Of a DNA stretch of 64,000 nucleotides, positions 1-64,000 are shown in pieces. The position numbers and the translations under genes were made by a program. Numbering within the stretch: the stretch's first letter is position 1; each line of letters opens with the position of its first letter. Below the pieces are notes generated by a model. It saw only the letters and a list, made by a program, of their open reading frames with translations. It was not told the origin of the DNA and made no database searches. Where the stretch lies: positions 750-64,749 of the forward strand of contig CAZSPC010000001.1 of the NCBI GenBank assembly GCA_964608745.1. Reading direction: 5' to 3'. Source of the stretch: an uncultured Candidatus Saccharibacteria bacterium. GTDB lineage: Bacteria > Patescibacteriota > Minisyncoccia > Phycocordibacterales > UBA12079.

Positions 1-195
1 TTAATACCGAACCCTGCGTCTTTCTCAACAAGAGAGAGTGCGACTCGTTTGATCACCAATGTATTGGTAGATCATCATGAGCTGTATGCTATATATTAAC
101 CGAGTGAATTTATTCACTCGGTTTTTTGTTTGCAAAAAAGACTTTTTATGTTAGGTTGTTGTTAGAAATATATATTCATCAATTCTATAAGAAGG

Positions 196-594
196 TTGGA
201 GGTAATTTCTATGAAACACGGTCAGACAGGTAATCTTGCTCAGTATGGTTTAGAGAGTAATAAGAGGTTTCTGGTAGCCATTTCTAAGGCTGATTTAGAT
301 GGCTTTGCGATAAGGTTTGATACCCTGGATTGTTCTAGATCAATTCTTAGTGAACAAGATGAGGGTATGGATTTGAATACATATTTGATGTTACTTAACC
401 AAGAATTTTCTTTTTTTCTGCAAATTGGAAGTCCTGATTCTGAGTTTATTAGATATTGTGCAGTAGGGAGGGATATCAATTATGTTGATAGATTTCTTTG
501 GATTGATTGTAAATGCAATGAAAGTAACTACGTAATTGTTGCCGAGTTGTTCAAAAAACATTTTGGTGTTGAATTACAAAATATACTAATGTAA
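196..594 (+). CDS. hypothetical protein (132 aa), convergent with dut
   Basis: ORF followed by hairpin terminator; no recognisable motifs. Confidence 0.35.
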   Translation: MEVISMKHGQTGNLAQYGLESNKRFLVAISKADLDGFAIRFDTLDCSRSILSEQDEGMDLNTYLMLLNQEFSFFLQIGSPDSEFIRYCAVGRDINYVDRFLWIDCKCNESNYVIVAELFKKHFGVELQNILM

Positions 595-630
595 ATACCG
601 GATGAGATTAATTCTCATCCGGTTTTTTTA
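595..630. terminator. bidirectional rho-independent terminator between convergent genes
   Basis: ccggatgagattaattctcatccgg stem followed by T-run. Confidence 0.6.
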
Positions 631-639
631 TTGAAATTA

Positions 640-1149
640 TTATTTTCCTGTACTACCAAGAGCATTACTACCTCGTTTACTTTTCCTTAGTTCTCCAACT
701 TGTTCAATTTCAACATGTGGGCAATACAAAAGCATTCCTTGGGCGATTGCTTTTGATTGCGGATAGATAATTGTATTTTCTCCAGCCAAGTTATTTTTTT
801 GAAGTAGGGAAGTAAGCTTGTCTTCAGAAAGGTTTGTGAAAATAATCGTCTTGTTTGATGTATTATTGATTGGAATAAAAATTTCTCCTCGAAAACCGCT
901 GTCGATTACTCCACATCTACGGGCAAGCCCTTTTGTTCCCGTACTACTTCTTTCGGCAATATAAAAAACCCAATCTTGTGGAATCTCAATAGCAATTCCT
1001 GTTCGAAACATATGAATCTCTCCCGGATTTAATACGAGGAAATCTTTGTCGTGAATTGCGTATAAATCAAAACTAGCATCTTCTTTTCTTTTTGATGGGA
1101 GGATAGCACGATCATTTAAAAGTTTTATTTTTAGATAAGGGTTTTGCAT
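640..1149 (-). CDS. dut: dUTP diphosphatase (dUTPase) with internal insertion
   Basis: Motifs ASFDLYA, RSSTGTKGL, GVIDSGFRGE, C-terminal RGSNALGSTGK match dUTPase motifs 1-5. Confidence 0.8.
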   Translation of the reverse strand: MQNPYLKIKLLNDRAILPSKRKEDASFDLYAIHDKDFLVLNPGEIHMFRTGIAIEIPQDWVFYIAERSSTGTKGLARRCGVIDSGFRGEIFIPINNTSNKTIIFTNLSEDKLTSLLQKNNLAGENTIIYPQSKAIAQGMLLYCPHVEIEQVGELRKSKRGSNALGSTGK

Positions 1150-1390
1150 ATTATGGCTAATTTTAACATAAAAAAAGGAGCCGGATCACGGTCTCCTTTT
1201 GAACTTAGACCGATGAGGTCTTTGTTCGGGTGGATTCAACCGGATAGGGTTAAACCCAAGGTACTGAATTATGTACTTATAGTATCCAGATTAGAATAAT
1301 TGTCAATAGTAACTGTGGATAAAATGAACCAAAAAATATCTGACAAACAAAAAAGCCAGAACCTTGTGGGTTCTGGCTGTGGGAGGAAGG

Positions 1391-1903
1391 TCACTCGCGC
1401 TGGATGGTGTCGAGCGGAGCGAGGGAGACAATTAGGGTGCCGGCAATGGAAGTTTTATAATAATCAGCATTGTTGGCGTTTCCTGAAATGTATTTCAGGG
1501 GTACGACCTCGGGCGTGCGGATCATATCATTGACGAACACGAAGGGTTGGAACGGCGTACCGGTATTTGCGGAAATGATAAATTTACCGGCATCGTTACC
1601 AAATATATTGGTGGCAAAAACGGGTTCCGTTCGGCTGACTTTTCCGGAGATAGTATTGTCAGTCGAAGCTACAACAGGTTGTCCAACGAGATCTACTCTT
1701 TTATGTTCGATCAGGAAGGACAGGTAGGTAGTAGGTGCGATCGTTTCTTCGCCAACGAAGATTGGACCAACACTACTACCTTTTTCGGCAGGTTGGCTGG
1801 AAGCCATGGCGCCGGAACCGATGAGAAGTATAAAGGCGGTGATAAACACCAGTAGAATGAGGATGACCGATGGTCGTCCTCGGGCAAATCCAAGTTTCTT
1901 CAT
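1391..1903 (-). CDS. secreted/membrane-anchored hypothetical protein (170 aa) in GC-rich segment
   Basis: GGAGGA SD upstream on minus strand; N-terminal signal/TM LILLVFITAFILLIGSGAMA; local GC markedly above background. Confidence 0.45.
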   Translation of the reverse strand: MKKLGFARGRPSVILILLVFITAFILLIGSGAMASSQPAEKGSSVGPIFVGEETIAPTTYLSFLIEHKRVDLVGQPVVASTDNTISGKVSRTEPVFATNIFGNDAGKFIISANTGTPFQPFVFVNDMIRTPEVVPLKYISGNANNADYYKTSIAGTLIVSLAPLDTIQRE

Positions 1904-2148
1904 AACTTTTCCTCCATTTATTTTTTGAGATTCTACGATTGAATCTCAATTCAAGGTACTGATTCCGTCACTTGACGGACTATTGAACCCTAAATATAGC
2001 AAATTATGTTTTTTTGTCAAGCAAAAAAATAATTAGTTAAATAAGTTGGTAAATCGGTAATTGACGAATTTTTGCGAAGCAAAAAATCATTTTCTTAAAT
2101 CCTAAATCCTACTTCTTAAATCCATTCAATTCTGTTAGAATTGAATAT

Positions 2149-2304
2149 ATGTTGAAATCATTTTTTAAATTTACTTTCGGTTTTTTAACAATCATTATTG
2201 TTAGTTTTTTAGTATTGAGCTCTTTAAACTATTGGGAAAAAAATAAGCAAGAATCAGAAAGTAGCGAACAGCAAGAAATCATTGCTAACTTATATCAAAA
2301 CTAA
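2149..2304 (+). CDS. possible small membrane protein (51 aa)
   Basis: ATG directly after family-F repeat; hydrophobic N-terminus; followed by hairpin terminator 2305-2335. Confidence 0.3.
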   Translation: MLKSFFKFTFGFLTIIIVSFLVLSSLNYWEKNKQESESSEQQEIIANLYQN

Positions 2305-2512
2305 AAATACCGGCCTTACGAAGGCCGGTATTTTTTCTTGCAAAAAATTTTTGAATGATGTATATTGTTGTTTAAATAAAGGCCCAAGAAAATAGGCAAC
2401 GGGAAACCGGATAAGCATCCTATTTAGGTCGAACTAATATTTCTATTAAAAGAATGTTTTAGGCGCCTTTGTTTGTTAATGGCGTTTTTTTAGTTAAAAA
2501 CAACAACAAGAA

Positions 2513-2607
2513 GCGTATAGTGTATAGCGTATAGCGTATAGAAAGAAATTTTGGCTTTGCCAAAATTTCTTCCCTACAACCCTAAACGCTACAACCCTAA
2601 ACGCTAT
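2513..2607 (+). repeat. family A structured repeat (gcgtatag tandem arm / aaattttggctttgccaaaattt hairpin / ccctaaacgcta arm) upstream of rplJ
   Basis: arm-hairpin-arm architecture shared with >=17 other copies. Confidence 0.7.
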
Positions 2608-2612
2608 TAATT

Positions 2613-3101
2613 ATGGCTATTACAAAAGAAAAAAAAGAACAGATTTATAAAAAAACCGTTGATGTCATCAAAGATTCTCAATCAATGGTATTTGTTAATT
2701 TTCATGGCTTGGGAGTGGGGAATACAACTGATTTACGAAATAAACTTCGAGAAGAAGGTGTGAATTATGTTGTTGCCAAAAAAACTCTTGCTAAAAAAGC
2801 TTTGGAAGAGGCAAAACTTGAAGGAGAAATACCGACATTGGATGGAGAGTTAGCTTTAGCTTATGCGGATGATCTTACTGCTCCGGCACGGGGTGTGTAT
2901 GATTTTCAAAAGAAGCACAAGGATAATATTTCTATTTTAGGAGGTATTTTTGAAGGAAAGTTTATGGATCAAGGAGCAATGACAGAAATTGCAGCGATTC
3001 CATCAACACCTGTTTTGTATGGACAATTTGTGAATCTTATTAATTCTCCGATTCAAAGATTTGCGGTTGTACTAAATCAGATTGCGGAGAAAAAAGCATA
3101 A
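2613..3101 (+). CDS. rplJ: 50S ribosomal protein L10
   Basis: L10-like sequence, precedes L7/L12. Confidence 0.85.
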   Translation: MAITKEKKEQIYKKTVDVIKDSQSMVFVNFHGLGVGNTTDLRNKLREEGVNYVVAKKTLAKKALEEAKLEGEIPTLDGELALAYADDLTAPARGVYDFQKKHKDNISILGGIFEGKFMDQGAMTEIAAIPSTPVLYGQFVNLINSPIQRFAVVLNQIAEKKA

Positions 3102-3116
3102 TTATTAAAATAATTA

Positions 3117-3207
3117 AATAGCTAATAGCTAAAAGCTAAAAGCTGATAGTATTAAAATTTTCAAAGGAAATTTTTGCTATGAGCTACAAGCTATAGGCTA
3201 TAAGCTG
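3117..3207 (+). repeat. family A variant repeat (agctaaaagct arms) between rplJ and rplL
   Basis: atagctaatagctaaaagctaaaagctgatag ... ctatgagctacaagctataggctataagct inverted arms. Confidence 0.6.
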
Positions 3208-3215
3208 ACAAAGTT

Positions 3216-3806
3216 ATGTCAGAAGAAAAAGATACAAAAAAAGACGAAGTAGTTGAAGAAGCTACTGCCAAGGAAGCTCCTAAGGAGGAGGCCAAAGAAG
3301 AGGCTCCTGTCGAAGAAGCTAAAGCCGAAGAAAAACCAGCTGAGGAAACTAAGGAAGAAAAGAAAGAAGAAGAAAAGCCAGTTGAAAAACCAAAAGAGGA
3401 AGAGAAAAAAGAAGATGAAGGAGAAGAAGTAGAAGTTCCTAAAAAGTTTAAAAAATTAGTTGAAGAAATTGAAAGTATGTCAGTTATTGATCTTCACGAA
3501 TTGGTTAAGTTACTAGAAAAGAAATTTGGTGTATCAGCGGCTGCTGTGGCAGTTGCCGGAGCAGGTGCAGGGGCTGATGAAGGAGGAGAAGAAAAAACAG
3601 AATTTAATGCTGAACTTACCTCAGCTGGAGATTCAAAGATTGCTGTTATTAAAGCGGTTAAAGCAGCTTTGGGACTAGGTCTTAAAGAAGCTAAAGAATT
3701 AGTTGATGGAGCACCAGCAATGTTGAAAGAAGGAATGAAGAAGGAAGATGCTGAGACTTTGAAGACAGACATCGAAGCAGCAGGAGGTTCAATCGAATTG
3801 AAATAA
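3216..3806 (+). CDS. rplL: 50S ribosomal protein L7/L12 with ~75-aa N-terminal E/K-rich low-complexity extension
   Basis: Canonical NTD ([29 protein letters not shown]) and CTD ([26 protein letters not shown]); no in-frame ATG between 3216 and the NTD. Confidence 0.85.
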
Positions 3807-3814
3807 TCCAAAAT

Positions 3815-3848
3815 AAAAAACACCCGCCAACTGATGGGTGTTTTTTGT
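3815..3848 (+). terminator. rho-independent terminator after rplL
   Basis: cacccgccaactgatgggtg hairpin + T-run; near-identical hairpin at 6055-6087. Confidence 0.6.
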
Positions 3849-3927
3849 TGCTTTTATGTAAGATTTTTGATATAAACTAATCAGGATTTGGTTGTTTTTT
3901 TAACTAAATTAAAAAAAGGAGTAAAAA

Positions 3928-4254
3928 ATGAATAAAGTTTTGTTTGTTGTACCAACTTGGGAATTTACGTTAAAAAGTTTGTTGGGTTGGCCGATCGGTT
4001 TGATTTCCTTTGTTTTGTTTTTATGCGTGATTACTTTTCATATGAGTGATAAAAGCGAAGGATTGTCTTTGAGTAACTTGGAATTTGGTGATGCTGTTTT
4101 TACCCTCACTGGTTGGTTGGGTCCCTTCATATTTTTAACAGAAATGAAGCGTAACTACAAAACTTTTTTCGGAAAGATTTTTGCAGCCACCCTGTATTTC
4201 ATTTTTCCGTTGTGGTGTCTTATCCATATGTTTCGAAGTATTTTTTTTCTATAA
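3928..4254 (+). CDS. hypothetical membrane protein (108 aa)
   Basis: AGGAG SD; multiple hydrophobic helices. Confidence 0.4.
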   Translation: MNKVLFVVPTWEFTLKSLLGWPIGLISFVLFLCVITFHMSDKSEGLSLSNLEFGDAVFTLTGWLGPFIFLTEMKRNYKTFFGKIFAATLYFIFPLWCLIHMFRSIFFL

Positions 4255-4326
4255 ATTTAGATTTCCAAAATCTTTAAAAAGCTTTGTCAATTTGATAGGG
4301 CTTTTTTCTTTTGTTATAATAACTTC

Positions 4327-4962
4327 ATGGAAATTCTGGGAAAATTATTTGGCTCACCTGCTCGGGTGAAAGTGATGAAGCTCTTTTTAGCTAACGAAGA
4401 GATTCCTTTTGATAACGAAGATATTTCAAAAAGAGCAAAAGTTCCAATGACTACATTAAGGAAAGAACTTAATTTGCTTTTAAAAGTTGGTCTTATTAAA
4501 AAGAAAGTTTTTTACAAAGAGGTTGAGAAGAAAATTAAAAAAACAAAAACAAAGCCGGCTCGGGTTGAGAAAATAAAAAAGAAAACAAATGGTTGGATAC
4601 TAAATGATAAATTTATCTATCTAATGCCTCTGTATAATCTTTTGGTTGGAACGTCTTCGTTTACTCCAAAAATAATTAATAAAAGATTGGTTGGTGTGGG
4701 TAGGCTTAAGCTAGTTTTAATTTCCGGGGTTTTGTTAAAAAATAGTGAGAGTCGTGTTGATTTGCTGGTGGTTGGTGATGGAATTAAGACTAGTTCTTTG
4801 GAGAAGGCTATTAAAACAATGGAATCTGAAATTGGAAAAGAATTAAAATACGCCGCTTTTGAAACCAATGACTTTATTTACCGGCTGAATATCTACGATA
4901 GACTGGTTCGAGATATTATTGACCATCCACATCAGAAAATAGTTAATAAAATTGGTGTTTAG
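4327..4962 (+). CDS. hypothetical protein with putative N-terminal winged-helix region (211 aa)
   Basis: ORF with terminator hairpin at 4975-5008; weak wHTH-like N-terminus. Confidence 0.4.
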   Translation: MEILGKLFGSPARVKVMKLFLANEEIPFDNEDISKRAKVPMTTLRKELNLLLKVGLIKKKVFYKEVEKKIKKTKTKPARVEKIKKKTNGWILNDKFIYLMPLYNLLVGTSSFTPKIINKRLVGVGRLKLVLISGVLLKNSESRVDLLVVGDGIKTSSLEKAIKTMESEIGKELKYAAFETNDFIYRLNIYDRLVRDIIDHPHQKIVNKIGV

Positions 4963-5362
4963 AAAAATAATGAGAAAATCCCAGCGTGAGCTGGGATTTT
5001 CTCATTATTTTTCTTAACCCAGCTCATTTTTAATAATAAAGTAGATTAATCAATAAAGTTTAAAAACACCATAAGTTTTATTTAGTCGAAAATTTATTTT
5101 TTAAAAATAGGGTTGGGTGTAAAAATTCTGTCATGTTGGCGGAATTTTTTAATGTTTGAATGGGTTAATTTTAAGATGAATTTTTTGCGAAGCAAAAAAT
5201 TCATCTTAAAATCCTAAAATTAAATTATTCGAAATTAAATCGAAATTAATCACTTATCCACAACAAACAAATCTAAAAAAGTCAAAATATTGTATTATTA
5301 TAGATAACCAATTATTACAAAATAATAGGTCGCGATTTATTAGTGTAATTAAAAAATTAATT

Positions 5363-6040
5363 ATGATATTACAAACATGGGGTGAGGTACTTGCTCAATC
5401 TTTTCAAGACTTATGGCTTGGAGTAGTTTCATTTGTACCCAGCTTAATCGTTGCGATTGTTATCTTTATCGCAGGATGGGTTGTAGGTGCTCTTTTGGGA
5501 AGAGTTGTATCTCAAATTGTTAAGTCTTTGAAGGTGGACAATGCTCTTCGAAGTGCTGGAACAGAAGCTGTTTTGAACAGAGCTGGATTCAAATTGGATT
5601 CAGGAGCCTTCTTAGGAGGATTAGTTCGATGGTTTGTCATCATCGTCTTCCTTGTGGCTGCTTTTGATGTTCTTGGTCTAAGTCAAGTTAACGATTTCTT
5701 GCAACAAGTAGTTCTACTTTACTTGCCACAAGTGATTGTTGCTGTGATGATTCTTTTGATTGCTGCTTTGGTTGCAGATGCTATGCAATCAGTTGTAAAA
5801 GGATCAGCTAAGGCTGCTGAGATTCGATCAGCTAATTTCCTAGGAAATGTTACAAAATGGGCTATTTGGATTTTCGCAATCTTGATGGCTTTGTATCAAT
5901 TAGGAGTTGCTGCTGCTTTTGTTCAAACTTTGTTTACAGGAGTGGTTGTAGCGCTTGCACTAGGTACAGGACTTGCTTTCGGACTTGGAGGAAGAGATCA
6001 TGCTGGTAAGTTCCTAGACAAGATAAGTAAAGAAAAATAA
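5363..6040 (+). CDS. membrane protein with repeated conserved TM-helix motifs (MscS-N-terminal-like TM_helix repeats)
   Basis: Three similar hydrophobic repeats (IVAIVIFIAGWVVGALLGRVV / VIVAVMILLIAALVADAMQSVV / AIWIFAILMALYQLGV); higher GC than background. Confidence 0.45.
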   Translation: MILQTWGEVLAQSFQDLWLGVVSFVPSLIVAIVIFIAGWVVGALLGRVVSQIVKSLKVDNALRSAGTEAVLNRAGFKLDSGAFLGGLVRWFVIIVFLVAAFDVLGLSQVNDFLQQVVLLYLPQVIVAVMILLIAALVADAMQSVVKGSAKAAEIRSANFLGNVTKWAIWIFAILMALYQLGVAAAFVQTLFTGVVVALALGTGLAFGLGGRDHAGKFLDKISKEK

Positions 6041-6054
6041 AATATCTTGAAATT

Positions 6055-6087
6055 ACTAAAACACCCGTCGATTGATGGGTGTTTTTG
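6055..6087 (+). terminator. rho-independent terminator
   Basis: acacccgtcgattgatgggtgt hairpin + T-run. Confidence 0.55.
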
Positions 6088-6158
6088 ATTTGACTTTTTT
6101 CAAAGTTTTGTTAAGATGTATCAAGCTCAATTACTCTGAATGAGGAGCTTTTTATATT

Positions 6159-6485
6159 ATGACAAGATCGATTAAAAAAGGTCCCTTTGTGGATGAAAAA
6201 CTTTTGAAAAAAGTAACAAACAAAAAGCCAGAGGATGGTGTTATTAAGACATGGGCAAGAGCCAGTCAAATTTCACCAGAAATGGTTGGTTTTACTTTTG
6301 GAGTTCATAATGGAAAGGATCATATTGAGGTTTTTGTAACAGAAGATATGGTTGGTCATCGATTGGGAGAATTTTCTCCAACCAAGAAATTCTATAGACA
6401 TGGAGGTAAGATGCAGAAGGAACTTGATCAAAAGAAGAAAGAAGCTGAAATTGCAGCAGCTAAAGCAGCAAAAGCAACAGCGTAA
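6159..6485 (+). CDS. rpsS: 30S ribosomal protein S19 (C-terminal K/A-rich tail)
   Basis: Conserved S19 core [12 protein letters not shown]...[29 protein letters not shown]. Confidence 0.9.
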
Positions 6486-6495
6486 AGATTAAAAA

Positions 6496-6987
6496 ATGAA
6501 AATTAAGGCAGAATTAAAGAATTATAGACAATCTTCTCGAAAAGTTCGGTTAGTTGCTGATCTTGTGAGAGGAAAAAAGGTTGAAAAGGCTTTAGCAGAG
6601 TTGAATTTTTTGAATAAAAAGGCTTCACTAGTAGTGAAAAAGTTGGTTAATTCTGCTGTTGCAAACGCAAAACACAATTTTAATCTTGAAAAAGATGTTT
6701 TGATTGTTGATGAAATACGAGTAGATGAAGGACCAACTTTGAAGAGATGGCGAGCTGGAGCGAGAGGAAGAGCTTTTCCTATCAAGAAAAGAACATCGAG
6801 AGTTTTACTTGTTTTGTCAGATGGTAAAGAAGATGTAAAAACAGAAAAAGAGCAAAAAAAGACAGAAACAAAACCAAAAACAAAGAAGACAACTCGAAAA
6901 ACGGCAAAAAAAGTAGTTAAAAAAACAGAAAAGATGACAAAGAAAGTTAAAAAAGTAAAGAAAAAAGACGAAAAAGTTAAAAAATAA
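6496..6987 (+). CDS. rplV: 50S ribosomal protein L22 with ~50-aa lysine-rich C-terminal extension
   Basis: L22 core followed by KTEKEQKKTETKPKTKKTTRK... tail. Confidence 0.9.
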   Translation: MKIKAELKNYRQSSRKVRLVADLVRGKKVEKALAELNFLNKKASLVVKKLVNSAVANAKHNFNLEKDVLIVDEIRVDEGPTLKRWRAGARGRAFPIKKRTSRVLLVLSDGKEDVKTEKEQKKTETKPKTKKTTRKTAKKVVKKTEKMTKKVKKVKKKDEKVKK

Positions 6988-7008
6988 CAATAAAATAGTA
7001 ACCCAGTG

Positions 7009-7116
7009 CTTAGCGTTTAGGGTTGTAGAGATGAATTTTGCCTTCGGCAAAATTCATCAAAGAAAAATCTTTGATTTTTCTACCTATACCCTAAACGCTG
7101 AACGCTAAACCCTATA
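7009..7116 (+). repeat. family A structured repeat upstream of rpsC
   Basis: agcgtttagggttgtag / gatgaattttgccttcggcaaaattcatc / agaaaaatctttgatttttct / ctacctataccctaaacgctgaacgctaaaccctat. Confidence 0.75.
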
Positions 7117-7120
7117 TATT

Positions 7121-7777
7121 ATGACTCACGTAGCACACCCATACGCACAAAGAATAAAAATATTAAGAGATTGGAAGTCTCGTTGGTTTAGTATGGGTCA
7201 GCAATACAAAGATTTTTTGAAAGCTGATATTTTGATTAGAGAATATTTGGAAAACAGACTGCGGGATATGTACGTTAGCTCGGTAGATGTTGAAAGAGAT
7301 GGCGATAAAATGAAGATTATTATCAAAACATCACGAGCCGGAATGATTATTGGTAGAAGTGGAGATGGAATTCAAAAGTTGAAAAATGAGGTATTAAAAA
7401 TTATCCAAAAAAACAAACTGGTTAAACCAGAGGAATTGAATATAGATGTGGAAGAGGTGAGATACCCTGAAACAGATGCTGGAATTGTTGGTTCAATGGT
7501 TGTTGAAGGGCTTGAAAAACGAATGCCTTTCAGAAGAGTTTTGAAAATGACCGCTGACAAAGTTATGGCAAATAAAGAAATTAAGGGTGTGAGAATTGTT
7601 GTTTCTGGAAGGCTTGGTGGGGCAGAAATGGCTAGAAAAGAACAAGTAAAACAAGGCCGAGTACCTTTACAGACTTTGAGAGCTGATATTGATTACGCTA
7701 CGAAAAGAGCGAATCTACCATATGGTGTTATTGGAGTGAAAGTTTGGATTTATAAAGGAGATGTATTTAATAAATAG
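7121..7777 (+). CDS. rpsC: 30S ribosomal protein S3
   Basis: S3 KH/C-terminal domain similarity; operon position. Confidence 0.9.
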   Translation: MTHVAHPYAQRIKILRDWKSRWFSMGQQYKDFLKADILIREYLENRLRDMYVSSVDVERDGDKMKIIIKTSRAGMIIGRSGDGIQKLKNEVLKIIQKNKLVKPEELNIDVEEVRYPETDAGIVGSMVVEGLEKRMPFRRVLKMTADKVMANKEIKGVRIVVSGRLGGAEMARKEQVKQGRVPLQTLRADIDYATKRANLPYGVIGVKVWIYKGDVFNK

Positions 7778-7882
7778 CGTCTAGCGTTTAGGGTTGTAGA
7801 GATGAATTTTGCCTTCGGCAAAATTCATCAAAGAAAAATCTTTGATTTTTCTACCTATACCCTAAACGCTGAACGCTATACT
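7775..7882 (+). repeat. family A structured repeat upstream of rplP
   Basis: near-identical to 7009-7116. Confidence 0.75.
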
Positions 7883-7892
7883 CTAAAATATT

Positions 7893-8330
7893 ATGTTATT
7901 GTTTCCCAAAAAAGCAAAATATCGAAAATGGCAGACTGGACGAAAACACCCCGAGAAAAGAGGTGTGGCTACTCGTGGTGTAAAAGTTGCTTTTGGATCT
8001 TATGGATTAAAAGCTTTAACAGCAGCGAGGGTGAAAGCAAATCAAATCGAGGCTGCTCGTGTTGCAGCTAACAGGAAAATTGGTAAGTTTGGAAAGATGT
8101 GGATTAGAATTTTCCCAGATAGACCTGTAACAAAGAAGGCTGCCGAGGTTGGTATGGGTAAGGGTAAGGGTGACCCGTATGCTTATTGTGTCGAAGTAAA
8201 ACCAGGAAGGATTTTAATTGAAGTTGACGGTGTAGATGAAGCAATAGCAAGAGAAGCATTGAGAAAAGCGGGAACAAAATTTCCTTTGAAAACGAAGGTT
8301 GTTAGCCGTGAAGATTCCGAAAATATTTAA
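7893..8330 (+). CDS. rplP: 50S ribosomal protein L16
   Basis: MLLFPKKAKYRKWQTGR... L16 N-terminus; operon position. Confidence 0.9.
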   Translation: MLLFPKKAKYRKWQTGRKHPEKRGVATRGVKVAFGSYGLKALTAARVKANQIEAARVAANRKIGKFGKMWIRIFPDRPVTKKAAEVGMGKGKGDPYAYCVEVKPGRILIEVDGVDEAIAREALRKAGTKFPLKTKVVSREDSENI

Positions 8331-8332
8331 AT

Positions 8333-8455
8333 TTTCCCAAAACTAGATGATATTCGCTTTTGTTTGCACAAGAATCTCAGTCGCTGTACTTAGTACATAC
8401 ACCTTCCTCGATTCTTGCACAAACAAAAGCGAATATCATCTAGTTTTGAAAAAAT
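8333..8455 (+). repeat. family B long inverted repeat (3' element) after rplP
   Basis: aaaactagatgatattcgcttttgtttgcacaagaatc ... gattcttgcacaaacaaaagcgaatatcatctagtttt. Confidence 0.75.
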
Positions 8456-8516
8456 TTATTTCATTAAGTTGAAAATATAGAAAAAATAAGTATAGTTATT
8501 GAAATAAAAAAAATGA

Positions 8517-8632
8517 ATCCCGTTAGAGATGTTAAGTTAGATTCTTCGGGAAAATTAATAAAGTAGATATATTGATTATGTTATTAAGTTTAATTCACAG
8601 ATACGGAAACTCCGTTTCCTATCTCTAATGGG
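8517..8632 (+). repeat. family C structured element ending at rpmC start codon
   Basis: cccgttagagatg...gattcttcgggaaa...tacggaaactccgtttcctatctctaatggg; second copy at 43878-43992. Confidence 0.6.
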
Positions 8633-8833
8633 ATGAAAGATTTAAAAAAGAAAACTGAAAAAGATTTACAAAAAATGTTGCAGGAAAAGAGAAAAACTCT
8701 TAGAGAATTTCGATTTGGATCTTCGGGAAGTAAAACCAAGAATGTAAAGGAGGGAAGTAATACTAAAAAAGAAATTGCTAGAATTTTAACAGAATTGAAA
8801 CAAAGAGAATTAGGGGGGTTAGAAAAGAAATAA
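8633..8833 (+). CDS. rpmC: 50S ribosomal protein L29
   Basis: Small helical protein with L29-like KELREFRF motif; operon position. Confidence 0.8.
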   Translation: MKDLKKKTEKDLQKMLQEKRKTLREFRFGSSGSKTKNVKEGSNTKKEIARILTELKQRELGGLEKK

Positions 8834-8968
8834 TTTTAATTTGTAAATTTTAAATTTTAATTCAATTTTAAATTATTAAATGAATAAATAATAAAAAAAT
8901 AAAATAATTAAAATTTAGTCATTGAATTAAAATTTACAAATTAAAATTTAAAATTTGAATATATAATA
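8834..8968 (+). repeat. family D AT-rich inverted repeat
   Basis: aatttgtaaattttaaattttaattcaat ... attgaattaaaatttacaaatt; related copies at 15496-15642 and 51857-51962. Confidence 0.5.
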
Positions 8969-9238
8969 ATGGAAAACACAAAAGATACAAAAGTAAATAC
9001 AGAAAAGAAGTCATCGGGAAAGATCCTGTCCGGTGTTGTTGTTTCTGACAAAATGCAGGATACGGTTGTTGTAAAAGTTCAAAGATTTGTAAAGCATCCA
9101 AAAATTGGAAAGTATGTCAAAATAGCAAAGAAATTTAAAGCACACGATGCAGGAAATACAGCTAAAATTGGAGATAAAGTAACAATAAAAGAGTGTAAAC
9201 CGGTATCGAAAGATAAAGCATTTATTTTGGAAAAATAA
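8969..9238 (+). CDS. rpsQ: 30S ribosomal protein S17
   Basis: S17 OB-fold sequence; operon position. Confidence 0.85.
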   Translation: MENTKDTKVNTEKKSSGKILSGVVVSDKMQDTVVVKVQRFVKHPKIGKYVKIAKKFKAHDAGNTAKIGDKVTIKECKPVSKDKAFILEK

Positions 9239-9242
9239 ATAG

Positions 9243-9355
9243 AAGCGTTTAGCGTTTAGGGTTGTAGGAATGAATTTTGCCTTCGGTAAAATTCATCAAA
9301 GAAAAATCTTTGATTTTTCTACCTATACCCTAAACGCTGAACGCTATACCCTAAG
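9243..9355 (+). repeat. family A structured repeat upstream of rplN
   Basis: same architecture as 7009-7116. Confidence 0.75.
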
Positions 9356-9359
9356 CAAT

Positions 9360-9731
9360 ATGATTCAACCACAATCAATAGTAAAAATAACAGATAACTC
9401 AGGTGGAAAAATCGGCCGTGTTTTCAAGGTTATCGGTGGTTCAAAAAAGAGATATGCTCGAATTGGGGATGTTGTTGTTTTGTCTGTGCAGTCGGCAGAA
9501 CCACGAAAACAGGTAAAGAAAAAAGATGTTCTAAGAGCGGTAGTTGTCCGACAAAAACAACCTTTGAGAAGAAAGGATGGGTCATATATTTATTTTGATG
9601 AAAATTCAGTAGTGATTATTGATAAAGAAAAGAAAGAACCAAGGGCAAATAGGGTTTTTGGACCAATTCCGAGGGAGATTTCGGAAATGGGGTATCAGAA
9701 GATTGCATCGTTGGCCCCAGAAATAGTGTAA
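9360..9731 (+). CDS. rplN: 50S ribosomal protein L14
   Basis: MIQPQSIVKITDNSGGK matches L14 N-terminus; upstream in-frame codons are repeat-derived. Confidence 0.9.
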   Translation: MIQPQSIVKITDNSGGKIGRVFKVIGGSKKRYARIGDVVVLSVQSAEPRKQVKKKDVLRAVVVRQKQPLRRKDGSYIYFDENSVVIIDKEKKEPRANRVFGPIPREISEMGYQKIASLAPEIV

Positions 9732-9733
9732 CA

Positions 9734-9833
9734 AGCGTTTAGCGTTATAGCATTTAGCGTTGTAGGGAAAATTTTGGCTTTAGCCAAAATTTAAAAAAAT
9801 CTATAACCCTAAACGCTAAACCCTACAACCCTA
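9734..9833 (+). repeat. family A structured repeat upstream of rplX (covarying hairpin aattttggctttagccaaaattt)
   Basis: arms agcgtttagcgttatagcatttagcgttgtag / ctataaccctaaacgctaaaccctacaaccctac. Confidence 0.7.
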
Positions 9834-9840
9834 CAAAAAT

Positions 9841-10149
9841 ATGAAAATCAAAAAAGAAGACAAAGTAATAGTAATTGCCGGAAAGGATAAAGGAAAAACT
9901 GGAAAAGTTTTGAAGGCTTTTCCTGCTGAAAACAAAGTTATTGTTGAAGGTGTGAATATTAAGAAAAAACACCAAAAAGCAACTAGAAGTGGTCAGAAAG
10001 GACAAATAATCGATAAGACTTATCCAATTGATGTTTCAAATGTTATGTTAGCCGATCAAAAGAGTGGAAAACCAACGAGAATAGGAAAGAAATTGGTAGG
10101 TGATAAATTTGTTCGTGTAGCAAAGAAAAGTGGAACAGTTATTAAATAG
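9841..10149 (+). CDS. rplX: 50S ribosomal protein L24
   Basis: KOW motif IVIAGKDKGKTGKV; operon position. Confidence 0.9.
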   Translation: MKIKKEDKVIVIAGKDKGKTGKVLKAFPAENKVIVEGVNIKKKHQKATRSGQKGQIIDKTYPIDVSNVMLADQKSGKPTRIGKKLVGDKFVRVAKKSGTVIK

Positions 10150-10245
10150 CTTATAGCTTCTAGCCGATAGCTTATAGTGAAAAATTTGCCTTTGGCAAAT
10201 TTTTCAAAAGAAAGCTATCAGCTATGGGCTATAATCTATAAGCTT
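10148..10245 (+). repeat. family A variant repeat (agcttatagc arms) upstream of rplE
   Basis: cttatagcttctagccgatagcttatag / gaaaaatttgcctttggcaaattttt / gctatcagctatgggctataatctataagct. Confidence 0.7.
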
Positions 10246-10280
10246 AGAAACTATAAAATCAAAAAATAAATAAAAATACT

Positions 10281-10814
10281 ATGGAAATGTTAGTAGACAA
10301 ACAAAAACAAATCTTTGACCTTTTGAAAGGGGATTTTAACTATACCAATGTTATGCAAACCCCAAGAATGGAAAAGATTGTTGTGTCAGTTGGTACAGGC
10401 TCAACGATTGATAAAAAGAAAAAAGCTCTTATTGAAGACAGACTCACAAAAATCACTGGACAAAAACCAGCTTCTAGAAAAGCAAAACAATCAATTGCTA
10501 ATTTTAAACTTAGAGAGGGAAGTGATGTGGGGTATCAAGTAACTCTAAGAGGTAAAAGAATGGAAGATTTTTTCAACAAACTTGTAAATGTTGCTCTTCC
10601 TAGAACAAAAGACTTTCGAGGTTTGGATAAAAAAGGAGTGGATGAAATGGGAAATTATACTCTTGGAATCAAAGATCATACAATTTTTACTGAAACATCT
10701 GACGAAGAGTTGAAAAACGTATTCGGGATGTCTGTAACTATTGTTACTTCTGCAACAAGTAAAGAAGAGGCCGGTGCATATCTAGAAGGTCTCGGCTGGC
10801 CATTCAAAAAATAA
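10281..10814 (+). CDS. rplE: 50S ribosomal protein L5
   Basis: L5 sequence; operon position. Confidence 0.9.
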   Translation: MEMLVDKQKQIFDLLKGDFNYTNVMQTPRMEKIVVSVGTGSTIDKKKKALIEDRLTKITGQKPASRKAKQSIANFKLREGSDVGYQVTLRGKRMEDFFNKLVNVALPRTKDFRGLDKKGVDEMGNYTLGIKDHTIFTETSDEELKNVFGMSVTIVTSATSKEEAGAYLEGLGWPFKK

Positions 10815-10825
10815 TTTAAAAAATT

Positions 10826-10860
10826 AAAAAATGGTGGGTGTCCGACACCCACCATTTTTT
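10826..10860 (+). repeat. REP-like palindrome (ggtgggtgtccgacacccacc) acting as rplE terminator
   Basis: Same 21-bp palindrome as inside/after RAYT-2 (28112, 28598) and at 54226. Confidence 0.7.
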
Positions 10861-10948
10861 AATTTTTATATTGACTTATATTGTGTTTTGAGTAGTATAA
10901 GTGATGGAAGTATAGTAAATTAAAATAAAAATAAAAAAGAGGGAGATT

Positions 10949-11482
10949 ATGCACGATTACTGGACATTGTTACTAACAGGCGGAACTGTTGCTATTGCAA
11001 TTCACATTATTCTAACCTTTTTCTTTATGGAACTCGCGTTAGATAAAAGAAAGAGAGAATACGATGGCACCCTAAGGGTTAAAAAAGGGAAGATATTAAG
11101 ATTTTTTTATAGTTTACCGTGTGTTATGTTGGATAAAAATCCAAAGAACATATGTCAATTATTTTGGGGGATTTTCTTTGGTTTGATTGCAGACTATATT
11201 CTGATCGTAACTATTTTTGTATTTACGATTTATGTTATTTTTCCTTTTGGACAACATTTATCTGAAAAGGCCACAATCGAGGGTAGTTATTGGCCAGTTT
11301 TGAAGCCTTTTGTGGGATTTGTTGGTTTTATCGGTGCCATTTTATTTTTTCTTGGTATTTTCTTTTTTTCCGTATATCTTCTTACTGATGTTATATCAAG
11401 TGATAAATTTATGCCCGGGACAAAAGAGTGGTTTAAAAACAAGAAGGAAGAACACTGTTCACTCATTAAATTAGTTGATTAA
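10949..11482 (+). CDS. hypothetical 4-TM membrane protein inserted between rplE and rpsN
   Basis: GAGGGAG SD; hydrophobic segments. Confidence 0.4.
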   Translation: MHDYWTLLLTGGTVAIAIHIILTFFFMELALDKRKREYDGTLRVKKGKILRFFYSLPCVMLDKNPKNICQLFWGIFFGLIADYILIVTIFVFTIYVIFPFGQHLSEKATIEGSYWPVLKPFVGFVGFIGAILFFLGIFFFSVYLLTDVISSDKFMPGTKEWFKNKKEEHCSLIKLVD

Positions 11483-11621
11483 TTTATTATACAAGGTTGT
11501 ATCGAATACAACCTTGTTTTTTGTTGGTATCGGTAGGGTATTGATACCCTATCGATACCTAACGTTAGGGTAACGTTGCCTAAAAATATAAAAGGGCAGG
11601 AATCTGATTCCTGCCCTCTGG

Positions 11622-12134
11622 TTATATATTTTCGATAGGGAGTTTAATAAAACCCTCCGTATTTTCAAATACCGAAACAGCACCTGCTACTGGTTTCTTA
11701 ACCAGTAAACCGTTGATTAAAATAGGAAAATCTACCGGTGTTGAGAGTATTTTTAGAACAGCAATGAAGTCTCTTCTCATCTGGGTGTTGTCTTCTTTTA
11801 AGATACTCTCCGTTATGTTGGGATGATCTATTAAGGCCATTCCTAATGTACCTTGATCGATTTCTAGTTTTTTCACATTAAACTTTACCGATTTAGCCGT
11901 TTTCCAAAAATATCTAATAAGTACATTTGGTATTCTTGTTAAGACAACAACTTTTTGGTTTGCAACATAATTTATTTGACCTGTATGAGTTTTAGTTGCA
12001 GTAAATCCATTATAAGGACTTATGCTAACATGTATTTTCTGGCAAAAGCTATAAAAATCTAACATGTCGGGATGGGCAAAAAAATTAAACATATAATCTG
12101 TGAATCCTTTGTTCCCATGAAGAATTAGTTCCAT
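11622..12134 (-). CDS. hypothetical cytoplasmic protein (170 aa) inserted between rplE and rpsN
   Basis: GGAG SD on minus strand; flanked by hairpins 11490-11620. Confidence 0.4.
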   Translation of the reverse strand: MELILHGNKGFTDYMFNFFAHPDMLDFYSFCQKIHVSISPYNGFTATKTHTGQINYVANQKVVVLTRIPNVLIRYFWKTAKSVKFNVKKLEIDQGTLGMALIDHPNITESILKEDNTQMRRDFIAVLKILSTPVDFPILINGLLVKKPVAGAVSVFENTEGFIKLPIENI

Positions 12135-12233
12135 TTTTTCTCCTTTGATAATTTTATTGTTTATGAAAACTCTTTTTCTGGCTTGGATACTATCAAAACC
12201 CTATATATTTTGCAAGGCATTTCAGAATTTTGT

Positions 12234-12262
12234 TTGACTTTTAAAACCGTCTTTGCTAAGAT
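12234..12262 (+). promoter_or_regulatory. candidate sigma70-type promoter restarting rpsN after the insert
   Basis: TTGACT-17-TAAGAT. Confidence 0.35.
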
Positions 12263-12384
12263 ACTGCAAGTTATATTGAGTGTGTGGGTTGGGGATATTG
12301 CCCAGCCGTACTTTTATAAAATAAATTTTATAAAAGATACAGCTGGACTATATTTTTCTAATTCGCTTCGCTCAAAAGAAAAAT

Positions 12385-12570
12385 ATGGCAAAAAAATCTG
12401 TAATAGCAAGAGCAAATAAAAAACCAAAATTCTCTACAAGAATCGTGAGAAGGTGCTTTAAATGTGGAAGAAAGCGCGGATATATGAGAGATTTTGATTT
12501 GTGTAGAATTTGTTTTAGAGAATATGCGAACGAGGGAAAGATTCCTGGAGTGACAAAAAGCTCTTGGTAA
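12385..12570 (+). CDS. rpsN: 30S ribosomal protein S14 type Z (zinc-binding, 61 aa)
   Basis: [20 protein letters not shown] zinc-ribbon; operon position. Confidence 0.85.
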
Positions 12571-12584
12571 ACTATGAACACGAA

Positions 12585-12693
12585 GCTAATAGCTTATAGC
12601 CGATAGCTTATAGCCGATAGCTTATAGTGAATTTGCCAAAGGCAAATTTTTCAAAAGAAAGCTATCAGCTATGGGCTATAAGCTACAAGCTTG
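12585..12693 (+). repeat. family A variant repeat (agcttatagccgat tandem arms) upstream of rpsH
   Basis: arms tandemly repeated 14-mer; central hairpin gaatttgccaaaggcaaattt. Confidence 0.7.
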
Positions 12694-12766
12694 GTTGTGT
12701 TTGTAACAATCTGTGATAATTAACGAATATTTGGGCTGTAGCACAAGCTAGACGCCAAATAATAAT

Positions 12767-13156
12767 ATGGATAAAATTTCAAATTTAATAATAAGCATAA
12801 AGAACGCAGGTAATGTCAGAAAAGAGACAGCTTCTGTTCCTTATTCTCAATACAAAATGGAGATTACAAAACTCTTGAAAAAAGAGGGCTTTCTTGTGTC
12901 CGCTGAATCAAAAGGTAAAAAAGTAAAGAAAACTATTCAAATGGGAATTGCTTATAATGAAAACGGAAAGCCAAAAATTAATGATGTTAAAAGAATTTCC
13001 AAACCTTCAAAAAGGATTTATTATGGGGCAAAAGATATTCGACCAGTGAAAGGAGGATTTGGAACATTAATACTCTCAACCCCAAAAGGAATTATGACTG
13101 ATAAGATGGCTCGTAAAGAAAAGGTTGGAGGAGAAGCATTATTCAAAATCTGGTAG
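12767..13156 (+). CDS. rpsH: 30S ribosomal protein S8
   Basis: S8 sequence; operon position. Confidence 0.9.
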   Translation: MDKISNLIISIKNAGNVRKETASVPYSQYKMEITKLLKKEGFLVSAESKGKKVKKTIQMGIAYNENGKPKINDVKRISKPSKRIYYGAKDIRPVKGGFGTLILSTPKGIMTDKMARKEKVGGEALFKIW

Positions 13157-13165
13157 ATTTTGAAA

Positions 13166-13255
13166 AGCGTTTAGCGTTTAGCGTTGTAGGGAATAAATTT
13201 TAACTTTAGCCAAAATTTAAAAAAATCTATAACCCTAAGCGCTACAACCCTATAA
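13166..13255 (+). repeat. family A structured repeat upstream of rplF
   Basis: agcgtttagcgtttagcgttgtag ... ctataaccctaagcgctacaaccctat. Confidence 0.7.
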
Positions 13256-13267
13256 TCCTAATAAAAT

Positions 13268-13801
13268 ATGAGTAGAATAGCAAAACAACCAATAGAAATA
13301 CCCGAAAAGACAGAAGTTAATATTACTGATGGTGTTTTGATCGTGAAAGGACCCTTGGGAGAATTAAAAAGAGATTTGAGGTCTGAAATTGAAGTAAAAA
13401 TCGAGGATAATAAAGTGGTGGTAAGTGCAAAAGAAAAAACCAACTTTACTAAAGCAATGCTTGGAACAACAGCATCACACATCAGGAATATGATTGGGGG
13501 GGTAAATAAACCATATGAGAAAAAGTTGGTTGTGGAGGGGGTTGGTTTTAAGTCAGCTGTGCAAGGAAAGGATTTGAATATGAGTCTTGGATTTTCTCAC
13601 GATGTTATTATGTCAATTCCGGAAGATTTAACAGTGACAGCAGAAAAAAATGTTATAACAGTATCAGGGATTGATAAAGAGCAAGTAGGAAGATTTACGG
13701 CAGATATTAGAGCAAAGAAAAAACCAGAACCATATAAGGGCAAGGGCATTAGATATGAAGATGAAGTGATTCGTCGAAAACAAGGCAAAAAAACCGTTTA
13801 A
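13268..13801 (+). CDS. rplF: 50S ribosomal protein L6
   Basis: L6 sequence; operon position. Confidence 0.9.
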   Translation: MSRIAKQPIEIPEKTEVNITDGVLIVKGPLGELKRDLRSEIEVKIEDNKVVVSAKEKTNFTKAMLGTTASHIRNMIGGVNKPYEKKLVVEGVGFKSAVQGKDLNMSLGFSHDVIMSIPEDLTVTAEKNVITVSGIDKEQVGRFTADIRAKKKPEPYKGKGIRYEDEVIRRKQGKKTV

Positions 13802-13925
13802 ATTCCCAAAATTGGCACATTTCGCTTTTGTTTTGGCAAGAATTTCAGTCTCGCAGTATTAGTTTATACAGCTTCTTCAATTCTTGCCAAAACAAAAGCG
13901 AACTGCACTCAATTTTGAAAATTTA
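13802..13925 (+). repeat. family B long inverted repeat after rplF
   Basis: cccaaaattggcacatttcgcttttgttttggcaagaatt ... aattcttgccaaaacaaaagcgaactgcactcaattttg. Confidence 0.75.
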
Positions 13926-13945
13926 AATAATCTAAGAAATATTTA

Positions 13946-14305
13946 TTGAGTAAAATGAGCAAAAAAAATTCAAAAACAGAAAAAAGGACTCGAAGACATA
14001 ATAGAATTCGAGCCAAGGTAAAAGGAACAGCATCTGTGCCTAGGTTGAATGTGTTTAAGTCAAACACAGGTGTTTACGCACAGATTATTGATGATGAAAA
14101 GGGTGTGACCTTGGTTTCAAGTTCAACTAAAACAATGAAAGGAAAAACAACGACTGAAAAAGCACAACAGGTAGGTAGTGATTTAGCCAAAAAAGCAACT
14201 GCAAAGAAAGTAAAAAAAGTTGTTTTTGACCGAGGGGGGTATATTTTCACAGGAAAAATAAAAGCTTTGGCTGATTCAGCTCGAGAAGGTGGTTTGCAGT
14301 TTTAA
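13946..14305 (+). CDS. rplR: 50S ribosomal protein L18
   Basis: L18 sequence; operon position. Confidence 0.9.
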
Positions 14306-14335
14306 ATATTCAAATCTTTAAATTTTTAAATAAAA

Positions 14336-14983
14336 ATGACAGAAGAAAAAAAGGAAAAAAATAATATTGAAAAAACAGATTCTAATCCTGCAACCCAGGA
14401 TGGACAAAAAAAGAAAGTAGAAAAAACTCCTACGGATGTTAAGACTGTCTCAAAAGCAATAGCAGACAAAAAACCAGTCAGCAAAGAACGGCCAAAAAGA
14501 ACTTTTAAGAAAAATGTCCGACCAAGAAGAAGGGCTGGTTTCAAAAGACCAAAGCCAGAATTTGATCAAAAAATTATCGATATTCGAAGGGTTACTCGTG
14601 TTGTAAAAGGAGGGCGCAGATTTAGTTTTTCTGTTGTTATGATTCTTGGAAATAAAAAGGGAAAAGTAGGTGTTGGTGTTGGAAAAGCATCAGATACAGC
14701 ATTGGCAATCGAAAAAGCAATCAGAAATGCCAAGAAGAACATGATTCAATTGAAACTTACCGAGAACAACTCAATCCCTTACGAAGTCGATGCAAAATAT
14801 TGTGCTTCTAGGGTGGCAATTCGACCGGCCAAAGGACGGGGTGTTGTTGCGGGAAGTTCGCTCAGAACAGTTTTAGAATTAGCAGGGGTAACGGAAGTTG
14901 GTGGAAAAGTAATTTCACGAAGTAAAAACAAATTAAATAATGCAAGGGCAACTATCAAAGCCTTGCAGGCTTTTAAGGGGTAA
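14336..14983 (+). CDS. rpsE: 30S ribosomal protein S5 with ~70-aa basic N-terminal extension
   Basis: Conserved RVTRVVKGGRRF and S5 C-terminal domain. Confidence 0.9.
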   Translation: MTEEKKEKNNIEKTDSNPATQDGQKKKVEKTPTDVKTVSKAIADKKPVSKERPKRTFKKNVRPRRRAGFKRPKPEFDQKIIDIRRVTRVVKGGRRFSFSVVMILGNKKGKVGVGVGKASDTALAIEKAIRNAKKNMIQLKLTENNSIPYEVDAKYCASRVAIRPAKGRGVVAGSSLRTVLELAGVTEVGGKVISRSKNKLNNARATIKALQAFKG

Positions 14984-14987
14984 GGTT

Positions 14988-15039
14988 TAAGTAGTAAGTA
15001 ATAAGAAATGAATTTTTGCCTTTGGCAAAAATTCATTCA
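14988..15039 (+). repeat. truncated family A element (taagtagtaagtaataag arm + gaaatgaatttttgcctttggcaaaaattcattc hairpin)
   Basis: arm type matches copies at 55891 and 43200; right arm replaced by family E motif. Confidence 0.55.
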
Positions 15040-15075
15040 AAATTTACTAAAAACTATAAACTAAAAACTGACGAT

Positions 15076-15495
15076 ATGCAATTACATAACCTAAAAAAGA
15101 ATAAAACTAACAAAACCAGTATTAAGGTTGGACGAGGAGGAAAGAGGGGAAAAACTTCTGGAAAAGGACACAAGGGGCAAAAAGCTCGGGCTGGTAACAG
15201 CGGAAGACCTGAAATCAGGGATATTATTAAAAAGTTACCTAAACTTAGAGGTTATAAGTTTAATTCAATTAAAGCGTCAGCTGTTCCTGTGAATCTGTCT
15301 GAAATCGATAAAGCTTTTAAAGACGGAGAAAAAGTAAATCCTCGAACCTTGATTGCCAAAGGTGTGGTTAACCGACAAAGTGGAAAAATTCCAACTATTA
15401 AAATTTTAGGAACAGGAGAAATTACAAAAAAAGTTACTGTATCAGGATGTAAAATTTCAAAGAGCGCAGTAGAAAAAATAAGTAAAATCAAATAA
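15076..15495 (+). CDS. rplO: 50S ribosomal protein L15 (L30 gene absent upstream)
   Basis: KVGRGGKRGKTSGKGHKGQKARAG matches L15 N-terminus; upstream in-frame ATG at 15016 lies in a repeat. Confidence 0.85.
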   Translation: MQLHNLKKNKTNKTSIKVGRGGKRGKTSGKGHKGQKARAGNSGRPEIRDIIKKLPKLRGYKFNSIKASAVPVNLSEIDKAFKDGEKVNPRTLIAKGVVNRQSGKIPTIKILGTGEITKKVTVSGCKISKSAVEKISKIK

Positions 15496-15642
15496 GATAT
15501 AATCTATTTGATTTTAAATTTTAAGTTATAAATTTTAAATTTTAATTCAATTTTTAATGATTAAATTTTTTAAACATTTTAAATTTATAAATTGTATTAT
15601 TGAATTATAATTTTAAATTTATAATTTAAAATTGTTATAAAT
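15496..15642 (+). repeat. family D AT-rich inverted repeat upstream of secY
   Basis: ataaattttaaattttaattcaat ... attgaattataattttaaatttataa. Confidence 0.5.
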
Positions 15643-16911
15643 ATGAACTTCACAAACAAACTAAAACTAATAGCTAAAGATAAAAATCTAAGAACCAAAA
15701 TTGCTTTTCTGCTTGGTTTTTTGGTTTTGTTTAGAGTTTTGGCTTCGATTCCAATTCCGGGTGTTGATGTTGCTAAACTTCAAGAATTTTTCGCAAACAA
15801 CCAATTTTTCGGCCTTCTAAACATCTTTTCGGGGGGTGGCTTATCATCGCTTTCTATCATTATGCTTGGTGTTGGACCATATATTACCGCCTCAATTATA
15901 ATGCAGTTGATGACTATGATGTCTGAAAAGTTAAAGCAAATGTATCACGAAGAAGGAGAGGCTGGAAAGAAAAAATTTAGTCAGTATTCGAGACTATTAA
16001 CTGTTCCGCTTGGTGCCATTCAGGGTTATGCTTTTCTTAATTTACTTCAAAGCCAAAATGTAATCGGTGCATTACCGATGTTTGAAATGATTACTAATGT
16101 TGTGGTAATTGTTGCTGGTTCGATGCTCCTTGTTTGGATTGGAGAATTAATGACAGAGTTTGCAATTGGAAATGGTGTTTCGATTATTATTTTTGCTGGT
16201 ATCGTAGCCAGTCTTCCAACCACAATTAGCCAATTAATTTTTGCGTTTGATATCTCACAACTACCAGTTTATATCGGATTTATTGCTATTGCTATTGTGA
16301 TTATTGCCGGAGTTGTTGTTATTACAGAAGCAGAGAGACCTATTCCAATAAATTATTCAAAAAGAGTCAGGGGAAACAAAGTTTATGGTGGAGTTTCAAC
16401 ATATTTACCATTAAGAGTAAATCAGGCTGGGGTTATTCCAATTATCTTTGCGTTGTCTATTCTATTATTTCCCCAAATGATATTTACATTTTTAGTCAAT
16501 TTTGATAGTGCAGTGATCAGTTCTGTTTCAGATGTTGTGTTGGGTATTTTGGCCAATTCTTGGGTTTATGCGGTTATGTACTTTGTACTTGTATTCTTGT
16601 TTACTTATTTCTATACCGCAGTTACATTCGATCCAGAAGCTATTTCAACAAATCTCCAAAGAGGCGGAGCTTTCATTCCAGGGATTCGACCAGGAAGTCA
16701 CACATCAGAATATATCGCTAAGGTTTTGACTAGAATTACTTTGGTCGGAGCGCTTTTCCTCGGGTTTATTGCGGTACTTCCGCTTATTATGCAAGCTCTT
16801 ACAGGAATTACTTCGTTAGCAATCGGAGGTACCGCTTTGCTTATTGTGGTATCAGTAGTTATTGATCTCATCAAAAAAATCGATGCCCAAGTATCAATCA
16901 GGGAATACTAA
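15643..16911 (+). CDS. secY: preprotein translocase subunit SecY
   Basis: 10-TM protein with SecY signatures (GIQPYITASIIMQL, plug and hinge regions); follows rplO. Confidence 0.9.
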   Translation: MNFTNKLKLIAKDKNLRTKIAFLLGFLVLFRVLASIPIPGVDVAKLQEFFANNQFFGLLNIFSGGGLSSLSIIMLGVGPYITASIIMQLMTMMSEKLKQMYHEEGEAGKKKFSQYSRLLTVPLGAIQGYAFLNLLQSQNVIGALPMFEMITNVVVIVAGSMLLVWIGELMTEFAIGNGVSIIIFAGIVASLPTTISQLIFAFDISQLPVYIGFIAIAIVIIAGVVVITEAERPIPINYSKRVRGNKVYGGVSTYLPLRVNQAGVIPIIFALSILLFPQMIFTFLVNFDSAVISSVSDVVLGILANSWVYAVMYFVLVFLFTYFYTAVTFDPEAISTNLQRGGAFIPGIRPGSHTSEYIAKVLTRITLVGALFLGFIAVLPLIMQALTGITSLAIGGTALLIVVSVVIDLIKKIDAQVSIREY

Positions 16912-16980
16912 AATATAAACAAAATATATTTTTCCAAAAAGGTGGGGGTCGGACCCCCACCTTTTTGGTATAATGAAACT

Positions 16981-17664
16981 ATGTCAAGAAAAAAAGTAAA
17001 ATTTAGTGTCGGATGTTTCTACCATGTTTATAACAGAGGTGTTGATAAAAGAGAGATTTTTTCTGATAAACAAGACACACTTAGGTTTATAGAGAGCCTA
17101 GATGTGTTTAATACAATAGAGCCCATTGGTAGTATTTTTGCAGAAAAGAAAAGGGGTAGGGGTCGGACCCCTACCCCACCTACCCCAAAAAAACAAAAAG
17201 GAAAGCTAGTTAATATTATCGCTTATTGTCTCAACCTAAATCACTACCATTTTGTTTTAGAAGAAATTGTTGAGGGTGGTATAAGCGAGTTTATGAAAAG
17301 GTTAGGGGGTGGTTATACGGGATATTACAACATTAAATATAAGAGAAATGGAGTTTTATTTCAGGGAAAATTTAAGACGGTGCATATAAAAAAAGACGGT
17401 CAGTTGGAATATACGGTTGACTATGTCAATTTAAACAATTTGGTTCATAAAAAATTTGACGGTACCAAAAAACATTTTTTAGACGACATTCCAGCTAGAT
17501 CTAGTTGGAATGAATATATCAATGAAAATATAAAGGGTATTTGTGGCAAAGACATTATTCTTGATGTTTACAAAAAAGCGTATAGAAGTAGAAATACATA
17601 TGAATCTAGTGCCAAAGAAACATTAAAAATGGTAAGAGAGATGAGATACGGGGATGAAAAATAA
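16981..17664 (+). CDS. REP-associated tyrosine transposase (RAYT, IS200/Y1-transposase-like) copy 1
   Basis: YHVYNRG, HUH motif NHYHFVLEE, G-YTGYYN, LFQGKFK, YVNLNNL (RAYT YIHLNPV-like); flanked by palindromes at 16941-16962 and 17665-17690. Confidence 0.75.
   Translation: MSRKKVKFSVGCFYHVYNRGVDKREIFSDKQDTLRFIESLDVFNTIEPIGSIFAEKKRGRGRTPTPPTPKKQKGKLVNIIAYCLNLNHYHFVLEEIVEGGISEFMKRLGGGYTGYYNIKYKRNGVLFQGKFKTVHIKKDGQLEYTVDYVNLNNLVHKKFDGTKKHFLDDIPARSSWNEYINENIKGICGKDIILDVYKKAYRSRNTYESSAKETLKMVREMRYGDEK
17152..17176 (+). repeat. REP-like palindrome (ggtaggggtcggacccctacc) embedded in-frame inside RAYT-1
   Basis: encodes linker RGRGRTPTPPTP; same palindrome repeated at 16941 and 17668. Confidence 0.7.
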
Positions 17665-17801
17665 GTAGGGTAGGGGTCGGACCCCTACCCTTGTTTTATC
17701 CCCATTTTTATTATATATAAAATCAAAAATACTGTGTTAAAATATAAGTAATATCGGATTTTTCTATTTGAGTAAGTAGATGGTGAGTAATTAAAAAATA
17801 A

Positions 17802-20800
17802 ATGGAAAAACATAAGCTGAAAATTTATATTTTACTAACAGTTGCTTTTTTGATGGTGGCTGTCTTTTTGCCGTTGAATATTACGAAAGCAAAAGAAATT
17901 TTGGTGGGCGAAAAAATATCCCAAGAGATTGAAAAAGTTATCGATTTACTTGAAGTTTTGGCTAAAAATACCTTTAGTTTTTTTGTAGAAAATAGGGCTG
18001 ATGGAATCAAAAAAATAGTTAATTCAACTAATAATCTTTTCATTTATGTTTATGTTGCTGATCCAAAATTCGAAGAAAAAGACAAAAATAAGGTAGAGTT
18101 TGCACAAAAAAAAGAAATCGAAGAACCAAAGCTAGAAATTCAAACTCAAAAAATTGTTTTTGTTGGACTTGTGGATGATTTTCGTCAAACTATTTTAGAA
18201 TTTATAAACCTAACGAAAATCTTTTCTCAAAATGTTTTAGAAGGAGCAAGTGAAGTTCGAAAAATAACAATTGATTTAACAACTAAATCTTTAAAAGATA
18301 CCCAATGGCTAATTCAAGAAAACAATTCTTTGGTTAATGGTATTCTAGGTAAAGGAGTTAAACAAGCTCAAAAAATTGTAATTTTTGCTAGTGAATTTAC
18401 AAATATTTACTATATTCAACTTGGAAAAATAACAACTAGAATACCTGATGTAGCAACTACCATAGTCACAAGTGCTTTTGATGATGTTCATATGGTTGTT
18501 AAAATCAATAACGATTTTGTAAACAACACTCTTGGCCGAGGAGTAAAAAAAATAAAAGTTACCGCAATTTGGACAACCAGCTTATTATCTTCAATGGATG
18601 ATAATTTTAAAAACCTGGCTCTAAGAATTTACAAAAACACAACAAAACTAACATCAGATACTTTTACTCAGATTAAAAAAACAACCCGCCAAGTAAAATT
18701 CCTTTTCTCTGAGTCTTTTGTGGGTTCGGGGATTGTTTTGGGTGAGAAAAAAGATTATCTTTTGGCTTCGGCTTATCGACAATCAAATCGAGGAAAAACA
18801 GTTCTTGAAAATACAGCTGTAAAAACATATAGATTTTTTAACAACTTGCTTATCTTTAATTTTGGCAATAATGAAGTGATTGTTGTTGAAGAAGAAAAAC
18901 ACAACGAACTAAAAGAGGAACCACAAAAAGAAATACAAAATGTCAATCCGCCTAAGGTAGAAGAGCAGGTAAAAGTAGTTTATCAACCAACTAATACAAT
19001 TGTTGAAAGAGTAATTCAGGCAACTAGTGGTGTAACACCAGCAGATCTACAAAAACTAAAAAACGAATTATTGCAAGAGATTTACAGAATGGCAGATAAA
19101 TCAACACCAACTATATATCCAATATCTAACTACGCAGCTATTGCTCACACAAACAAAATTGATCAACTAAATTCTGTTACTATCAATTCATCAGCAATCA
19201 GTGGCGGGACTATTAGCGGAGCAACAATAACTAACACACCAATTTCCGGTTCAACTGGATCATTCACAATACTTTCGGTGTCTGATAGCGCAACAATTGG
19301 GGGACAATTTACAGCAAATAGTGCCTCAACAACCCAATTAACTGTTTCTGACCGATCTTGGTTTACTGGTTTAGCTTCTTTTGGTAATGCAACAACTTCA
19401 AACTTAACAGTAACCGGAATACTTTATGACTCAGACGGAGAAGCTGGTATATCGGGTCAAGTTCTTTCTACCACAGCAACTGGAACGAGTTGGACAACTA
19501 ATTCTTCAACCCAAGATTCAGACGGAGATACAATGATTCAAGCAGAAGAATCAGCTGACGAAGATAAAATTAGATTTGATACTGCCGGAACAGAAAGGAT
19601 GGTTATTGATGAAGATGGAAAAATTGGAATAGCAACAACTTCACCTTTATCAAAACTAACAATCTTCGGAGATGTGTTCCTAGACGGAGCAAATCGTTAT
19701 CTGAATTTTGGTACAACTACTGCTACTTCATCTGCTGGTTATGGTATTAGAGATAATTTAGGAACAATACAATACAAAAACCTAGGAGGTTCTTGGGCTG
19801 ATGTTGGAAGTGGAGGAGGGTCAGGAACAGTAACTTCTGTTGATATGACAGTCCCAACCGGATTATCTGTTTCAGGAAATCCAATTACTACATCTGGCAC
19901 ACTAGCTCTAACCTATTCTGCTGGTTATGAAGGGCTAAAAACAGCTTCATCAACTAACTGGAATACTTTCTACGATACTCCTTCAAACAGAATCACGGCT
20001 GGAACAGGATTGAGTTGGTCAACTAACACACTTAATGCTGAAGTACAATCATCAGATTTAAATAACTACCTTTCACTAGTAAATTGGTACGCAACAACAA
20101 CTCACGAAAATATTTCTTCTCTCCCTTCGCTTTCAATCACAGAATCACAAATTTCAGATCTTGATCATTTCGATGGAGGAGGTTTTTACACATATTTCAA
20201 TGCAACTAATACGGATGCTCTTAGCGAAGGTTCTTCAAACCTTTATTACACAGACGCAAGGGCTCGATCTGCCATCGATTCTTCTGCTACAGGATTAACT
20301 TATACACCAGGGACAGGAATCTTTTCTCTAACCCCTGGTTACAACATTCCATTAACAGCCAGCACAACTAACTGGAATAATTTTTATGATACTCCTTCGG
20401 GTCAAATTACAGCAGGAACAAATATTTCTTGGTCTTCAAATACTTTAAATGTTGATGATGCGTTTTTAATTAATAATGGAGATGATGCAACTACGGGACA
20501 GCTTACCGCAGCAAACTTTGTAGCTTCGTCCGGTACAGCAACTTCCACATTTGCCGGTGGCTTGAATGTAGGAAGCGGAGGTTTGATTTATGATTATTCG
20601 AGTGGAAAAGTAGGTATTGGAACAGATTCTCCGGTTACTAATTTAGAAATAAGTAGTAACGAAACAACAGAATTGAGAATTGGACATGGAAATAATTGGA
20701 ATGGTGCCTTGTCGTTTTATGAGGGAGGAGTACCTTCTTGGTCTTTTTATAACGTTGGAAATGGCGACTTGTTTCAATTTAATTATGCTGGTACAGGAAT

Positions 20801-23501
20801 GGCTACATTTGAACCAGGTGGTGATGTTGGAATAGGAACAACCTCACCTTTTGCTAAATTATCAGTAGCGGGTAATGGTTATTTTGACGGAAATGTGACA
20901 GCTTCAATTTTTACAGCTACAAGTACAAGTGCCACCTCCACTTTTCCATATTTTTCAGCCTCCCAATCTAATCTTGGTACGGTAGTAGGAGGAATCTGGA
21001 ACGGCTCCTCGATTGCTGATGCTTATGTTGACAATGATATTACCGCTTCAAATTATCTTTCGTTGACCAACTGGTTTGCAACAACAACTCACTCACTAAT
21101 TTCAAGCTTGCCTAATCTGTCTGTTACAGAATCACAAATTTCAGACCTAGATCATTACACAAACAATGATTGGGATATTAGAATGACATCAACAACAACC
21201 CTTCCCTCAATAACAACATTAGCTAACTTAGCTACGGTTGGAACAATTGGAAGTGGAGTTTGGAACGGAACTGCTATTGGTGATACTTATCTAACCAAAA
21301 CAGGCAATTGGACAGGAACATTTGATGGGCAAGAAGGTTCTTATTACCTAGATGCTGATAATCTAAACGACTTTGATAATCCTTTCTATACCTACTTCAA
21401 CGCAACTAATACGGATGCTTTGAGCGAAGGATCAAGTAATTTTTATGCGACTCAAAGTCGTTGGGATAGTTTTTGGAACGCATCAACTACATTAAGTAGC
21501 GTTACTTCTGTTCCTAATCTATCTATCACAGAATCTCAGATATCTGACTTACAAAATTACTTGGCTTTGGCTAATTGGTATGCAACAACAACTGATGGAC
21601 TAACACAAGGTTCAGCAAATCTATACAATCAAACTCACACAGGAGAAGTAACAGGATCTACCGCTTTAACAATTGCTAACAATATTATTGATGAAGCTAA
21701 TCTAAAACTAGACACTTCACCAACTGACAACTACATTCTAATTGCTTCTTCTACAGCAAGTGGAGGAATGGATTGGGTAGCAACCTCTTCTCCTCTTTTG
21801 AATTTATCCTCGGGTGGCGGAGGTTCTTCAGCTCTAACTCACACAAATATTTTTGTTGGAAATTCTTCAAATATAGCAACAGCAACTTCATCTTTGGTTA
21901 TTTTGGACAATGGGAATATAGGAATAGGAACAACTTCACCTCTAACCTCACTATCCCTCGAAGGCACAGCCGGAACACCTATAATGAACATTGCTAATTC
22001 AACTGGTGCCAGTGCTTTGTATGTTGATGAGGGCGGAGATATTGGCATCGGGATGACCGCTCCAACCTCCAAATTTCATGTAGTAGATACATTAAGCGCA
22101 GCTACTGGTGATGAAGTAGTATATTCTCTTAATTATACAACCAATAAAGCAACTAGTGGAAATGATACGGGGTTACAGATAAACATGACGGATACAGCGA
22201 GTCCTGGAACGAGCTATTTAATTGATGCTCGTGTTGGGGGTACAAGTAAGTTCTGGGTTGATTCTAGTGGTAACGCTTTAATTGCTAATGGAATGAGGCT
22301 TGGTTCTGCAAATGCTTCGATTAGCCCAGCAGGAAGTAAGCTACTACTTAATTCAACCGAAAAGATTGAAATGAGATTATGGGGTGATATTTCATCTGGT
22401 AATGCTTTTGAGTTTAAACCTGGTATGGCAGGTTTGCAACTGACCGGGTCAAGCGGAGTTCAATCATTTTTAAGTATAATACCAGAAATCAATCAGAGTG
22501 GAACAGCTGGATATAATGGTATATTTCTTAATGTTACAGAAACAGGAATTGGTAGTGGTCCTAATAATTTAATTGATTTGCAGGTAGATAGTTCAAGTAA
22601 ATTTTTGGTTGATAATACCGGTAACGTCGGAATCGGGACAACTTCACCATATTCAAAATTATCTGTTTGGGGAGACGCTCTTGGAAATATTTTTGAAGCA
22701 ATTACAAATTCTTCAACAACAGCTATGGTAATTAATGCAATTGGTGATATTGGCATTGGAGTAACCGATCCTGATAAGAAATTAGAAGTATTCGAGACAG
22801 TTGCTGATGCACAAGTTAAAATTTCTTATGATGCAACTCGTTATGCGAACTTGCAAGTTGATTCTGTTGGAGATTTAATTATTGATCCTCAAGGAAATGA
22901 TTTATTCTTAAATGACGATAACCTGTTTTCTTGTACAGGAGGTTCGTGTCCTGCTGGCAATCCAACCGGAACAGGTAATATAGTGGTTGAAAATAAAGTA
23001 GGTATTGGAACCACAACTCCTGCCTACAAATTATCAATTGAAACCCAAGATTCATCAACTAATTTATTACAAATAGCATCTAGTACTAATCAAAATATAT
23101 TTACAATCAACTCCGATGGAGATATTGCTATTGGAACATCTAGTCCGTTTGCGAGATTTTCTATTGGATCAGGGGGGGCTATTGTTGTTGAAGAAAATAC
23201 TCTTATTGATGGAGCAACTATTACAGTTGATTGGCGAGATGGTAATCAGCAAGATGTTGAGTTAGGTGGAAACAGGACAATTAATTTCTCAAATTACACT
23301 CCTGGACAAACATTGCGTCTGCTTGTTTGTCAAGATTCGACTGGTTCAAGGACAGTTACTTGGGATTCAAACATAGATTGGAATGATGCCACAGCTCCTA
23401 CTCTTACAACCACAGCAGATAAATGTGATGTGATTGCGTGTATTGCGACAGAGGCAAAGGGTGTTTTGGATGTCTTTTGTACAGCGACGTTGAATTTTTA
23501 A
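17802..23501 (+). CDS. giant secreted/cell-surface protein (1899 aa), tail-fibre-like repeat protein
   Basis: N-terminal TM/signal; Thr/Ser/Gly-rich; many (K/D)IGIGTTSP(x)xKLSV repeats and 3 copies of SLSITESQISDLDH / FNATNTDALSEGSSN(L/F)Y units. Confidence 0.6.
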   Translation: MEKHKLKIYILLTVAFLMVAVFLPLNITKAKEILVGEKISQEIEKVIDLLEVLAKNTFSFFVENRADGIKKIVNSTNNLFIYVYVADPKFEEKDKNKVEFAQKKEIEEPKLEIQTQKIVFVGLVDDFRQTILEFINLTKIFSQNVLEGASEVRKITIDLTTKSLKDTQWLIQENNSLVNGILGKGVKQAQKIVIFASEFTNIYYIQLGKITTRIPDVATTIVTSAFDDVHMVVKINNDFVNNTLGRGVKKIKVTAIWTTSLLSSMDDNFKNLALRIYKNTTKLTSDTFTQIKKTTRQVKFLFSESFVGSGIVLGEKKDYLLASAYRQSNRGKTVLENTAVKTYRFFNNLLIFNFGNNEVIVVEEEKHNELKEEPQKEIQNVNPPKVEEQVKVVYQPTNTIVERVIQATSGVTPADLQKLKNELLQEIYRMADKSTPTIYPISNYAAIAHTNKIDQLNSVTINSSAISGGTISGATITNTPISGSTGSFTILSVSDSATIGGQFTANSASTTQLTVSDRSWFTGLASFGNATTSNLTVTGILYDSDGEAGISGQVLSTTATGTSWTTNSSTQDSDGDTMIQAEESADEDKIRFDTAGTERMVIDEDGKIGIATTSPLSKLTIFGDVFLDGANRYLNFGTTTATSSAGYGIRDNLGTIQYKNLGGSWADVGSGGGSGTVTSVDMTVPTGLSVSGNPITTSGTLALTYSAGYEGLKTASSTNWNTFYDTPSNRITAGTGLSWSTNTLNAEVQSSDLNNYLSLVNWYATTTHENISSLPSLSITESQISDLDHFDGGGFYTYFNATNTDALSEGSSNLYYTDARARSAIDSSATGLTYTPGTGIFSLTPGYNIPLTASTTNWNNFYDTPSGQITAGTNISWSSNTLNVDDAFLINNGDDATTGQLTAANFVASSGTATSTFAGGLNVGSGGLIYDYSSGKVGIGTDSPVTNLEISSNETTELRIGHGNNWNGALSFYEGGVPSWSFYNVGNGDLFQFNYAGTGMATFEPGGDVGIGTTSPFAKLSVAGNGYFDGNVTASIFTATSTSATSTFPYFSASQSNLGTVVGGIWNGSSIADAYVDNDITASNYLSLTNWFATTTHSLISSLPNLSVTESQISDLDHYTNNDWDIRMTSTTTLPSITTLANLATVGTIGSGVWNGTAIGDTYLTKTGNWTGTFDGQEGSYYLDADNLNDFDNPFYTYFNATNTDALSEGSSNFYATQSRWDSFWNASTTLSSVTSVPNLSITESQISDLQNYLALANWYATTTDGLTQGSANLYNQTHTGEVTGSTALTIANNIIDEANLKLDTSPTDNYILIASSTASGGMDWVATSSPLLNLSSGGGGSSALTHTNIFVGNSSNIATATSSLVILDNGNIGIGTTSPLTSLSLEGTAGTPIMNIANSTGASALYVDEGGDIGIGMTAPTSKFHVVDTLSAATGDEVVYSLNYTTNKATSGNDTGLQINMTDTASPGTSYLIDARVGGTSKFWVDSSGNALIANGMRLGSANASISPAGSKLLLNSTEKIEMRLWGDISSGNAFEFKPGMAGLQLTGSSGVQSFLSIIPEINQSGTAGYNGIFLNVTETGIGSGPNNLIDLQVDSSSKFLVDNTGNVGIGTTSPYSKLSVWGDALGNIFEAITNSSTTAMVINAIGDIGIGVTDPDKKLEVFETVADAQVKISYDATRYANLQVDSVGDLIIDPQGNDLFLNDDNLFSCTGGSCPAGNPTGTGNIVVENKVGIGTTTPAYKLSIETQDSSTNLLQIASSTNQNIFTINSDGDIAIGTSSPFARFSIGSGGAIVVEENTLIDGATITVDWRDGNQQDVELGGNRTINFSNYTPGQTLRLLVCQDSTGSRTVTWDSNIDWNDATAPTLTTTADKCDVIACIATEAKGVLDVFCTATLNF

Positions 23502-23505
23502 CAAA

Positions 23506-26022
23506 TTGAAAATTAATATGCTTGTTTTTATCAAAAAATATCATAAATTACTAACCATCATATTAGCCATTTTTGTGGTTTTTTCTACTTTCTATTTTCA
23601 ACTATTAAACGAAAAAGACAGTACCGTAGAAGCTGCTTTTGAAATTGATAACTCTCTTCGTTTTAACGACGACGACAGTCCTTATCTTTCCCGTACACCA
23701 AGTTCAGCAGGAAATAGAACAGTTTGGACTTGGTCTGGGTGGGTAAAACTTGGTAATATTTCTACATTAAAATATTTATTTGCCGCAGGAACAGATGGTA
23801 GTAATGAATCTGCTATTAGATTTAATGCAGACGATACTTTGCAAATAGATAATTATGTAGGTGGAGCAACAAAATCAAAAAAAGTGACAACTGCCGTATA
23901 TCGTGATCCGGGAACCTGGTCTCATATTGTTGTTTCTGTGAATGGTTCTACACAAAATATGTACGTTGATGGTGTTCAAATAACAAATTTTTCTACAAAT
24001 ACTACCGATACATCTAACTGGTTTTTTAATAACACGGATGGGCATAAGATAAGTGGCCGAGCGCACACAACTGGTAGTTATATCGACGGCTATCTTTCCG
24101 ATGTTCACTTTATCGACGGGCAGGCACTCACACCATCTAGTTTTGGAGAAACCAATACCTCCGGTCAATGGGTGTCCAAAGCTTATTCCGGTACATATGG
24201 TACTAACGGCTACCACCTTGATTTTGCTAATTCTACCGATTTAGGGAATGATGTATCTGGACAAAACAACGACTGGACATCCACCAATCTTGACGCTACT
24301 GACCAAGTTATTGATACTCCAACAAATAATTTTGCTGTTTTGAATGGAGTTGTACGACACGGTAGTAATACTACTTTATCTGACGGGAATCTTGTTGAGG
24401 ATTGGGTAGGGGCGAATTGGCAAGGCCTTGTGCCAGCTACCTTAGGTACACAATCAGGGAAGTATTATATGGAGGTAGCGTACGATGGCAATGCTACATA
24501 TAGTGCTGTTGGTGTGACTGGTTGGGGGGGTCTGTATGATTCTACTCCAAATATATCAGCATGTAGTATAGCTCTCAATAATGACGATACTGTGGCGCTT
24601 AGGGCTTGGGGTACTTCATATACAAATTTATGCCATGATACAACAGAAGAGACATCATGGGGGACGGCAATAACTGACGGAGATGTAACCATGATGGCTT
24701 GGGATGTTGACACCAAACAAGTTTGGTTTGGCAAAAATGGTATCTGGGAGAATTCAGGAGATCCTGCAAACGGAACTAATGAGGCGGTTGTTATGTCTGG
24801 GACAACAGAACTTATACCTTTCATTTCGTCTTATTCTAATCCAATGGTTGTTAATTTCGGCGCTAATGCTCAAACAGGACTAACCTACGACTCCGACGCC
24901 GGTGGATATTTCAAATATACTCCACCAACTGGATTTAAAGCTCTCTCTACTGCTAATCTTCCTACACCAGCTATCACCAAACCCTCTGATCATTTTGATA
25001 TAGCAACTTATACTGGAAATGGTTCAACACAATCAATTACAGGACTTGATTTTCAACCGGATTTAGTGTGGTTGAAAGATAGAACGAGTGCTAACAGCCA
25101 TGGACTTTTTGATATTATTCGTAGCACAACCAAACTTTTGTCGTCAGATGCAACTTCGGTGGAATCAACGGACGCGGATACACTCACCTCATTTGATTCA
25201 ACTGGGTTCTCGCTCGGCGCTGATACAAAATATAATACAAATACAAATAATTATGTCGCTTGGAACTGGAAAGCTGGCGGAACAGCTTCTTCTAACACTG
25301 ACGGATCAATTACTTCATCAGTTTCCGCTAACCCCACTGCTGGATTTTCGATTGTGAGTTATACGGGGAATGGAACGGCCGGAGCGACAGTGGGACATGG
25401 TCTAAATGATGTACCAGAAATGGTGATAATTAAGAATAGAGATGGTGCTGATGATTGGGCAGTGTATGCGAATGAAGATGGAACTGATTATCTTCAGCTT
25501 AATTCAACTGCAGCAACTGCCGATAATAATACCTATTGGAATGATACTAATCCTAGTTCTTCGGTCATAACTCTTGGTACCAATTCAGATGTTAATAATA
25601 ATTCTGAGAATCTCGTTGCTTACGCATTCCATTCTGTTCCTAGCTACTCAAAAATCGGATCATACACCGGAAACGGTTCCGCTGATGGTCCGTTTGCTTA
25701 TACCGGATTTAAACCAAGGTATGTAATGGTTAAAAGAACTGATACAACAGGAAATTGGCAAATTATTGATCTAGAGAGATCTCCAGCACCAAATCCAGCA
25801 AGAAACCCATTATATGCCGATGTTACTGATGCTGAATCAACAGGAGGAGATGGTTATCCGATTGATTATAATAGCAATGGATTTAAGATTAGAAGCACAG
25901 AGGCGGTGAGAAATGCTTCTGGTGGAACATATATTTACTACGCTATCGCTGAATATACTTTAAAACCAGCAAGTGCTACCAGTTTGTCAGTTACTCCTTT
26001 GTGGTTTGGGATAGGGTTTTGA
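23506..26022 (+). CDS. large membrane-anchored LamG/concanavalin-A-like domain protein (838 aa)
   Basis: N-terminal TM; TWSGWVKLGN...SHIVVSVNGSTQNMYVDGVQI is a LamG-type jellyroll signature. Confidence 0.5.
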   Translation: MKINMLVFIKKYHKLLTIILAIFVVFSTFYFQLLNEKDSTVEAAFEIDNSLRFNDDDSPYLSRTPSSAGNRTVWTWSGWVKLGNISTLKYLFAAGTDGSNESAIRFNADDTLQIDNYVGGATKSKKVTTAVYRDPGTWSHIVVSVNGSTQNMYVDGVQITNFSTNTTDTSNWFFNNTDGHKISGRAHTTGSYIDGYLSDVHFIDGQALTPSSFGETNTSGQWVSKAYSGTYGTNGYHLDFANSTDLGNDVSGQNNDWTSTNLDATDQVIDTPTNNFAVLNGVVRHGSNTTLSDGNLVEDWVGANWQGLVPATLGTQSGKYYMEVAYDGNATYSAVGVTGWGGLYDSTPNISACSIALNNDDTVALRAWGTSYTNLCHDTTEETSWGTAITDGDVTMMAWDVDTKQVWFGKNGIWENSGDPANGTNEAVVMSGTTELIPFISSYSNPMVVNFGANAQTGLTYDSDAGGYFKYTPPTGFKALSTANLPTPAITKPSDHFDIATYTGNGSTQSITGLDFQPDLVWLKDRTSANSHGLFDIIRSTTKLLSSDATSVESTDADTLTSFDSTGFSLGADTKYNTNTNNYVAWNWKAGGTASSNTDGSITSSVSANPTAGFSIVSYTGNGTAGATVGHGLNDVPEMVIIKNRDGADDWAVYANEDGTDYLQLNSTAATADNNTYWNDTNPSSSVITLGTNSDVNNNSENLVAYAFHSVPSYSKIGSYTGNGSADGPFAYTGFKPRYVMVKRTDTTGNWQIIDLERSPAPNPARNPLYADVTDAESTGGDGYPIDYNSNGFKIRSTEAVRNASGGTYIYYAIAEYTLKPASATSLSVTPLWFGIGF

Positions 26023-26055
26023 CTGTTCTATGAAAAACAAAAATTTTTTTAAAAT

Positions 26056-26457
26056 ATGAAATATTTTTTTCAACATAAATTCATCATAATCATCATTTTT
26101 CTTACTATATTCACATTAAGTTTCTTCAAACTTTTCGTTGTCTCTGGTTCATCAATGAAGCCGGCATATTCTCACGGAGATGTTGTGTTGGTTGAAAAAA
26201 TCTCACATCATTTTTTTATTCAACGCGATGATATTCTTATTTTTGAACATCCACGAGGAGATAATGATGATATTCAGATAAAAAGAGTGATTGGCTTACC
26301 AACAGAAACTGTGAATTTGGATGATGGGTTTAGTATGTATTTAGGATCGTTGGATTATTTTGTAATTGGTGATAATCGAAACGAAAGTACAGATTCACGA
26401 AATTTTGGAACTATTCAGCCAGAACATGTGATTGGGAAACCGATGTTTAAATTTTAA
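26056..26457 (+). CDS. minimal type I signal peptidase (S26 family, 133 aa)
   Basis: N-terminal TM; catalytic Ser box GSSMKPAY; IKRVIGLPTETV; GDNRNESTDSRNFG. Confidence 0.7.
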   Translation: MKYFFQHKFIIIIIFLTIFTLSFFKLFVVSGSSMKPAYSHGDVVLVEKISHHFFIQRDDILIFEHPRGDNDDIQIKRVIGLPTETVNLDDGFSMYLGSLDYFVIGDNRNESTDSRNFGTIQPEHVIGKPMFKF

Positions 26458-26499
26458 TATTAAACTTTAAACTTAATTTAAACTTGTTATAATAATCTT

Positions 26500-27867
26500 A
26501 TGAAAAACTTTTTTCATTTTATTCAATATAATAATGCATTTCCAATAATACTTGGTATTATTTTTCTTGGCGGCGGGACTGTTTTTGCAGCGACAAATCC
26601 TGAAATTATTTATGAAAAAGAAGAACACATTATTTCAATAGATAATACATATATTGTTGAAAAAGATTTGAATGGGTTTACCCCAACTGTGCAAATAATT
26701 GAAGTAACAGAAGATGACAAAAATTATTTTGTATCGTATTTGTTTACAACCATAGATTTGAAAGATGCTGTCTGGCAGGATGTTGAAAAAGAAAATATTA
26801 TGGCTATTTCAAAGGTTGATTTGGGCCAATATCGTGATTTAGGTTTCTATGTGATGGGGCAGTTACGGCAAAAAATAGAGAGGGAGATTGCTTATTTACA
26901 AGAAGTTCAAGGTTTTGAAAAAGAAAGTGTTACCCAAAAGACTGTTGCTACAAAATATGGTGGTTTAGTTGGGGCAATTATGGATGATAAAACAGAAGTA
27001 TTGCCTGGTTATATTCCTGTTGTGGAAGTTGTGGATCTAGAAGATAAGTGGCAAAGACCGGCAGATGACGGAAACAAAGAACAAAAAACCAACAACAATC
27101 AGTCGAGTTTGACTAGCGGTCCAAGTATTCAAATACTCGGAAATAATCCAGCTTGGATTACTTTAAAATCTTCTTATATAGATCTTGGTGCTATTGCACA
27201 TGATTCTAATGGTTATGATTTGACTATTAAATTATTACTAAATGGTAGTGAAACTAAACATATTCAGATTGATACTTCGACAACTTCAGAATATATAATC
27301 ACATACCGTTCTACTGATGGAGGAGGAAATACGAGCGAGGCGATACGACATATAGTTGTTTACGATCCGACTGTTCAAACCCCTCCGCCAGCAAATTCGG
27401 TCATTCCTACTATTCCAGATAAAATTGAAGAAAATGAGTATCAAGATCAAGATGAAAATGAAGAAGTTCAAAATGAGGTGGGCAATGAGAACGAAGAAAC
27501 TCAGGAACCGGAACTAACCTGTAACGAAAACAACCTAAACCTCTGTAATCAAACAGAATGTGAAGATCTAAGCTATCACTGGTATGATAATCAATGTAAT
27601 GTAGACGAAGAAGTAGTCGAAGACACAACAGCACCATTAATTACCTTACTTGGAGATGAAATAGTAGAAATAATATTAAACGAAGAATACACAGATGCAG
27701 GAGCAACAGCCAACGACGAAACAGATGGAGACATTACTCCAAACATCATCACCAATAACCCAGTCGATACATCAACTACTACATCCTATACAATCACTTA
27801 CAATGTTCAAGACGAAGCAGGGAATCAAGCTGAAGAGATTACAAGAACAGTAAATGTTGTTGAATAA
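26500..27867 (+). CDS. secreted protein with two DUF5011-type Ig-like domains and acidic Cys-containing linker
   Basis: N-terminal signal/TM; two repeats of G-NP--I--G--Y-D-GA-A-D---GD-T...Y-ITY...D--GN pattern. Confidence 0.5.
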   Translation: MKNFFHFIQYNNAFPIILGIIFLGGGTVFAATNPEIIYEKEEHIISIDNTYIVEKDLNGFTPTVQIIEVTEDDKNYFVSYLFTTIDLKDAVWQDVEKENIMAISKVDLGQYRDLGFYVMGQLRQKIEREIAYLQEVQGFEKESVTQKTVATKYGGLVGAIMDDKTEVLPGYIPVVEVVDLEDKWQRPADDGNKEQKTNNNQSSLTSGPSIQILGNNPAWITLKSSYIDLGAIAHDSNGYDLTIKLLLNGSETKHIQIDTSTTSEYIITYRSTDGGGNTSEAIRHIVVYDPTVQTPPPANSVIPTIPDKIEENEYQDQDENEEVQNEVGNENEETQEPELTCNENNLNLCNQTECEDLSYHWYDNQCNVDEEVVEDTTAPLITLLGDEIVEIILNEEYTDAGATANDETDGDITPNIITNNPVDTSTTTSYTITYNVQDEAGNQAEEITRTVNVVE

Positions 27868-27878
27868 TTGAATAAACA

Positions 27879-27908
27879 AAAAAAGTGGGTGTCGGACACC
27901 CACTTTTT
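27879..27908 (+). repeat. REP-like palindrome (agtgggtgtcggacacccact, inverted centre) upstream of RAYT-2
   Basis: reverse-orientation copy of ggtgggtgtccgacacccacc. Confidence 0.65.
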
Positions 27909-27916
27909 TTGTTAAT

Positions 27917-28594
27917 ATGATTATAATGAGAATTTATTTTGAAAAAGAAAGACACTACCATATTTATAATAGAGGTACAGATAAACGGGAGATATTTACA
28001 GATAAATACGATGTATATAGATTTATAGAAAGTATAGAAGAGTTTAATTGTGTTGGAGTTAATAATGATATTTTTCATTCTGAAAGGTCGAGAAAACGTC
28101 AAATAAAAAGAGGTGGGTGTCCGACACCCACCAAATATGAAAAAAGTGGCCAAAAACTTGTCAATATTATTGCATATTGTTTGAACCCGAATCACTATCA
28201 TTTTATTTTGGAAGAGTTGGTTGAAGGAGGAATAAGTGAGTTTATGAAAAGATTAAACGGAGGTTATTCCAGATATTACAATATAAAATATGGTAGATCT
28301 GGATCATTGTTTCAAGGAAAATTTAAGGCAAAATATATAAAAGAATCACTTCTTTATGTTTCTGCTTATGTTAATTTGAATAATCTTGTTCATAAAAAAA
28401 TTGACGGGACTAATTCGTATTTTATGGATGATATTGTTAATAGGTCGAGTTGGAGTGAGTATATTCAAGAAAATCCAAAATTTGAAATTTGTGAAAAAGA
28501 CTTTTTACTTAGTAGATATAACACTAAGTTAGAATATAAAAAAGATGCAGAGGAAATATTGAATACAATAAAAGAAAAACGTTATGAAGATTAA
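27917..28594 (+). CDS. REP-associated tyrosine transposase (RAYT) copy 2
   Basis: about 60% identical to copy 1; HYHIYNRG, NHYHFILEE, LFQGKFK, YVNLNNL; internal REP at 28112-28132 encodes RGGCPTPT; REP at 28594-28627 downstream. Confidence 0.75.
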   Translation: MIIMRIYFEKERHYHIYNRGTDKREIFTDKYDVYRFIESIEEFNCVGVNNDIFHSERSRKRQIKRGGCPTPTKYEKSGQKLVNIIAYCLNPNHYHFILEELVEGGISEFMKRLNGGYSRYYNIKYGRSGSLFQGKFKAKYIKESLLYVSAYVNLNNLVHKKIDGTNSYFMDDIVNRSSWSEYIQENPKFEICEKDFLLSRYNTKLEYKKDAEEILNTIKEKRYED

Positions 28595-28680
28595 AAACGG
28601 TGGGTGTCCGACACCCACTTTTTTTGTTTTATTTTTGTGTATAATAGTTAGTGTTTATTAAATAGAAAATAATATTAGAT

Positions 28681-29271
28681 ATGGATAAAAAACAAACATT
28701 TATATTTATTGGTCGATCTGGGTGTGGAAAAGGAACTCAAATCGACTTACTATCAGAAAAATTAAAAGAAAAAACTCCTGATATTGGAATTAATTATATT
28801 AGTACCGGGCAGGATCTGAGAAAATTTTGGGAGGGGGACACTTATACTCATAAACTCTCAAAAGAAATCGTTGAGGCGGGCAGTTTGCAACCAGAATTTC
28901 TAGTCACATACCTTTGGGGGAAAGACTTGGTAGAAGATATGACCGGCAACGAACACCTTATTCTTGACGGAACACCTAGGCGTCTTAATGAGGCCGAAAT
29001 GTTGGATTCGGCAATTAAATTTTACCAAAGAGAAAATCCAACCGTAATTTATATGAATGTTTCTCGGGAGTGGTCGACAGATAGGTTGTTGGGCAGAGGT
29101 CGACACGATGATGACAAAGAGCAAATTAAAAAAAGATTAGATTGGTTTGACGCAGACGTAATGCCGGCAGTGGAATATCTCAAAAATAATTCAACATATA
29201 GTTTTCTGGATATAAATGGTGAGCAAACTATTGAGGAGGTGCATCAAGAAATAATGGAAAAAATAAAATAA
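28681..29271 (+). CDS. adk: adenylate kinase
   Basis: P-loop IGRSGCGKGTQ; operon context before map. Confidence 0.85.
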   Translation: MDKKQTFIFIGRSGCGKGTQIDLLSEKLKEKTPDIGINYISTGQDLRKFWEGDTYTHKLSKEIVEAGSLQPEFLVTYLWGKDLVEDMTGNEHLILDGTPRRLNEAEMLDSAIKFYQRENPTVIYMNVSREWSTDRLLGRGRHDDDKEQIKKRLDWFDADVMPAVEYLKNNSTYSFLDINGEQTIEEVHQEIMEKIK

Positions 29272-29367
29272 TCCAAAAATCGGCTGAAACTATTTATGAA
29301 AACTCCTTTTAAAAGGAGTTTTTTAAATCTTTTGACTTTATAAACTTTTAACACTATACTGACATCT

Positions 29368-30141
29368 ATGAACTATACAGAAGAAGAAATTAATATTTTA
29401 CGAGAGGGTGGTCGGCGATTAGCGACTATTTTGAATAAAGTAGCTGAAAAAACCATTGTTGGAGCAAAAATTTCTGATCTAAATGATTATGCCGAAAAAT
29501 TAATTTATGAGGGTGATGATAAACCTGCTTTTTTAAATTACCAACCGGATGGAGCAAAATCTCCTTATCCAGCTTCTTTGTGTGTGTCTGTAAATGATGA
29601 AATTGTCCACGGTGTTTCAAAAAATAATAATAGAATTTTAAAAGAAGGGGATATTGTTGGGATTGATCTCGGTCTTACCCATAAGGGTTTGGTCACAGAT
29701 ACAGCAATCACTATTGGTGTAGGAAATATAGATGGGGTCTCAAAAAAACTTTTGGAAAATACAAAACAGGCTTTATATGAGGGTATAAAAGTAGTGAGGC
29801 CGGGGAATACAACGGGTGATATTGGTTTTGCAATTGAAAGTTTTGCTAAAAGTACTGGTTTTGGAATAGTGGATGAATTAGGTGGACATGGGGTTGGTAG
29901 AAGTGTTCATGAAGAACCTTTTATTCCTAATGTTGGTAAAAAAGGTGAAGGACAGGTATTAAAAGAGGGAATGGTTATTGCTTTGGAGCCGATGTTGACG
30001 GAGGGTAGTAGTCAAATAATTTTAGCAGAAGATGGATTTACTTATAAAACAGCTGATGGTGGGTTGAGTGCTCAATTTGAGCATACAGTTTTGATAGTAA
30101 ATGATGGGGTGGAAATTTTAACTAAAAAAACCGGCGAATAA
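29368..30141 (+). CDS. map: methionine aminopeptidase type I
   Basis: Metal-ligand motifs (DIVGIDLG, HGVGRSVHE, EPM) typical of MetAP. Confidence 0.9.
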   Translation: MNYTEEEINILREGGRRLATILNKVAEKTIVGAKISDLNDYAEKLIYEGDDKPAFLNYQPDGAKSPYPASLCVSVNDEIVHGVSKNNNRILKEGDIVGIDLGLTHKGLVTDTAITIGVGNIDGVSKKLLENTKQALYEGIKVVRPGNTTGDIGFAIESFAKSTGFGIVDELGGHGVGRSVHEEPFIPNVGKKGEGQVLKEGMVIALEPMLTEGSSQIILAEDGFTYKTADGGLSAQFEHTVLIVNDGVEILTKKTGE

Positions 30142-30155
30142 ATCGCCGGTAGTTA

Positions 30156-30365
30156 TTATGTTTGTATGCTCATATATTCCACATTACCGTCAGGAAACAT
30201 GTGCATTCTTTTGCCGTGTATACAGGTAGTGCTGGTTCCATCAAGATTGTGAAGGGTCCAACACATCCATTTATTACAACGACGAAAAGTACCGTCACCA
30301 CATTCTACCTTTTCCGTTAATCTACCATTACACCCAGAAACTTTACATTTATTTGTATTGTCCAT
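30156..30365 (-). CDS. small Cys-rich protein (69 aa, 8 Cys)
   Basis: AAGGAG SD on minus strand; CxxxxC...C...C...C..C pattern; locally elevated GC. Confidence 0.4.
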   Translation of the reverse strand: MDNTNKCKVSGCNGRLTEKVECGDGTFRRCNKWMCWTLHNLDGTSTTCIHGKRMHMFPDGNVEYMSIQT

Positions 30366-30425
30366 TTTTCTCCTTTTGAGGTTAATTTAGATTTCTATAA
30401 ATAACATTAACATGTTTAATATATC

Positions 30426-31112
30426 ATGCAAGAAAAAATTTGGGAAAAAGAATATAGGAATTCAAAATTTGTAACTGGTAATTCAAAACCCCAGAAATTT
30501 TTTCTGCGATTTTTGAAATATTTAAAAAAGCAGAAAATTTTAACTGATTTAAACAATATAAAAGTGCTTGATTTAGGGTCGGGGATGGGTAAGAATGCTA
30601 ATTATTTGGCTCAAAAAGAGGCTCGGGTAGTTGGTATGGAAATTTCTGATATCGCAGTAGGTATTGCTCAAGAGCGAGCAAAAGAACTTGGTTCTGGTGT
30701 TCAGTATTTAAAACATAGTATTGGTGAAAAATATCCTTTTGGTGATAGTAGTTTTGATTTAATTATTGATATTACCTCGTCTAATTCGTTGAATGAAAAA
30801 GAAAGAAAGATATACTTGGAAGAGGTTGATAGGGTATTTAAAAAGAACGGAATATTTTTCGTCAGAGCATTGTGCAAAGACGGGGACAAAAACGCAAAAC
30901 ATCTTTTAAAAAATAATCCAGGGGTAGAGAAAGATACTTATATAATGCCAGAGACTGGTTTGCGAGAAAATGTTTTTTCCAAGAAAGATTTTGTAGAAAT
31001 GTATTCACAATATTTTGAAATTTTAGATATACAAAAAACCGAAAGTTATATGAGGGTGGATAATAGGTTATTCAAAAGAAAATTTTGGTTAGCGACAATG
31101 AAGAAAAATTAA
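30426..31112 (+). CDS. class I SAM-dependent methyltransferase
   Basis: Motif I VLDLGSGMGKNANYLA and acidic motif II region. Confidence 0.6.
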   Translation: MQEKIWEKEYRNSKFVTGNSKPQKFFLRFLKYLKKQKILTDLNNIKVLDLGSGMGKNANYLAQKEARVVGMEISDIAVGIAQERAKELGSGVQYLKHSIGEKYPFGDSSFDLIIDITSSNSLNEKERKIYLEEVDRVFKKNGIFFVRALCKDGDKNAKHLLKNNPGVEKDTYIMPETGLRENVFSKKDFVEMYSQYFEILDIQKTESYMRVDNRLFKRKFWLATMKKN

Positions 31113-31251
31113 AAAACTTAGAAGCAAGGCTTCTAAGTTTTTTAATTTTTCTTCATTGTTTAGTAATAGGTATAAGTTTGGATTTGTTTTATTGTTGTGT
31201 TAATATTACCTTTAATTATTTTATTAAAAAATATTAAATAAATTAAAAAAT

Positions 31252-31821
31252 ATGCAAAAAGAAAGAAGTCTTATTTTATTAAAACCCGATGTTGTTGCTC
31301 GTGGTTTGGTTGGGGAGATTATTTCGCGATTTGAAAGAGTTGGTTTAAAAATTGTAGCAATGAAAATGGAGGATACAAGAGTTGATGTTGCGAAAATTCA
31401 TTATGAAAAAGACGATGAGTGGTTGATAAAGGTTGGAGAAGGATTGATAAAAAACAAGGACTTAGGACCAAACGAAGATCCTAAAAAGCATGGACAAGAG
31501 ATTTGCGATCAGTTGTCGGCGGATCTGACGATTTATCCTATTGTTGCTATTGTTCTCGAGGGGCATAATACCGTTAGTCTTGTAAGAAAAATGGTAGGAG
31601 AGACTTCCCCTGAAAATGCAACCCCAGGAACTATCAGAGGTGATTATTCTCAAGATACTTATGAGTTAGCTAATGTTTATAATCGACCTGTGATAAATCT
31701 AGTTCATGCTTCTGGGACTGTAGAAGAGGCTGAAAAAGAAATTAAATTATGGTTTAAAGAGGATGAGTTAACTTGTTGGACAAAACCTGATGAAATTGTT
31801 AAGTTCAGAAAAGGAGAATAA
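31252..31821 (+). CDS. ndk: nucleoside diphosphate kinase
   Basis: NDK N-terminal LKPD fold motif LKPDVVARGLVGEIISRFE. Confidence 0.8.
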   Translation: MQKERSLILLKPDVVARGLVGEIISRFERVGLKIVAMKMEDTRVDVAKIHYEKDDEWLIKVGEGLIKNKDLGPNEDPKKHGQEICDQLSADLTIYPIVAIVLEGHNTVSLVRKMVGETSPENATPGTIRGDYSQDTYELANVYNRPVINLVHASGTVEEAEKEIKLWFKEDELTCWTKPDEIVKFRKGE

Positions 31822-32067
31822 GATTTTTTTAAAATCTGCAAGCATTGTTTGTTTGCAGATTTTTTATTTTGATAATATAATACTAATAAGGCTCTCTGGA
31901 AATTATATTTCTAGCTAACGCATTTTAAGGGAATTTCTGTAAGGTTGCATCTTGGTGTAGTCTTCAAAATTTTACCCAACCTAGATTTTTTCTAGGAATA
32001 AATGTCCCAGATAGCCTAATACAGAAAACCATCCGTCCTAGATTGGCGGATGGTTTTTGTATTTTAA

Positions 32068-32208
32068 TTATTCCAAAATCGGCGAACTTTGGTTTTGTTT
32101 TTTAAAATTTTCTAAGGTTACCCGGTAACCTAGCCTATCGGCCTGGTTACCGGGTAACCGAAAATTTTAAAAAACAAAACCGAATTTCATCCAATTTTGG
32201 AATAATTG
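32068..32208 (+). repeat. family B-like long inverted repeat
   Basis: ccaaaatcggcgaactttggttttgtttttt...ggttacccggtaacc...aaaaaacaaaaccgaatttcatccaattttgg. Confidence 0.55.
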
Positions 32209-32254
32209 ATTTTTGGGTTTAATTTTTTAGAACAAAAAAGCTATAATATTATAG

Positions 32255-32692
32255 ATGGAAAAATCTAAAAAACAATTATTTATTTTTAATATCCTATTGA
32301 TAATTATAATTGCTATTTTAAATAAAGTAGCTCTTAATTTTTTCTTATATTGGAAGTGGTGGTGGTTTGATATTATGATGCACTTTTTGGGTGGCCTTTG
32401 GGTTGGTGGTGCAACTCTTTGGGTTTATTATTTTTCTGGTTATTTTAGAGCAAATCAAAATAAAAAAATCTTACTTTGGTTGTCAATAATTTCTGTTGTT
32501 GTTATAGGTGTAGGCTGGGAGGTGTTTGAGTTTGTGACCGCAATCGAAATTTTCTCTGATGGCTATGTTGGAGATACTATTCTTGACTTAATTATGGATA
32601 CGACAGGTGCGGTTGTTGCGTATTTTATGTTGATAAAGTGTATTGAGGTAAGGGATAAAGATCAAAAAATAGATGAAAATTATAAAAAATAA
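32255..32692 (+). CDS. hypothetical membrane protein (145 aa)
   Basis: 4 predicted TM helices. Confidence 0.4.
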   Translation: MEKSKKQLFIFNILLIIIIAILNKVALNFFLYWKWWWFDIMMHFLGGLWVGGATLWVYYFSGYFRANQNKKILLWLSIISVVVIGVGWEVFEFVTAIEIFSDGYVGDTILDLIMDTTGAVVAYFMLIKCIEVRDKDQKIDENYKK

Positions 32693-32914
32693 ATAACTCA
32701 ACGGGTTGAGTTATTTAAAAAGGCTTGGTTGAGCCATTTTTTATATCTTTATTAGGTGGCTTAGTTAGGCTAAAATAAACGGCTCACGAGTGAGTCGTTT
32801 AAAACGCTCAGCAAAGCCATTGTGGGCCATCCGATGGCCCACTTTTTAGTAAAAAATTCAATGGCTCACACGTGAGCCATTGAATTTTTCTATTTTTCTT
32901 ATTTACTTTTTTTA

Positions 32915-33262
32915 CTACTTAACTATCTTTTGGGTAATTCTTTTGAATATTTCCGGATTGTTTTCTGCAAGATCTGCTAACATTTTTCTATTTAATTCAA
33001 TTTTATTTTTCTTCAAATCCCCAATGAATTTACTATATGTTAGTCCCAGAGCTCTTAAACCAGCGTTAATTTTGATTTGCCACAGTCTTCTAAAATCACC
33101 CTTTTTCTTTTTTCTGTGATTATAGGCATGTACTCCGGCATGTAGGATTGCTTCGTGAGCCTGTTTCTTTTTTGTTGACCGAGCATTACGATAACCCTTG
33201 GTTAGGCCAAGTGTTTTTCTTCTCCTCTTTAATTTAGTTGTTCCTCTTTTTATTCTTGTCAT
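32915..33262 (-). CDS. rplT: 50S ribosomal protein L20
   Basis: MTRIKRGTTKLKRRRKTLGLTKGYRNARS... matches L20. Confidence 0.9.
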   Translation of the reverse strand: MTRIKRGTTKLKRRRKTLGLTKGYRNARSTKKKQAHEAILHAGVHAYNHRKKKKGDFRRLWQIKINAGLRALGLTYSKFIGDLKKNKIELNRKMLADLAENNPEIFKRITQKIVK

Positions 33263-33267
33263 TTTGA

Positions 33268-33385
33268 TAGGGTTATAGGGCTTAGCGTTTAGGGTTATAG
33301 GTAAAAAACCTTTGATTTTTTGATGAATTTTGCCTTTGGCAAAATTTGTCTCCCTACACCCCTAAACGCTAATCGCTAAACGCTT
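33268..33385 (-). repeat. family A structured repeat upstream of rplT (inverted, matching gene orientation)
   Basis: order of inner hairpins is reversed on + strand, i.e. element is oriented with the minus-strand gene. Confidence 0.7.
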
Positions 33386-33391
33386 TAAATA

Positions 33392-33565
33392 TTAAAACCT
33401 AGCTCTATCTTTCGTGGAAAGTTTAATTTTAATAGCTCTTTTCTTTTTCATACTCTTCTTCCCACTTTCTTTGGCATTAAAATGACCCTGACCAATCTTT
33501 CGTGTGATTAGCTTGCCTTTCTTTGTTTTCTTTATTCTTTTGGCTAGTGATTTGTTTGTTTTCAT
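33392..33565 (-). CDS. rpmI: 50S ribosomal protein L35
   Basis: MKTNKSLAKRIKKTKKGKL... basic 57-aa protein between infC and rplT; longer ORF to 33664 is an upstream extension. Confidence 0.8.
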   Translation of the reverse strand: MKTNKSLAKRIKKTKKGKLITRKIGQGHFNAKESGKKSMKKKRAIKIKLSTKDRARF

Positions 33566-33880
33566 ATTTTTCTTAATGAGCCTTGCGAGTTTAGAAACAA
33601 TATGAACCCAGCTCAAGTTTTGGTTTTGAGAAATTTTTATAAAATAAAAATTTCTCAAAACCAAAACTTGGGGCTGGGTCTGTTCCTAATCCACAGTATC
33701 TTACCTTAAAACTTAAAAATATTCAAGGTTTTATTAAGAAAACTTGAATGTTTAAATTGTTTCAATTTTGAGGGAAGTTCGAGGCGCAAGCAAAAAATTT
33801 TATGAGCCTTATAAACATAAGGTGAATGAAATTTTTTGTGAAGTAACGAAGAAATTCACCAAAATTGGAATAATTTTGGA

Positions 33881-34408
33881 TTATTTTCTTTCTAGGAACA
33901 TGGTAAGCCCTTTCGGACTCTTCTTCGGCCCATCTGCTACTTTATAATCTTCTGTAACCAAATTTAAAACTCTCTGCAATCTTCCTTCCAAAAACTTTTT
34001 ATCAGCATATTTCATTCTTCCGATCAGGAAAAGATCAAGTTTAATCCTGTTTCCTTCTTTGAGCCATTTAGAAATATTTTTAGCTTTCAGGGCAAGGTCG
34101 TGTTCACCGGTTCCCACTTTCACTTGAACCACTTTTGTCTCGGTTGTGTGAGCTTTGGCTTTAGCTTCTTTTTTCTTTTTCTTTTCGTCGTATTGATATT
34201 TTCCATAATCCATTATTTTAACAATCGGTGGTTTTGCATTAGGAGAAATTTCGATCAAATCAAGTTCTGATTCTTGAGCCTTTTGTAAAGCCTCTCTACT
34301 ATCCATAACACCTAGGTTCTCACCATCAGCCGTAAGAACCCTCACTTCACGAGCGCGAATTGATTCGTTTATTCTTGTCCTGGGACCGTAATTTTTATAT
34401 CTTTTCAT
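33881..34408 (-). CDS. infC: translation initiation factor IF-3
   Basis: IF-3 N- and C-domain similarity; infC-rpmI-rplT order. Confidence 0.85.
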   Translation of the reverse strand: MKRYKNYGPRTRINESIRAREVRVLTADGENLGVMDSREALQKAQESELDLIEISPNAKPPIVKIMDYGKYQYDEKKKKKEAKAKAHTTETKVVQVKVGTGEHDLALKAKNISKWLKEGNRIKLDLFLIGRMKYADKKFLEGRLQRVLNLVTEDYKVADGPKKSPKGLTMFLERK

Positions 34409-34466
34409 AATTGGCTAATTTATACCATTTATTTAAGTCAAAAACAACTTATGTTACAATACTTTT

Positions 34467-35054
34467 ATGAAAGATCGGACAGAAAAATTAAAAAAAATAA
34501 AAGACGAACTTTTAGATTTTAAGGAATCGCCTTTATATCAATACAGGATAGATAATAAATGCTTTCCGGTAATTGGAGAGGGGGATCATAATGCTGAAAT
34601 TATGTTTATCGGTGAAGCACCAGGTAAAAACGAAGCAATGACAGGTAGACCTTTTTGTGGGGCATCGGGAAAAATGTTAGATACATTACTGGAATCTGTT
34701 GGGATAGATAGAAAAGATGTATATGTAACCAATATTGTAAAAGATCGTCCTCAAGACAATCGCGATCCGTCAACAGAAGAAATAAAATTATACGGACCTT
34801 TCTTAGATAGGCAAATAGAAATAATTCAACCGAAAATAATAGCAACTCTTGGGAGGTTTTCAATGGAATACATAATGAAACATTTTGGACTGGAAAGTCA
34901 GCTTGAGCCAATAAGTCAAGCTCATGGAAAATCCTATGAAGCGAGTTTTTCTTATGGTAAAGTAAAGATTATTCCTTTATATCATCCGGCTGTTGCTTTG
35001 TATAATGGTGGAATGCGGGAAACTTTATTAGAAGACTTTAAAATATTAAGATAA
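34467..35054 (+). CDS. uracil-DNA glycosylase, family 4
   Basis: GEGDHNAEIMFIGEAPGKNE...GRPFCGASGKMLD motif A and HPA motif B. Confidence 0.8.
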   Translation: MKDRTEKLKKIKDELLDFKESPLYQYRIDNKCFPVIGEGDHNAEIMFIGEAPGKNEAMTGRPFCGASGKMLDTLLESVGIDRKDVYVTNIVKDRPQDNRDPSTEEIKLYGPFLDRQIEIIQPKIIATLGRFSMEYIMKHFGLESQLEPISQAHGKSYEASFSYGKVKIIPLYHPAVALYNGGMRETLLEDFKILR

Positions 35055-35193
35055 ACATACTAATCTACAAATAATACTAATATAACAAATAGCATAACAA
35101 ATTTTTGTATAAAAATATTTTCTAATTTTTTCATATTTGCAGGCTATTCGTAGCATTAGTATAATTCGTATATTGGTGTATTAAATTTAAATT

Positions 35194-36684
35194 ATGAATT
35201 TACAAAAAACATTACAAAACACAACCCTACGAGTTGTCTTGGTCGGCTTGCTGGCATTACTCTTACTTATTCCTGTTGGAATGATTCAATCTATTATTTT
35301 TGATAGAGAAATGAATCGGGAGTCCGCAATTCAAGATATCACCTCAAAATGGGGAAATGAACAAATCATTGCTGGGCCGGTTTTGACTGTTCCTTATGAT
35401 TCGTATAAGACGGTAGATGGTAAACAATTAAAAGAAACTGCTTTTGCACATTTTTTACCCGAGGATTTGAATATTAAATCAACAATCGTTCCTGAACTAA
35501 GATCGCGTGATATTTATGATGCGGTTGTTTATTCATCAGATATTTCATTTTCAGGAGGTTTCAAAAAACCAGATTTTAGAGCATTGGGAATTAACCCCCA
35601 GTTTGTTCATTGGAATGAAGCTTTCGTAGCGGTTGGTATTCCTGATATTCGTGGTGTAGAAGAGAGAGTAGAAATGAATTTTGGTGATCAAAAACTAGCG
35701 TTTGTTTCCGGAGTTAAAACCGATGATGTTATTCGAGATATGGGAACTTATCATTATGATGATAGACCTTGGGATGTTTATGGGCGAGATGTTTATGGGC
35801 GAAATGAAATGGCTGTGTCAAAAGCAATGCGGATTGACGATGATCAAGGAGGTGTTTCTTCTGGTTTGAGTGCTGTTGTGCCAGCTAATCTTTTGTACTC
35901 AGATAATGATTTTGAGTTCACTCTTAAATTAAGAGGGGGTGAAAGATTATCTTTTGTTCCAATTGGAAAAACAACTAATGTAGAAATGGGTTCAGACTGG
36001 ACAGCACCGAGTTTTGATGGAGCGTATCTACCGGACAACAGAGAAGTGGGAGACGAAGGGTTTACATCCCAATGGAAAGTCTTGGATTTAAACAGAAATT
36101 ATCCTCAATCTTGGACAGGGAGCATTTACAATATTTATGATTCAGCATTTGGTGTCAGTCTTTTGGAGCCGGTTGATGGTTATCAAAAATCAGAAAGATC
36201 AGCCAAGTATGCTATTTTGATTATTGCTTTGACTTTCTTGGTATTCTTATCATTTGAAATTTTCAATCAAAGAAGGATTCATCCAATTCAATATATTTTG
36301 GTGGGGTTGGCGCTAGTACTGTTTTATGCTTTGCTAGTTTCAATTTCAGAGTTGATTGGATTTAATCAGGCCTATGGGATAGCCGGTATTGCAACAATTG
36401 GTTTGATTCTTTTGTATTCTCAAACCATTTTGAAAGAAAAGGGGTTCGTTGCTATTGAGGGAGGTATTTTGTTGTTCTTGTATGCATTCATTTACATCTT
36501 ACTTCAATTGGAAGATTATGCATTGTTCATTGGTAGTGTTGGATTGTTTGTAATTTTGGCAACAATAATGTACTTATCTCGCAAAGTTGATTGGTATTCT
36601 CTTGATTATAGAAAAAATGAATCTGTTGAATTGGATGAATTGTATGAATCAACGGAGGTAGTTGATGGAGATTTTTGGAAATAA
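35194..36684 (+). CDS. CreD-like cell-envelope membrane protein (N-terminal TM, large extracytoplasmic domain, C-terminal multi-TM)
   Basis: Topology and length consistent with CreD family; no catalytic motif. Confidence 0.4.
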   Translation: MNLQKTLQNTTLRVVLVGLLALLLLIPVGMIQSIIFDREMNRESAIQDITSKWGNEQIIAGPVLTVPYDSYKTVDGKQLKETAFAHFLPEDLNIKSTIVPELRSRDIYDAVVYSSDISFSGGFKKPDFRALGINPQFVHWNEAFVAVGIPDIRGVEERVEMNFGDQKLAFVSGVKTDDVIRDMGTYHYDDRPWDVYGRDVYGRNEMAVSKAMRIDDDQGGVSSGLSAVVPANLLYSDNDFEFTLKLRGGERLSFVPIGKTTNVEMGSDWTAPSFDGAYLPDNREVGDEGFTSQWKVLDLNRNYPQSWTGSIYNIYDSAFGVSLLEPVDGYQKSERSAKYAILIIALTFLVFLSFEIFNQRRIHPIQYILVGLALVLFYALLVSISELIGFNQAYGIAGIATIGLILLYSQTILKEKGFVAIEGGILLFLYAFIYILLQLEDYALFIGSVGLFVILATIMYLSRKVDWYSLDYRKNESVELDELYESTEVVDGDFWK

Positions 36685-36803
36685 AATTTAAAAGATTTAG
36701 GATTTAGGATTTAAGATGTAAGATTTAAGAATTCAAAAATTAAAGGAATTCGCTTTGCGAATTCCTTTTCTTAAATCTTAAATCATAAATCTTTGTTAAG
36801 ATT

Positions 36804-37712
36804 ATGCAAATTAAAAATCATCTTAGACTTAGTGTTCTTATTCTAATCATATTTGCGGTTATTATTGTTTGGTATGCAATTTTTCGTGAAAATCGGGATT
36901 ATTTAACAGTTGCTTTTTTGGATGTGGGGCAGGGGGATGCGATTTTTATTGAATCCCCTGATGGTAAACAAGTTTTAATTGATGGAGGAAAAAATAACCA
37001 AGTGTTAAGACAGCTTTCAAAACAAATGCCTTTTTATGATCGCTCAATTGATATGGTTGTAATGACTCATCCGGATGCTGATCATGTTGGAGGGCTACCA
37101 GCTATTTTAGAAAATTTTCAGGTTGATTTTGTTATGGAGTCGGGGGTAACATCTGATACAGGAGTTTATCGTGAATTCGAAAATCTAATTGAAGAAAAAG
37201 AAATTCAAAAAATAATTGCTCAACAAGGACAAAAAATTCCTCTTTGCAATCAGCAGAAAAAACAAACAGACCTTAAACCCTCGTCCCTCATTCCTTATTC
37301 CTGTTCTGTTTGGTTGGAAGTGTTGTTTCCGGTGGGGAATGCTGTTGAAATGGAATCTAATACAGCCTCGATTGTTCTGAAATTGGTTCATGGAGAAAAC
37401 TCTTTTTTACTAACGGGTGATTCACCAAAATCGATAGAAAAGTATTTAGTTGAAAGTCTTGGAGATTATCTTGATGTAGATGTTTTAAAATTAGGACACC
37501 ACGGGTCAAAAACATCTTCATCGGATTTGTTGTTGGGGTTTACTAGTCCAGATATAGCAATAGTTTCAGCTGGTCTTGATAATCGATATGGACATCCACA
37601 CAAAGAAGTTACAGGTTTATTAGAACAATTTGAGATAGATTTGTTGGGGACTTATGATTTGGGTAATATAATTTTTGAATCAGATGGACAGGGCTTAAAG
37701 GTTGAAAAATAA
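36804..37712 (+). CDS. membrane-anchored metallo-beta-lactamase-fold protein, ComEC/Rec2 C-terminal-domain-like
   Basis: N-terminal TM; HPDADHVGG and GHHGSKTSSS motifs. Confidence 0.55.
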   Translation: MQIKNHLRLSVLILIIFAVIIVWYAIFRENRDYLTVAFLDVGQGDAIFIESPDGKQVLIDGGKNNQVLRQLSKQMPFYDRSIDMVVMTHPDADHVGGLPAILENFQVDFVMESGVTSDTGVYREFENLIEEKEIQKIIAQQGQKIPLCNQQKKQTDLKPSSLIPYSCSVWLEVLFPVGNAVEMESNTASIVLKLVHGENSFLLTGDSPKSIEKYLVESLGDYLDVDVLKLGHHGSKTSSSDLLLGFTSPDIAIVSAGLDNRYGHPHKEVTGLLEQFEIDLLGTYDLGNIIFESDGQGLKVEK

Positions 37713-37761
37713 ATAAAAAATACTCTTTTTTTCTTTTGGAAAAGGTGCTAATATTTTACAT

Positions 37762-38052
37762 ATGAGTAAATTAAGCACAATACTTCTATCTGTTGTTTTG
37801 GGGTCTTTGTCCGGTCCGGTTTTTTATTTTACGCGTATGCTTGGGCTTATACGCGGGTCTGATCCTGATTTTTTATGGTGGCTAATTCCTTTTATTGTCT
37901 CTGTAATTATAGTGATGGTTGTTTTTTTCTTGATTTTAGATTTGAAAAGACAAGATATGCTTGTAAAAGGTATTCTCTTTATTGTTTTGTATAATATAAT
38001 GAATTGGGTATCTTTTATGGTGTCTTGGTTAGTGAGTGGAGATGGAATGTAG
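37762..38052 (+). CDS. small hypothetical membrane protein (96 aa)
   Basis: 3 hydrophobic helices. Confidence 0.35.
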   Translation: MSKLSTILLSVVLGSLSGPVFYFTRMLGLIRGSDPDFLWWLIPFIVSVIIVMVVFFLILDLKRQDMLVKGILFIVLYNIMNWVSFMVSWLVSGDGM

Positions 38053-38084
38053 TTAAATAAGTTTTTTTAATTTATAACTTGAAA

Positions 38085-38200
38085 CTGAACTAAAAAAAGC
38101 CGGAATAATTAAATAAAAGTTTTCAAGCTAAAAGCCAAGCTGGTTCTACGAACTAAAAGCTTGGCTTTGCTCAAAAACTTTTATTTAATTATTCCGGCTT
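38085..38200. repeat. long palindrome (family H core) serving as rpmB terminator
   Basis: about 110-bp inverted repeat; inner core is the reverse complement of 43033-43090. Confidence 0.6.
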
Positions 38201-38426
38201 TTTTTAGTGTTTGGTATGCTCCGTTTTTGTTGATAGTTTTGATTGCTTTGGTTGAAAGAGTTAGATTAAATGTTTTGTCAACCTCAGGAACATATATTTT
38301 TTTCTTTTGAAGATTTGCTTTTCGTCTTTTCTTTCCAGTTGGGTTAAATTGGGTAGCACGAACACGGTTGCTGTATCCTCCGGCAACTTTCGTACTTTTT
38401 CCTGTGACTGGACATTGTTTAGACAT
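38181..38426 (-). CDS. rpmB: 50S ribosomal protein L28
   Basis: MSKQCPVTGKSTKVAGGYSNRVRAT... matches L28. Confidence 0.8.
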   Translation of the reverse strand: MSKQCPVTGKSTKVAGGYSNRVRATQFNPTGKKRRKANLQKKKIYVPEVDKTFNLTLSTKAIKTINKNGAYQTLKKAGIIK

Positions 38427-38483
38427 AGTTCTATTTAAGTAGCTGGTATGTTATCATAAGATTGTTTACTTCGCAACAATCTG

Positions 38484-38889
38484 AGCGTTATAGCGTTTAG
38501 GGTTGTAGAAAATTTATGTATTCAAAATCTTTTAAACATTTACAAGTCTGGCAGAGATCAATAGAGCTGGTAAGAGAAGTTTATAAAATTACAGAAAGTT
38601 TTCCTAAGAACGAAACATACGGATTGGTGAGTCAGATGAGGAGATCGGCTGTTTCGATACCGTCAAATATTGCCGAGGGTTATAAAAGGAGAGGGCTCGG
38701 AGATTACATTCGTTTTTTAGGTGTATCTGAAGGCTCCTCTGCTGAGTTAGAAACCCAAATTATAATCTCTAGAGATTTATACAAGGAAATTAATTTTGCA
38801 AAAACCGAAGCTCTACTCGAAGAAGTTCAAAAAATGTTATTTGTTATGATTAAAAACCTAAACGCTAAACGCTAAACACTACAACCCTA
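38484..38889 (+). repeat. family A repeat whose loop is occupied by a four-helix-bundle gene (split arms 38484-38507 and 38856-38889)
   Basis: left arm gcgttatagcgtttagggttgtag; right arm aacctaaacgctaaacgctaaacactacaaccctat encodes the protein C-terminus KNLNAKR. Confidence 0.7.
38516..38875 (+). CDS. four-helix-bundle protein (23S rRNA intervening-sequence protein family)
   Basis: VWQRSIELVREVYKITESFPKNETYGLVSQMRRSAVSIPSNIAEGY...SSAELETQ matches the IVS-protein family. Confidence 0.8.
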   Translation: MYSKSFKHLQVWQRSIELVREVYKITESFPKNETYGLVSQMRRSAVSIPSNIAEGYKRRGLGDYIRFLGVSEGSSAELETQIIISRDLYKEINFAKTEALLEEVQKMLFVMIKNLNAKR

Positions 38890-39494
38890 TGAATAGTGAT
38901 TTTATATTCGCAATACTAATTCTTATAATGTCCGTGGTAATCCACGAAGTCTCCCATGGCTATATGGCATATTATTTTGGTGATGTTACTGCAAAAATAG
39001 CAGGGCGTCTTACCCTAAATCCATTAAAACATCTTGATATGATGGGTTCGGTTATTGTGCCGACTATCGCTTTTTTGACAACAGGATTTATTTTTGGTTG
39101 GGCGAAACCTGTTCCGTACAATCCATACAATTTAAGGAACGCTAAGATAGGTGAACCAATGGTAGCTTTGGCAGGCCCTCTATCTAATTTTATTGTTGCT
39201 CTAATATTTGGGTTGCTTATTCGATTTGGTGTAATTCCAATGGAATTAATTACTCCTGCCAGTTTAATTGTTTTTATTAATATTCTTCTGGGGCTGTTTA
39301 ATCTTGTTCCGATTCCACCTCTGGATGGTTCAAAAATATTATTTGCAATTTTGCCATATAATATGAGTCATATTAGAGAATTTTTGGAGAGATATTATTT
39401 TATCCTCATTTTTGTTTTTATTTTCTTTCTCTGGAAATTTTTTATTCCGGTGATTTATGGAGTGTTTAGATTACTTACTGGAATTACATTTTAA
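38889..39494 (+). CDS. site-2-protease-like M50 family zinc metalloprotease (201 aa)
   Basis: HEVSHG (HExxH) in TM helix and NLVPIPPLDG motif. Confidence 0.65.
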   Translation: MNSDFIFAILILIMSVVIHEVSHGYMAYYFGDVTAKIAGRLTLNPLKHLDMMGSVIVPTIAFLTTGFIFGWAKPVPYNPYNLRNAKIGEPMVALAGPLSNFIVALIFGLLIRFGVIPMELITPASLIVFINILLGLFNLVPIPPLDGSKILFAILPYNMSHIREFLERYYFILIFVFIFFLWKFFIPVIYGVFRLLTGITF

Positions 39495-39545
39495 TTTTAT
39501 TTGCTTTTTTTGATCAAATATAGTAAATTAGTAGCACTTAAATTT

Positions 39546-39625
39546 AAGCGTTTAGCGATTAGCGTTTAGGGTTGTAGAGAACAAATTTTTACTATAACCC
39601 TAAACGCTAAGCCCTATACCCTAAT
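39546..39625 (+). repeat. family A repeat (no central mini-hairpin) upstream of rpsL
   Basis: agcgtttagcgattagcgtttagggttgtag ... ctataaccctaaacgctaagccctataccct. Confidence 0.65.
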
Positions 39626-39628
39626 TTT

Positions 39629-40036
39629 ATGTCAACAGTAAATCAGTTGGTAAAAAAGAAAAGAAAGAAGATTATTAAAAAGCCAAAGGCGATTGCTCTT
39701 AGGCGTGGCTTTAATAATGAAAAAAATAAACCAATAACTTATCCGTCTCCGTTTAAAAGAGGTGTGTGTACAAAGGTAACAACAAAGACTCCGACAAAGC
39801 CTAACTCAGCTGTGCGAAAAATTGCCAGAGTAAGACTTACAAACGGAATGGAGGTTACTGCGTATATCCCGGGAATGGGACACACTCTTCAAGAACACTC
39901 TGTTGTGGTGCTTAGAGGAGGTCGTGTTAAGGATGTTGGAATTCGATATACAATTGTACGAGGAAAATTAGATGCGACAGGAGTTGAAGATAGAAAACAG
40001 GGTAGATCGCGCTATGGAACAAAGCGACCAAAATAA
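39629..40036 (+). CDS. rpsL: 30S ribosomal protein S12 (with small insertion)
   Basis: [30 protein letters not shown] motifs. Confidence 0.9.
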
Positions 40037-40039
40037 TTA

Positions 40040-40163
40040 GAATTTTCCCAGAATTAGCGACCTTCGTTTCTTTTTCCTCAAATTTTTGTTCACCGTATTG
40101 CTATACGGCTCACGAAAATTTTTCGAAAAAATAAACGAATCTCATCTAATTCTGAAAAAATTC
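40040..40163 (+). repeat. family B (subtype b) long inverted repeat after rpsL
   Basis: cccagaattagcgaccttcgtttctttttcctcaaattttt ... gaaaatttttcgaaaaaataaacgaatctcatctaattctg. Confidence 0.7.
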
Positions 40164-40226
40164 ATATTTTTGAAATTATTTATAATTTACTAAAAACTAA
40201 AAACTATTTAACTAAAAACTAACGCT

Positions 40227-40697
40227 ATGCGTCGTCCAATCAAAGATAAAAGAAATATCCAGCCAGACCGAGTGTATAATTCGTTGGTTGTTGAGCGATT
40301 TATAAACTATCTTATGCTTGATGGTAAAAAATCAGTTGCCCGAAAGGTGGTGTATGATGCAATGGATATCATCAAGGAAAAAGCAAAAGTAAAAGATCCG
40401 ATGGAAGTATTCAATGGAGCTATCAAAAATGCAGGACCAATTATGGAAGTAAAATCTCGAAGAATTGGAGGGGCAAATTATCAGGTGCCTATTCAAGTTA
40501 AGGAGGATCGAAAACTATCACTTGCGATGCGATGGATTTTAGAAGCAGCGAGAGCAAAAAAAGGAACATCAATGAGTGAAAGATTAGCAGAAGAATTAAT
40601 TCAAGCTAATAACAAAGAAGGGGAGGTGATTAAGAAAAGAGAAAATGTTCACAAGATGGCGGAAGCGAATAAAGCCTTTGCCCACTTCGCTTGGTAA
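40227..40697 (+). CDS. rpsG: 30S ribosomal protein S7
   Basis: S7 sequence; follows rpsL. Confidence 0.9.
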   Translation: MRRPIKDKRNIQPDRVYNSLVVERFINYLMLDGKKSVARKVVYDAMDIIKEKAKVKDPMEVFNGAIKNAGPIMEVKSRRIGGANYQVPIQVKEDRKLSLAMRWILEAARAKKGTSMSERLAEELIQANNKEGEVIKKRENVHKMAEANKAFAHFAW

Positions 40698-40699
40698 AA

Positions 40700-40833
40700 T
40701 TATTCCAAAACTAGCGATATTCGTTCCTTTTTTCTCAAATTTCCGTTCACCTTATTCTAACCTTATTCTAAGATAAGGCTCACGAAAATTTTTCGAAAAA
40801 ATAAACGAATTTCATCTAGTTTTGAAATAATTT
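40700..40833 (+). repeat. family B (subtype b) long inverted repeat after rpsG
   Basis: ccaaaactagcgatattcgttcc ... ggctcacgaaaatttttcgaaaaaataaacgaatttcatctagttttg. Confidence 0.7.
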
Positions 40834-40881
40834 AAAAATTTTCAAAAAAATTAAAAAATTAAAAATTCTAAATTAAAAACT

Positions 40882-43032
40882 ATGAGTCGTGATTATCCAC
40901 TAGAAAAAGTCCGAAATATCGGAATTATTGCCCACATTGATGCGGGTAAAACAACTGTGTCTGAAAGAGTTCTTTTCTACACAGGACTTTCACATAAAAT
41001 TGGAGAAGTTCACGATGGTGATGCCACCATGGACTGGATGGAACAAGAGCAAGAGAGAGGTATTACTATTACTTCAGCTGCTACCACTACATTTTGGACT
41101 CCAACATATGATCCAACAAACACAGATCTAAAACACAGATTTAATATTATCGACACTCCAGGTCACGTTGACTTTACCGCAGAGGTGGAAAGGTCTCTTA
41201 AAGTGCTTGATGGTGGTGTTGTTGTTTTTGATGGTGTAGCGGGTGTGGAATCTCAATCTGAAACTGTTTGGCGACAAGCTGACAAATACAATGTTCCAAG
41301 AATTTGTTTTATTAATAAATTAGACCGAACAGGCGCATCATTCGAAAGATCTTTCAAATCTATCTTGGATAGACTTACACCAAATGCTGTGCGAGCTCAA
41401 CTTCCAATTAAAGAAGAGGGTGACCACGAAGGGGTAGTAGACTTGTTAACTATGAAGGCTTATTACTTCGAAGGGGAGATGGGTAAAGATGTTATTGAAA
41501 AAGATATACCAGAAGAAATGAAAGCTGACGTAGAAAAATATAGAGGAGAATTGATTGAAAAAATTGTGGAAAATGACGAAGAATTGATGAATGAATATTT
41601 GGAAGGAAATGAAATTCCATTGGATAAACTAAAAACAATTTTGAGAAAAGCTGTTATTGCCCTTGATATTGTTCCTGTTTATACAGGTTCAGCTTTGAAA
41701 AACAAGGGCGTGCAAAAACTTCTTGACGCTGTTGTTGATTATCTTCCTTCACCACTTGATATTCCTCCTGTAAAAGGAATTGATGCAAAAACAGAGGAAG
41801 AAGTAGAAAGAAAAGCATCCGATGAAGAACCGTTTTCAGCACTTGCTTTCAAATTACAAACTGATCCATTTGTGGGACAACTTACATTTTTCCGAGTTTA
41901 CTCTGGAACAGTAGAAGCTGGCTCATATATTTACAATTCAACAACTGGTAATAAAGAGAGACTAGGACGAATTCTGCGGATGCATTCAAACGAAAGAGAA
42001 GAGGTGAAGAAAGTTTATGCTGGTGAAATTGCAGCTGCCGTTGGGTTGAAAGATACAAAAACATCAGATACTTTGTGTGATGAAAATAATCCGGTAATTT
42101 TGGAGAAAATCGAATTTATGAAACCGGTTGTTTCTGTTCGAATTGAACCAAAGACCAAAGCTGACCAAGAAAAAATGGGTATTGCTTTGAAAAAACTTTC
42201 AGATGAAGATCCAACTTTCACAATTTCTACTGATGAAGAAACTCTGGAAACTATTATTTCAGGAATGGGTGAGCTTCACCTGGAAGTTTTGGTTGATCGA
42301 ATGAAAAGAGAATTCAATGTTGAAGCTAATATTGGAAAACCACAAGTAGCTTATCGAGAAACTATTCAAAATCCATCAGAAGCAGAAGTAAAATATGTAA
42401 AACAATCAGGAGGTCGTGGACAATATGGTCATGTGAAAATTAAAATTAAACCTCTTGATAAACTTACTGAGGAAGAAGAAAAGAATCTACCAAAAAATAC
42501 CAAGAGGTCAGAAGGAGGAATGGAGTTTGTTAATAGTATTAAAGGTGGTGTTATTCCACAAGAATATATTCCAGCTTGTGAAAAGGGAATAAAAGAAGGA
42601 ATGGAAAGGGGAGTTGTTGCTGGATATAAAATGGTAGATATTTCAACTGATTTATATGATGGTACATATCACGATGTTGACTCATCAGAAATTGCTTTCA
42701 AAATCGCTGCATCACAAGCTTTCCAAGAAGCTGCTAAAAAGGCTAACCCAGTATTATTGGAGCCGATTATGAAAGTTGAAGTTGTTACTCCGGAAGAGTT
42801 TATGGGTGATGTGAATGGAAACCTAAGCTCAAAGAGAGGGCAAATTGACTCAATGGAAGATAGGGGGGGAAATAAAGTAATCAATGCCAAAGTACCTCTA
42901 TCGGAAATGTTTGGTTATACTACAACACTGCGGTCAATGACAGAGGGTCGAGCAAATGCAACAATGGAATTTGATCATTATGCGACGGTTCCGGCTAATG
43001 TGGCACAAGAAATAATTGAGTCTAGAAAATAA
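40882..43032 (+). CDS. fusA: elongation factor G
   Basis: G1-G5 motifs ([18 protein letters not shown]), full-length EF-G. Confidence 0.95.
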
Positions 43033-43090
43033 AAATCTTCAAGCAAAGCCAGGCTTTTAGTTCGTAGAACCAGCCTGGCTTTTAGCTTGA
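43033..43090 (+). repeat. family H hairpin element / fusA terminator
   Basis: gcaaagccaggcttttagttcgtagaaccagcctggcttttagcttg; reverse-complement copy at 38110-38170. Confidence 0.6.
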
Positions 43091-43296
43091 GATTTTTATT
43101 TTCAATTACTCATCTTTAAATTTTAGTAACCTAGTTACCGGGTAACCCAAGAAAAACGGTTTTTTATTTTGTCTTATTTTCTTTTTTTTGATTATCTAGT
43201 ATTAAGTAGTAAGGTGTAAGTAATAAGTTTTCTTTTTGATTTTTCAATGGTCCGTCAGCTGACGGACCATTGAATTTTTTGTGTTAAAATAAACTT

Positions 43297-43866
43297 ATGA
43301 AAACAGCAATAATTTTACATGGGATGACTGTGTCAAAGGAAAGATATTTTGATCCAGATACCGAAGTCAAATCTAATAAGAATTGGTTACCTTGGATACA
43401 AAAACAATTACTTATTAATAATATTTTAGCTCAGGCAATTGAATTACCAAAACCTTACGAACCGGTTTATGAAGATTGGAAAAAAGTTTTTGAACAATTT
43501 AATATTGATGAAGAGACTATATTGATAGGACATAGTTGTGGGGCTGGTTTTTTAATTAGATGGTTGAGTGAAAATGATATAAAAGTTGGTAAGGTTGCTT
43601 TAGTTGCTCCATATTTAGGTTTGAACGGAATGGTTAAGTCAGATTTTTTTAATTTTGAAATAGATCCAAATGTTCCAGAGAGGACAAAAGGGTTGTTTGT
43701 GTTTTATTCTGATAACGACAAGGATCACACATTAGGAAGTGTAGATATATTGAAGAAGAATTTTAAAGGAGCAAAATTTATTGAATTAAAAGGTAGAGGA
43801 CACTTTATTTTAAAACATATGGGAACAAGAGAATTCCCAGAATTACGAGATGTTTTGTTAAAATAA
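43297..43866 (+). CDS. small alpha/beta serine hydrolase (YdeN/RBBP9-like)
   Basis: GHSCGAG nucleophile elbow (GxSxG); about 190-aa fold. Confidence 0.5.
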   Translation: MKTAIILHGMTVSKERYFDPDTEVKSNKNWLPWIQKQLLINNILAQAIELPKPYEPVYEDWKKVFEQFNIDEETILIGHSCGAGFLIRWLSENDIKVGKVALVAPYLGLNGMVKSDFFNFEIDPNVPERTKGLFVFYSDNDKDHTLGSVDILKKNFKGAKFIELKGRGHFILKHMGTREFPELRDVLLK

Positions 43867-43877
43867 AATTTTATTTA

Positions 43878-43992
43878 TCCTGTTAGAGATGTTGGGTTGT
43901 ATTCTCCGGGAAAGTGGTAAAGTATATATATTGAAAACATTACAAATTTAATTTATAAGATACGGAAACTTTGTTTCCTATCTCTAACGGGA
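43878..43992 (+). repeat. family C structured element ending at the GNAT gene start codon
   Basis: cctgttagagatg...tctccgggaaag...tacggaaactttgtttcctatctctaacggg; copy of 8517-8632. Confidence 0.6.
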
Positions 43993-44462
43993 TGAAAATA
44001 AGAAAAGCAACAATTAAAGATTTGGAGACAATTCAAAAACTTAACACGAAACTTTGTACAAAAGAATGTGAAGAATTTGATGGCACTTTGGTTCCCGATT
44101 ATCCTCTTACCGAAGAAGTAAAAGGTAAGCTTGAAAAACGTATTTTAGGTGATCTTTCTGCTGTTTTTGTTGTGGAAGTTGAGAATAAAATAATAGGATA
44201 TATTGTTGGTGGTATACAAAAGGATGAAAATTATAGAAATGTAAAAAATATTTGTGGATTGGGGGGTTTTTGGGTTGATGAGGAATATAGAAATGAAGGT
44301 GTTGGCAGCAAATTATTCGAAGAATTTCAAAGATGGTGTGAAAATAAAGATACTTCTAGATTACAAGTAACAGTTTCATCCCAAAATCTAAAAGCAATAA
44401 AATTTTATAAAAAAGAAGGTTTTGAAAAATACGATGTTGTTTTGGAGAAAGTTTTAAAATAA
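43971..44462 (+). CDS. GNAT family N-acetyltransferase
   Basis: Acetyl-CoA motif A FWVDEEYRNEGVGSKLFEEF. Confidence 0.7.
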   Translation: MFPISNGMKIRKATIKDLETIQKLNTKLCTKECEEFDGTLVPDYPLTEEVKGKLEKRILGDLSAVFVVEVENKIIGYIVGGIQKDENYRNVKNICGLGGFWVDEEYRNEGVGSKLFEEFQRWCENKDTSRLQVTVSSQNLKAIKFYKKEGFEKYDVVLEKVLK

Positions 44463-44465
44463 AAA

Positions 44466-44762
44466 ATGTTTTCAATATTAATTTACATTTTAATAGGGGT
44501 GGGTATTGGATTTTTGGTTTGGGGTTTTGTTGGTGGGAGTAGTGATGAGAAAAAAGAAGTATGTTTGAATGGTGAAGAAAAACGAGAAGAAAAGATTTTA
44601 GAATTTTTAGATAGAGAAGGGAAAATAACAAATAATCAAATTGAAGAAATGTTGGGTGTATCGGATACTTCGGTTGGAAGATATTTAGACGAATTGGAAA
44701 GAAAGGGGAAAATAAAACAAATCGGAAAAACAGGAAAAAGTGTCTATTACATCAAGAAATAG
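44466..44762 (+). CDS. small membrane-anchored winged-helix protein (98 aa)
   Basis: N-terminal TM; C-terminal wHTH-like GVSDTSVGRYLDELERKGKIKQ. Confidence 0.4.
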   Translation: MFSILIYILIGVGIGFLVWGFVGGSSDEKKEVCLNGEEKREEKILEFLDREGKITNNQIEEMLGVSDTSVGRYLDELERKGKIKQIGKTGKSVYYIKK

Positions 44763-45031
44763 TATAAATAATACTAAAAAACTACATCTCCGAATTATTG
44801 GAATTAAGGGTACGATAGTACCCTTAATTCCAATATGAAGTTAAAATTACTTTGGTACATTAAGAACCGATAGTTTCTTAATGTACCATATACAAAATTA
44901 AATTTTAGGATAAGGCTCAACATAGCCAACCCAAACGCCCCACGGGTGGGGCGTTTGGATTTTAATTGAACAAGTTAGTTTTTAGGGCTATAATTTAATT
45001 ATATTTATTACTAACTTAATTTTTTAAAAAA

Positions 45032-45718
45032 ATGGAAAATAAAAATTTAATCGGGGGAGCTGTTATTTTGGTTATAATCATTGTTGCGGTTGTTGTTTTT
45101 TCTGGAAATGACAAAGGTTTGGGGGGAAATAACATTTTTAATAAAGGGGGAAATTCCGGAACCCTTAAAGATTTTATGTCTGGTGTTATGGGTACTAATA
45201 TTTCCTGTGATTTTGGGCAGAAGATTGGTTTAGACAACGAATTAAAAGTGAAAACTTACATTGCAGGTGAAAAAGTGCGAGTTGATTATAAAATGAAAAA
45301 ACCGATTGAAGAAGGGCTTTCCGAGTGGCAAGATATGTACATTATTTCTGATGGAGAGTACACATATATTTGGGGAGACAGTCCTCTGGGAGGGGTGATG
45401 CAAGGAATGAAAATAAAACAAGAAGATTTTCAAGAGGAGGGTGAAAATGAGAATGTTCCGGTGGGCATGATTGATTACGAAACCCCGTTATCAAATTGTA
45501 ATAAGTGGTCTGTTGACAACAAAATGTTTGAAATTCCCAATGACATACAATTTTTTGATCCAACTAATATGATGGATATGATGTTTCAAGGAATGGGTAT
45601 ACCAGAGGAGATGGAGGTATCAGAAGAAGGAAGCATGGGTGAGGGAATAGATTGTTCTGTTTGTGATCAGTTACCAGTAGGACAAAAAGAAAGTTGCCTG
45701 CAAGCAATGGGGTGTTAG
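45032..45718 (+). CDS. secreted/anchored hypothetical protein with C-terminal Cys cluster (228 aa)
   Basis: N-terminal TM/signal; CSVCDQLPVGQKESCLQAMGC tail. Confidence 0.4.
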   Translation: MENKNLIGGAVILVIIIVAVVVFSGNDKGLGGNNIFNKGGNSGTLKDFMSGVMGTNISCDFGQKIGLDNELKVKTYIAGEKVRVDYKMKKPIEEGLSEWQDMYIISDGEYTYIWGDSPLGGVMQGMKIKQEDFQEEGENENVPVGMIDYETPLSNCNKWSVDNKMFEIPNDIQFFDPTNMMDMMFQGMGIPEEMEVSEEGSMGEGIDCSVCDQLPVGQKESCLQAMGC

Positions 45719-45864
45719 TTTGGGGGAAATAAAACGAAAAAACCACAATTTACAATTAGTTTATAAATTGTGGTTTTTTGTTGACTTTTTTATTGTAAAA
45801 GATTGGTCTGTGGTGTAGGTAGTATGTAGGAGTAAATACAAAAAATGAAAATAAGGAGAATATT

Positions 45865-46374
45865 ATGAGAGGAAGTATTATTGAGGGGTTAGCACTTGCA
45901 GATATGAAAATATTGGATGATGAATTGCGTTCAATTTTAAACTCAGAGGAACATCCGGGTTGTCTTTCTTGGATAAGTGAAAAAATGTCAGTTTTGGTTG
46001 TTTGTCATTTGGAATTGGATGAGTTTTCAAAACAAGTCGAAGAAATTGAAAATCTTGGTTTTCAATCGCCTTGGGATTTGCGCATTGTTAACGGTTGTTG
46101 TGGTGTGTTGTATGGTTGGGGAACATTTCTTTTTTCTCCTACCCCTAATAAATATACTTTAGAAAATCTTATTTCAATTTATCAAAATTCTGATTTTATT
46201 ATAAAGAAAGGGAATACTCATCTCGAAGCTGAAACGGCAGATATTGGTAAAATGATAATGTTTGCCGAAAAAATGTGGGGAGCAGGTTATATTCTTGTAA
46301 GTGGGATTAAACCGACAGAATACATAAGTGAAGATAACTGGCTTGTGAAAACGAGGTTTAGGCTATCTCAATAA
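45865..46374 (+). CDS. hypothetical protein (169 aa)
   Basis: AAGGAG SD; terminator hairpin 46400-46428. Confidence 0.4.
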   Translation: MRGSIIEGLALADMKILDDELRSILNSEEHPGCLSWISEKMSVLVVCHLELDEFSKQVEEIENLGFQSPWDLRIVNGCCGVLYGWGTFLFSPTPNKYTLENLISIYQNSDFIIKKGNTHLEAETADIGKMIMFAEKMWGAGYILVSGIKPTEYISEDNWLVKTRFRLSQ

Positions 46375-46552
46375 ATTTGTTTTGAACAAATATCACCAAA
46401 CACCGAGTCATTAGACTCGGTGTTTTTATTTAGATTTTTTAGTTGACTATTATTTCCGTTCTGTTATTATATTGGGATAATGCTAATGGCATTCGTTTTT
46501 TGTATTTAACCGCCTTTTTGGGGTGTTAATATAAATTATTAGAAATAATTTA

Positions 46553-46652
46553 AAGCGTTTAGCGTCCAGCGTTTAGCGTTGTAGTGAACAAATTTTGCCT
46601 TTGGCAAAATTTGTTAAAACCTATAACCCTAAACGCTAAACGCTAAACCCTA
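46553..46652 (+). repeat. family A structured repeat upstream of tuf
   Basis: agcgtttagcgtccagcgtttagcgttgtag / gaacaaattttgcctttggcaaaatttgtt / ctataaccctaaacgctaaacgctaaaccctat. Confidence 0.75.
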
Positions 46653-46662
46653 TAAAAAAATT

Positions 46663-47856
46663 ATGGCAGAAGAATTCAATAGAGATAAACCTCACGTAAA
46701 CGTGGGAACCATCGGTCACGTTGACCATGGTAAAACAACTCTTACTGCGGCAATTCTGCATGTTCTTGGTCTTGCTGGTCAAGAAACAAGCAAAAAAGGT
46801 GTTGATGAAATCGACAACGCCCCAGAAGAGAAAGAAAGAGGAATTACAATTGCTCTTTCTCACCAAGAGTATAGTACAGAAAATAGACACTATGCTCACG
46901 TTGATGCTCCCGGCCACGCCGACTACATCAAAAATATGATCACAGGTGCTGCTCAAATGGATGGTGCTATCCTTGTAGTAGCCGCTAACGACGGTGCGAT
47001 GCCTCAAACAAGAGAACATATCTTGTTGGCAAAGCAAGTTGGTGTACCTAAAATCATTGTATTCTTGAACAAGACAGACTTGGTAGATGATCAAGAAATG
47101 GTAGAGCTTGTTGAAGAAGAAGTAAAAGAAATGCTAACTCAATATGAGTTCGATGGAGAAAACACTCCATTTATTAAAGGTTCAGCTGTTAAAGCTCTTG
47201 AAGCATCATCAGTAGATGATGAATGGGCAAAACCAATTATTGAATTGGCAAAACAGTTGGATGAATACATCCCAGTTCCTGAAAGAGATACTGATAAGCC
47301 TTTCCTAATGCCTATCGAGGACATTTTCTCAATTGAAGGACGAGGAACTGTTTGTACAGGTAAAATCGAAAGAGGAATTGTTAAGGTTGGTGAAGATGTA
47401 GAAATTGTTGGTATTAAAGATACTGAAAAAACTACTGTTACCGGAGTTGAAATGTTCAACAAGTCTCTACAAGAAGGACAGGCTGGAGACAACGCTGGAA
47501 TTTTGATTCGAGGTATTAAAAAAGAAGATGTTCACAGAGGACAAGTTCTTTCAAAACCTGGAACAGTTACTCCACACACAGAATTCGAAGCAGAAGTATA
47601 TGTCTTGAAGAAAGAGGAAGGTGGACGACATACTCCGTTCTTCTCAGGTTATAAACCTCAGTTCTACATTCGAACAACTGATGTTACCGGAGAAGTAACA
47701 TTGGCAGAAGGAACTGAAATGGTTATGCCAGGAGATACCGCTGTATTTAAAGTAAAACTTCAAGCTCCTATTGCTCTTGAAGAACAACAAAGATTTGCTG
47801 TTCGAGAAGGGGGTAGAACTGTTGGAGCGGGGGTGGTTACAAAAATCACCGCTTAA
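46663..47856 (+). CDS. tuf: elongation factor Tu
   Basis: [19 protein letters not shown] motifs; 397 aa. Confidence 0.95.
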
Positions 47857-47861
47857 TAAAT

Positions 47862-47981
47862 TATCCCAAAACTAGCGACCTTCGTTTCTTTTTTCTCAAA
47901 ATTCCGTTCACCGTATTGTTATACGACTCACGAAATTTTTTCAAAAAAAGAAACGAATCTCATCTAGTTTTGAAATAATTT
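47862..47981 (+). repeat. family B (subtype b) long inverted repeat after tuf
   Basis: near-identical to 40040-40163. Confidence 0.7.
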
Positions 47982-48179
47982 AAACAATTTATAGAGGTTA
48001 AAATTATTAAAAATTTTAACCTTACTAAGTGTCGCTTGTTCTCAGGCGACACCATAGTGAGGTTAAAGTTAGAGATTTTGATGTTTATGTCTGTTGAGTA
48101 TTCAACTAAAACACAAAATTAAAAACTTGTTTTTGTTTCCTCTTAAAAACAAAGACAAATATTACAATTAAATTATTTG

Positions 48180-48276
48180 AGCGTTTGGCGTATAGCATTT
48201 AGCGTTGTAGTGAACAAATTTTGCCAAAGGTAAAATTTGTTTAAACCTATAACCCTAAACGCTAAACCCTATACCC
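48180..48276 (+). repeat. family A structured repeat upstream of rpsJ
   Basis: gcgtttggcgtatagcatttagcgttgtag / gaacaaattttgccaaaggtaaaatttgtt / ctataaccctaaacgctaaaccctataccct. Confidence 0.75.
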
Positions 48277-48283
48277 TAATTTT

Positions 48284-48664
48284 ATGACTACTAAAAAAAC
48301 AACTACTAAAAAAGTAGCGAAAAAGACAACTAAAAAAGCTACCAAAAAAACCGAAGGAATCGGAAAACTTCGAATCCGAGTTTTTGCTTATGAGCACAAG
48401 CTACTTGATTCATCAATCAAGCAAATTATTGATACTGCTTTGCGATACGATGCAGAGATTTCAGGACCAATTCCACTTCCGACTCAAATCAAAAAATATA
48501 CAGTTAACCGATCAACTTTCGTACATAAAGATTCTCGTGAACAATACGAAATGAGAGTACATCGAAGACTAATTGATATTCTTAATCCTTCAGCTAAGAT
48601 TATTGAGGCGTTGACGAATTTAAGTTTACCGTCAGGAGTATCTATCGATGTAAAAGTAATGTAA
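48284..48664 (+). CDS. rpsJ: 30S ribosomal protein S10 with ~23-aa K/T-rich N-terminal extension
   Basis: LRIRVFAYEHKLLDSSIKQIIDTA core matches S10. Confidence 0.9.
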   Translation: MTTKKTTTKKVAKKTTKKATKKTEGIGKLRIRVFAYEHKLLDSSIKQIIDTALRYDAEISGPIPLPTQIKKYTVNRSTFVHKDSREQYEMRVHRRLIDILNPSAKIIEALTNLSLPSGVSIDVKVM

Positions 48665-48667
48665 TTA

Positions 48668-48790
48668 AATTTTTCCAGAATTGGCGAATTTCGCTTTTGT
48701 TTCGGCAAGAATTTCAGTCGTAGTATTTGGTTATACAACTTCTTCAATTCTCACCAAAACAAAAGCGAACTTCATCCAATTCTGAAAAAA
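48668..48790 (+). repeat. family B (subtype a) long inverted repeat after rpsJ
   Basis: ccagaattggcgaatttcgcttttgtttcggcaagaatt ... aattctcaccaaaacaaaagcgaacttcatccaattctg. Confidence 0.7.
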
Positions 48791-48990
48791 TTGAAAATTG
48801 AATTTAATTTCGAAAAAATAAAAAATTCAGAAGCAAGGCTTCTGAATTTTTTGTTTTTTCACTATCTTTTCTATCTTTCGTCTTTGCGATCCGTCAGCCG
48901 ACGGATTCATAATCCGTCAGCCGACGGAGAAGCAATCCAGTCGCAGGTATCGCCAGGGCGAACCCAAAATTCTCTTACTCCTTATTCCTA

Positions 48991-49016
48991 GAAATTTCAG
49001 CCTCAACTGAAATTTC
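48991..49016 (+). promoter_or_regulatory. operator-like inverted repeat immediately upstream of promoter P1
   Basis: gaaatttcag-6nt-ctgaaatttc; duplicated at 50313-50337. Confidence 0.45.
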
Positions 49017-49017
49017 C

Positions 49018-49046
49018 TTGACTTCTATTTGACATTAAATTATAGT
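49018..49046 (+). promoter_or_regulatory. consensus sigma70-type promoter P1 (TTGACT-17-TATAGT)
   Basis: exact spacing and near-consensus hexamers; about 80-bp block duplicated at 50281-50367. Confidence 0.6.
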
Positions 49047-49108
49047 AATTGCAGAATTTTGAATTGTAAAAGATGAGTAAATTAAAAACAAAATAATAAA
49101 AAAGGAGG

Positions 49109-49711
49109 TTGGTTATGGGATGTTCAACAAAGTGTAGTCCAATAAGTCCAAAAGTTTTCTTTTCCTGCTTGTATGTTATTGGCGTAGTTTTATTGTTTTT
49201 TGGTGGTGTTATAACCTATACAGCGTTTTCCGAGCGCAAATTGCCCGATCCGATAGTAGAGCAAATCTTTCTCCCCAAGAATTATCAGGTTGTTGATTGC
49301 GATTATAGGTATAAAATTCAAGCAATTCCTGTAATCATGAGTGATAAAGTCGCAAAGAACTTTTTTGATTCAACAGAAAAAGAATTTTTGGTATTTAAAT
49401 GTTTTGGGCGTGAACTCAGTATTTATTATTACTGGGAAGATCAGAGTACGCCGGTGATTAAGACAAAAAGTTGGAAAAAGACTTATAATATCTCTAATCA
49501 CAAAGATAACCCTTCGGGTTTTTCTTCCTGGAGAACCACTATTGATGAAGGGAGTAATAGGGTCGTCCATAAGCCGGTAAGTTCGTTTTTAGACGGTATT
49601 TTTATTGGAGGCATTTTTACCTTGTTTGGCTTGATACTATTTGTTGCGACTGTCGTGATATTTAATAAGTATAAGAAAGAAAAAAGAAGTAATAAAGGAG
49701 GTGTCAGATGA
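49109..49711 (+). CDS. bitopic (N-TM ... C-TM) membrane protein of unknown function, paralog A
   Basis: GGAGG SD; LPDPIVEQIFLPKNYQ, DSTEKEF, YYYWEDQ...SWKK shared with ORF 50430-51038. Confidence 0.5.
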   Translation: MVMGCSTKCSPISPKVFFSCLYVIGVVLLFFGGVITYTAFSERKLPDPIVEQIFLPKNYQVVDCDYRYKIQAIPVIMSDKVAKNFFDSTEKEFLVFKCFGRELSIYYYWEDQSTPVIKTKSWKKTYNISNHKDNPSGFSSWRTTIDEGSNRVVHKPVSSFLDGIFIGGIFTLFGLILFVATVVIFNKYKKEKRSNKGGVR

Positions 49712-50211
49712 CACAAAATATTCAGGTAGAAGAAAAACCTTTACTGGAACTGGTTGAAACAATCAAGGTTCCAGCAGTCAAAAAGTTTGTTGCCAGCGAA
49801 AAGTTTATCGTCGGCAAGACAATCGACGGTGTTCGTATTTCTTATATTGGGGGAGATTTCAACGAAATTTTTCTTGATAAAATCGAGCAACATATTCCGG
49901 AAGTAGAACTGAGAGTCAGAAGGCAGACAAGAACTTTTTCTCGGGAAAACCCTACTGGTGGTATTCCTGGAATTAAAAAGATTTGTGTTGATCTTGCCAC
50001 TTTTTGGGAGTTTTTGAAAGTAAAAAGTGAGAACTATGAAACAGGCAAGTTTACTTTTTGGATCCCCCCTTGTAATAACTGTGAAAAAATACTCTGGAAA
50101 GTGGAGGTAATAAATGCTTTTGGTGACTCCTGGAGCATTGGTTCCTGTTTTCCTAAGTCTAATGAATACTATGGTAAGTGGGGTCTTGAAACTTTTGTTT
50201 TTTCTGATTAA
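49708..50211 (+). CDS. soluble hypothetical protein (167 aa) translationally coupled to paralog A
   Basis: ATGA overlap with upstream stop; GGAGG SD; terminator hairpin 50233-50285. Confidence 0.5.
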   Translation: MTQNIQVEEKPLLELVETIKVPAVKKFVASEKFIVGKTIDGVRISYIGGDFNEIFLDKIEQHIPEVELRVRRQTRTFSRENPTGGIPGIKKICVDLATFWEFLKVKSENYETGKFTFWIPPCNNCEKILWKVEVINAFGDSWSIGSCFPKSNEYYGKWGLETFVFSD

Positions 50212-50338
50212 TATTTGATTTCAGTTGTTTACTGAAACCCTTTGAAAATTTGTCACCCCGACAGAGTTTCAAAGGGTTTTTCTTATTCCTCACCCCTTAT
50301 TCCTTATTCCTAGAAATTTCAGTTTTATTGAAATTTCC

Positions 50339-50367
50339 TTGACTTCTATTTGACAATAAATTATAGT
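50339..50367 (+). promoter_or_regulatory. consensus sigma70-type promoter P2 (TTGACT-17-TATAGT), duplicate of P1
   Basis: identical hexamers and spacer except 1 nt. Confidence 0.6.
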
Positions 50368-50429
50368 AATTGCAGAATTTGAAAATTATTTCTAGGACAA
50401 ACTTGAAAATCAAAAAATAGGAGATTATT

Positions 50430-51038
50430 ATGAGACGTAACGGTTCTACAAGTATATCTATTAGCTCTAAGTTAACAAATGTTGCTGGTATTATTTTGAT
50501 GGTACTTCTTCTGCTTCCTTCAGGGATGATGATCTATAAAGGATATCAAGTGGTAAATAAATGGGGTGTTGATTATGTTCTTCCAGAGCCACAAAGAGAA
50601 AAGATTTTGTTACCAAAAAAATACAAATTTATTTCTTTGAAAACTGCTGAAAGAATAAAATTTTTAGAGATTAAAGATCATAGTACTGAAAAAGAAATAT
50701 CTATTTCTAATAAACCTTTTTTAATTACTACTGGGCGGCGCAACAATGATATTGTTATCAAATATTTTTGGGAGAACAGTGGTCCACACAAAAAAATTTT
50801 TCCAGCATATAGTTGGGAAAAAGTTCATTCGACTTCTAGCTACCTTTCTGATTATTTGAGGCAAGTAGCTATATGGTATATGAGAATAGATAAGAAAAAT
50901 AATATAATAGTTTATACACCAACAAAAGCCAAAGCCGATCTTATCGCTATAGCAGGAGCAATTCTTATGTCTATCGGCATGCTATTTTTTGTACTGTTAT
51001 GGTATAAATTATATATTTTTTTTTTGAAAAATAAGTAA
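50430..51038 (+). CDS. bitopic membrane protein of unknown function, paralog B
   Basis: AGGAG SD; LPEPQREKILLPKKYK, HSTEKEI, KYFWEN...SWEK; N- and C-terminal TM helices. Confidence 0.5.
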   Translation: MRRNGSTSISISSKLTNVAGIILMVLLLLPSGMMIYKGYQVVNKWGVDYVLPEPQREKILLPKKYKFISLKTAERIKFLEIKDHSTEKEISISNKPFLITTGRRNNDIVIKYFWENSGPHKKIFPAYSWEKVHSTSSYLSDYLRQVAIWYMRIDKKNNIIVYTPTKAKADLIAIAGAILMSIGMLFFVLLWYKLYIFFLKNK

Positions 51039-51250
51039 TTCAAATAGATACCCATATTTGTTTTTAAAATAAATATGGGTTTTTATTATTTGTATTCGAC
51101 TCTCGATTTTTAAAATTTCCCTTGATTTTCGTTTAATTTTGTGTAAAATATTACAAGTTACTTAAAGGTTTAGCGCCTTTTTTTAATTTTGCGAATTGAT
51201 TACCTAGTATTTGTATATATTCGTATTATTAGTATCATTTGTATATTAGT

Positions 51251-51856
51251 ATGTTTATCTTGGGTACAAAAGAAGAAATGACACAAATCTTTGATAAAGA
51301 AGGGCAAGTTCAGCCTGTTACTATTATTAATGCAGGGCCAATTAAAGTAACTCAAATAAAAGACCAAGAAAAGGATGGTTACGAAGCGGTACAAGTTGGG
51401 TATGGAGAAAAAAGTGAAAAAAATATCAACAAACCGGAAAAGGGGCATATGAAAGACTTGGGAAACTTCCGATATTTGAGAGAATTTAAGGCAAGCGAAG
51501 AGATGAAAGCAGGAGATGAGATAAATGTATCAGCTTTTGCAGAAGGGGATATTGTTGAAATTTCAGCAGTTAGTAAAGGAAAAGGATTTCAAGGTGTTGT
51601 AAAAAGACATAATTTTGCTGGAGGTCCAAGATCTCACGGACAAAAGCACAGTGAAAGAAAACCAGGATCAATTGGATCAACAGGACCTCAAAGGGTGTTT
51701 AAAGGTACAAGAATGGCAGGAAGAATGGGAAGTGACAGAACCACTGTTAAAAATTTAAAAATTGTACAAGTAGACGAGAAGGGGAATCGATTATTGGTGA
51801 AAGGTGCTGTTCCGGGTAAAAGAGGAAGCCTAGTCGAAATACGAAGTGTTAAATAA
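51251..51856 (+). CDS. rplC: 50S ribosomal protein L3
   Basis: MFILGTKEEMTQIFDKEGQVQPVTII aligns with L3 N-terminus; a TTG at 51239 is an alternative start. Confidence 0.85.
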   Translation: MFILGTKEEMTQIFDKEGQVQPVTIINAGPIKVTQIKDQEKDGYEAVQVGYGEKSEKNINKPEKGHMKDLGNFRYLREFKASEEMKAGDEINVSAFAEGDIVEISAVSKGKGFQGVVKRHNFAGGPRSHGQKHSERKPGSIGSTGPQRVFKGTRMAGRMGSDRTTVKNLKIVQVDEKGNRLLVKGAVPGKRGSLVEIRSVK

Positions 51857-51962
51857 ATTTTTTATTTTTAATTTATAATTTTTAAAAAATGATTAAATTT
51901 AAAAATTTTTAAATTAATTCATTAAAAATTGTTTATAAATCAAAAATTACAAATTAAAAATT
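51857..51962 (+). repeat. family D AT-rich repeat between rplC and rplD
   Basis: AT-only inverted repeats resembling 8834-8968 and 15496-15642. Confidence 0.45.
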
Positions 51963-52625
51963 ATGAAGGCTACGATATACAACCAAAAAGGAATAAAGTC
52001 GAATGAAATCTCTTTGCCGGAGAGTATATTTGGGTTGTCCTGGAACAACGATCTTGTTCATCAGGTGGTTGTTTCTATGATGTCAAATGCTCGAACTGGT
52101 GTTGCTCATACAAAAGATAGAAGTGATGTGCGAGGTGGTGGTAGAAAACCTTGGAGACAAAAGGGAACTGGACGAGCACGACATGGATCAAGTCGGTCAC
52201 CAATTTGGAGAAGTGGTGGAGTAACTTTTGGTCCAAGAAAGGAAAAGAATTTTTCAAAGAAAATCAACAAAAAAATGAGTGCCAAAGCATTGTACACAGT
52301 GTTGTCTCAAAAGGCAGGAGATGGGGAAATTCTTTTTGTTGATAATTTTGATATAAAAGAACCAAAAACAAAAGAGGCAAAAACTATCTTTGAAGCACTG
52401 GGTAAAATAAAAGGATTTGAAGGAATGGTTTCAAAGAAAAAAAATTCTGCCTTCATTGCTTTGGATGAAAAAAATGAAAATGTAGAAAAGTCTTTTAGTA
52501 ATTTTGGAAATATTCAGATGGGGGAAGTGAGAAATTTGAATATATTGAATCTTTTGAATAATAAATATCTTATTATTGAAAATCCAGAGAGTGCATTTAA
52601 GTTTTTTGAGAAAAAACTTAAATGA
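51963..52625 (+). CDS. rplD: 50S ribosomal protein L4
   Basis: KPWRQKGTGRARHGS motif. Confidence 0.85.
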   Translation: MKATIYNQKGIKSNEISLPESIFGLSWNNDLVHQVVVSMMSNARTGVAHTKDRSDVRGGGRKPWRQKGTGRARHGSSRSPIWRSGGVTFGPRKEKNFSKKINKKMSAKALYTVLSQKAGDGEILFVDNFDIKEPKTKEAKTIFEALGKIKGFEGMVSKKKNSAFIALDEKNENVEKSFSNFGNIQMGEVRNLNILNLLNNKYLIIENPESAFKFFEKKLK

Positions 52626-52627
52626 AA

Positions 52628-52750
52628 GGGTTTAGCGTCTAGTGTTTAGGGTTGTAGGAATGAATTTTGCCGAAGGCAAAATTCGTCAATGAAAAAATTG
52701 CTTTAGCAATTTTTTATCTATAACCCTAAACGCTAAACCCTACAACCCTA
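52628..52750 (+). repeat. family A structured repeat (two inner hairpins) upstream of rplW
   Basis: gtttagcgtctagtgtttagggttgtag / gaatgaattttgccgaaggcaaaattcgtc / gaaaaaattgctttagcaattttttatc / ctataaccctaaacgctaaaccctacaaccct. Confidence 0.75.
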
Positions 52751-52759
52751 ATAAATAAT

Positions 52760-53065
52760 ATGAAAACAACAGATACAAAAAATAATATTGGAAATTTAGA
52801 AAACATAATCTTACGACCTAGAATTACTGAGAAAGCATCAGATAAAGCAACAGAAAATGTTTATGTTTTTGAAGTTGTACCAAATGCTAATAAAGTACAA
52901 ATCAAAGAAGCGGTGGAAAAAATTTATAAAGTGAAGGCTGTAAAGGTAAATATTGCCCAAACTCCATCAAAAACTATTTTTTCAAGAGGAAAGAAGGGGG
53001 TGAAAAGTGGAGGAAAGAAAGCGTATGTTTATCTTAAAGAGGGAGACAAAATTGAGATTATCTAA
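52760..53065 (+). CDS. rplW: 50S ribosomal protein L23
   Basis: L23 sequence; operon position. Confidence 0.85.
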   Translation: MKTTDTKNNIGNLENIILRPRITEKASDKATENVYVFEVVPNANKVQIKEAVEKIYKVKAVKVNIAQTPSKTIFSRGKKGVKSGGKKAYVYLKEGDKIEII

Positions 53066-53160
53066 GGAGGAATAAAGAATAAGGACTTAGGAATGTAGGA
53101 ATGAATTTTGCCTTCGGCAAAATTCATTCAAGACTTATTCCTCATTCCTTATTTCTAGGT
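53066..53160 (+). repeat. family A variant repeat (aggaataagga arms) upstream of rplB
   Basis: ggaggaataaagaataaggacttaggaatgtag / gaatgaattttgccttcggcaaaattcattc / cttattcctcattccttatttctaggtcct. Confidence 0.7.
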
Positions 53161-53229
53161 CCTAATTTAAAAATTAAGGTTAACGGTAGCCGATAATTAT
53201 CGCGGGTGAAAAGCCCAAAAACAAGAACT

Positions 53230-54072
53230 ATGAAGACTAACAAACCAACAACACCATCACGAAGACATATGACAGGTATTAATTACCGAGATTTTTTGAC
53301 TACTTCAAAACCTAAGAAATCTCTAACAAAAGGAGGAAAAAGAGGTGTGGGACGAAACGCTTTTGGGAGAATTACTATGCGACATAGAGGTGGTGGTCAT
53401 AAAAGAAAATACCGACAAATTGATTTTAAATATAATAAATTTGATATTCCGGCAAAAATTGAAACTATCGAATATGATCCTTACCGATCAGGTTTTATTG
53501 CTTTAATTTGTTATCGGGACGGAGAAAGACGATACATTCTTGCTCCTAAATCTGTAAAGGTTGGAGATCAGATAATTGTTTCCGAAAAAGCACAATTGAA
53601 ACCAGGAAATAGATTAATTTTGAAAAATATTCCTGTTGGAACATTTGTATACAATGTTGAACTAAAACCACAATCAGGAGCAAAGATTGCTCGATCTGCT
53701 GGAAATTATGTAGAAGTGATTGCTCAAGATGCAGGTTATACTCATTTGAAAATGCCCTCAACAGAGGTTCGAAAAGTAATGGACACTGCTTGGGCTTCAA
53801 TTGGAGAAGTATCAAACGATGAACATAAACTTGTGACAATTGGAAAAGCTGGACGATCACGATGGATGGGGAAAAGACCAACGGTTCGAGGATCAGCTAT
53901 GAACCCAGTGGATCACCCATATGGTGGTGGTGAAGGTAAGGCAGGACGAGGAATGAGAAGAGCAAAGACTAAATGGGGTAAACCTGCTGGAAAAGGACAA
54001 AAGACAAGAAAACCAAAGAAATACTCAAATCCGTTTATTGTAAGACGACGTAAAGTCGGCAAACGAAAATAA
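53230..54072 (+). CDS. rplB: 50S ribosomal protein L2
   Basis: MKTNKPTTPSRRH aligns with L2 N-terminus; GTG at 53206 is a possible alternative start. Confidence 0.9.
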   Translation: MKTNKPTTPSRRHMTGINYRDFLTTSKPKKSLTKGGKRGVGRNAFGRITMRHRGGGHKRKYRQIDFKYNKFDIPAKIETIEYDPYRSGFIALICYRDGERRYILAPKSVKVGDQIIVSEKAQLKPGNRLILKNIPVGTFVYNVELKPQSGAKIARSAGNYVEVIAQDAGYTHLKMPSTEVRKVMDTAWASIGEVSNDEHKLVTIGKAGRSRWMGKRPTVRGSAMNPVDHPYGGGEGKAGRGMRRAKTKWGKPAGKGQKTRKPKKYSNPFIVRRRKVGKRK

Positions 54073-54221
54073 TAAAAAAGCATCGCCTAGGCGATGCTTT
54101 TTTATTATTTTCGTTTTCCGACTTTTCTAGTAATAAGTTGTAAGTAATAAGGATTAAGTAAAAAGGCTTTGTTGGATGATTTAAATAACTCAACCCGTTG
54201 AGTTATTTATCTTTATACCCT

Positions 54222-54247
54222 AAAAAGGTGGGTGTCCGACACCCACC
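54222..54247 (+). repeat. REP-like palindrome (ggtgggtgtccgacacccacc)
   Basis: identical to RAYT-2-associated REP. Confidence 0.65.
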
Positions 54248-54406
54248 AATGGCTTTGTTGAGCTGTTTTCAATGGCTCACGAATGAGCCATTGAAATTTT
54301 ACTAAATTTTATTGCTTTATCTAGTCTAAAATGATAAAAATAGGTTAGAAAGTTCTAAGAGATATAATGAAAAGCAGAAAAACTAAAAAGAAAGGAGGTT
54401 TAAAAA

Positions 54407-54832
54407 ATGGACAAAATTAAAGTTGTTGATCCGAAAACAAAACCAATAATCGATAAAGATGGTTTTTATACTGAGCATGACCGGCTTCAATATGAGATGG
54501 ATGTAAAAATAGAGTTGGCTAAATTGTTGTTCGGAAAATCAAACATACCTGACGATGACCAAAAAAGACTTCTCGATTGGGTAGAGAAAGGTATCAAAAA
54601 AGAGTATGCTGATTTGCAAGCTGAAACAGCAAGAAGATATTTGATGGGTAAGGTTGTTGAATTGTATCAGGACAATTCCGATGCAATAGGTCCTTACACC
54701 GTTGTAAATGTCGTAAAGTCTTATACGGAAGGGGTATTGTTTAATCTTCATATTTCTTTTTCAGAAAGCGGATCCGTCTTAGTTTTTCCTGTTTTTAAAC
54801 AAATAAAAATTAAGGTTTTAGATAACAGCTAA
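54407..54832 (+). CDS. hypothetical protein (141 aa)
   Basis: GGAGG SD; terminator hairpin 54837-54866. Confidence 0.4.
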   Translation: MDKIKVVDPKTKPIIDKDGFYTEHDRLQYEMDVKIELAKLLFGKSNIPDDDQKRLLDWVEKGIKKEYADLQAETARRYLMGKVVELYQDNSDAIGPYTVVNVVKSYTEGVLFNLHISFSESGSVLVFPVFKQIKIKVLDNS

Positions 54833-54922
54833 AACATTCCTAAGCCGACTCGTAAGAGTCGGCTTTTTTTAAATCCTAAATCTTACTTCTTAAATCTGTT
54901 AAATTCTGTTAGAATTTAACCA

Positions 54923-55879
54923 ATGAACGAAGAAAAATTTGAATTACCAATGATTATTGGATCGCTTGTGATTGTAGCAAGTATGGTTTATTTTGGGTTT
55001 GTGAGTTACAGTGGGCAATCCACTAAAATGGAAGAAACTCGGCAAATTTTGACTGCTCATGAAGAAGAGATCCAAAAGCTAAAAAACGAAATTGATTTAT
55101 TGCGTTTTGAAAGTGAAGGTCAGACAGAAGAGTTAACCAGGAAACTTGAACAAGAAGAAATCTTACGACAAGAAATTGAAAAACAAAGAGATGCACAAGA
55201 AAGAATTGCTCAACAAAAATTGAGTGATTTGGAAGTAAAACTTTCTCAGTCTGGGAGTGTATTAAATCTTTCTTCTGTGATTAGTGGGTGGCAATCCCGA
55301 GTGGCGTATGTAGATTGTGATTTTGTGTTACCAAATTCTTTTTTCCATTATGGTTCTAGTGGCTCGGGGGTGGTCGTAAAACTTGCTGATACTCCTATTA
55401 AAGTTTTAACCAATAAACATGTTTTATCAGGCCCTGCTCTGTATGAATTAAACGCTTGTGATATCACTTTGCCGGAAACAAATACCAAATATCATGTACT
55501 CGCATCTGATATAGAAGTTTCTTCGGCGGGATATGATTGGGGTATTTTAACTATCAATAATCCGGACCAATACTTAACAAACTTAATCGACGAGTCTTAT
55601 CTAGTTTGCGATCAAAAACCTTCTTTGGGTGATGAAATAGTTGTTTTGGGTTACCCGGGAATAGGATCTAAGTCAAGTGTTACTGCGACCGAGGGTATTA
55701 TTTCTGGGTTTGATGGTTCGTATTTTATAACCTCTGCAAAAGTAGAGGAGGGTAATTCCGGTGGTGCAGCGATTCTCACCAAAGATAATTGTCTTCTTGG
55801 AATCCCGACTTACGCAACGTTAGGTCAAGTTGAATCCTTAGCTCGAATACTCGATATTTGGACAGTCATAACGAAATAA
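54923..55879 (+). CDS. membrane-anchored trypsin-like (S1 family) serine peptidase with coiled-coil linker
   Basis: N-terminal TM; coiled-coil; His (TNKHVL), Asp, Ser (GNSGGA) catalytic motifs. Confidence 0.6.
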   Translation: MNEEKFELPMIIGSLVIVASMVYFGFVSYSGQSTKMEETRQILTAHEEEIQKLKNEIDLLRFESEGQTEELTRKLEQEEILRQEIEKQRDAQERIAQQKLSDLEVKLSQSGSVLNLSSVISGWQSRVAYVDCDFVLPNSFFHYGSSGSGVVVKLADTPIKVLTNKHVLSGPALYELNACDITLPETNTKYHVLASDIEVSSAGYDWGILTINNPDQYLTNLIDESYLVCDQKPSLGDEIVVLGYPGIGSKSSVTATEGIISGFDGSYFITSAKVEEGNSGGAAILTKDNCLLGIPTYATLGQVESLARILDIWTVITK

Positions 55880-55890
55880 AATCGAAGGTT

Positions 55891-56307
55891 TCATTTCTAG
55901 TAGTAAGGTATAAGTAGTAAGTAATAAGTAAATTTTTATGGAGAAATTTGAAGATATTATTGCTTGGCAAAAATCACAAAAATTAGCTGTTTTTGTGTAT
56001 AAAAAATTTAGCAATAATAAAGATTTTAGTTTTAGAGATCAGATTCAAAGAGCATCAGTGAGTATTAGTAATAATATTGCCGAAGGTTTTGCTCGAAAAG
56101 GAAATAAAGAATTCAAACAGTTTTTGTATATAGCAAAAGGTTCATGCAGTGAAGTTCGGTCAATGTTATATCTTGCGTTAGAGTTGGATTATATTTCAAA
56201 ATCAGAATTTGACGAGTTTTATAGATTAGCAATTGAAATTTCAAAAATATTGTCAGGTCTTATTAAAAGTTTAAAATAGTCTTACTTACTACTTAATCCT
56301 TACTACT
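55891..56307 (+). repeat. family A-type repeat (taagtagtaag arms) whose loop is occupied by a second four-helix-bundle gene
   Basis: left arm tagtagtaaggtataagtagtaagtaataagta (55891-55923); right arm cttacttactacttaatccttactac (56281-56307). Confidence 0.65.
55938..56279 (+). CDS. four-helix-bundle protein (23S rRNA intervening-sequence protein family), copy 2
   Basis: IAWQKSQKLAVFVYKK...FRDQIQRASVSISNNIAEGFARKGNKEF...GSCSEV. Confidence 0.8.
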   Translation: MEKFEDIIAWQKSQKLAVFVYKKFSNNKDFSFRDQIQRASVSISNNIAEGFARKGNKEFKQFLYIAKGSCSEVRSMLYLALELDYISKSEFDEFYRLAIEISKILSGLIKSLK

Positions 56308-56339
56308 TTGCACTTGCGCGTAGCGCATGCGAAGCGCCT

Positions 56340-57326
56340 ATGCCAGAACTTCCAGAGGTACAAACAATCGTAAATGATTTAAATGAAAAGATTATCGGCG
56401 AGAGAATCGTCGATTTTTGGTCTGATTGGAAAAAAAGAGTACGGCCAAATTTTTCTAAGTTTAAAAGAGAAATTAATGGGGCGAAAATAATGGGAGTAAG
56501 AAGAATAGGAAAGCAAATTATAATTGATTTGGACCCGCCTGCCACTGCGAGGCATAAGCGGGCAAGTAACAAAAAGTCGATTTTGATTCATCTAAAAATG
56601 ACGGGATATCTTTTGTTTAAGCCTGTAGCTGGGAGCCTAAAGCCAGTAGCTAGACGAAATTTCGTCTCCGCCAAAATTTCGTCTCCGTCGTCTTTGCGAG
56701 TGCGAAGTACGAAGCAATCCAGGCTTTTTGAGGCGAAGCCGAACCACTATTTCGAAGAAAAAGTAAACCAATACATTCATCATATTATCACTTTTAAATC
56801 GGGAAACACTCTGAAGTTTTCTGATTTGAGGAAGTTTGGGTGGTTGAGTGTGGTACAAACAAGTGAAGTAGAAAACCAAAAGGAAATTCAACAATTAGGT
56901 GTTGATGCAATGAGTCGATCTTTTACTCTTAAAAAATTCAAAGAAATTTTGCACAAAAAACCAAAATCTGTTATTGGTACATTGTTATTAGATCAACATC
57001 AAATTGCAGGGATCGGAAATATTTATCGAAGCGAGATTTTGTTTTCAGCCAAAGTATATCCCGAAAGAAAGGTGTATACTTTGACTGAAACAGAAATCAA
57101 AGAAATTTTTAAGTTTACAAAATCAATTTTAAAACGCGCAATAAAAATGCGCGGTACATCCGATTCGGATTATCGTGATGCCGAAGGAAAGCCTGGAAAT
57201 TTTCAAAAAGTTCTAAATGTATATCGTCGAGAAAAACAAAAGTGTAAGAAATGCAAAACAAATTTAATTAAAAGGAAAAAATTAGGACAAAGAAGTTTTT
57301 TCTACTGTTCTAAATGTCAAAAATAA
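56340..57326 (+). CDS. fpg: formamidopyrimidine-DNA glycosylase (Fpg/Nei family) with ~40-aa in-frame GC-rich insertion
   Basis: N-terminal MPELPEVQT, H2TH region, C-terminal zinc finger CKKCKTNL...CSKCQ. Confidence 0.8.
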   Translation: MPELPEVQTIVNDLNEKIIGERIVDFWSDWKKRVRPNFSKFKREINGAKIMGVRRIGKQIIIDLDPPATARHKRASNKKSILIHLKMTGYLLFKPVAGSLKPVARRNFVSAKISSPSSLRVRSTKQSRLFEAKPNHYFEEKVNQYIHHIITFKSGNTLKFSDLRKFGWLSVVQTSEVENQKEIQQLGVDAMSRSFTLKKFKEILHKKPKSVIGTLLLDQHQIAGIGNIYRSEILFSAKVYPERKVYTLTETEIKEIFKFTKSILKRAIKMRGTSDSDYRDAEGKPGNFQKVLNVYRREKQKCKKCKTNLIKRKKLGQRSFFYCSKCQK

Positions 57327-57361
57327 AAGTATTTTAGGATTATTTTTGAGGTATTAAAGTT

Positions 57362-57420
57362 AAAAAACTACCCTACGACGTTTTTAACGATCGTTAAAAA
57401 CGTCGTAGGGTAGTTTTTTA
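57362..57420 (+). terminator. long perfect-hairpin terminator after fpg
   Basis: aaaaaactaccctacgacgtttttaacg / cgttaaaaacgtcgtagggtagtttttt. Confidence 0.6.
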
Positions 57421-57487
57421 ACAATAATGTAGAATAATGGTACTCTTTATTAAAATTATCCTCGACTTTATAAAGTCGAGGATATAT

Positions 57488-57820
57488 CTAGCACCTATCT
57501 CCAAAAGCTATATGAAATCCTAAATTTCTGGATTTTCTAGCAATACTCTCCATTGTTTTTTGGTTGTTCGTCGAATATACAAATATTTCTTGCCAAGTTG
57601 TATTGTCTCTGATTGCAAGACTAATCGCATATCCTTTTATTGATATCTTTACCCTTTTTTCTCCGTTGATTGGTTTTAGTCCAGCTTTTATTAATCCGAG
57701 TTGAATTTTTGTTATTTCTAGTTCATCGTGAATTGCATCTGTAATTTTCCCGGCCATTGGAATAATTGTTGTGTGACTTGTGCAATACTTTCCTCCATTT
57801 CGGTGTTTCTTTTTGGACAT
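57488..57820 (-). CDS. hypothetical protein (110 aa)
   Basis: ORF with upstream GGAGG-like SD on minus strand and downstream hairpin 57440-57480. Confidence 0.35.
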   Translation of the reverse strand: MSKKKHRNGGKYCTSHTTIIPMAGKITDAIHDELEITKIQLGLIKAGLKPINGEKRVKISIKGYAISLAIRDNTTWQEIFVYSTNNQKTMESIARKSRNLGFHIAFGDRC

Positions 57821-57908
57821 GATATTTCCCCCTTTCTATTTTAGATAAATTCTATATGATATTTAATACTAAAAAGTTTAATTTGTCTAGTATGTTACAA
57901 TATTTTAT

Positions 57909-58415
57909 ATGAAAAAAGTCGTTGTAAACGATAGAATGCAGAAAGGATATTCTTATAAATTAAGTGAGCCTATGGGGAAGAATTTTACCAATGATTTCAA
58001 GTCCGAACTAACTCCAAAAGAGATGTTGGAGCTAGGTGTATTTGGTGGTCGATATATAAGAGATTGCCAAAATGAATTCCCAAAAAGTTGGTTTAGACAG
58101 GCAAGGTTACACCCCAAAAATACCACAGGGCATAGTCCTGAATTGAATTATTTTAAAGTTGACGCTAGTCAACCACTTTCTGTCTGGAAAGAAAAGGGTT
58201 GGTTGTATAAAAATGACCCTCGTGGTTGGTTTCAGTGGTATTGTCGGTACTATATGGGCAGAAGAATTCCAGAAGAAGATGAAAGACAAATTGGTCGTTG
58301 GAAAGCATTTAAAAGGCATTTAGGGGCAGTAAAAAAGAACTGTAAAAGGAGTGACAAAAATTGTCGCCCAAAACAAAAACAAGCACTCTTACATTGGGCA
58401 TATGATTGTAGATAA
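57909..58415 (+). CDS. hypothetical conserved protein (168 aa, Trp/Arg-rich)
   Basis: DPRGWFQWYCRYYMGRR motif; family not assigned. Confidence 0.4.
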   Translation: MKKVVVNDRMQKGYSYKLSEPMGKNFTNDFKSELTPKEMLELGVFGGRYIRDCQNEFPKSWFRQARLHPKNTTGHSPELNYFKVDASQPLSVWKEKGWLYKNDPRGWFQWYCRYYMGRRIPEEDERQIGRWKAFKRHLGAVKKNCKRSDKNCRPKQKQALLHWAYDCR

Positions 58416-58664
58416 GCATACTAATCTATGAATGATATCAGTGCAATGAATTTACCCGCACACCTTTCGTACCACCGTCTTTCAGACAGAGCATAACTAA
58501 ACAATTTTTATATTTTTAATAATGATATGAAAGGTTTGGCGGGTGTATACAAATATTGTTTATTAAAATTTTACTAGCAGTGAAGTATTTTGTTTAACAA
58601 AGTTTAACTAAAAAATGATTTTTGTTTTTCTAGAATTTGTTTCCATTTGTATTATTAGTATAAT

Positions 58665-59105
58665 TTGTATATTGGTATGTTTAACTTATTTATTTTAATA
58701 ACAGGGTTTGTAATTGGTCTAGGAGCAGTTACTGTGATTGATATTTTGGGTTTCTTGGGGATGAATTCTGGGTACTGGACGGAGGCAACAATTCGAGCGC
58801 ACAAAGTTACCAAGCTTTTGATTTGGATTGGTATATTTCTGCTGACCATCGGCACCTTTCTTTTTTACCCGGCAGGTATATATAAAAGTATTCAATTTGG
58901 TTTGATAGTCTTGCTAATTCTAAACGGCTTATATTTAAGTTTTTATGTTAGCCCTTTTTTGTTAAAAAAAGAAAAAGAAGGGAGATCACAGGAATTGTTA
59001 CCTTTTAAATTAAAGTTAGGAATTGGTATCAGCTTAATTTTTTCAATAATTGGTTGGTGGTTTTCTTTGGGCATGCTTTGCTGGTATATTATTAATATTA
59101 TTTAA
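58665..59105 (+). CDS. hypothetical 4-TM membrane protein
   Basis: hydrophobic helices; bidirectional terminator gggcaggaatccgattcctgccc at 59123-59150. Confidence 0.4.
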   Translation: MYIGMFNLFILITGFVIGLGAVTVIDILGFLGMNSGYWTEATIRAHKVTKLLIWIGIFLLTIGTFLFYPAGIYKSIQFGLIVLLILNGLYLSFYVSPFLLKKEKEGRSQELLPFKLKLGIGISLIFSIIGWWFSLGMLCWYIINII

Positions 59106-59168
59106 GATTTAATAAACAAAAAGGGCAGGAATCCGATTCCTGCCCTTTTTGTTTTTCTAACTTATAAA

Positions 59169-59573
59169 TTAATTGTACTGTTTAATAAAATCAGCATACT
59201 TTTTATCTTCAATCGTTATGTGATCAACCCACCAATTACCTAGAAAAGTTTGTGTTTCAAGCATTAACTCTTTGGTTGGACCTACTTTTTCTAAATTTTC
59301 TTTAAAATCTTCGTATTTTTTTATAAACCCAGCGTGTATTTCTTTGTGCGCCCTAATTTCTGGATAGTTGTTATCTTCCATATATTTTTCTTCATATTTA
59401 AAGTGGGTGTCAGTGTATGCGTCTAAAAAATCCATATTATCTTTTATAACCGATACATCTTTTTCTTGCATTATAGCTTCAAGAAGAAAGTTTATTTGTT
59501 CTAATAATTTTTGGTGTTGGTTGTCGAGTGTTTCATTACCAACTGATATATTTGGTGTCCATTCAAATTTCAT
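59169..59573 (-). CDS. bacteriohemerythrin-like protein
   Basis: W-P--S-G---LD-QH--L---IN-L, H-x-E pattern typical of the hemerythrin HHE domain. Confidence 0.6.
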   Translation of the reverse strand: MKFEWTPNISVGNETLDNQHQKLLEQINFLLEAIMQEKDVSVIKDNMDFLDAYTDTHFKYEEKYMEDNNYPEIRAHKEIHAGFIKKYEDFKENLEKVGPTKELMLETQTFLGNWWVDHITIEDKKYADFIKQYN

Positions 59574-59749
59574 ATTTCACTTATGAACGAAGTGAATTAG
59601 TGAAATATGATCCAGCTGTATCTTTTGTAAAATTTATTTTATAAAAGTACGGTTGGATAATATCTCCAAATCCACACGCTCTAATTTAATTATAATATTA
59701 AACAAATTATACCATTTAATTATCAGTTCAAAATGTTAAAATTAACACA

Positions 59750-60670
59750 ATGCTTCGACTAATTCGTTTGATTACAGAAAATCATTACATAATTGTTGGC
59801 TCGGCTCTTTTGGTGGGTATTTTTTGTGCTGACAGCGTTATGTTTTTAGCAGAATACAGTACTTTAATTCTGGCTATAATTTTCTTTTTGAGTTCTCTGA
59901 AAATTGATTTAAGTAAAATAAAAACCAGTTTACATAAAACAAGAGATATTATTGCTGTTAATATTATCACTCTATTTGTGTTGCCGATTGTTGCTTATTA
60001 TTTAACAAGTATTTTTTATCCTCAATTAGCGATTGCTTTTTTGCTTCTTTCAGTTATGCCTGCGGGGATGACAGCACCTTTGTTGACAGAAATTGTGAAA
60101 GGAAAACAAAGTCTTGCTTTGATTTTAACAGTTTCGACTTCTTTGTTGGCACCAATTACCGCACCATTGATGATTAAATTTTTAATTGGAGCGAACATTG
60201 ATGTAAGTTTTTTTGATATGTTTTGGTTGCTTGCGAAGGTTATTTATATTCCATTTGTTTTGGCTCAGATAGTAAAAAAATTTTGGCAGAATAGTATTGA
60301 TAAGGTTTCAAACTTACTAAAACCACTATCAGTTATTTTATTAGGCTTATTGATTATGGTTATAGTAGCAAAACAAGCTGACACAATTTTAGAAAGTTTA
60401 AAAAACGGTGGAGAATACTTAATTTATTTAGGATTGCTTTTTGGCTTTTTCTTTCTACTACATTTTTTGGGATACTTTTCTTGTTTTTGGGAAAAAGAAA
60501 AAAGGTATCGGATTACTGTTGTAGTTTGTTTAACCTATATGAATTTTACCTTGGCGATTGAACTAGCAAATAATTTTTTCACAGAACCAAATGTAATTAT
60601 TCCAGTAGTTTTGTCTGTGATTCCTTGGTCGATTATGTTTATTCCATTTAAACGTATTATGTTAAAATAA
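59750..60670 (+). CDS. BASS (bile acid:sodium symporter) family-like transporter
   Basis: LLLSVMPAGMTAPLLTEIVKGKQSLALILTVSTSLLAPITAPL resembles the BASS signature; about 9 TM. Confidence 0.5.
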   Translation: MLRLIRLITENHYIIVGSALLVGIFCADSVMFLAEYSTLILAIIFFLSSLKIDLSKIKTSLHKTRDIIAVNIITLFVLPIVAYYLTSIFYPQLAIAFLLLSVMPAGMTAPLLTEIVKGKQSLALILTVSTSLLAPITAPLMIKFLIGANIDVSFFDMFWLLAKVIYIPFVLAQIVKKFWQNSIDKVSNLLKPLSVILLGLLIMVIVAKQADTILESLKNGGEYLIYLGLLFGFFFLLHFLGYFSCFWEKEKRYRITVVVCLTYMNFTLAIELANNFFTEPNVIIPVVLSVIPWSIMFIPFKRIMLK

Positions 60671-60675
60671 CAATT

Positions 60676-61251
60676 ATGAAAACTCTTATAATATATTCTC
60701 ACCCTGATACTGATGGTTATTGTGCTGAAACTTTGCGTCAGGTGGAGAAAAAGCTGAAACAGTTAAATAAAGAATATGAAATAATCGATTTGTATAAGAT
60801 TGATTATAATCCTGTGCTTCAAGAAGACGAACATTATACAGCAGGGAATAAAAGTATAAGTCAGCAAAACTTAGAAATTCAAGAAAAAATAAAGCTGGCA
60901 CAAAATTTAATTTTTATTTATCCAATTTGGTGGGGTAGTATGCCGGCTATTTTGAAAGGTTTTTTTGATCGGATTTTGACTTCTGGTTTTGCGTTTAAAT
61001 TCAAGGATAAAGGAGGGGTGAGTGGACTTTTAAAAAACAAGAAAGCTGTAATATTTGTTTCAAGTGGAGGGCCTCAAATTAATTATCTTTGGTTTGATGC
61101 AAATAAGAGAATCATTAAAAATAAAATTTTAGGATTTTGTGGGATTGATACAAAAATATTTCAAGTTTATAAGGCGTATCAATTGGATGATAAAAAGAAA
61201 AAAGAGATTGCACAAAATATTGAGAGAGGATTAAGTTTTTTAAAGTTATAA
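60676..61251 (+). CDS. flavodoxin-like fold NAD(P)H-dependent oxidoreductase (NAD(P)H dehydrogenase (quinone) family)
   Basis: MKTLIIYSHPDTDGYCAE...IFIYPIWWGSMPAILKGFFDRI. Confidence 0.6.
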   Translation: MKTLIIYSHPDTDGYCAETLRQVEKKLKQLNKEYEIIDLYKIDYNPVLQEDEHYTAGNKSISQQNLEIQEKIKLAQNLIFIYPIWWGSMPAILKGFFDRILTSGFAFKFKDKGGVSGLLKNKKAVIFVSSGGPQINYLWFDANKRIIKNKILGFCGIDTKIFQVYKAYQLDDKKKKEIAQNIERGLSFLKL

Positions 61252-61314
61252 ATTTTTTAAGGTTTCTCATTCTAATATTCTAACGAATGTTAGAATGAGG
61301 AAATATATTGGTTT

Positions 61315-61911
61315 ATGAAAAAATATGAAATAAAAAATTTTGAAGTAGAAAAATTGGAGGGGATTTCTGAAAAACAAATTGAGGAGCATTTGAAACTTTA
61401 TGCTGGTTATGTGAATCATACAAATTTGATTCGAGAAAAAATTAAGGAATTATCCAAAGACAAGGAAAATAATAACTATATTATTTCTGAGCTTCGCAGA
61501 CGCTTTGGTTTTGAATTCAATGGAATGCGAATGCATGAATATTATTTTGAACAATTTGAGGGTGGTGCAAAAGAATTAAATCAGGAAAGTAAGTTGGCAC
61601 AATCTTTGGTTGAAAAATATGGAAGCGTTGAATTGGCAATTGACCATTTAAAAGAAGTTGGAATGAGTCGGGGAATTGGTTGGGCGGTTTTATATTTTGA
61701 TCCGGTCGCACAAACTCCACATACTGTTTTTGTGGCTGATCACGAGATTGGTCAATTAGCTGGGCTACCAATCTTACTGGTAATTGATATGTGGGAACAT
61801 GCTTTTATGGTTGATTATGTTCCTGGGGAAAAAGGCAAGTATATAGACTCATTTTTGAAAAATCTTAATTGGGAGGTTGTTGAAAGGAGATTTAATAAGA
61901 TTATTAGCTAA
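61315..61911 (+). CDS. Fe/Mn superoxide dismutase family protein (divergent N-terminus)
   Basis: GWAVLYFD...PILLVIDMWEHAFMVDY matches the SOD C-terminal D-x-WEHAYY signature; KHH replaced by KLY. Confidence 0.65.
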   Translation: MKKYEIKNFEVEKLEGISEKQIEEHLKLYAGYVNHTNLIREKIKELSKDKENNNYIISELRRRFGFEFNGMRMHEYYFEQFEGGAKELNQESKLAQSLVEKYGSVELAIDHLKEVGMSRGIGWAVLYFDPVAQTPHTVFVADHEIGQLAGLPILLVIDMWEHAFMVDYVPGEKGKYIDSFLKNLNWEVVERRFNKIIS

Positions 61912-61924
61912 TTAAAAAATAAAT

Positions 61925-62335
61925 ATGTTAATAGAATGGAAAAAAGAATATGAAATTGGTATTAAGACGATCGATGAACAACATAGTGGTCTTGTTAATG
62001 TAATGAATAGACTGAATGAAAAAATTGATACCAATGAATTTTCTGATTCAGAAGTAATCACTTCTCTTTTAGATGATTTGGTAGAGTATACCAAAAACCA
62101 CTTTGGTTTTGAAGAAAGGTATATGGAAGAATTTGATTTTGAATATAAAGATGAGCATAAAAAAGCCCATAATTCTTTTGTTGAAAAAGTTATTGAATTA
62201 ACTAAGAAATATGAAGAAGATAATGTGGAGACTTGTTTTGAATTGATAGATTATTTAGAGGATTGGTTTATTACCCATGTTACAGGAGAAGATCGTAGAT
62301 ATGTTGATTTGTTTTTATCAAAAGGTATTAAGTAA
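61925..62335 (+). CDS. bacteriohemerythrin-like protein, copy 2
   Basis: W...YEIGIKTIDEQHSGLVNVMNRL...HF-FEE hemerythrin pattern. Confidence 0.6.
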   Translation: MLIEWKKEYEIGIKTIDEQHSGLVNVMNRLNEKIDTNEFSDSEVITSLLDDLVEYTKNHFGFEERYMEEFDFEYKDEHKKAHNSFVEKVIELTKKYEEDNVETCFELIDYLEDWFITHVTGEDRRYVDLFLSKGIK

Positions 62336-62337
62336 GT

Positions 62338-62375
62338 AAAAAAGAACTGTACAATTAATTGTACAGTTCTTTTTA
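62338..62375. terminator. bidirectional terminator between convergent genes
   Basis: aaaaagaactgtacaattaattgtacagttcttttt. Confidence 0.6.
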
Positions 62376-62380
62376 CTTTC

Positions 62381-62797
62381 TTAATTTTCACAAATAATTT
62401 CCCACTCGTTTTCTGTTACTTCTAGTGTTTCCTTACACTCTTCTGTCATTGAATTTGGCGCTACAACAGGACAAGAAAATCGTGAACCACCATCTATCGG
62501 ATAATAAGAAGAGCCACTTCCTGGAAGTCCGCTAACAACTTTTATAAATTCTTCACTTAGGAGAACGGTAGATACTCCCATATTGTCACAATATTTTTTA
62601 GCCAATTCTTTTATTGACTCTGTTTCTTCGGTCGTAGTTCCTTGTTGGTTGTTTTCTTCTTTAATTATTGTTTCAGTATTTGCTGTTTGTGTATCAGCCC
62701 CAATGATTTCTTCGTTTGGGTTTTGGCTGTTGTAGTAGGTTAAGATTAACCACCCGGCAACCAGGATTGCTAAAATTATAATAAGTTTTTTAATCAT
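62381..62797 (-). CDS. secreted/anchored hypothetical protein (138 aa)
   Basis: N-terminal TM; Thr/Glu-rich linker; C-terminal Cys pairs. Confidence 0.4.
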   Translation of the reverse strand: MIKKLIIILAILVAGWLILTYYNSQNPNEEIIGADTQTANTETIIKEENNQQGTTTEETESIKELAKKYCDNMGVSTVLLSEEFIKVVSGLPGSGSSYYPIDGGSRFSCPVVAPNSMTEECKETLEVTENEWEIICEN

Positions 62798-62885
62798 ATT
62801 TTAATTGGTAGTTGTTAGTTTATGGTGAATAGAAAAAATTCTAAAAACTAAAAACTATTTAACTATATTAATTATTTAATTACTT

Positions 62886-63074
62886 CTATAATATTGTATC
62901 ATTTTTTTCTTTCAATTCACTGACCTCATTTTTTGTTGTTTCGTGTTTTGTTTTTTTACATTTCTTTTTGGGTTTGATTCCGATGTTTTTTACGACACCT
63001 TTAAGTCTAGGGGCAACTCTTAATTTACCCCAAAATCTTTGCCAACCTCTTCCTTTTTTTCTTATTTTTATCAT
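62886..63074 (-). CDS. small highly basic hypothetical protein (62 aa)
   Basis: ORF divergent from AbrB-like gene; no motif. Confidence 0.3.
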   Translation of the reverse strand: MIKIRKKGRGWQRFWGKLRVAPRLKGVVKNIGIKPKKKCKKTKHETTKNEVSELKEKNDTIL

Positions 63075-63106
63075 ACCTATATTGTATCATTTTAGGGGGA
63101 ATAAGG

Positions 63107-63146
63107 TATCATACAAGTATCGTACTAGTACGATACTTGTATGATA
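63107..63146. promoter_or_regulatory. 40-bp perfect palindrome, candidate operator
   Basis: tatcatacaagtatcgtact|agtacgatacttgtatgata, 12 bp upstream of the AbrB-like ORF. Confidence 0.45.
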
Positions 63147-63157
63147 CAATATTAGAT

Positions 63158-63313
63158 ATGACAAAAGAAATTAGAAAAATAACTAGAACAAGTCGAGGAA
63201 CTTATTATATTAGTATCCCCAAAGAACTAATTAAAGAATTAAGGTTTAAAGAAAAACAGAAAGTCGTTGTTAAGAAAAGAGGCAAGGGAATCTTGATTGA
63301 GGATTGGAAGTAA
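63158..63313 (+). CDS. AbrB/MazE/SpoVT-type swapped-hairpin DNA-binding micro-protein (51 aa)
   Basis: TRTSRGTYYISIPKELIKELRFKEKQKVVVKKRGKGILIE resembles the SpoVT-AbrB domain; below the ORF-track size cutoff. Confidence 0.45.
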   Translation: MTKEIRKITRTSRGTYYISIPKELIKELRFKEKQKVVVKKRGKGILIEDWK

Positions 63314-63332
63314 TTTTTTTGATTCACTGAAA

Positions 63333-63552
63333 GAAAAAATCCCTATTCACGTTGATAGGGATTAAAGAAGGGGACAAACGGTTAAGTTTGTCCCCTTTCA
63401 GCATCAGCCAGATTCGTTCTGGCAGAAAGCTGGAGGCCGGAGACTACTCAATGGTGGTACCGGCGGCCGGGCAGGTTACGGAATTTTCATTTCTAAAAAA
63501 TAAAGTTTTGGATACAGGGTGTCCTCGGGTCATGGCGGGGTCTCCTTTTTGA
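63333..63552 (+). ncRNA. GC-rich multi-hairpin region, candidate structured ncRNA or cis-regulatory leader
   Basis: about 50% GC in a one-third-GC genome; nested perfect hairpins (atccctat..atagggat, ggggacaaacggttaagtttgtcccc, gccagattcgttctggc) closed by ctgaaag/ctttcag; GGTGGTACCG resembles the T-box core; ends in T-run. Confidence 0.25.
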
Positions 63553-63786
63553 AAATTTGTCAAGTGTTTTTTGTTGACTTTTTGTTTTTAAAAGACTAAT
63601 GTGTATTTAGAAATTAGAGAATTGTATTTTGAAAAATTTATCTCAAAGGATATCGTGCTCACCATAAAATATGTATTTAAGTATTTATTTTATGGTGAAG
63701 TGGGATATCCTCGTTTCATCCTGCTAGTATGCTAGTGGAATAGTCCTTGGATTATTATTTTGATCCTTTTGTTTTAGGAGGAAGTC

Positions 63787-64000
63787 ATGATTGAGTTAGA
63801 TGATGGTGTTAAGAGAATGTTGGAGAGATCTAATTTTTATAGTTTAGGTCATGGTGTTGGTCAAAATTTTAATGGATTTACTGTAAAGACAGAAGTAGTT
63901 CCTATGAGAATTTTCCAGTATTTCATCACTAATTTGTTTTTACAAAAAGATAAAGAAGAAAAAAACAGAGAGAATTTTTTGATTACCCTGTTAAATCTTT
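63787..64000 (+). CDS. hypothetical protein, 3'-truncated by window end
   Basis: strong SD AGGAGGAAGTC + ATG; open to window end. Confidence 0.4.
   Translation, partial: MIELDDGVKRMLERSNFYSLGHGVGQNFNGFTVKTEVVPMRIFQYFITNLFLQKDKEEKNRENFLITLLNL

Follow-up and report, generated by a model that had tools for sequence, protein, structure and literature searches.

In-frame palindromic repeats in the fpg gene of an uncultured member of the Patescibacteria, probably drawn from an intergenic repertoire

The Fpg protein encoded in this DNA carries about 43 extra residues, which are probably the in-frame translation of a palindromic repeat mosaic from the intergenic repertoire of Campbellbacteria-like Patescibacteria. 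The modules of this mosaic are repeated DNA that is constrained or renewed at the nucleic-acid level, and related fpg genes differ in which modules they contain and, in one case, in how a module is oriented. The peptide that results is most likely a tolerated passenger rather than an adaptation.

The fpg gene and its two inserts

The window, i.e., the whole stretch of 64 kb that was analyzed, contains an intact fpg gene with two GC-rich inserts (56535-56573 and 56622-56750), both in frame. The following features of the gene and its leader were recognized, in addition to the modules of the large insert listed further below.

56340..57326, + strand: fpg/mutM coding sequence, an intact ORF of 328 aa
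56306..56338, + strand: GC-rich hairpin in the fpg leader, ending 1 nt short of the ATG (-14.4 kcal/mol)
56535-56573, + strand: insert 1, PPATARHKRASNK, 13 residues (66-78), in frame
56534..56566, + strand: imperfect hairpin of insert 1, CCCGCCTGCC..GCGGGCAAG, 70% GC, -14.8 kcal/mol

As the original prediction had stated, the protein is longer than typical, with 328 aa compared with 271-274 aa in solved Fpg/MutM structures; its nearest 120 homologues range from 281 to 372 aa (median 298). Pfam identified both Fpg domains (PF01149, 7e-23, and PF06831, 2e-23) and, apart from a weak NFACT match, nothing else. The catalytic and zinc-finger residues (P2, E3, K58, M87, R164, F166, C302, C305, C323, and C326) are all kept, and the corresponding columns are invariant across 84 Fpg homologues. 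Upon alignment with the Lactococcus lactis (L. lactis) enzyme, residues 1-66 corresponded to 1-66 and residues 147-327 to 94-270, leaving 80 residues between the aligned blocks versus 27 in the solved L. lactis structure. The same protein was recorded on 3 contigs from two sources (NCBI and Logan assemblies).

The large insert spans 129 nt (56622-56750; residues 95-137) and is in frame and stop-free. Its GC content is 51%, versus 31% for fpg without the inserts and 34% for the 64-kb window, in agreement with the earlier estimate of about 40 extra residues encoded by a GC-rich segment. An AF2 model of the protein had a pLDDT of 86 and a TM score of 0.90 to MutM 1R2Y. Residues 95-136 were modeled as coil, with a pLDDT below 50 at 106-132, while the rest was confident. 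Judging from this model, the Fpg fold is intact despite the insert, which is predicted to form a disordered and very basic loop (pI 11.8; 9 K/R versus 1 D/E) at the end of the Met-wedge beta-hairpin, consistent with the surface loop that had been expected. The loop would lie at the base of the M87 hairpin and face away from the DNA, with some six residues of the strand between it and the tip that inserts into DNA. The strand geometry would place the anchors of the loop (residues 94 and 138) roughly 20 A from the DNA.

Insert 1 is a second GC hairpin, independent of the modules of the large insert, with PPATARHKRAS(NK) as its predicted peptide (residues 66-78). Most relatives are devoid of it: the length at this site had a median of 8 aa and reached 14 aa or more in 19 of 115 sequences. 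A copy with at most 3 mismatches to that of the window was found in the fpg gene of one relative (L008), and a near-identical copy in an intergenic spacer of another (L005, position 4054). The sequence just upstream of the fpg start had been thought to echo a motif of the large insert. This echo proved weak (10/13 and 10/12 matches), and the leader (56306-56338) was not detected by a profile of 138 CGTC-like units (see below), although there is indeed a GC-rich hairpin of -14.4 kcal/mol at this place. The leaders of relatives lack this hairpin; they contain nothing but ..CTTACTA-type heptamers and, between these and the ATG, AAGCGAAGC.

The large insert as a mosaic of repeats

The large insert is no single element but a mosaic that comprises at least four repeat modules, and intergenic paralogues were found for every module, either in the window or in related genomes. 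The view that a miniature element had inserted in frame into a DNA-repair gene holds in that such paralogues exist and that the nearest homologue is insert-free, but not in that one element would be responsible. The whole insert has a predicted fold of -39 kcal/mol. Its modules, and the main paralogue in the window, are as follows.

56620..56651, + strand: module A, a heptamer-periodic AGCNNNN array (AGCCTGT AGCTGGG AGCCTAA AGCCAGT AGCT)
56652..56684, + strand: module B, an AT-stem hairpin, AGACGAAATTT(CGTC)-TCC-GCCAAAATTTCGTCT; predicted peptide RRNFVSAKISS
56688..56722, + strand: module D, a CGTC-tagged REP-like unit, TCGTCTTTGCGA-GTGCGAAGTAC-GAAGCAATCCAG; predicted peptide SSLRVRSTKQS
56723..56745, + strand: module E, a GC-rich tail, GCTTTTTGAGGCGAAGCCGAACC, with a GGCGAA(G)CC block; window-specific
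48878..48965, + strand: intergenic paralogue of modules D and E, downstream of rpsJ

Module A contains a 12-nt direct repeat with a 21-nt spacing. The string at 56626, which had been read as an inverted repeat, is not a clean palindrome; what is present there is the heptamer-periodic array. The pattern (AGC....){3,} matched 8 arrays on the + strand of the window, and the 7 outside fpg are all intergenic and flank AT-stem hairpins. In relatives, module A takes the form ACAGCTG ACAGCTT.., and a paralogue of this version lies in the L23-L2 spacer of L005.

Module B of the relatives is a hairpin with a 15-bp stem, AGACGAAATTTTGGC-NNN-GCCAAAATTTCGTCT. The left arm of the window copy is damaged, with 2 mismatches in the stem. 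An exact direct repeat of 14 nt (AAATTTCGTCTCCG) is present at 56657 and 56674, while the 16-mer that had been quoted as occurring twice was found only once (56655). The 14-nt repeat is a derived state, since it was created by the two substitutions in the left arm. Among 10 copies of the module, 94% of the cells were paired and both sides had changed in 5 pairs, a covariation score that was reached by 0 of 500 shuffles; the compensatory changes include a non-synonymous pair in relative L006. The core of the hairpin, GAAATTTTGGC-NNN-GCCAAAATTTC, is intergenic at 2545-2569 of the window and in three metagenome loci (L130-L132). A metagenome scan for the exact core returned just 5 loci, these three included, and the hairpin is therefore lineage-restricted rather than widespread. 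Identity between copies of module B was 0.73-0.94, versus 0.38-0.62 at third positions of conserved four-fold codons of fpg. By this sequence comparison, the synonymous sites of fpg are saturated and the module sequences far better conserved.

Module D was matched by nhmmer (E=5e-7) with the profile of 138 units from other phyla. Only two CGTC-like units, both single, were found in the 64-kb window, one in fpg (CGTC tag at 56689-56692) and one intergenic (tag at 48879-48882). The intergenic unit (48878-48940) has the same head TCGTCTTTGCGA and tail GAAGCAATCCAG as module D of fpg. Two ATCCGTCAGCCGACGGAT hairpins are nested inside it, another copy of which is present at 43247-43270, and GGGCGAACCC stands after the unit. 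The large insert and the segment 48878-48940 have two collinear exact 12-mers in common; none of 300 resampled inserts gave such a pair. In relative L005, a CGTC-like unit follows S10 (3177-3207), matching the place downstream of rpsJ in the window. As to module E, GGCGAACC (48941-48965) comes directly after the intergenic module D unit, and this module is missing from the fpg inserts of relatives.

Units with the pattern TCGTC[AT]TTGCGAG...GAAGCAATCCAG were found elsewhere at no fewer than 120 genome loci and on 69 viral contigs. They are conserved near letter-for-letter in genomes of Proteobacteria, Bacteroidales, and Patescibacteria (31-73% GC) and on the viral contigs, and 118 of 153 units from other phyla had an inverted partner. 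The closing stem of 4-5 bp (TTGC/GCAA in the window, ATTGC/GCAAT in the consensus) starts with A/T and is followed by a purine-rich internal loop (GAG/GAA) and an inner hairpin that varies from 7 nt to >100 nt. The interior between the stem halves amounts to ~12-23 nt in the common units of 31-41 nt, to 18 nt in the fpg copy, to 46 nt in the copy at 48878, and to >100 nt in relative L009. ATTGC is the sole inverted repeat common to the head and tail of module D. Both window copies and every scanned unit have the 3' tail GCAAT-CCAG, which the scan pattern itself required.

No Rfam family matched the whole window or eight related loci at gathering thresholds. Even at E<=10, no family matched 56250-56800. 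Permissive scans of the insert and a typical dimer gave only generic miRNA-like long-hairpin matches, far below threshold. Full-text searches of the literature for characteristic peptides (LRFARND, IASLRSQ, VIASEAKQS, and others) gave no match, those for the DNA strings of the modules gave unrelated primer-type matches only, and the literature search returned no description linking CPR with REP.

Inserts in related fpg genes and the origin of the extra residues

Comparison with the fpg genes of relatives, which had been proposed as a check, was informative. The loop that bears the large insert ranges from 13 to 80 aa across 116 Fpg homologues. In the nearest homologue (P0002/L001), it comprises 14 aa and contains no module. 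Seven more fpg genes, obtained from independent samples with independent assemblers, have related in-frame inserts in the same loop. The inserts were stop-free and in frame in 8 of the 8 insert-bearing genes examined. The modules are common to these inserts in variable combinations. Six relatives have the order A-B-(C)-D at the same codon position, as well as RRNFGSAKISS-like and SSLR..QS-like peptides; this common order could reflect one old insertion kept by selection rather than repeated mobility. In relative L009, unit D is in the opposite orientation and contains a nested palindrome of ~110 nt. The contig also bears intergenic units, 2 kb away, that match this unit with an identity of 98% over 49 nt and of 96% over 23 nt. 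In an NJ tree, short-loop and insert-bearing proteins were interleaved, a topology that fits both repeated gains and a single old insertion followed by many losses. The flanks have diverged too far from the insert-free loop of L001 for a target-site duplication or a clean insertion boundary to be read. The residues of the insert are not conserved across Fpg clades, and the signature at the nucleotide level is strong, which argues against an ancestral feature of the enzyme.

The most probable explanation is that intergenic modules were copied into fpg by a transposase-independent or trans-acting route. Candidate routes would be REP-like mobilization or, with intergenic copies as the source, hairpin-primed template switching or gene conversion; that the copying took place by transposition is our inference. 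Selection for a working Fpg would then leave only in-frame, stop-free copies in a permissive loop, and nested insertion and deletion between repeats may afterwards add modules to the loop or remove them.

One may ask whether the hairpins rather act in the fpg mRNA, as an RNase III/E processing site, a stabilizer, or a translational pause that tunes Fpg, the peptide being a by-product. Such a role would agree with the compensatory changes that preserve the module B stem and include a non-synonymous pair, with the -39 kcal/mol fold of the insert, and with the presence of the same types of hairpins at operon junctions, where RNA-level roles are plausible. However, the inserts are patchy among close relatives and absent from the nearest homologue, the stem of module B has 2 mismatches in the window, and the reversed unit of L009 gives a different RNA. 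We consider this explanation unlikely. Somewhat less probable still is an adapted protein feature, i.e., a basic, disordered, lineage-specific arm, maybe seeded by repeats, that selection on the peptide would keep for non-specific DNA affinity or for binding a partner. The very basic peptide (pI 11.8, 9 K/R), the similar peptides in six relatives, and the intact frame in all eight inserts speak in its favor, and an enzyme that binds DNA could benefit from so strong a positive charge. Yet the conservation of the peptides is explained by that of palindromes at the nucleotide level, since these are also found untranslated in spacers, and the frame must be kept anyway for the C-terminal domains. 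The insert is also missing in close relatives, is predicted to be unstructured (pLDDT <50), and would lie at the base of the M87 hairpin, some six residues from the tip that enters DNA.

That repeat-rich reads were mis-joined into fpg during assembly or binning is very improbable, even though the sequence comes from a MAG contig and the modules are repetitive. The identical protein was indeed found on 3 contigs from two sources, related inserts occupy the same loop in seven other genes from independent samples and assemblers, and a chimeric join would seldom be in frame and stop-free. A more speculative reading, to which we give only a small chance, is that an undescribed machinery for copying or processing, which phyla share or have acquired by horizontal spread, recognizes the CGTC-like unit as its target structure; in Patescibacteria, the loop of the unit would then be a landing pad for nested hairpin cargo. 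If this were true, the recurrence in the Fpg loop and the reported excess in repair genes would point to a mechanistic link with repair or replication intermediates, not to mere tolerance.

Comparison with known repeats and significance

The mosaic resembles the REP/REPIN-RAYT repeats and BIME mosaics of enterobacteria and pseudomonads by its hairpin repeats arranged in mosaics, its location 3' of genes, and the inverted doublets, but differs from them by its CGTC head and the absence of GTAG/GGAG. The 16 window ORFs that were scanned against Pfam yielded no RAYT / Y1 HUH or other transposase, and no RAYT is known for CGTC repeats. In the REP-in-RAYT case, to which the insert had been likened, REPs flank their own transposase gene. 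This analogy is unfit because no transposase is seen at fpg; the in-frame palindromic elements of Rickettsia and the REPs in repair genes are the proper analogues. Yeast mitochondrial GC clusters are likewise GC-rich palindromic mini-elements of a very AT-rich genome, nested and, in var1, in frame, but they are organellar and their sequences are unrelated to the fpg modules.

Previous data have shown that CGTC-tagged REPs, which include Neisseria dRS3 and Rickettsia RPE-4/RPE-6, form four families with stems of 8-9 bp and loops of 4-5 nt, were reported from 5 phyla, sit inside ORFs, often those of DNA synthesis and repair genes, and have no dedicated transposase (Di Nocera, De Gregorio & Rocco 2013, BMC Genomics 14:522; PMC3733652). 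Their defining features are an unpaired 5' tag, CGTC (or TGTC/CCTC), complementary A/T residues at the first two stem positions, and a short 3' tail that is unpaired and fits CCA; they are dispersed, for the most part between genes, and often form inverted dimers. Module D shares with them the 5' CGTC tag, a stem starting with (A/T)T, and the CCA(G) tail; as with these REPs, the units in other phyla are mostly inverted dimers, and no associated transposase was found among the ORFs scanned. In contrast, its closing stem has 4-5 bp instead of 8-9, its interior far exceeds 4-5 nt, and the window units are single rather than dimers. The typical peptides of the CGTC-like unit are also missing from the intragenic lists of that study (PMC3733652), and Patescibacteria are outside its 5 phyla.

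Rickettsia palindromic elements (RPEs) are small repeats that stand in frame in housekeeping genes unrelated to one another and are translated with them (Ogata et al. 2000, 2002; summarized in PMC10969869 and PMC3733652). They were judged compatible with the protein fold and have no known transposase (PMC10969869, PMC3733652). The fpg repeats are similarly small and palindromic, belong to an AT-rich reduced genome, are in frame and stop-free, and, according to the model, leave the Fpg fold intact. The host phylum is different, and unlike the RPE-1 type, a single unit of ~100-150 bp with a conserved peptide, the fpg insert is a mosaic of unrelated modules. In sequence, the link to Rickettsia is one match of the module D pattern, to a Rickettsia asembonensis contig (L086). 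Inteins and introns were discarded (no splicing blocks, no RNA family match, and 129 nt being too short), as was translational bypass, since the insert contains no internal stop codon. The elements of a paper on Coxiella MITEs (PMC5896051) are unrelated.

The in-frame insertion in fpg is thus a new example in a new phylum but not a new principle, because such repeats are already known in protein loops from RPEs and from REPs in repair genes. It leaves the knowledge of Fpg catalysis unchanged. The known range of in-frame palindromic-repeat insertion now includes the Candidate Phyla Radiation, and the fpg case indicates that the inserted DNA can be a nested mosaic of the lineage's own intergenic repeats. 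This offers a concrete explanation for the heterogeneity in length of CPR proteins, here of a single Fpg loop, and calls for caution in the annotation and structure prediction of proteins from MAGs. The CGTC-tagged unit of 31-37 nt, with its remarkable conservation across phyla and no Rfam family, is a tractable target for studying the spread of REPs that have no transposase.

Two in-frame inserts in the window Fpg

The AT-rich window (34% GC) comes from a member of the Patescibacteria (Candidate Phyla Radiation) near Campbellbacteria, as the source names given for its closest Fpg homologues indicate. Alignment of its Fpg with solved structures matched the L. lactis enzyme in two blocks (window residues 1-66 with 1-66, and 147-327 with 94-270), so that 80 window residues stand in place of 27. 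Alignment of the window Fpg with its 120 nearest homologues, whose lengths span 281-372 aa with a median of 298, revealed two separate in-frame inserts:

56340..57326, + strand: fpg/mutM ORF, 328-aa Fpg/MutM with both Pfam domains
56535-56573, + strand: insert 1, residues 66-78, PPATARHKRASNK, overlooked in the original prediction
56622-56750, + strand: insert 2, residues 95-137, 51% GC versus 31% for the remaining fpg

Insert 2 is real, and its original reading as a miniature element inserted in frame into fpg was essentially right. Every catalytic and zinc-finger position fell in an invariant column of an 84-sequence alignment. In the AlphaFold2 model obtained with 84 homologues, the Fpg fold was predicted with confidence (mean pLDDT 86, pTM 0.82) and superposed on MutM and Fpg structures with TM scores of 0.88-0.90 (target-length normalised). 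In this model, residues 95-136 were devoid of secondary structure, with pLDDT below 50 at 106-132, and M87, equivalent to the Met that Fpg intercalates into DNA, was found in the turn joining strands 79-84 and 89-94. Because insert 1 precedes the first of these strands and insert 2 follows the second, both would hang from the base of the M87 β-hairpin, about 6 residues from its DNA-contacting tip. The insert 2 peptide is strongly basic (pI 11.8).

We aligned the loop-region DNA of the window with that of eight related fpg genes (loci L001 and L003-L009). This alignment showed insert 2 to be a mosaic of modules, subsets of which varied among relatives, as shown by the comparison of genes with and without the insert that had been proposed.

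Modules of insert 2 and composition of the fpg loop in relatives
Module A: heptamer arrays, in relatives of the form ACAGCTG ACAGCTT ...
Module B: 15-bp-stem hairpin, AGACGAAATTTTGGC-NNN-GCCAAAATTTCGTCT
Module C: segment limited to L003 and L004
Module D: CGTC-like unit, TCGTC[AT]TTGCGAG...GCAATCCAG
Module E: GC tail, window-specific
L005: A + B
L006: A + B + D
L003 and L004: A + B + C + D
L007: A + partial B + D
L008: remnant of A only
L001: 14 residues, no module; nearest Fpg homologue (68% identity by BLAST, 78% across aligned columns)

The repeats described in the original prediction fared less well. An exact direct repeat does exist (14 nt, at 56657 and 56674), but the quoted 16-mer is present once; aligned relatives indicated that the 14-nt repeat is derived, through two substitutions in the left arm of module B. 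The string quoted as an inverted repeat is in fact a period-7 array (AGCCTGT AGCTGGG AGCCTAA AGCCAGT AGCT).

Ten copies of module B were compared. Six came from fpg, in the window and five relatives; of the four intergenic copies, one was from the window and three were from metagenome loci. Identity of module B was 0.73-0.94 among genes whose fpg third positions, at four-fold codons with identical amino acid, were saturated (0.38-0.62). In the stem, 94% of cells were paired and five pairs were altered on both sides; the covariation score was not equalled in any of 500 shuffles and the signal collapsed when partners were slid. One compensatory pair, in L006, alters two amino acids. By these patterns, the modules are nucleic-acid elements rather than ordinary coding sequence. 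The same holds for insert 1: its pattern fits a copy in the L008 fpg at ≤3 mismatches, and one of the L005 spacers contains an almost identical copy.

Intergenic copies and other repeats

Intergenic copies exist for every module. The spacer after rpsJ (48878-48940) contains TCGTCTTTGCGA...GAAGCAATCCAG, two exact, collinear, same-strand 12-mers in common with insert 2 (56688-56699 and 56711-56722), followed at both loci by GGCGAA(G)CC; when the insert was resampled 300 times at matched composition, no such pair arose. This match is the decisive evidence internal to the window, and not the proposed echo of the insert upstream of fpg (56306-56338), where similarity was at chance level and where the element profile, an nhmmer profile built from 138 CGTC-like units of other phyla, had no match. 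The upstream segment is a GC-rich hairpin (-14.4 kcal/mol) missing from the relatives' leaders. With the profile, matches were obtained to insert 2 of the window (E=5e-7), to the inserts that L006 and L003 carry in fpg, and to an intergenic unit after rpsJ in L005 (3177-3207), the same place as the window spacer copy. The Fpg proteins of the window and L005, both with a CGTC-like unit at this place, are only about 61% identical. Two nested ATCCGTCAGCCGACGGAT hairpins lie inside the window copy, and a related hairpin at 43247-43270.

The module B core (GAAATTTTGGC-NNN-GCCAAAATTTC) was found in window spacer 2545-2569 and, by scanning JGI metagenomes, at five loci (two fpg inserts, three intergenic). 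The + strand of the window has eight AGC-heptamer arrays of the module A kind (about 0.05 expected by chance, an estimate). Apart from the one in fpg, all seven are in spacers, where they form long interrupted palindromes around AT-stem hairpins. A paralogue of the L005 module A is present in the L23-L2 spacer of that locus.

We regard the insert of L009 as the strongest single result. Unit D appears there in the opposite orientation, around a nested palindrome of about 110 nt, and the insert nearly matches intergenic units of that contig lying 2 kb downstream (49 nt at 98% identity, 23 nt at 96%). This requires within-genome copying, independent of the event(s) behind the forward-oriented inserts. 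Reversed CGTC-like units are clustered at L009 5150-5460, two with full head and tail, plus solo heads; both complete units enclose long perfect palindromes, which differ and look terminator-like. In this cluster, the loop of the unit acts as a container for nested hairpins.

Long interrupted palindromes were seen in many ribosomal-protein-cluster spacers (3102-3215, 10150-10280, 12560-12700, 13157-13267, 39547-39622, 46540-46662, 53066-53170; L005 6124-6230). They consist of a heptamer array (AGCTNNN, AGCGTTT or AGGAATN), a central AT-stem hairpin tipped GCC-NNN-GGC and the complementary array, with folding energies of -33 to -74 kcal/mol. In the window and L005, the L23-L2 spacers are alike in architecture but differ in heptamers, indicating that the arms co-vary. 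We know of no description of these palindromes.

Inverted CTTACTA-type arrays (TTACTTACTACTTAAxCCTTACTACT) at 55899-55924 (-) and 56282-56307 (+) flank a 23S_rRNA_IVP four-helix-bundle gene (55938..56279, PF05635); other arrays are at 54142-54160, 14980-15001 and 43204-43228. Syntenic L001 has a bactofilin/DUF8173 gene instead, and L006 has 23S_rRNA_IVP, which suggests that gene and flanks form a small mobile or exchangeable cassette adjoining fpg. After CTTACTA heptamers, a conserved AAGCGAAGC(G/A) motif right before the fpg start (window 56330-56339, L004, L006, L008) is found with no obvious Shine-Dalgarno. A segment of about 150 nt (63401-63549) with a local GC peak of 70% (40-nt window), versus 34% for the window, had no Rfam match at gathering thresholds and may represent foreign DNA or a structured RNA. 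At 17140-17194, either within ORF 16942..17664 or at its start, there is a G/C-run palindrome, GGGGTAGGGGTCGGACCCCTACCCC.

The CGTC-like unit beyond this lineage

Scanning one genome per GTDB species with TCGTCWTTGCGA-N(10-40)-GCAATCCAG gave at least 120 loci, about 17 being expected by chance over the whole collection (an estimate with equal base frequencies). The matches listed came from Alphaproteobacteria (Bradyrhizobium, sphingomonads, a Rickettsia), Gammaproteobacteria (Legionella, Coxiellaceae), Bacteroidales and Patescibacteria, in genomes of 31% to 73% GC. Among them, the commonest forms were of 31 nt (TCGTCATTGCGAGCG[AC]AGCGAAGCAATCCAG) and 37 nt, 118 of 153 units had an inverted partner nearby, and a few were in frame within long ORFs of low-GC genomes. 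The pattern was also present in 69 viral or prophage IMG/VR contigs (L135-L203), in either phage DNA or host flank. No Rfam family matched the unit.

The CGTC-tagged REPs described by Di Nocera et al. form a superfamily that includes Rickettsia RPE-4 and RPE-6 and Neisseria dRS3, has no dedicated transposase and is found within ORFs, of which "many" belong to DNA synthesis and repair (PMC3733652). Module D shares the CGTC head, A/T-first stem and CCA tail by which this superfamily is defined (PMC3733652). Where the four families described there have a stem of 8-9 bp and a loop of 4-5 nt, module D closes with a stem of 4-5 bp and contains a purine internal loop and an inner hairpin that varies; by stem and loop criteria the insert is not a member of these families. 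The characteristic peptides of the unit were not found in the intragenic tables of PMC3733652, and the five phyla named there do not include Patescibacteria.

History of the loop

Among 116 homologues, the site-2 loop measured 13-80 aa (≤17 aa in 35, ≥40 aa in 17). Other CPR Fpg clades (P0019-P0057) have low-complexity inserts unrelated to this one, both in this loop, e.g. NFQFPISNFQ and PLLIKERENKKPSPLQGEG, and in two further loops, one of which follows the conserved KSG. Such inserts are probably other repeat families in translated form. Insert-bearing and short-loop proteins alternated as sisters in an NJ tree too weak for event counts. The shared module order favours an old insertion that later decayed and suffered deletions. 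Continuing renewal is favoured by the L009 inversion, near-identical to units nearby, and by the excess conservation at the nucleotide level. Probably both operate.

The best description of insert 2 is a mosaic of palindromic, REP-like modules that belong to the intergenic repertoire of the lineage and sit in a permissive Fpg loop, where they are predicted to be translated. By analogy, it would work like the Rickettsia palindromic elements and the intragenic CGTC REPs. The phenomenon is already known; what is new is its occurrence in this phylum, the architecture of the insert as a nested mosaic, and the conservation of the CGTC-like unit across phyla.

Follow-up and report, generated by a model that had tools for sequence, protein, structure and literature searches.

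A 51-residue AbrB/MazE/SpoVT-fold protein and its candidate phased operator in a Candidatus Saccharibacteria genome

The stretch of DNA analysed here (the window; 64,000 nt, AT-rich, 34% G+C) carries a small gene for a 51-aa protein of the AbrB/MazE/SpoVT fold, immediately preceded by a perfect 42-bp palindrome that is most likely the operator of the protein itself. As far as function can be read from sequence, the locus quite probably encodes a minimal, single-domain DNA-binding protein that would occupy four phased units of the palindrome as dimers and thereby repress its own transcription, probably into a leaderless mRNA. Together with its homologues, the protein belongs to what is apparently a coherent and so far undescribed subfamily of the CPR, whose operators are phased by 11-12 bp and specific to each lineage.

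The protein and its predicted fold

The features of the gene and its immediate surroundings are the following:

63106..63147, no strand: perfect palindrome of 42 bp, proposed operator, with halves GTATCATACAAGTATCGTACT and AGTACGATACTTGTATGATAC, containing four 9-bp dyad-like units
63106-63114, 63117-63125, 63128-63136 and 63139-63147: the four 9-bp units, GTAYSRTAC, spaced by 11 bp
63142..63150, plus strand: extended -10 element TGaTACAAT (TG at 63142-63143, hexamer at 63145-63150), overlapping the last operator unit
63158..63313, plus strand: coding sequence of the 51-aa AbrB/MazE/SpoVT-fold protein (MTKEIRK...EDWK), from ATG to TAA, stop codon included
63367..63398, plus strand: strong hairpin with a 12-bp GC-rich stem and a 6-nt loop, 54 nt past the stop codon

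An earlier, sequence-only reading had drawn attention to a small ORF of 51 codons and to its resemblance to the AbrB/MazE/SpoVT DNA-binding domains, and both points stand. The frame from ATG 63158 to TAA 63313 encodes the protein as it was quoted there; the ORF listing extends it to a TTG at 63137 (58 aa), and the ATG is where the closest homologues start. An identical 51-aa entry with a precomputed match to PF04014 is present in a public protein collection. That reading was to be abandoned if no SpoVT-AbrB profile recognised the protein, and Pfam PF04014 (MazE_antitoxin, SpoVT/AbrB domain) matches residues 10-48 with an E-value of 2.5e-7 and 31.0 bits, above the gathering score of 24.7.

The AlphaFold2 model, built on 49 homologues, has a pLDDT of 79 and a beta-beta-alpha-beta-beta order of elements (strands at 7-10, 16-19, 36-41 and 44-50, helix at 22-28). 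When this model is compared with the PDB by Foldseek, the highest ranks are taken by SpoVT, AbrB, MazE, C56, C68, a Sulfolobus AbrB-like protein and an AbrB-type VapB, with weak scores (E 0.28-4, TMq 0.5-0.58); both these and the weak sequence scores against the PDB (E 0.1-4) are expected for a half-barrel of 51 aa that is modelled as the monomer of an intertwined dimer. A profile of the whole family, searched against the PDB, matches AbrB-fold chains and nothing else. In the profile-to-PDB alignments, R6 and K7, which are invariant in the 49 sequences, fall on the V-R-K of AbrB, so that the basic, DNA-contacting residues of the N-terminal R8 region of AbrB have their counterparts here. The protein as a whole is very basic, with 16 lysines and arginines against 6 acidic residues.

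The assignment of the fold, made from profile matches and the structural model, is sound, and both sequence and predicted fold make the protein a well-supported addition to the SpoVT/AbrB superfamily. By analogy with other proteins of this fold, the active form would be a strand-swapped homodimer.

The palindrome, the promoter and the divergent side

The palindrome had been described as a perfect 40-bp element, tatcatacaagtatcgtact followed by agtacgatacttgtatgata, at 63107-63146. It is present and perfect; its length, with one further base on each side, is 42 bp, and the gap between its end and the ATG measures 10 nt, not the 12 bp given earlier. The inverted repeat continues imperfectly beyond it, reaching arms of 27 nt with a 93% match. 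The number of such palindromes expected by chance in 64 kb, calculated from base composition (0.276^21 x 64,000), is approximately 1e-7. Had it been a generic repeat found at many unrelated sites, the idea of an operator would have lost its ground; within the 64-kb window it is unique. The 20-mer of the half-operator has no other match with up to three mismatches in the window (shuffled sequences give an expectation of 0), the motif GTAYSRTAC matches four times in 64 kb, always inside the palindrome, and a scan of the window with a position weight matrix derived from 14 units finds no further phased pair of units above the shuffled background. A degenerate operator-like unit, listed below with the features of the divergent side, reaches a weak pair score of 7.6 bits, overlaps the start codon of the divergent ORF, lies 38 bp from unit 1 and is out of the 11-bp phase.

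The right end of the array runs into the promoter of the gene, since the extended -10 element shares bases with the fourth unit. The ATG at 63158 starts 7 nt past the -10 hexamer (its A is the eighth nucleotide after it), and there is no Shine-Dalgarno sequence between the two. A gap as short as this indicates that the mRNA of the regulator is probably leaderless, its transcription start being placed by the predicted -10. Across the window, the layout TGnTAnnnT-N6-7-ATG precedes 9 of 70 crude gene calls and a Shine-Dalgarno-like motif is found at 12 of the 70; the presence of the former together with the scarcity of the latter makes leaderless mRNAs plausible in this organism. The same layout of promoter and ATG is enriched in the family (21%, as opposed to 8% of controls). 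At the other end of the gene, the hairpin at 63367..63398 is either the terminator of the regulator transcript or the start of a structured region further downstream, the former function being uncertain because just three T follow it. Rfam returned nothing credible for the GC-rich structured region downstream, whether the whole window was searched at the gathering threshold, positions 60000-64000 at an E-value threshold, or positions 63300-63800.

On the left side of the palindrome the following features were recognised:

62886..63074, minus strand: very basic orphan ORF of 62 aa, divergent from the regulator, coding status uncertain
62891..62905, minus strand: second copy of a 15-nt repeat, located in the 3' end of the 62-aa ORF, approximately 94 nt upstream of a 138-aa gene
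63068..63076, no strand: degenerate operator-like unit, TTATCATAC
63079..63093, minus strand: copy of the 15-nt repeat, AAAATGATACAATAT, with an extended -10 (TG at 63089-63088, TACAAT at 63086-63081), a promoter by inference

The 15-nt sequence ATATTGTATCATTTT forms an exact direct repeat at 62891-62905 and 63079-63093, and its reverse complement, ATGATACAATAT, is found at 63141-63152, across the right end of the palindrome. These are the repeats that the sequence-only reading had taken for recurring half-sites of the operator. They do exist, and each 15-nt copy contains TGATACAAT as well as half a unit (GTATCAT); they are better understood, however, as duplicated extended -10 elements (TGATACAAT), because the shared 12-15-mer reaches past the unit into the -10 and because the copies lie where minus-strand promoters would be expected. 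The -10 in the copy at 63079-63093 lies 6 nt before the ATG of the divergent ORF. The copy at 62891..62905 is possibly the promoter of the 138-aa minus-strand gene (62381-62797), and a promoter-like TTGAAA-16-TATTAT is also predicted nearby, at 62915-62888.

The divergent, basic ORF of 62 aa is where it had been reported, on the minus strand at 62886-63074. A search among 5.8 billion proteins found only the ORF itself, Pfam, NCBIfam and PADLOC assign it to no family, and it is absent from the homologous loci. Its first residues, MIKIRK, recall the MTKEIRK of the regulator, and this likeness, in addition to the promoter copy, makes its 5' end look like an inverted partial duplicate; the ORF may be young or spurious. 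The other neighbours of the regulator include a superoxide dismutase (SOD), a hemerythrin and the 138-aa protein, which is secreted. A PADLOC match to AbiEi (E=0.012, 13 bits) was regarded as noise. No paralogue of the regulator was detected in the window by profile search; a weak match at 58147-58320 falls on a 168-aa gene but in a different frame.

The arrangement suggests how repression could work. Several dimers would sit on the four GTAYSRTAC units, which, with their phase of 11 bp, lie on roughly one face of the helix. The divergent minus-strand promoter has its -10 at 63086-63081 and its would-be -35 region inside the palindrome, and an array so occupied would thus extend from approximately the -35 region of that promoter to the TG and -10 of the promoter of the regulator. 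Occupancy of the operator over the TG/-10 would exclude RNA polymerase, and the proposed outcome is negative autoregulation, with the divergent transcript perhaps repressed at the same time.

The family and the conservation of its operators

A homology search recovered 49 homologues at E<=0.01, all 49 of which match PF04014 at the same threshold, and 562 cluster representatives (50% identity) at E<=1e-3. Species-representative genomes contain 54 loci of the family, nearly all of them in Patescibacteria/CPR (Paceibacterota, Moranbacteria, Falkowbacteria, Nomurabacteria and Saccharibacteria), apart from a few MAGs that carry other labels. Two copies are present in six assemblies, and a scan of viral contigs with the family profile found no relatives. 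The members are 51-60 aa long and end at a conserved DWK(K). Their C-terminal half is strongly conserved (KEKQKVVVKK-x-GKG-x-LI-x-DWK), while the variable part is the N-terminal segment between RK and P21, and the alignment as a whole yields the signature RK...P...KEKQKVVVKK-x-GxG-x-LI-x-DWK. On this basis a CPR 'KEKQKVVVKK...DWK' mini-AbrB subfamily is defined here by a length of 51-60 aa, by the signature and by phased repeats within 80 nt upstream of the gene. The window protein shows every one of these features, with the complete signature and an array of four units.

Evidence that the palindrome is under selection comes from a locus whose protein is 94% identical (L184). There the palindrome is identical at 42 of 42 positions, while the coding sequence is 81% identical, with synonymous differences in 20 of its 51 codons and 59% identity at third positions; at this third-position rate, the probability of a 42/42 identity is approximately 2e-10. 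No alignment is seen over the 60 nt that precede the palindrome (27/60). In a more distant relative (L185, 78% identity) the upstream sequence reads GTATCGCAC-aa-GTATCGTAC-ta-GTATCGTAC-tt-GTATGATAC; its four units keep the 11-bp phase, but the third is in direct orientation, so that the perfect palindrome is lost. Because the phased units are kept there and the palindrome is not, the constraint appears to act on the units and their phase rather than on the potential to form a hairpin. A third locus (L001, 88% protein identity) has three units.

Across the family, the association between the gene and upstream repeats is general. In a comparison of 57 non-redundant family genes with 148 upstream intergenic regions taken from the same loci as controls, an inverted repeat with perfect arms of at least 11 nt was found within 80 nt upstream of 46% of the former and 2% of the latter (Fisher p=4e-14). 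Approximately 40% of the family genes have no upstream inverted repeat with arms of at least 9 nt; some of these have direct repeats and a few nothing obvious. Direct rather than inverted repeats are in fact found upstream of many members, and their period is sharp, at 12 bp: pairs of direct 6-mer repeats number 104 at a distance of 12 bp (27 loci), 30 at 24 bp and 16 at 11 bp, compared with 3, 0 and 5 in the control region. The motifs themselves are lineage-specific and include TATTTAAATA, CTCTAGAG, TACGTA cores, GACCCA/TGGGTC and AGGGTAAC. Paralogues in the same genome have differing upstream repeats, as seen for L001 and L057 (assembly LSNR01) and for L018 and L024 (JBNKMC01).

Whether the variable protein segment and the motif change together was evaluated by comparing pairs of loci. 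The number of shared upstream 8-mers per pair rises from 0.75 to 4.6 with increasing identity of residues 8-20, and controls taken far upstream and downstream stay flat; the resulting correlation of segment and motif is modest (Spearman 0.18), partly phylogenetic and not fully separable from shared ancestry.

Two loci also have copies of the operator before genes other than the regulator. At L001, a second array, GTATCATAC-aa-GTATGATAT-ag-GTATACTAC, is followed by TATAAT-N6-ATG of an adjacent 138-aa gene, and at L003 a combination of the operator core AGGGTAACGGTACCCT with the same T-rich spacer and promoter is repeated 1.5 kb upstream, before other genes. Such copies in close relatives suggest that these proteins probably control small local regulons and not a toxin. 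At L003 and L006 the upstream gene lies directly before the palindrome, and at L003 a T-run comes after it, so that the palindrome could double there as a terminator. Beyond the family, at least 120 metagenome loci match the 15-mer GTATCATACAAGTAT, with one match each, and among the matches listed none has both arms or a family gene; they are best regarded as chance matches.

Taken together, the 42/42 conservation, the family-wide enrichment of upstream repeats and the overlap with the gene's own -10 mean that the palindrome behaves as the operator of the gene. The proposal made from the letters of the window, that this palindrome is an operator, is thus supported by sequence comparison.

To our knowledge, regulation in CPR/Patescibacteria is almost unstudied, and a literature search found no paper linking AbrB with these bacteria. 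The locus offers a clean, testable candidate for a repressor-operator pair, with a 51-aa protein, a 42-bp site and four units, and the comparative data extend this to several hundred candidate pairs of differing specificities that could be used to study how a tiny swapped-hairpin fold reads DNA; compact orthogonal parts could also come from the family. A wider idea, speculative and rather doubtful at present, is that the mini-AbrB genes form a CPR-wide toolkit of orthogonal repressor-operator pairs, in which a hypervariable N-terminal segment co-evolves with arrays phased by 11-12 bp and the operator-promoter module is copied to neighbouring genes or moved as a cassette, wiring small regulons. 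Were it true, regulons would be wired in this way in genomes otherwise very poor in transcription factors, protein-DNA recognition by the swapped-hairpin fold could be read as a code, and uncultivated Patescibacteria would have their first defined regulator-operator pairs.

Competing explanations and known systems

Toxin-antitoxin operons are typically autoregulated through palindromes, the best Pfam family of the window protein is named MazE_antitoxin and some sources label its homologues 'antitoxin component of MazEF'. A type II system could accordingly be imagined, with the 51-aa protein as a MazE/VapB-like antitoxin, the palindrome as its operator and either the 62-aa ORF or the downstream gene as the toxin, but this is extremely improbable. 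The domain covers residues 10-48 of 51 and leaves three residues after it, which provides no C-terminal region for binding a toxin. The 62-aa ORF is an orphan that diverges from the regulator instead of being co-transcribed with it and is missing at homologous loci; having neither homologue nor family, it was rejected as a toxin. The next plus-strand coding sequence begins 474 nt downstream, and the search for a partner suggested earlier, which covered the 62-aa ORF and the downstream genes, found no toxin family in the flanking ORFs (Pfam, NCBIfam, PADLOC). In the family, the genes that lie downstream of 36 homologues are of unrelated kinds: they belong to 47 Pfam families, none seen more than twice, and include RNase HII, a Mur ligase, glycosyltransferases, a 2-hydroxyacid dehydrogenase, RhuM and a Tsp45I/EcoRI-methylase pair; MazF/PemK, PIN and Doc are absent from the 25 most frequent families. 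The 'MazE antitoxin' labels on this family, which do not indicate toxin-antitoxin systems, are likely to reflect a habit of mis-annotation.

The palindrome might also be a hairpin element, such as a terminator or an attenuator, or a generic repeat that lies upstream of the gene by chance. The genome is indeed rich in long, perfect palindromes: four others in the window have arms of 16-32 nt (64 bp at 57359, 56 bp at 54061, 36 bp at 62339 and 32 bp at 43243), and since they are located 3' of genes and flanked by A/T-runs they look terminator-like; the counterpart at L003, moreover, comes after a gene and before a T-run. The 42-bp palindrome of the window, however, lies between divergent ORFs, with no gene end beside it on either strand; it has neither a T-run nor flanking A/T-runs, was not called in the terminator scan and occurs once in 64 kb. 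Judged by the predicted -10, transcription would start downstream of it, L185 has kept the four phased units of a broken palindrome, and many family members have direct repeats with a 12-bp period, which form no hairpin. Its position, its flanks and the L185 variant led to the rejection of the idea that it is one of the terminator palindromes of this genome, and a hairpin element or chance repeat of any kind is highly unlikely. A further possibility, also quite unlikely, is that the protein binds DNA non-specifically, in the manner of the chromatin-like archaeal AbrB proteins of the Sso7c4 type, and that the palindrome is the site of another factor. The very basic, single-domain nature of the protein agrees with this, as does the presence of the Sulfolobus AbrB-family 'histone-like' proteins 5itm, 5itj and 2l66 among its best sequence relatives in the PDB. 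The tight association of gene and phased repeats across the family, with motifs that are lineage-specific, argues instead for specific recognition, and so does the difference in repeats between paralogues of one genome; in AbrB, it is the N-terminal half, the variable part, that contacts DNA.

Operator and gene could also form a mobile or invertible cassette, in which the palindrome or the flanking inverted repeats are recombination sites and regulation is secondary. Between the window and L001, homology is confined to the palindrome and the gene, in unrelated contexts; several genomes have two copies; copies of operator plus promoter are duplicated beside neighbouring genes; and the L184 cassette is placed between perfect inverted repeats of 76 nt. 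The left arm of the latter, however, begins at base 1 of a 727-nt MEGAHIT contig and may be an assembly artefact, and the window has no comparable inverted repeats around the locus. The family is not linked to any transposase or recombinase, no relatives were found in viral contigs, and vertical descent is indicated by the synteny of L003 and L006 (enolase ... 2-hydroxyacid dehydrogenase). A cassette of this sort is improbable as the main explanation of the locus, and an autoregulated, single-domain repressor remains the preferred reading.

Among characterised proteins, the N-terminal domain of AbrB (Bacillus subtilis AbrB/Abh; PDB 1yfb, 1z0r, 2k1n) has the same beta-beta-alpha-beta-beta, swapped-hairpin-type organisation of approximately 50 aa, and Arg-Lys at the start of strand 1, aligned to V-R-K, is common to both. 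Both proteins are basic, and the DNA binding and promoter repression known for AbrB, which autoregulates, are predicted for the window protein. AbrB has in addition a C-terminal multimerisation domain of approximately 40 aa (in a protein of approximately 95 aa) and acts on many promoters with a loose consensus, whereas the window protein is a bare domain with a crisp, unique and phased candidate operator. Lacking the multimerisation domain and scoring 12.5 bits with TIGR01439, below the cut-off of 28.3, it is not a transition-state regulator in the AbrB sense. The earlier description of the locus as an autoregulated transition-state regulator or antitoxin with its operator hence keeps, by sequence, its regulator and its operator, and loses both of the more specific identities.

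MazE, PemI/Kis and the AbrB-type VapB proteins (PDB 1ub4, 1mvf, 2mrn, 6ifm) share with the window protein the family that scores best for it, PF04014. In antitoxins of the MazE type, a small N-domain forms dimers and binds DNA, and autoregulation takes place at palindromic operators that overlap the promoter. A palindromic candidate operator at its own promoter is also found here, but this is common to regulators outside toxin-antitoxin systems and is not diagnostic; the window protein differs in lacking a toxin-binding tail and a partner toxin, either at this locus or conserved in the family.

MraZ, which has an AbrB-like fold, binds short repeats spaced by approximately one helical turn in its own promoter region and represses transcription. 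Its approximately 150 aa contain two tandem domains, it assembles into large oligomers, its gene is the first of the dcw cluster, and the repeats that it recognises are direct. The window protein, in contrast, has a single domain, dyad-like units spaced by 11 bp (12 bp in most relatives), varied genomic contexts and no dcw neighbours.

The archaeal proteins of the Sso7c4 type (5itm/5itj/2l66), C68 of pSSVx (3o27) and C56 of pSSVi (7xi6) are likewise basic and domain-only, with 48-68 aa, and they are archaeal or plasmid-borne. They provide the best sequence matches in the PDB, yet these are marginal (E 0.1-0.3). Proteins of the Sso7c4 type are described as non-specific binders, unlike the mini-AbrB family with its specific, promoter-proximal repeats. 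The architecture of the window protein is therefore closest to that of the archaeal domain-only proteins, and its operator logic, as proposed here, is most like that of MraZ or MazE/AbrB.

Putative signals of gene expression in the window

Across the window, an extended -10 element, TGTTAnAAT, ends 6-7 nt 5' of the start codon in 9 of the 70 crude gene calls, while a Shine-Dalgarno-like motif accompanies only 12 of the 70. Because of these two frequencies, it is suggested, from sequence, that leaderless transcription and translation are widespread in this organism. Examples of ATG codons with the extended -10 just upstream are those at 4327, 16981, 26500, 34467 and 43297, and further ones are found at 54923, 57909, 59750 and 60676.

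The other end of the genes is where four very long perfect palindromes without a loop are located, each with A-run/T-run flanks:

57359-57422, 64 bp, at a gene 3' end
54061-54116, 56 bp, at a gene 3' end
62339-62374, 36 bp, at a gene 3' end
43243-43274, 32 bp, at a gene 3' end

Two of the four lie between convergent genes, and the palindromes are apparently (bidirectional) terminators of this genome.

The window also holds an abundant intergenic repeat whose building blocks are the heptamers CCCTAAA and CGCTAAA; with at most one mismatch, CCTAAACGCT has 30 matches in the window (2.4 expected). The copies form inverted pairs, separated by approximately 40-85 bp, that enclose a terminator-like hairpin and are frequently positioned shortly 5' of the ATG of the following gene. 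Examples of the repeat are at:

7012-7099, 7783-7870, 9251-9338 and 9734-9817
33284-33370, 39561-39608, 46568-46637 and 52641-52734

The motif is similar to the proposed operator of the regulator homologues at loci L003 and L006, CCCTAACGCTGG.

Surroundings of the regulator gene

Three features flank the gene of the 51-aa AbrB/MazE/SpoVT-fold regulator:

62891-63093, 188-bp unit with an exact 15-nt direct repeat at both ends and an orphan 62-aa ORF inside
63338-63550, plus strand, G+C-rich island directly 3' of the regulator gene, in an otherwise AT-rich genome
63646-63712, imperfect palindrome of approximately 66 nt, AAGGATATCGTGCTCACCATAAAATA...TATTTTATGGTGAAGTGGGATATCCT

The 188-bp unit appears to have arisen by local duplication or insertion, an event that would have given rise to a new divergent ORF carrying the promoter and first codons of the regulator.

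The plus strand of the island folds into multiple hairpins (MFE -95 kcal/mol, z=-5.9; minus strand, MFE -71, z=-4.0), and its 3' end carries a terminator-like stem followed by a T-run (63523-63550). Rfam matched nothing in the island, whatever the threshold, and none of the fetched loci contained similar sequence; the island could represent an unclassified small RNA.

The imperfect palindrome lies approximately 75 nt 5' of an ORF that starts at 63787, continues past the window end and matches no family.

Homologue loci and relatives

In L184, a 727-nt metagenome contig with a 94%-identical regulator homologue, 76-nt perfect inverted repeats (1-76 and 419-494) enclose the operator-plus-gene cassette. 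The left arm begins at the first base of the contig, and a third, partial copy lies at 556-574; the arrangement may reflect an assembly artefact or else an element that is mobile or invertible.

P0062, a distant relative of 226 aa, has four tandem AbrB-like domains on a single chain, and one genome (L026) carries two family genes in tandem, approximately 400 nt apart (2154-2230 and 2562-2646). At L025, a second copy of the operator motif of that locus, AATACTTATTATAATAGGTATTTTAATACTTATT, lies at 626-665, 1.8 kb 5' of the family gene, and is followed by only a 5-codon ORF; this copy may be a decayed cassette.

Follow-up and report, generated by a model that had tools for sequence, protein, structure and literature searches.

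The stretch of DNA analysed here (the window, 64 kb) has a GC content of 34.0% and derives from an AT-rich, Candidatus Campbellbacteria-like organism. Nearly all of its genes lie on the plus strand and include rpoB/C-like genes, fusA, tuf, rplC, rplD and rplB, with small unknown ORFs between them, while ARAGORN detected neither a tRNA gene nor a tmRNA in the window. Among species-representative genomes, those closest to the window are Candidatus Campbellbacteria MAGs, first of all GW2011_OD1_34_28 (CP011215.1, locus L156), which shares 74 and 83% identity with the window for SOD and rplB, respectively, followed by the genomes with loci L157 and L226. The gene order kept in the Campbellbacteria relatives runs from rplB through a 318-aa ORF, fpg, a transporter of the bile-acid/Na+ symporter family and SOD to, after an interval, an uncharacterised gene and the 23S rRNA gene. 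Samples SRR8146440/1, SRR31802803/4 and SRR24302411/18 were found to hold the organism of the window.

Between the SOD and 23S rRNA genes lies an element of about 225 nt (63327-63552), which directly follows a gene for an AbrB/MazE/SpoVT-type protein (hereafter abrB) and is identical (100%) in five independent SRA assemblies of the same organism. The abrB-like gene is complete, with its stop codon 13 nt before the element, and is preceded by a perfect palindrome, to which half-sites at 62891 and 63079 (ATATTGTATCAT) are related. Logan contigs of the same organism that reach beyond the window end place the start of the 23S rRNA gene about 1.8 kb downstream of the element. The GC content of positions 63333-63552 is 47.7%, against 34.0% for the window, and nowhere in the window does a 120-nt segment exceed the GC peak of 0.55 reached within the element. 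The coordinates of all features are collected in the table.

Table. Features of the GC-rich element and its surroundings (positions in the window; energies in kcal/mol for the plus and minus strands).
Feature	Position	Strand	Description
Palindrome GTATCATACAAGTATCGTACT/AGTACGATACTTGTATGATAC	63106-63147		42 nt, perfect; presumed operator of the abrB-like gene
AbrB/MazE/SpoVT-type gene	63158-63313	+	51 aa; Pfam PF04014, E 2.5e-7; homologues P0002-P0020
CTGAAAG / CTTTCAG	63327-63333 / 63395-63401		Alternative local closing helix (7 bp)
Closing helix P0, 5' strand GAAAGAAAA	63329-63337	+	Pairs with 63484-63493 in the MFE fold
P1a	63338-63363	+	10 bp, AATCCCTATT/GATAGGGATT, loop CACGTT; -10.9 (+), -9.8 (-)
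Hairpin sequence ATCCCTATTCACGTTGATAGGGAT	63339-63362
66-aa ORF	63352-63552	+	TTG start inside P1a, no Shine-Dalgarno sequence
P1b	63367-63398	+	13 bp, loop GGTTAA; -20.1 (+), -19.4 (-)
Hairpin sequence GGGGACAAACGGTTAAGTTTGTCCCC	63370-63395
P2/P2a	63399-63432	+	Stems CAGC/GCTG and TC/GA, separated by unpaired bases; 3'-side AA bulge; -13.0 on both strands
P2a cap hairpin			GCCAGA-TTCGT-TCTGGC
GCCAGATTCGTTCTGGC	63407-63423
P3	63436-63464	+	GCCGG/CCGGC and ACTACT/GGTGGT (2 G-U pairs), loop CAAT; -16.2 (+), -9.3 (-)
T-box-like motif GGTGGTACCGGCGG	63453-63466		Mostly inside P3; UGGU (63456-63459) paired with ACUACU
CCGGCGGCCGG	63460-63470
Weak hairpin GGCC/GGTT	63465-63477	+	4 bp; low confidence
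Closing helix P0, 3' strand TTTTCATTTC	63484-63493	+
A-rich spacer	63494-63515	+	Mostly unpaired; 3' end joins a weak outer helix in the MFE fold
Intrinsic terminator	63516-63550	+	10-bp interrupted G+C-rich hairpin AGGGTGTCCTCG...CGGGGTCTCCTT (63516-63547) running into T5 (63546-63550)
GGGTCTCC	63538-63545		Followed by T5 (63546-63550)
Promoter of next gene, TTGACT-17-TAATGT	63574-63602	+	Downstream of the element's terminator, outside the element
5' leader of the gene at 63788	63603-63787	+	Outside the element; long hairpin at about 63646-63712

Folding of the plus strand between 63320 and 63560 yielded a free energy of -92 kcal/mol, compared with -64.7 ± 4.6 kcal/mol for 200 dinucleotide shuffles, none of which folded as well (z -5.9). 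The GC-rich, multi-hairpin element proposed by the sequence-only reading is thus genuine in composition as well as in folding, and every sequence motif listed in that reading is present, some of them one base away from the position given. Helices P1a, P1b, P2/P2a and P3 appear in all folds, independently of the flanks included, and the terminator hairpin is predicted with a pairing probability of 0.99. The pairing probability of P0 is only about 0.33, and either this helix or the CTGAAAG/CTTTCAG pair may close the domain. Forcing the 5' arm of the terminator open costs at least 9.5 kcal/mol, and no antiterminator arises.

The hairpins P1a, P1b and P2 are equally stable on both strands, whereas P3 and the 3' hairpin are more stable on the plus strand, the latter with -12.8 against -4.1 kcal/mol. 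The plus-strand fold contains 10 G-U pairs, and on this strand G exceeds C (61 and 43) and T exceeds A (58 and 53). These asymmetries lead us to favour the plus strand, but only tentatively, as the minus strand too ends in a canonical terminator, formed by P1a and a T-run. A transcript of the minus strand, which might be a small RNA or encode a peptide of about 29 aa, would run from about 63555 down to the P1a terminator (63363-63335), where a canonical intrinsic terminator of 9 bp followed by TTTTTTCTTTCA was called, the P1a hairpin being succeeded by T6CTTTC. A fold of -70.7 kcal/mol (z -4.1) is still obtained for this strand, and an ATG at 63533, with GGAGA 7 nt before it, lies inside a minus-strand ORF of 39 aa. 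On the other side, no promoter-like site was seen upstream on the minus strand, and P3 and the 3' hairpin each lose 7-9 kcal/mol there. We consider such a transcript unlikely, and it retains even this standing mainly because of the only similar-looking stretch, which lies in a related genome.

This stretch, L226:14215-14420, is an unclassified GC-rich island of Ca. Campbellbacteria RIFOXYC2_FULL_35_25, found in identical form in metagenome contig L248. Like the element of the window, it lies between an SOD gene and a 23S rRNA gene, has a similar length and carries four features in matching order: an A-run with an AAATCCC...GGGATTT hairpin behind it, a 10-bp hairpin whose loop is GGTTAAGT, CAGCCAGA and ATGGTG..ACC. 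Its immediate neighbours, however, differ, and its promoter and better fold are on the opposite strand: the minus strand shows a near-consensus TTGACA-17-TATTAT promoter, a strong terminator and a folding z of -4.8, compared with -3.0 for the other strand. The alignment of the two elements is marginal, as good a result being obtained with 10 of 500 shuffles (p ~0.02), the covariance-model score of 8 bits is within noise, the small minus-strand ORFs of the window and of L226 have no similarity to each other, and the L226 element has no Rfam match. Possible homology between the two is accordingly treated as a weak lead, not as a finding.

The annotated 66-aa ORF that covers most of the element is most likely spurious, as the sequence-only reading had already suspected. 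The GC content at its three codon positions is 0.50, 0.45 and 0.52, whereas GC3 ranges from 0.19 to 0.31 in the window's real genes. The deduced protein has no Pfam match and no homologue among 5.8 billion proteins, where its own sequence is absent as well, and a search of 1.84 billion cluster representatives returned only chance matches, namely repeat proteins of GC-rich organisms with what we take to be a PEGA-like LPAGDYRVVV motif. In these searches the ORF doubled as a proxy query for homologous RNA miscalled as protein. That the whole ORF, or a C-terminal part of 33 aa starting from the ATG at 63451, is translated appears very improbable: the frame is open and a GGAGA lies about 7 nt before the internal ATG, but stop codons are naturally scarce in GC-rich DNA, and the TTG start is buried in P1a.

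The gene downstream of the element, at 63788, consists of one 341-aa ORF in L156, whereas in the organism of the window it is split into overlapping ORFs of 106 and 260 aa in different frames, identically in five assemblies. It received no Pfam, NCBIfam, PADLOC or PHROG assignment, and no relatives of the 260-aa protein were found in viral contigs. In view of these missing assignments, the gene, whose identification the sequence-only reading had left for later, is placed in an uncharacterised family rather than among amino-acid or tRNA-synthetase genes. Its orthologues in five related loci (L156, L157, L236, L238 and L247) share with the window a conserved promoter block (TTGTTGACTTTTTGT ... 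TAAATG) and, downstream of it, a leader of about 190 nt, in which a long hairpin and a conserved 3' part are kept in position and shape. The synteny from SOD to 23S is maintained in all five, with only a short, unrelated hairpin before the promoter, and the GC-rich element is absent from each of them.

These comparisons bear directly on the possibility of cis-regulation, with the element serving the gene at 63788 as a leader of the T-box, other riboswitch or attenuator type. The element has the same orientation as that gene, its structured domain is followed by a terminator, and it shares a 10-nt identity (GGUGGUACCG) with the T-box consensus. The decisive evidence is comparative: a promoter conserved in five relatives stands between the terminator and the gene, the conserved leader begins only after this promoter, and none of these relatives carries the element. 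In addition, no Rfam family matched, at gathering score or at E<=10, no alternative terminator fold was found within 9.5 kcal/mol, the UGGU is paired within P3, and the gene itself is not an amino-acid gene. The leader reading is therefore already largely refuted on the sequence evidence, and we give it hardly any credence. Of the two possibilities left by the sequence-only reading, the riboswitch or leader for the gene at 63788 does not stand, that gene having its own promoter and a leader conserved in five loci that lack the element, whereas a free-standing small RNA remains viable.

The GGUGGUACCG stretch resembles the T-box sequence with 5'-UGGN-3', and in both cases a structured RNA is followed by a hairpin and a U-run. 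In T-boxes, the 5'-UGGN-3' lies unpaired in an antiterminator bulge, and the antiterminator and the terminator cannot form together (TBDB, doi 10.1101/2020.06.17.157016), whereas the terminator of the element has no competing fold. A T-box has a long Stem I with a specifier loop, by which the tRNA anticodon is read, whereas the 5' part of the element forms a 10-bp and a 13-bp hairpin, both perfect, which a 7-bp helix may enclose, and has no internal specifier bulge. T-boxes precede, as part of the 5' UTR, genes for aminoacyl-tRNA synthetases or for amino-acid biosynthesis or transport, unlike the element, which lies outside the 5' UTR of the next gene. TBDB describes them mainly from Firmicutes, Actinobacteria, Chloroflexi and Deinococcus-Thermus, and Patescibacteria are not mentioned in its text (10.1101/2020.06.17.157016). 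Rfam 15 gave no match over the whole window at gathering score and, at E<=10, only chance matches of miRNA and snoRNA type in a 1.1-kb and a 251-nt query, RF00230 not being among them. The suggested assignment to the T-boxes is hence rejected, and with it membership in a known class, for which the sequence-only reading had itself named a search against RF00230 and all other Rfam families as the check.

Other described RNA classes were considered and rejected in turn. A riboswitch of any class is contradicted by the five orthologous loci lacking the element, and no aptamer conserved across species was found in any collection searched. Group I introns are common in Patescibacteria (PMC13011429); for the element, Rfam gave no match to this class, no complement of the 3' strand of an intron P3 was recognised by inspection, and the upstream abrB is complete. 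When introns were allowed, ARAGORN had no result with its default threshold, and relaxing the threshold yielded only junk, including a false "tRNA-Asn with a 169-nt intron". Inspection against consensus sequences led to the rejection of RNase P, SRP, 6S, tmRNA, the cobalamin B12 box, SAM-I and glmS, of the IscB/TnpB omega RNA, the IS110 bridge RNA, retron/DRT ncRNA and type III toxin-antitoxin repeats, and of integron attC sites and IS200/605 ends. None of the domains that the rejected RNA and mobile-element classes require was found in the neighbouring proteins. Finally, P3 resembles a hairpin of 23S rRNA (GGAGAUUUCCGAAUGGGGAAACC), but the local alignment of the element with 23S rRNA was no better than those of shuffles.

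Relatives of the element were sought in several collections. Two P3-region patterns, partly degenerate (14 exact bases plus purine/pyrimidine codes), had no matches in 596 Gb of species-representative genomes and none in the JGI metagenomes. In viral contigs, the pattern AATGGTGGTACCGGCGG gave 14 matches, all of them by chance in glycine-rich coding sequence, and a loop-anchored pattern gave 120 chance matches, none with complementary stems; BLAST against phages and plasmids gave no match to the element. A covariance model was built from the four robust hairpins and used together with nhmmer on about 1.5 Mb of related Paceibacteria loci in total. Neither nhmmer nor BLAST nor the covariance model, run with and without filters, detected a homologue in 80 SOD-anchored Paceibacteria loci (1.3 Mb) or in 14 metagenome loci anchored on the lineage-specific 5' end of 23S. 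The similarity of other GC-rich islands in related loci (L178, L185, L198, L226:5350-5600 and others) did not go beyond chance. With no homologue in the searched data, covariation support for the element is lacking, and as an orphan of a single genome it cannot be called a new class, although no described RNA family matches it.

The same data were weighed for the possibility that the element is foreign or mobile DNA, MITE-like or the remnant of an insertion, with palindromes that are DNA-level features and serve no RNA function. The spot is variable, since the five related loci keep the flanking promoter and the synteny but have only their short hairpin in its place; the GC content is foreign to the genome; P1a, P1b and P2a are perfect palindromes of equal stability on both strands; and the adjoining abrB cassette, with an identical operator, was found in unrelated contexts. 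In particular, a palindrome identical to that of the window precedes an abrB homologue of at least 90% identity in L035. Nevertheless, the element has no second copy within the 64-kb window, its P3-region patterns recur in neither the genomes nor the metagenomes, nothing like it was found in the phage, plasmid and viral collections, and it is bounded by neither terminal inverted repeats nor a target duplication. Moreover, G-U pairs are needed for two of its hairpins, an indication of selection acting on the RNA. We judge a foreign or mobile origin to be improbable, but it is, next to the minus-strand transcript, one of two readings that still compete with the best one.

Our best reading, held tentatively and as quite possible rather than probable, is that of a lineage-specific structured RNA from the plus strand: transcription would continue into it from the abrB/mazE-like gene and stop at an intrinsic terminator. 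The RNA would comprise a 5' domain of four robust hairpins (63327-63493), the A-rich spacer and a constitutive terminator (63516-63550). No sigma-70-like promoter was seen directly upstream of the element on either strand, and no plus-strand terminator was found between the abrB stop codon and the element, from which read-through from abrB is deduced. The element would then be made as the 3' part of the abrB transcript, being either a structured 3' UTR or a small RNA derived from it, and its transcription would be controlled by the palindromic operator ahead of abrB. We infer, further, that the element is transcribed at all, that it is cotranscribed with abrB and that RNA rather than DNA is its functional form. 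Where the element's terminator lies, the relatives have that of the upstream gene. Among the observations that count against this reading are that no homologue was found, that three of the five hairpins are perfectly palindromic and would form as well on the minus strand, or in DNA, as on the plus strand, and that P1a with its T-run makes a textbook terminator on the minus strand.

The predicted fold has no switchable part, and a protein-binding or transcript-stabilising 3' element or a small RNA is for that reason favoured over a sensor; as a guess, its role may be to bind a protein, to stabilise the transcript or to act in trans. The element fits best, as an unclassified member, in the broad group of terminator-ended structured small RNAs or 3' UTRs, the G+C-rich hairpin and U-run that characterise this group being present at its 3' end. 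Like the bacterial small RNAs that derive from 3' UTRs or end in a terminator, it directly follows a stop codon, has an intrinsic terminator, is about 200 nt long and contains several hairpins. However, it is far more GC-rich and more structured than typical base-pairing small RNAs, and it shows no obvious single-stranded seed and no known chaperone context.

The arrangement at the locus also invites comparison with type II toxin-antitoxin systems of the MazE/AbrB type. As in these, the first gene is an autoregulated-looking one of the AbrB/MazE fold with a palindromic operator, directly followed by a second element in what would be the same transcription unit. Here, however, the position of the toxin gene is taken by a structured non-coding stretch, and no protein gene follows the PF04014 gene. 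In loci L024-L027, an ORF with a weak match to NYN (PIN-like) nucleases begins 20 nt after the abrB homologue. None of five close abrB homologues from other genomes (72-90% identical) is followed by a sequence resembling the element, so the link between element and abrB is one of position only. We know of no system that pairs a protein antitoxin with an RNA partner of this form. It is very unlikely, though conceivable, that the element represents a new class of structured RNA that partners the AbrB/MazE-fold protein in one autoregulated operon and replaces the protein toxin of a classical MazEF-type module, as an RNA effector or as an RNA bound by that protein, or that, together with the L226 element, it forms an RNA family specific to Campbellbacteria, in which a GGUUAAG loop and an AUGGUG..ACC motif are conserved.

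As an orphan of a single genome with thermodynamic support only, the element allows no general conclusion yet. The negative results are useful in themselves: the element is neither a T-box nor a leader belonging to the next gene, and the 66-aa ORF annotated over it is not to be trusted. To our knowledge, regulation in Patescibacteria is almost unexplored, and their regulatory RNAs are almost unknown. If expressed, the element would join a very small number of candidate structured RNAs beyond the housekeeping ones in these bacteria, and its position behind an operator-controlled AbrB/MazE-type gene offers a concrete, testable link between an RNA and a protein.

A perfect 42-nt palindrome (window 63106-63147) lies ahead of the gene encoding the 51-aa AbrB-like protein, and an identical copy occurs in a separate assembly, at positions 137-178 of L035, a locus carrying a homologue of this gene. 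Its half-site, ATATTGTATCAT, is present twice more, around a divergent 62-aa ORF (table below). The abrB cassette of L035 is bordered on both sides by inverted repeats of ~75 nt. In four further loci with abrB homologues (L024-L027), an ORF weakly matching NYN (PIN-like) nucleases comes after the homologue, an arrangement that resembles a toxin-antitoxin pair.

The window contains other GC-rich tracts. Positions 48880-48960, in an extended intergenic stretch, hold two GC-rich palindromes in tandem (ATCCGTCAGCCGACGGAT) along with additional G+C-rich sequence; this island, the window's second intergenic one of high GC, is unrelated to the multi-hairpin RNA candidate at 63327-63552. The largest tract (1304-1920, GC up to 0.54) sits within an ORF on the minus strand (1391-1903), which may have been horizontally acquired. 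Between 40227 and 54072 lie genes for ribosomal proteins and elongation factors (rpsG, fusA, tuf, rplC, rplD, rplB), with unknown ORFs and long spacers in between; the S10-type operon appears to end after rplB, and the 64-kb window contains no tRNA genes.

Two GC-rich elements, neither matching Rfam, were also noted in L226, a Ca. Campbellbacteria locus (RIFOXYC2_FULL_35_25). An unclassified one of ~210 nt (14215-14420), with an identical copy in the metagenome contig L248, has both a promoter close to consensus (TTGACA-17-TATTAT) and a strong terminator on the minus strand, and harbors a Shine-Dalgarno-led 28-codon ORF ending in a cysteine-rich tail, HCRGKCCSGCGGG. The other (5350-5600) consists of a TTGACA...TATAAT promoter followed by a ~200-nt GC-rich structured stretch, upstream of a homologue of the window's 318-aa ORF.

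The gene downstream of the RNA candidate forms one 341-aa ORF in L156 (GW2011_OD1_34_28, CP011215.1). In the window organism it comprises a 106-aa and a 260-aa ORF in different frames, overlapping by 46 nt, and the same split recurs in 5 independent assemblies of this organism; the split reflects either pseudogenization or programmed frameshifting. The 341-aa family is fast-evolving, its members sharing ~22% identity across genomes that have 83% identical rplB. In the stretch separating the 260-aa ORF from the 23S rRNA gene (L001:1775-1960, in the sequence continuing beyond the window), a promoter (TTGACT-17-TATACT) is followed by ~100 nt ending in a hairpin and T-run, and then by a 20-bp palindrome; this region is probably an rRNA leader or another small transcript.

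The true 5' leader of this uncharacterised 341-aa-family gene (window 63603-63787) is kept in at least six Campbellbacteria-like loci, and no Rfam match to it was found. Among the loci compared, the arms of its long hairpin vary while pairing is preserved, and 3' of the hairpin the conserved blocks YTTYATCCTG and GTCCTTT precede a Shine-Dalgarno sequence. The leader is a candidate cis-regulatory RNA.

Coordinates of the half-site repeats, the downstream gene and its leader
Feature	Window	Other loci
Half-site ATATTGTATCAT repeats	62891-62905; 63079-63093	
Downstream gene	63788-64000	continuing in L001:670-1727
Leader, long hairpin	about 63646-63712	
Leader counterparts in relatives		L156:11098-11250; L157:11203-11358
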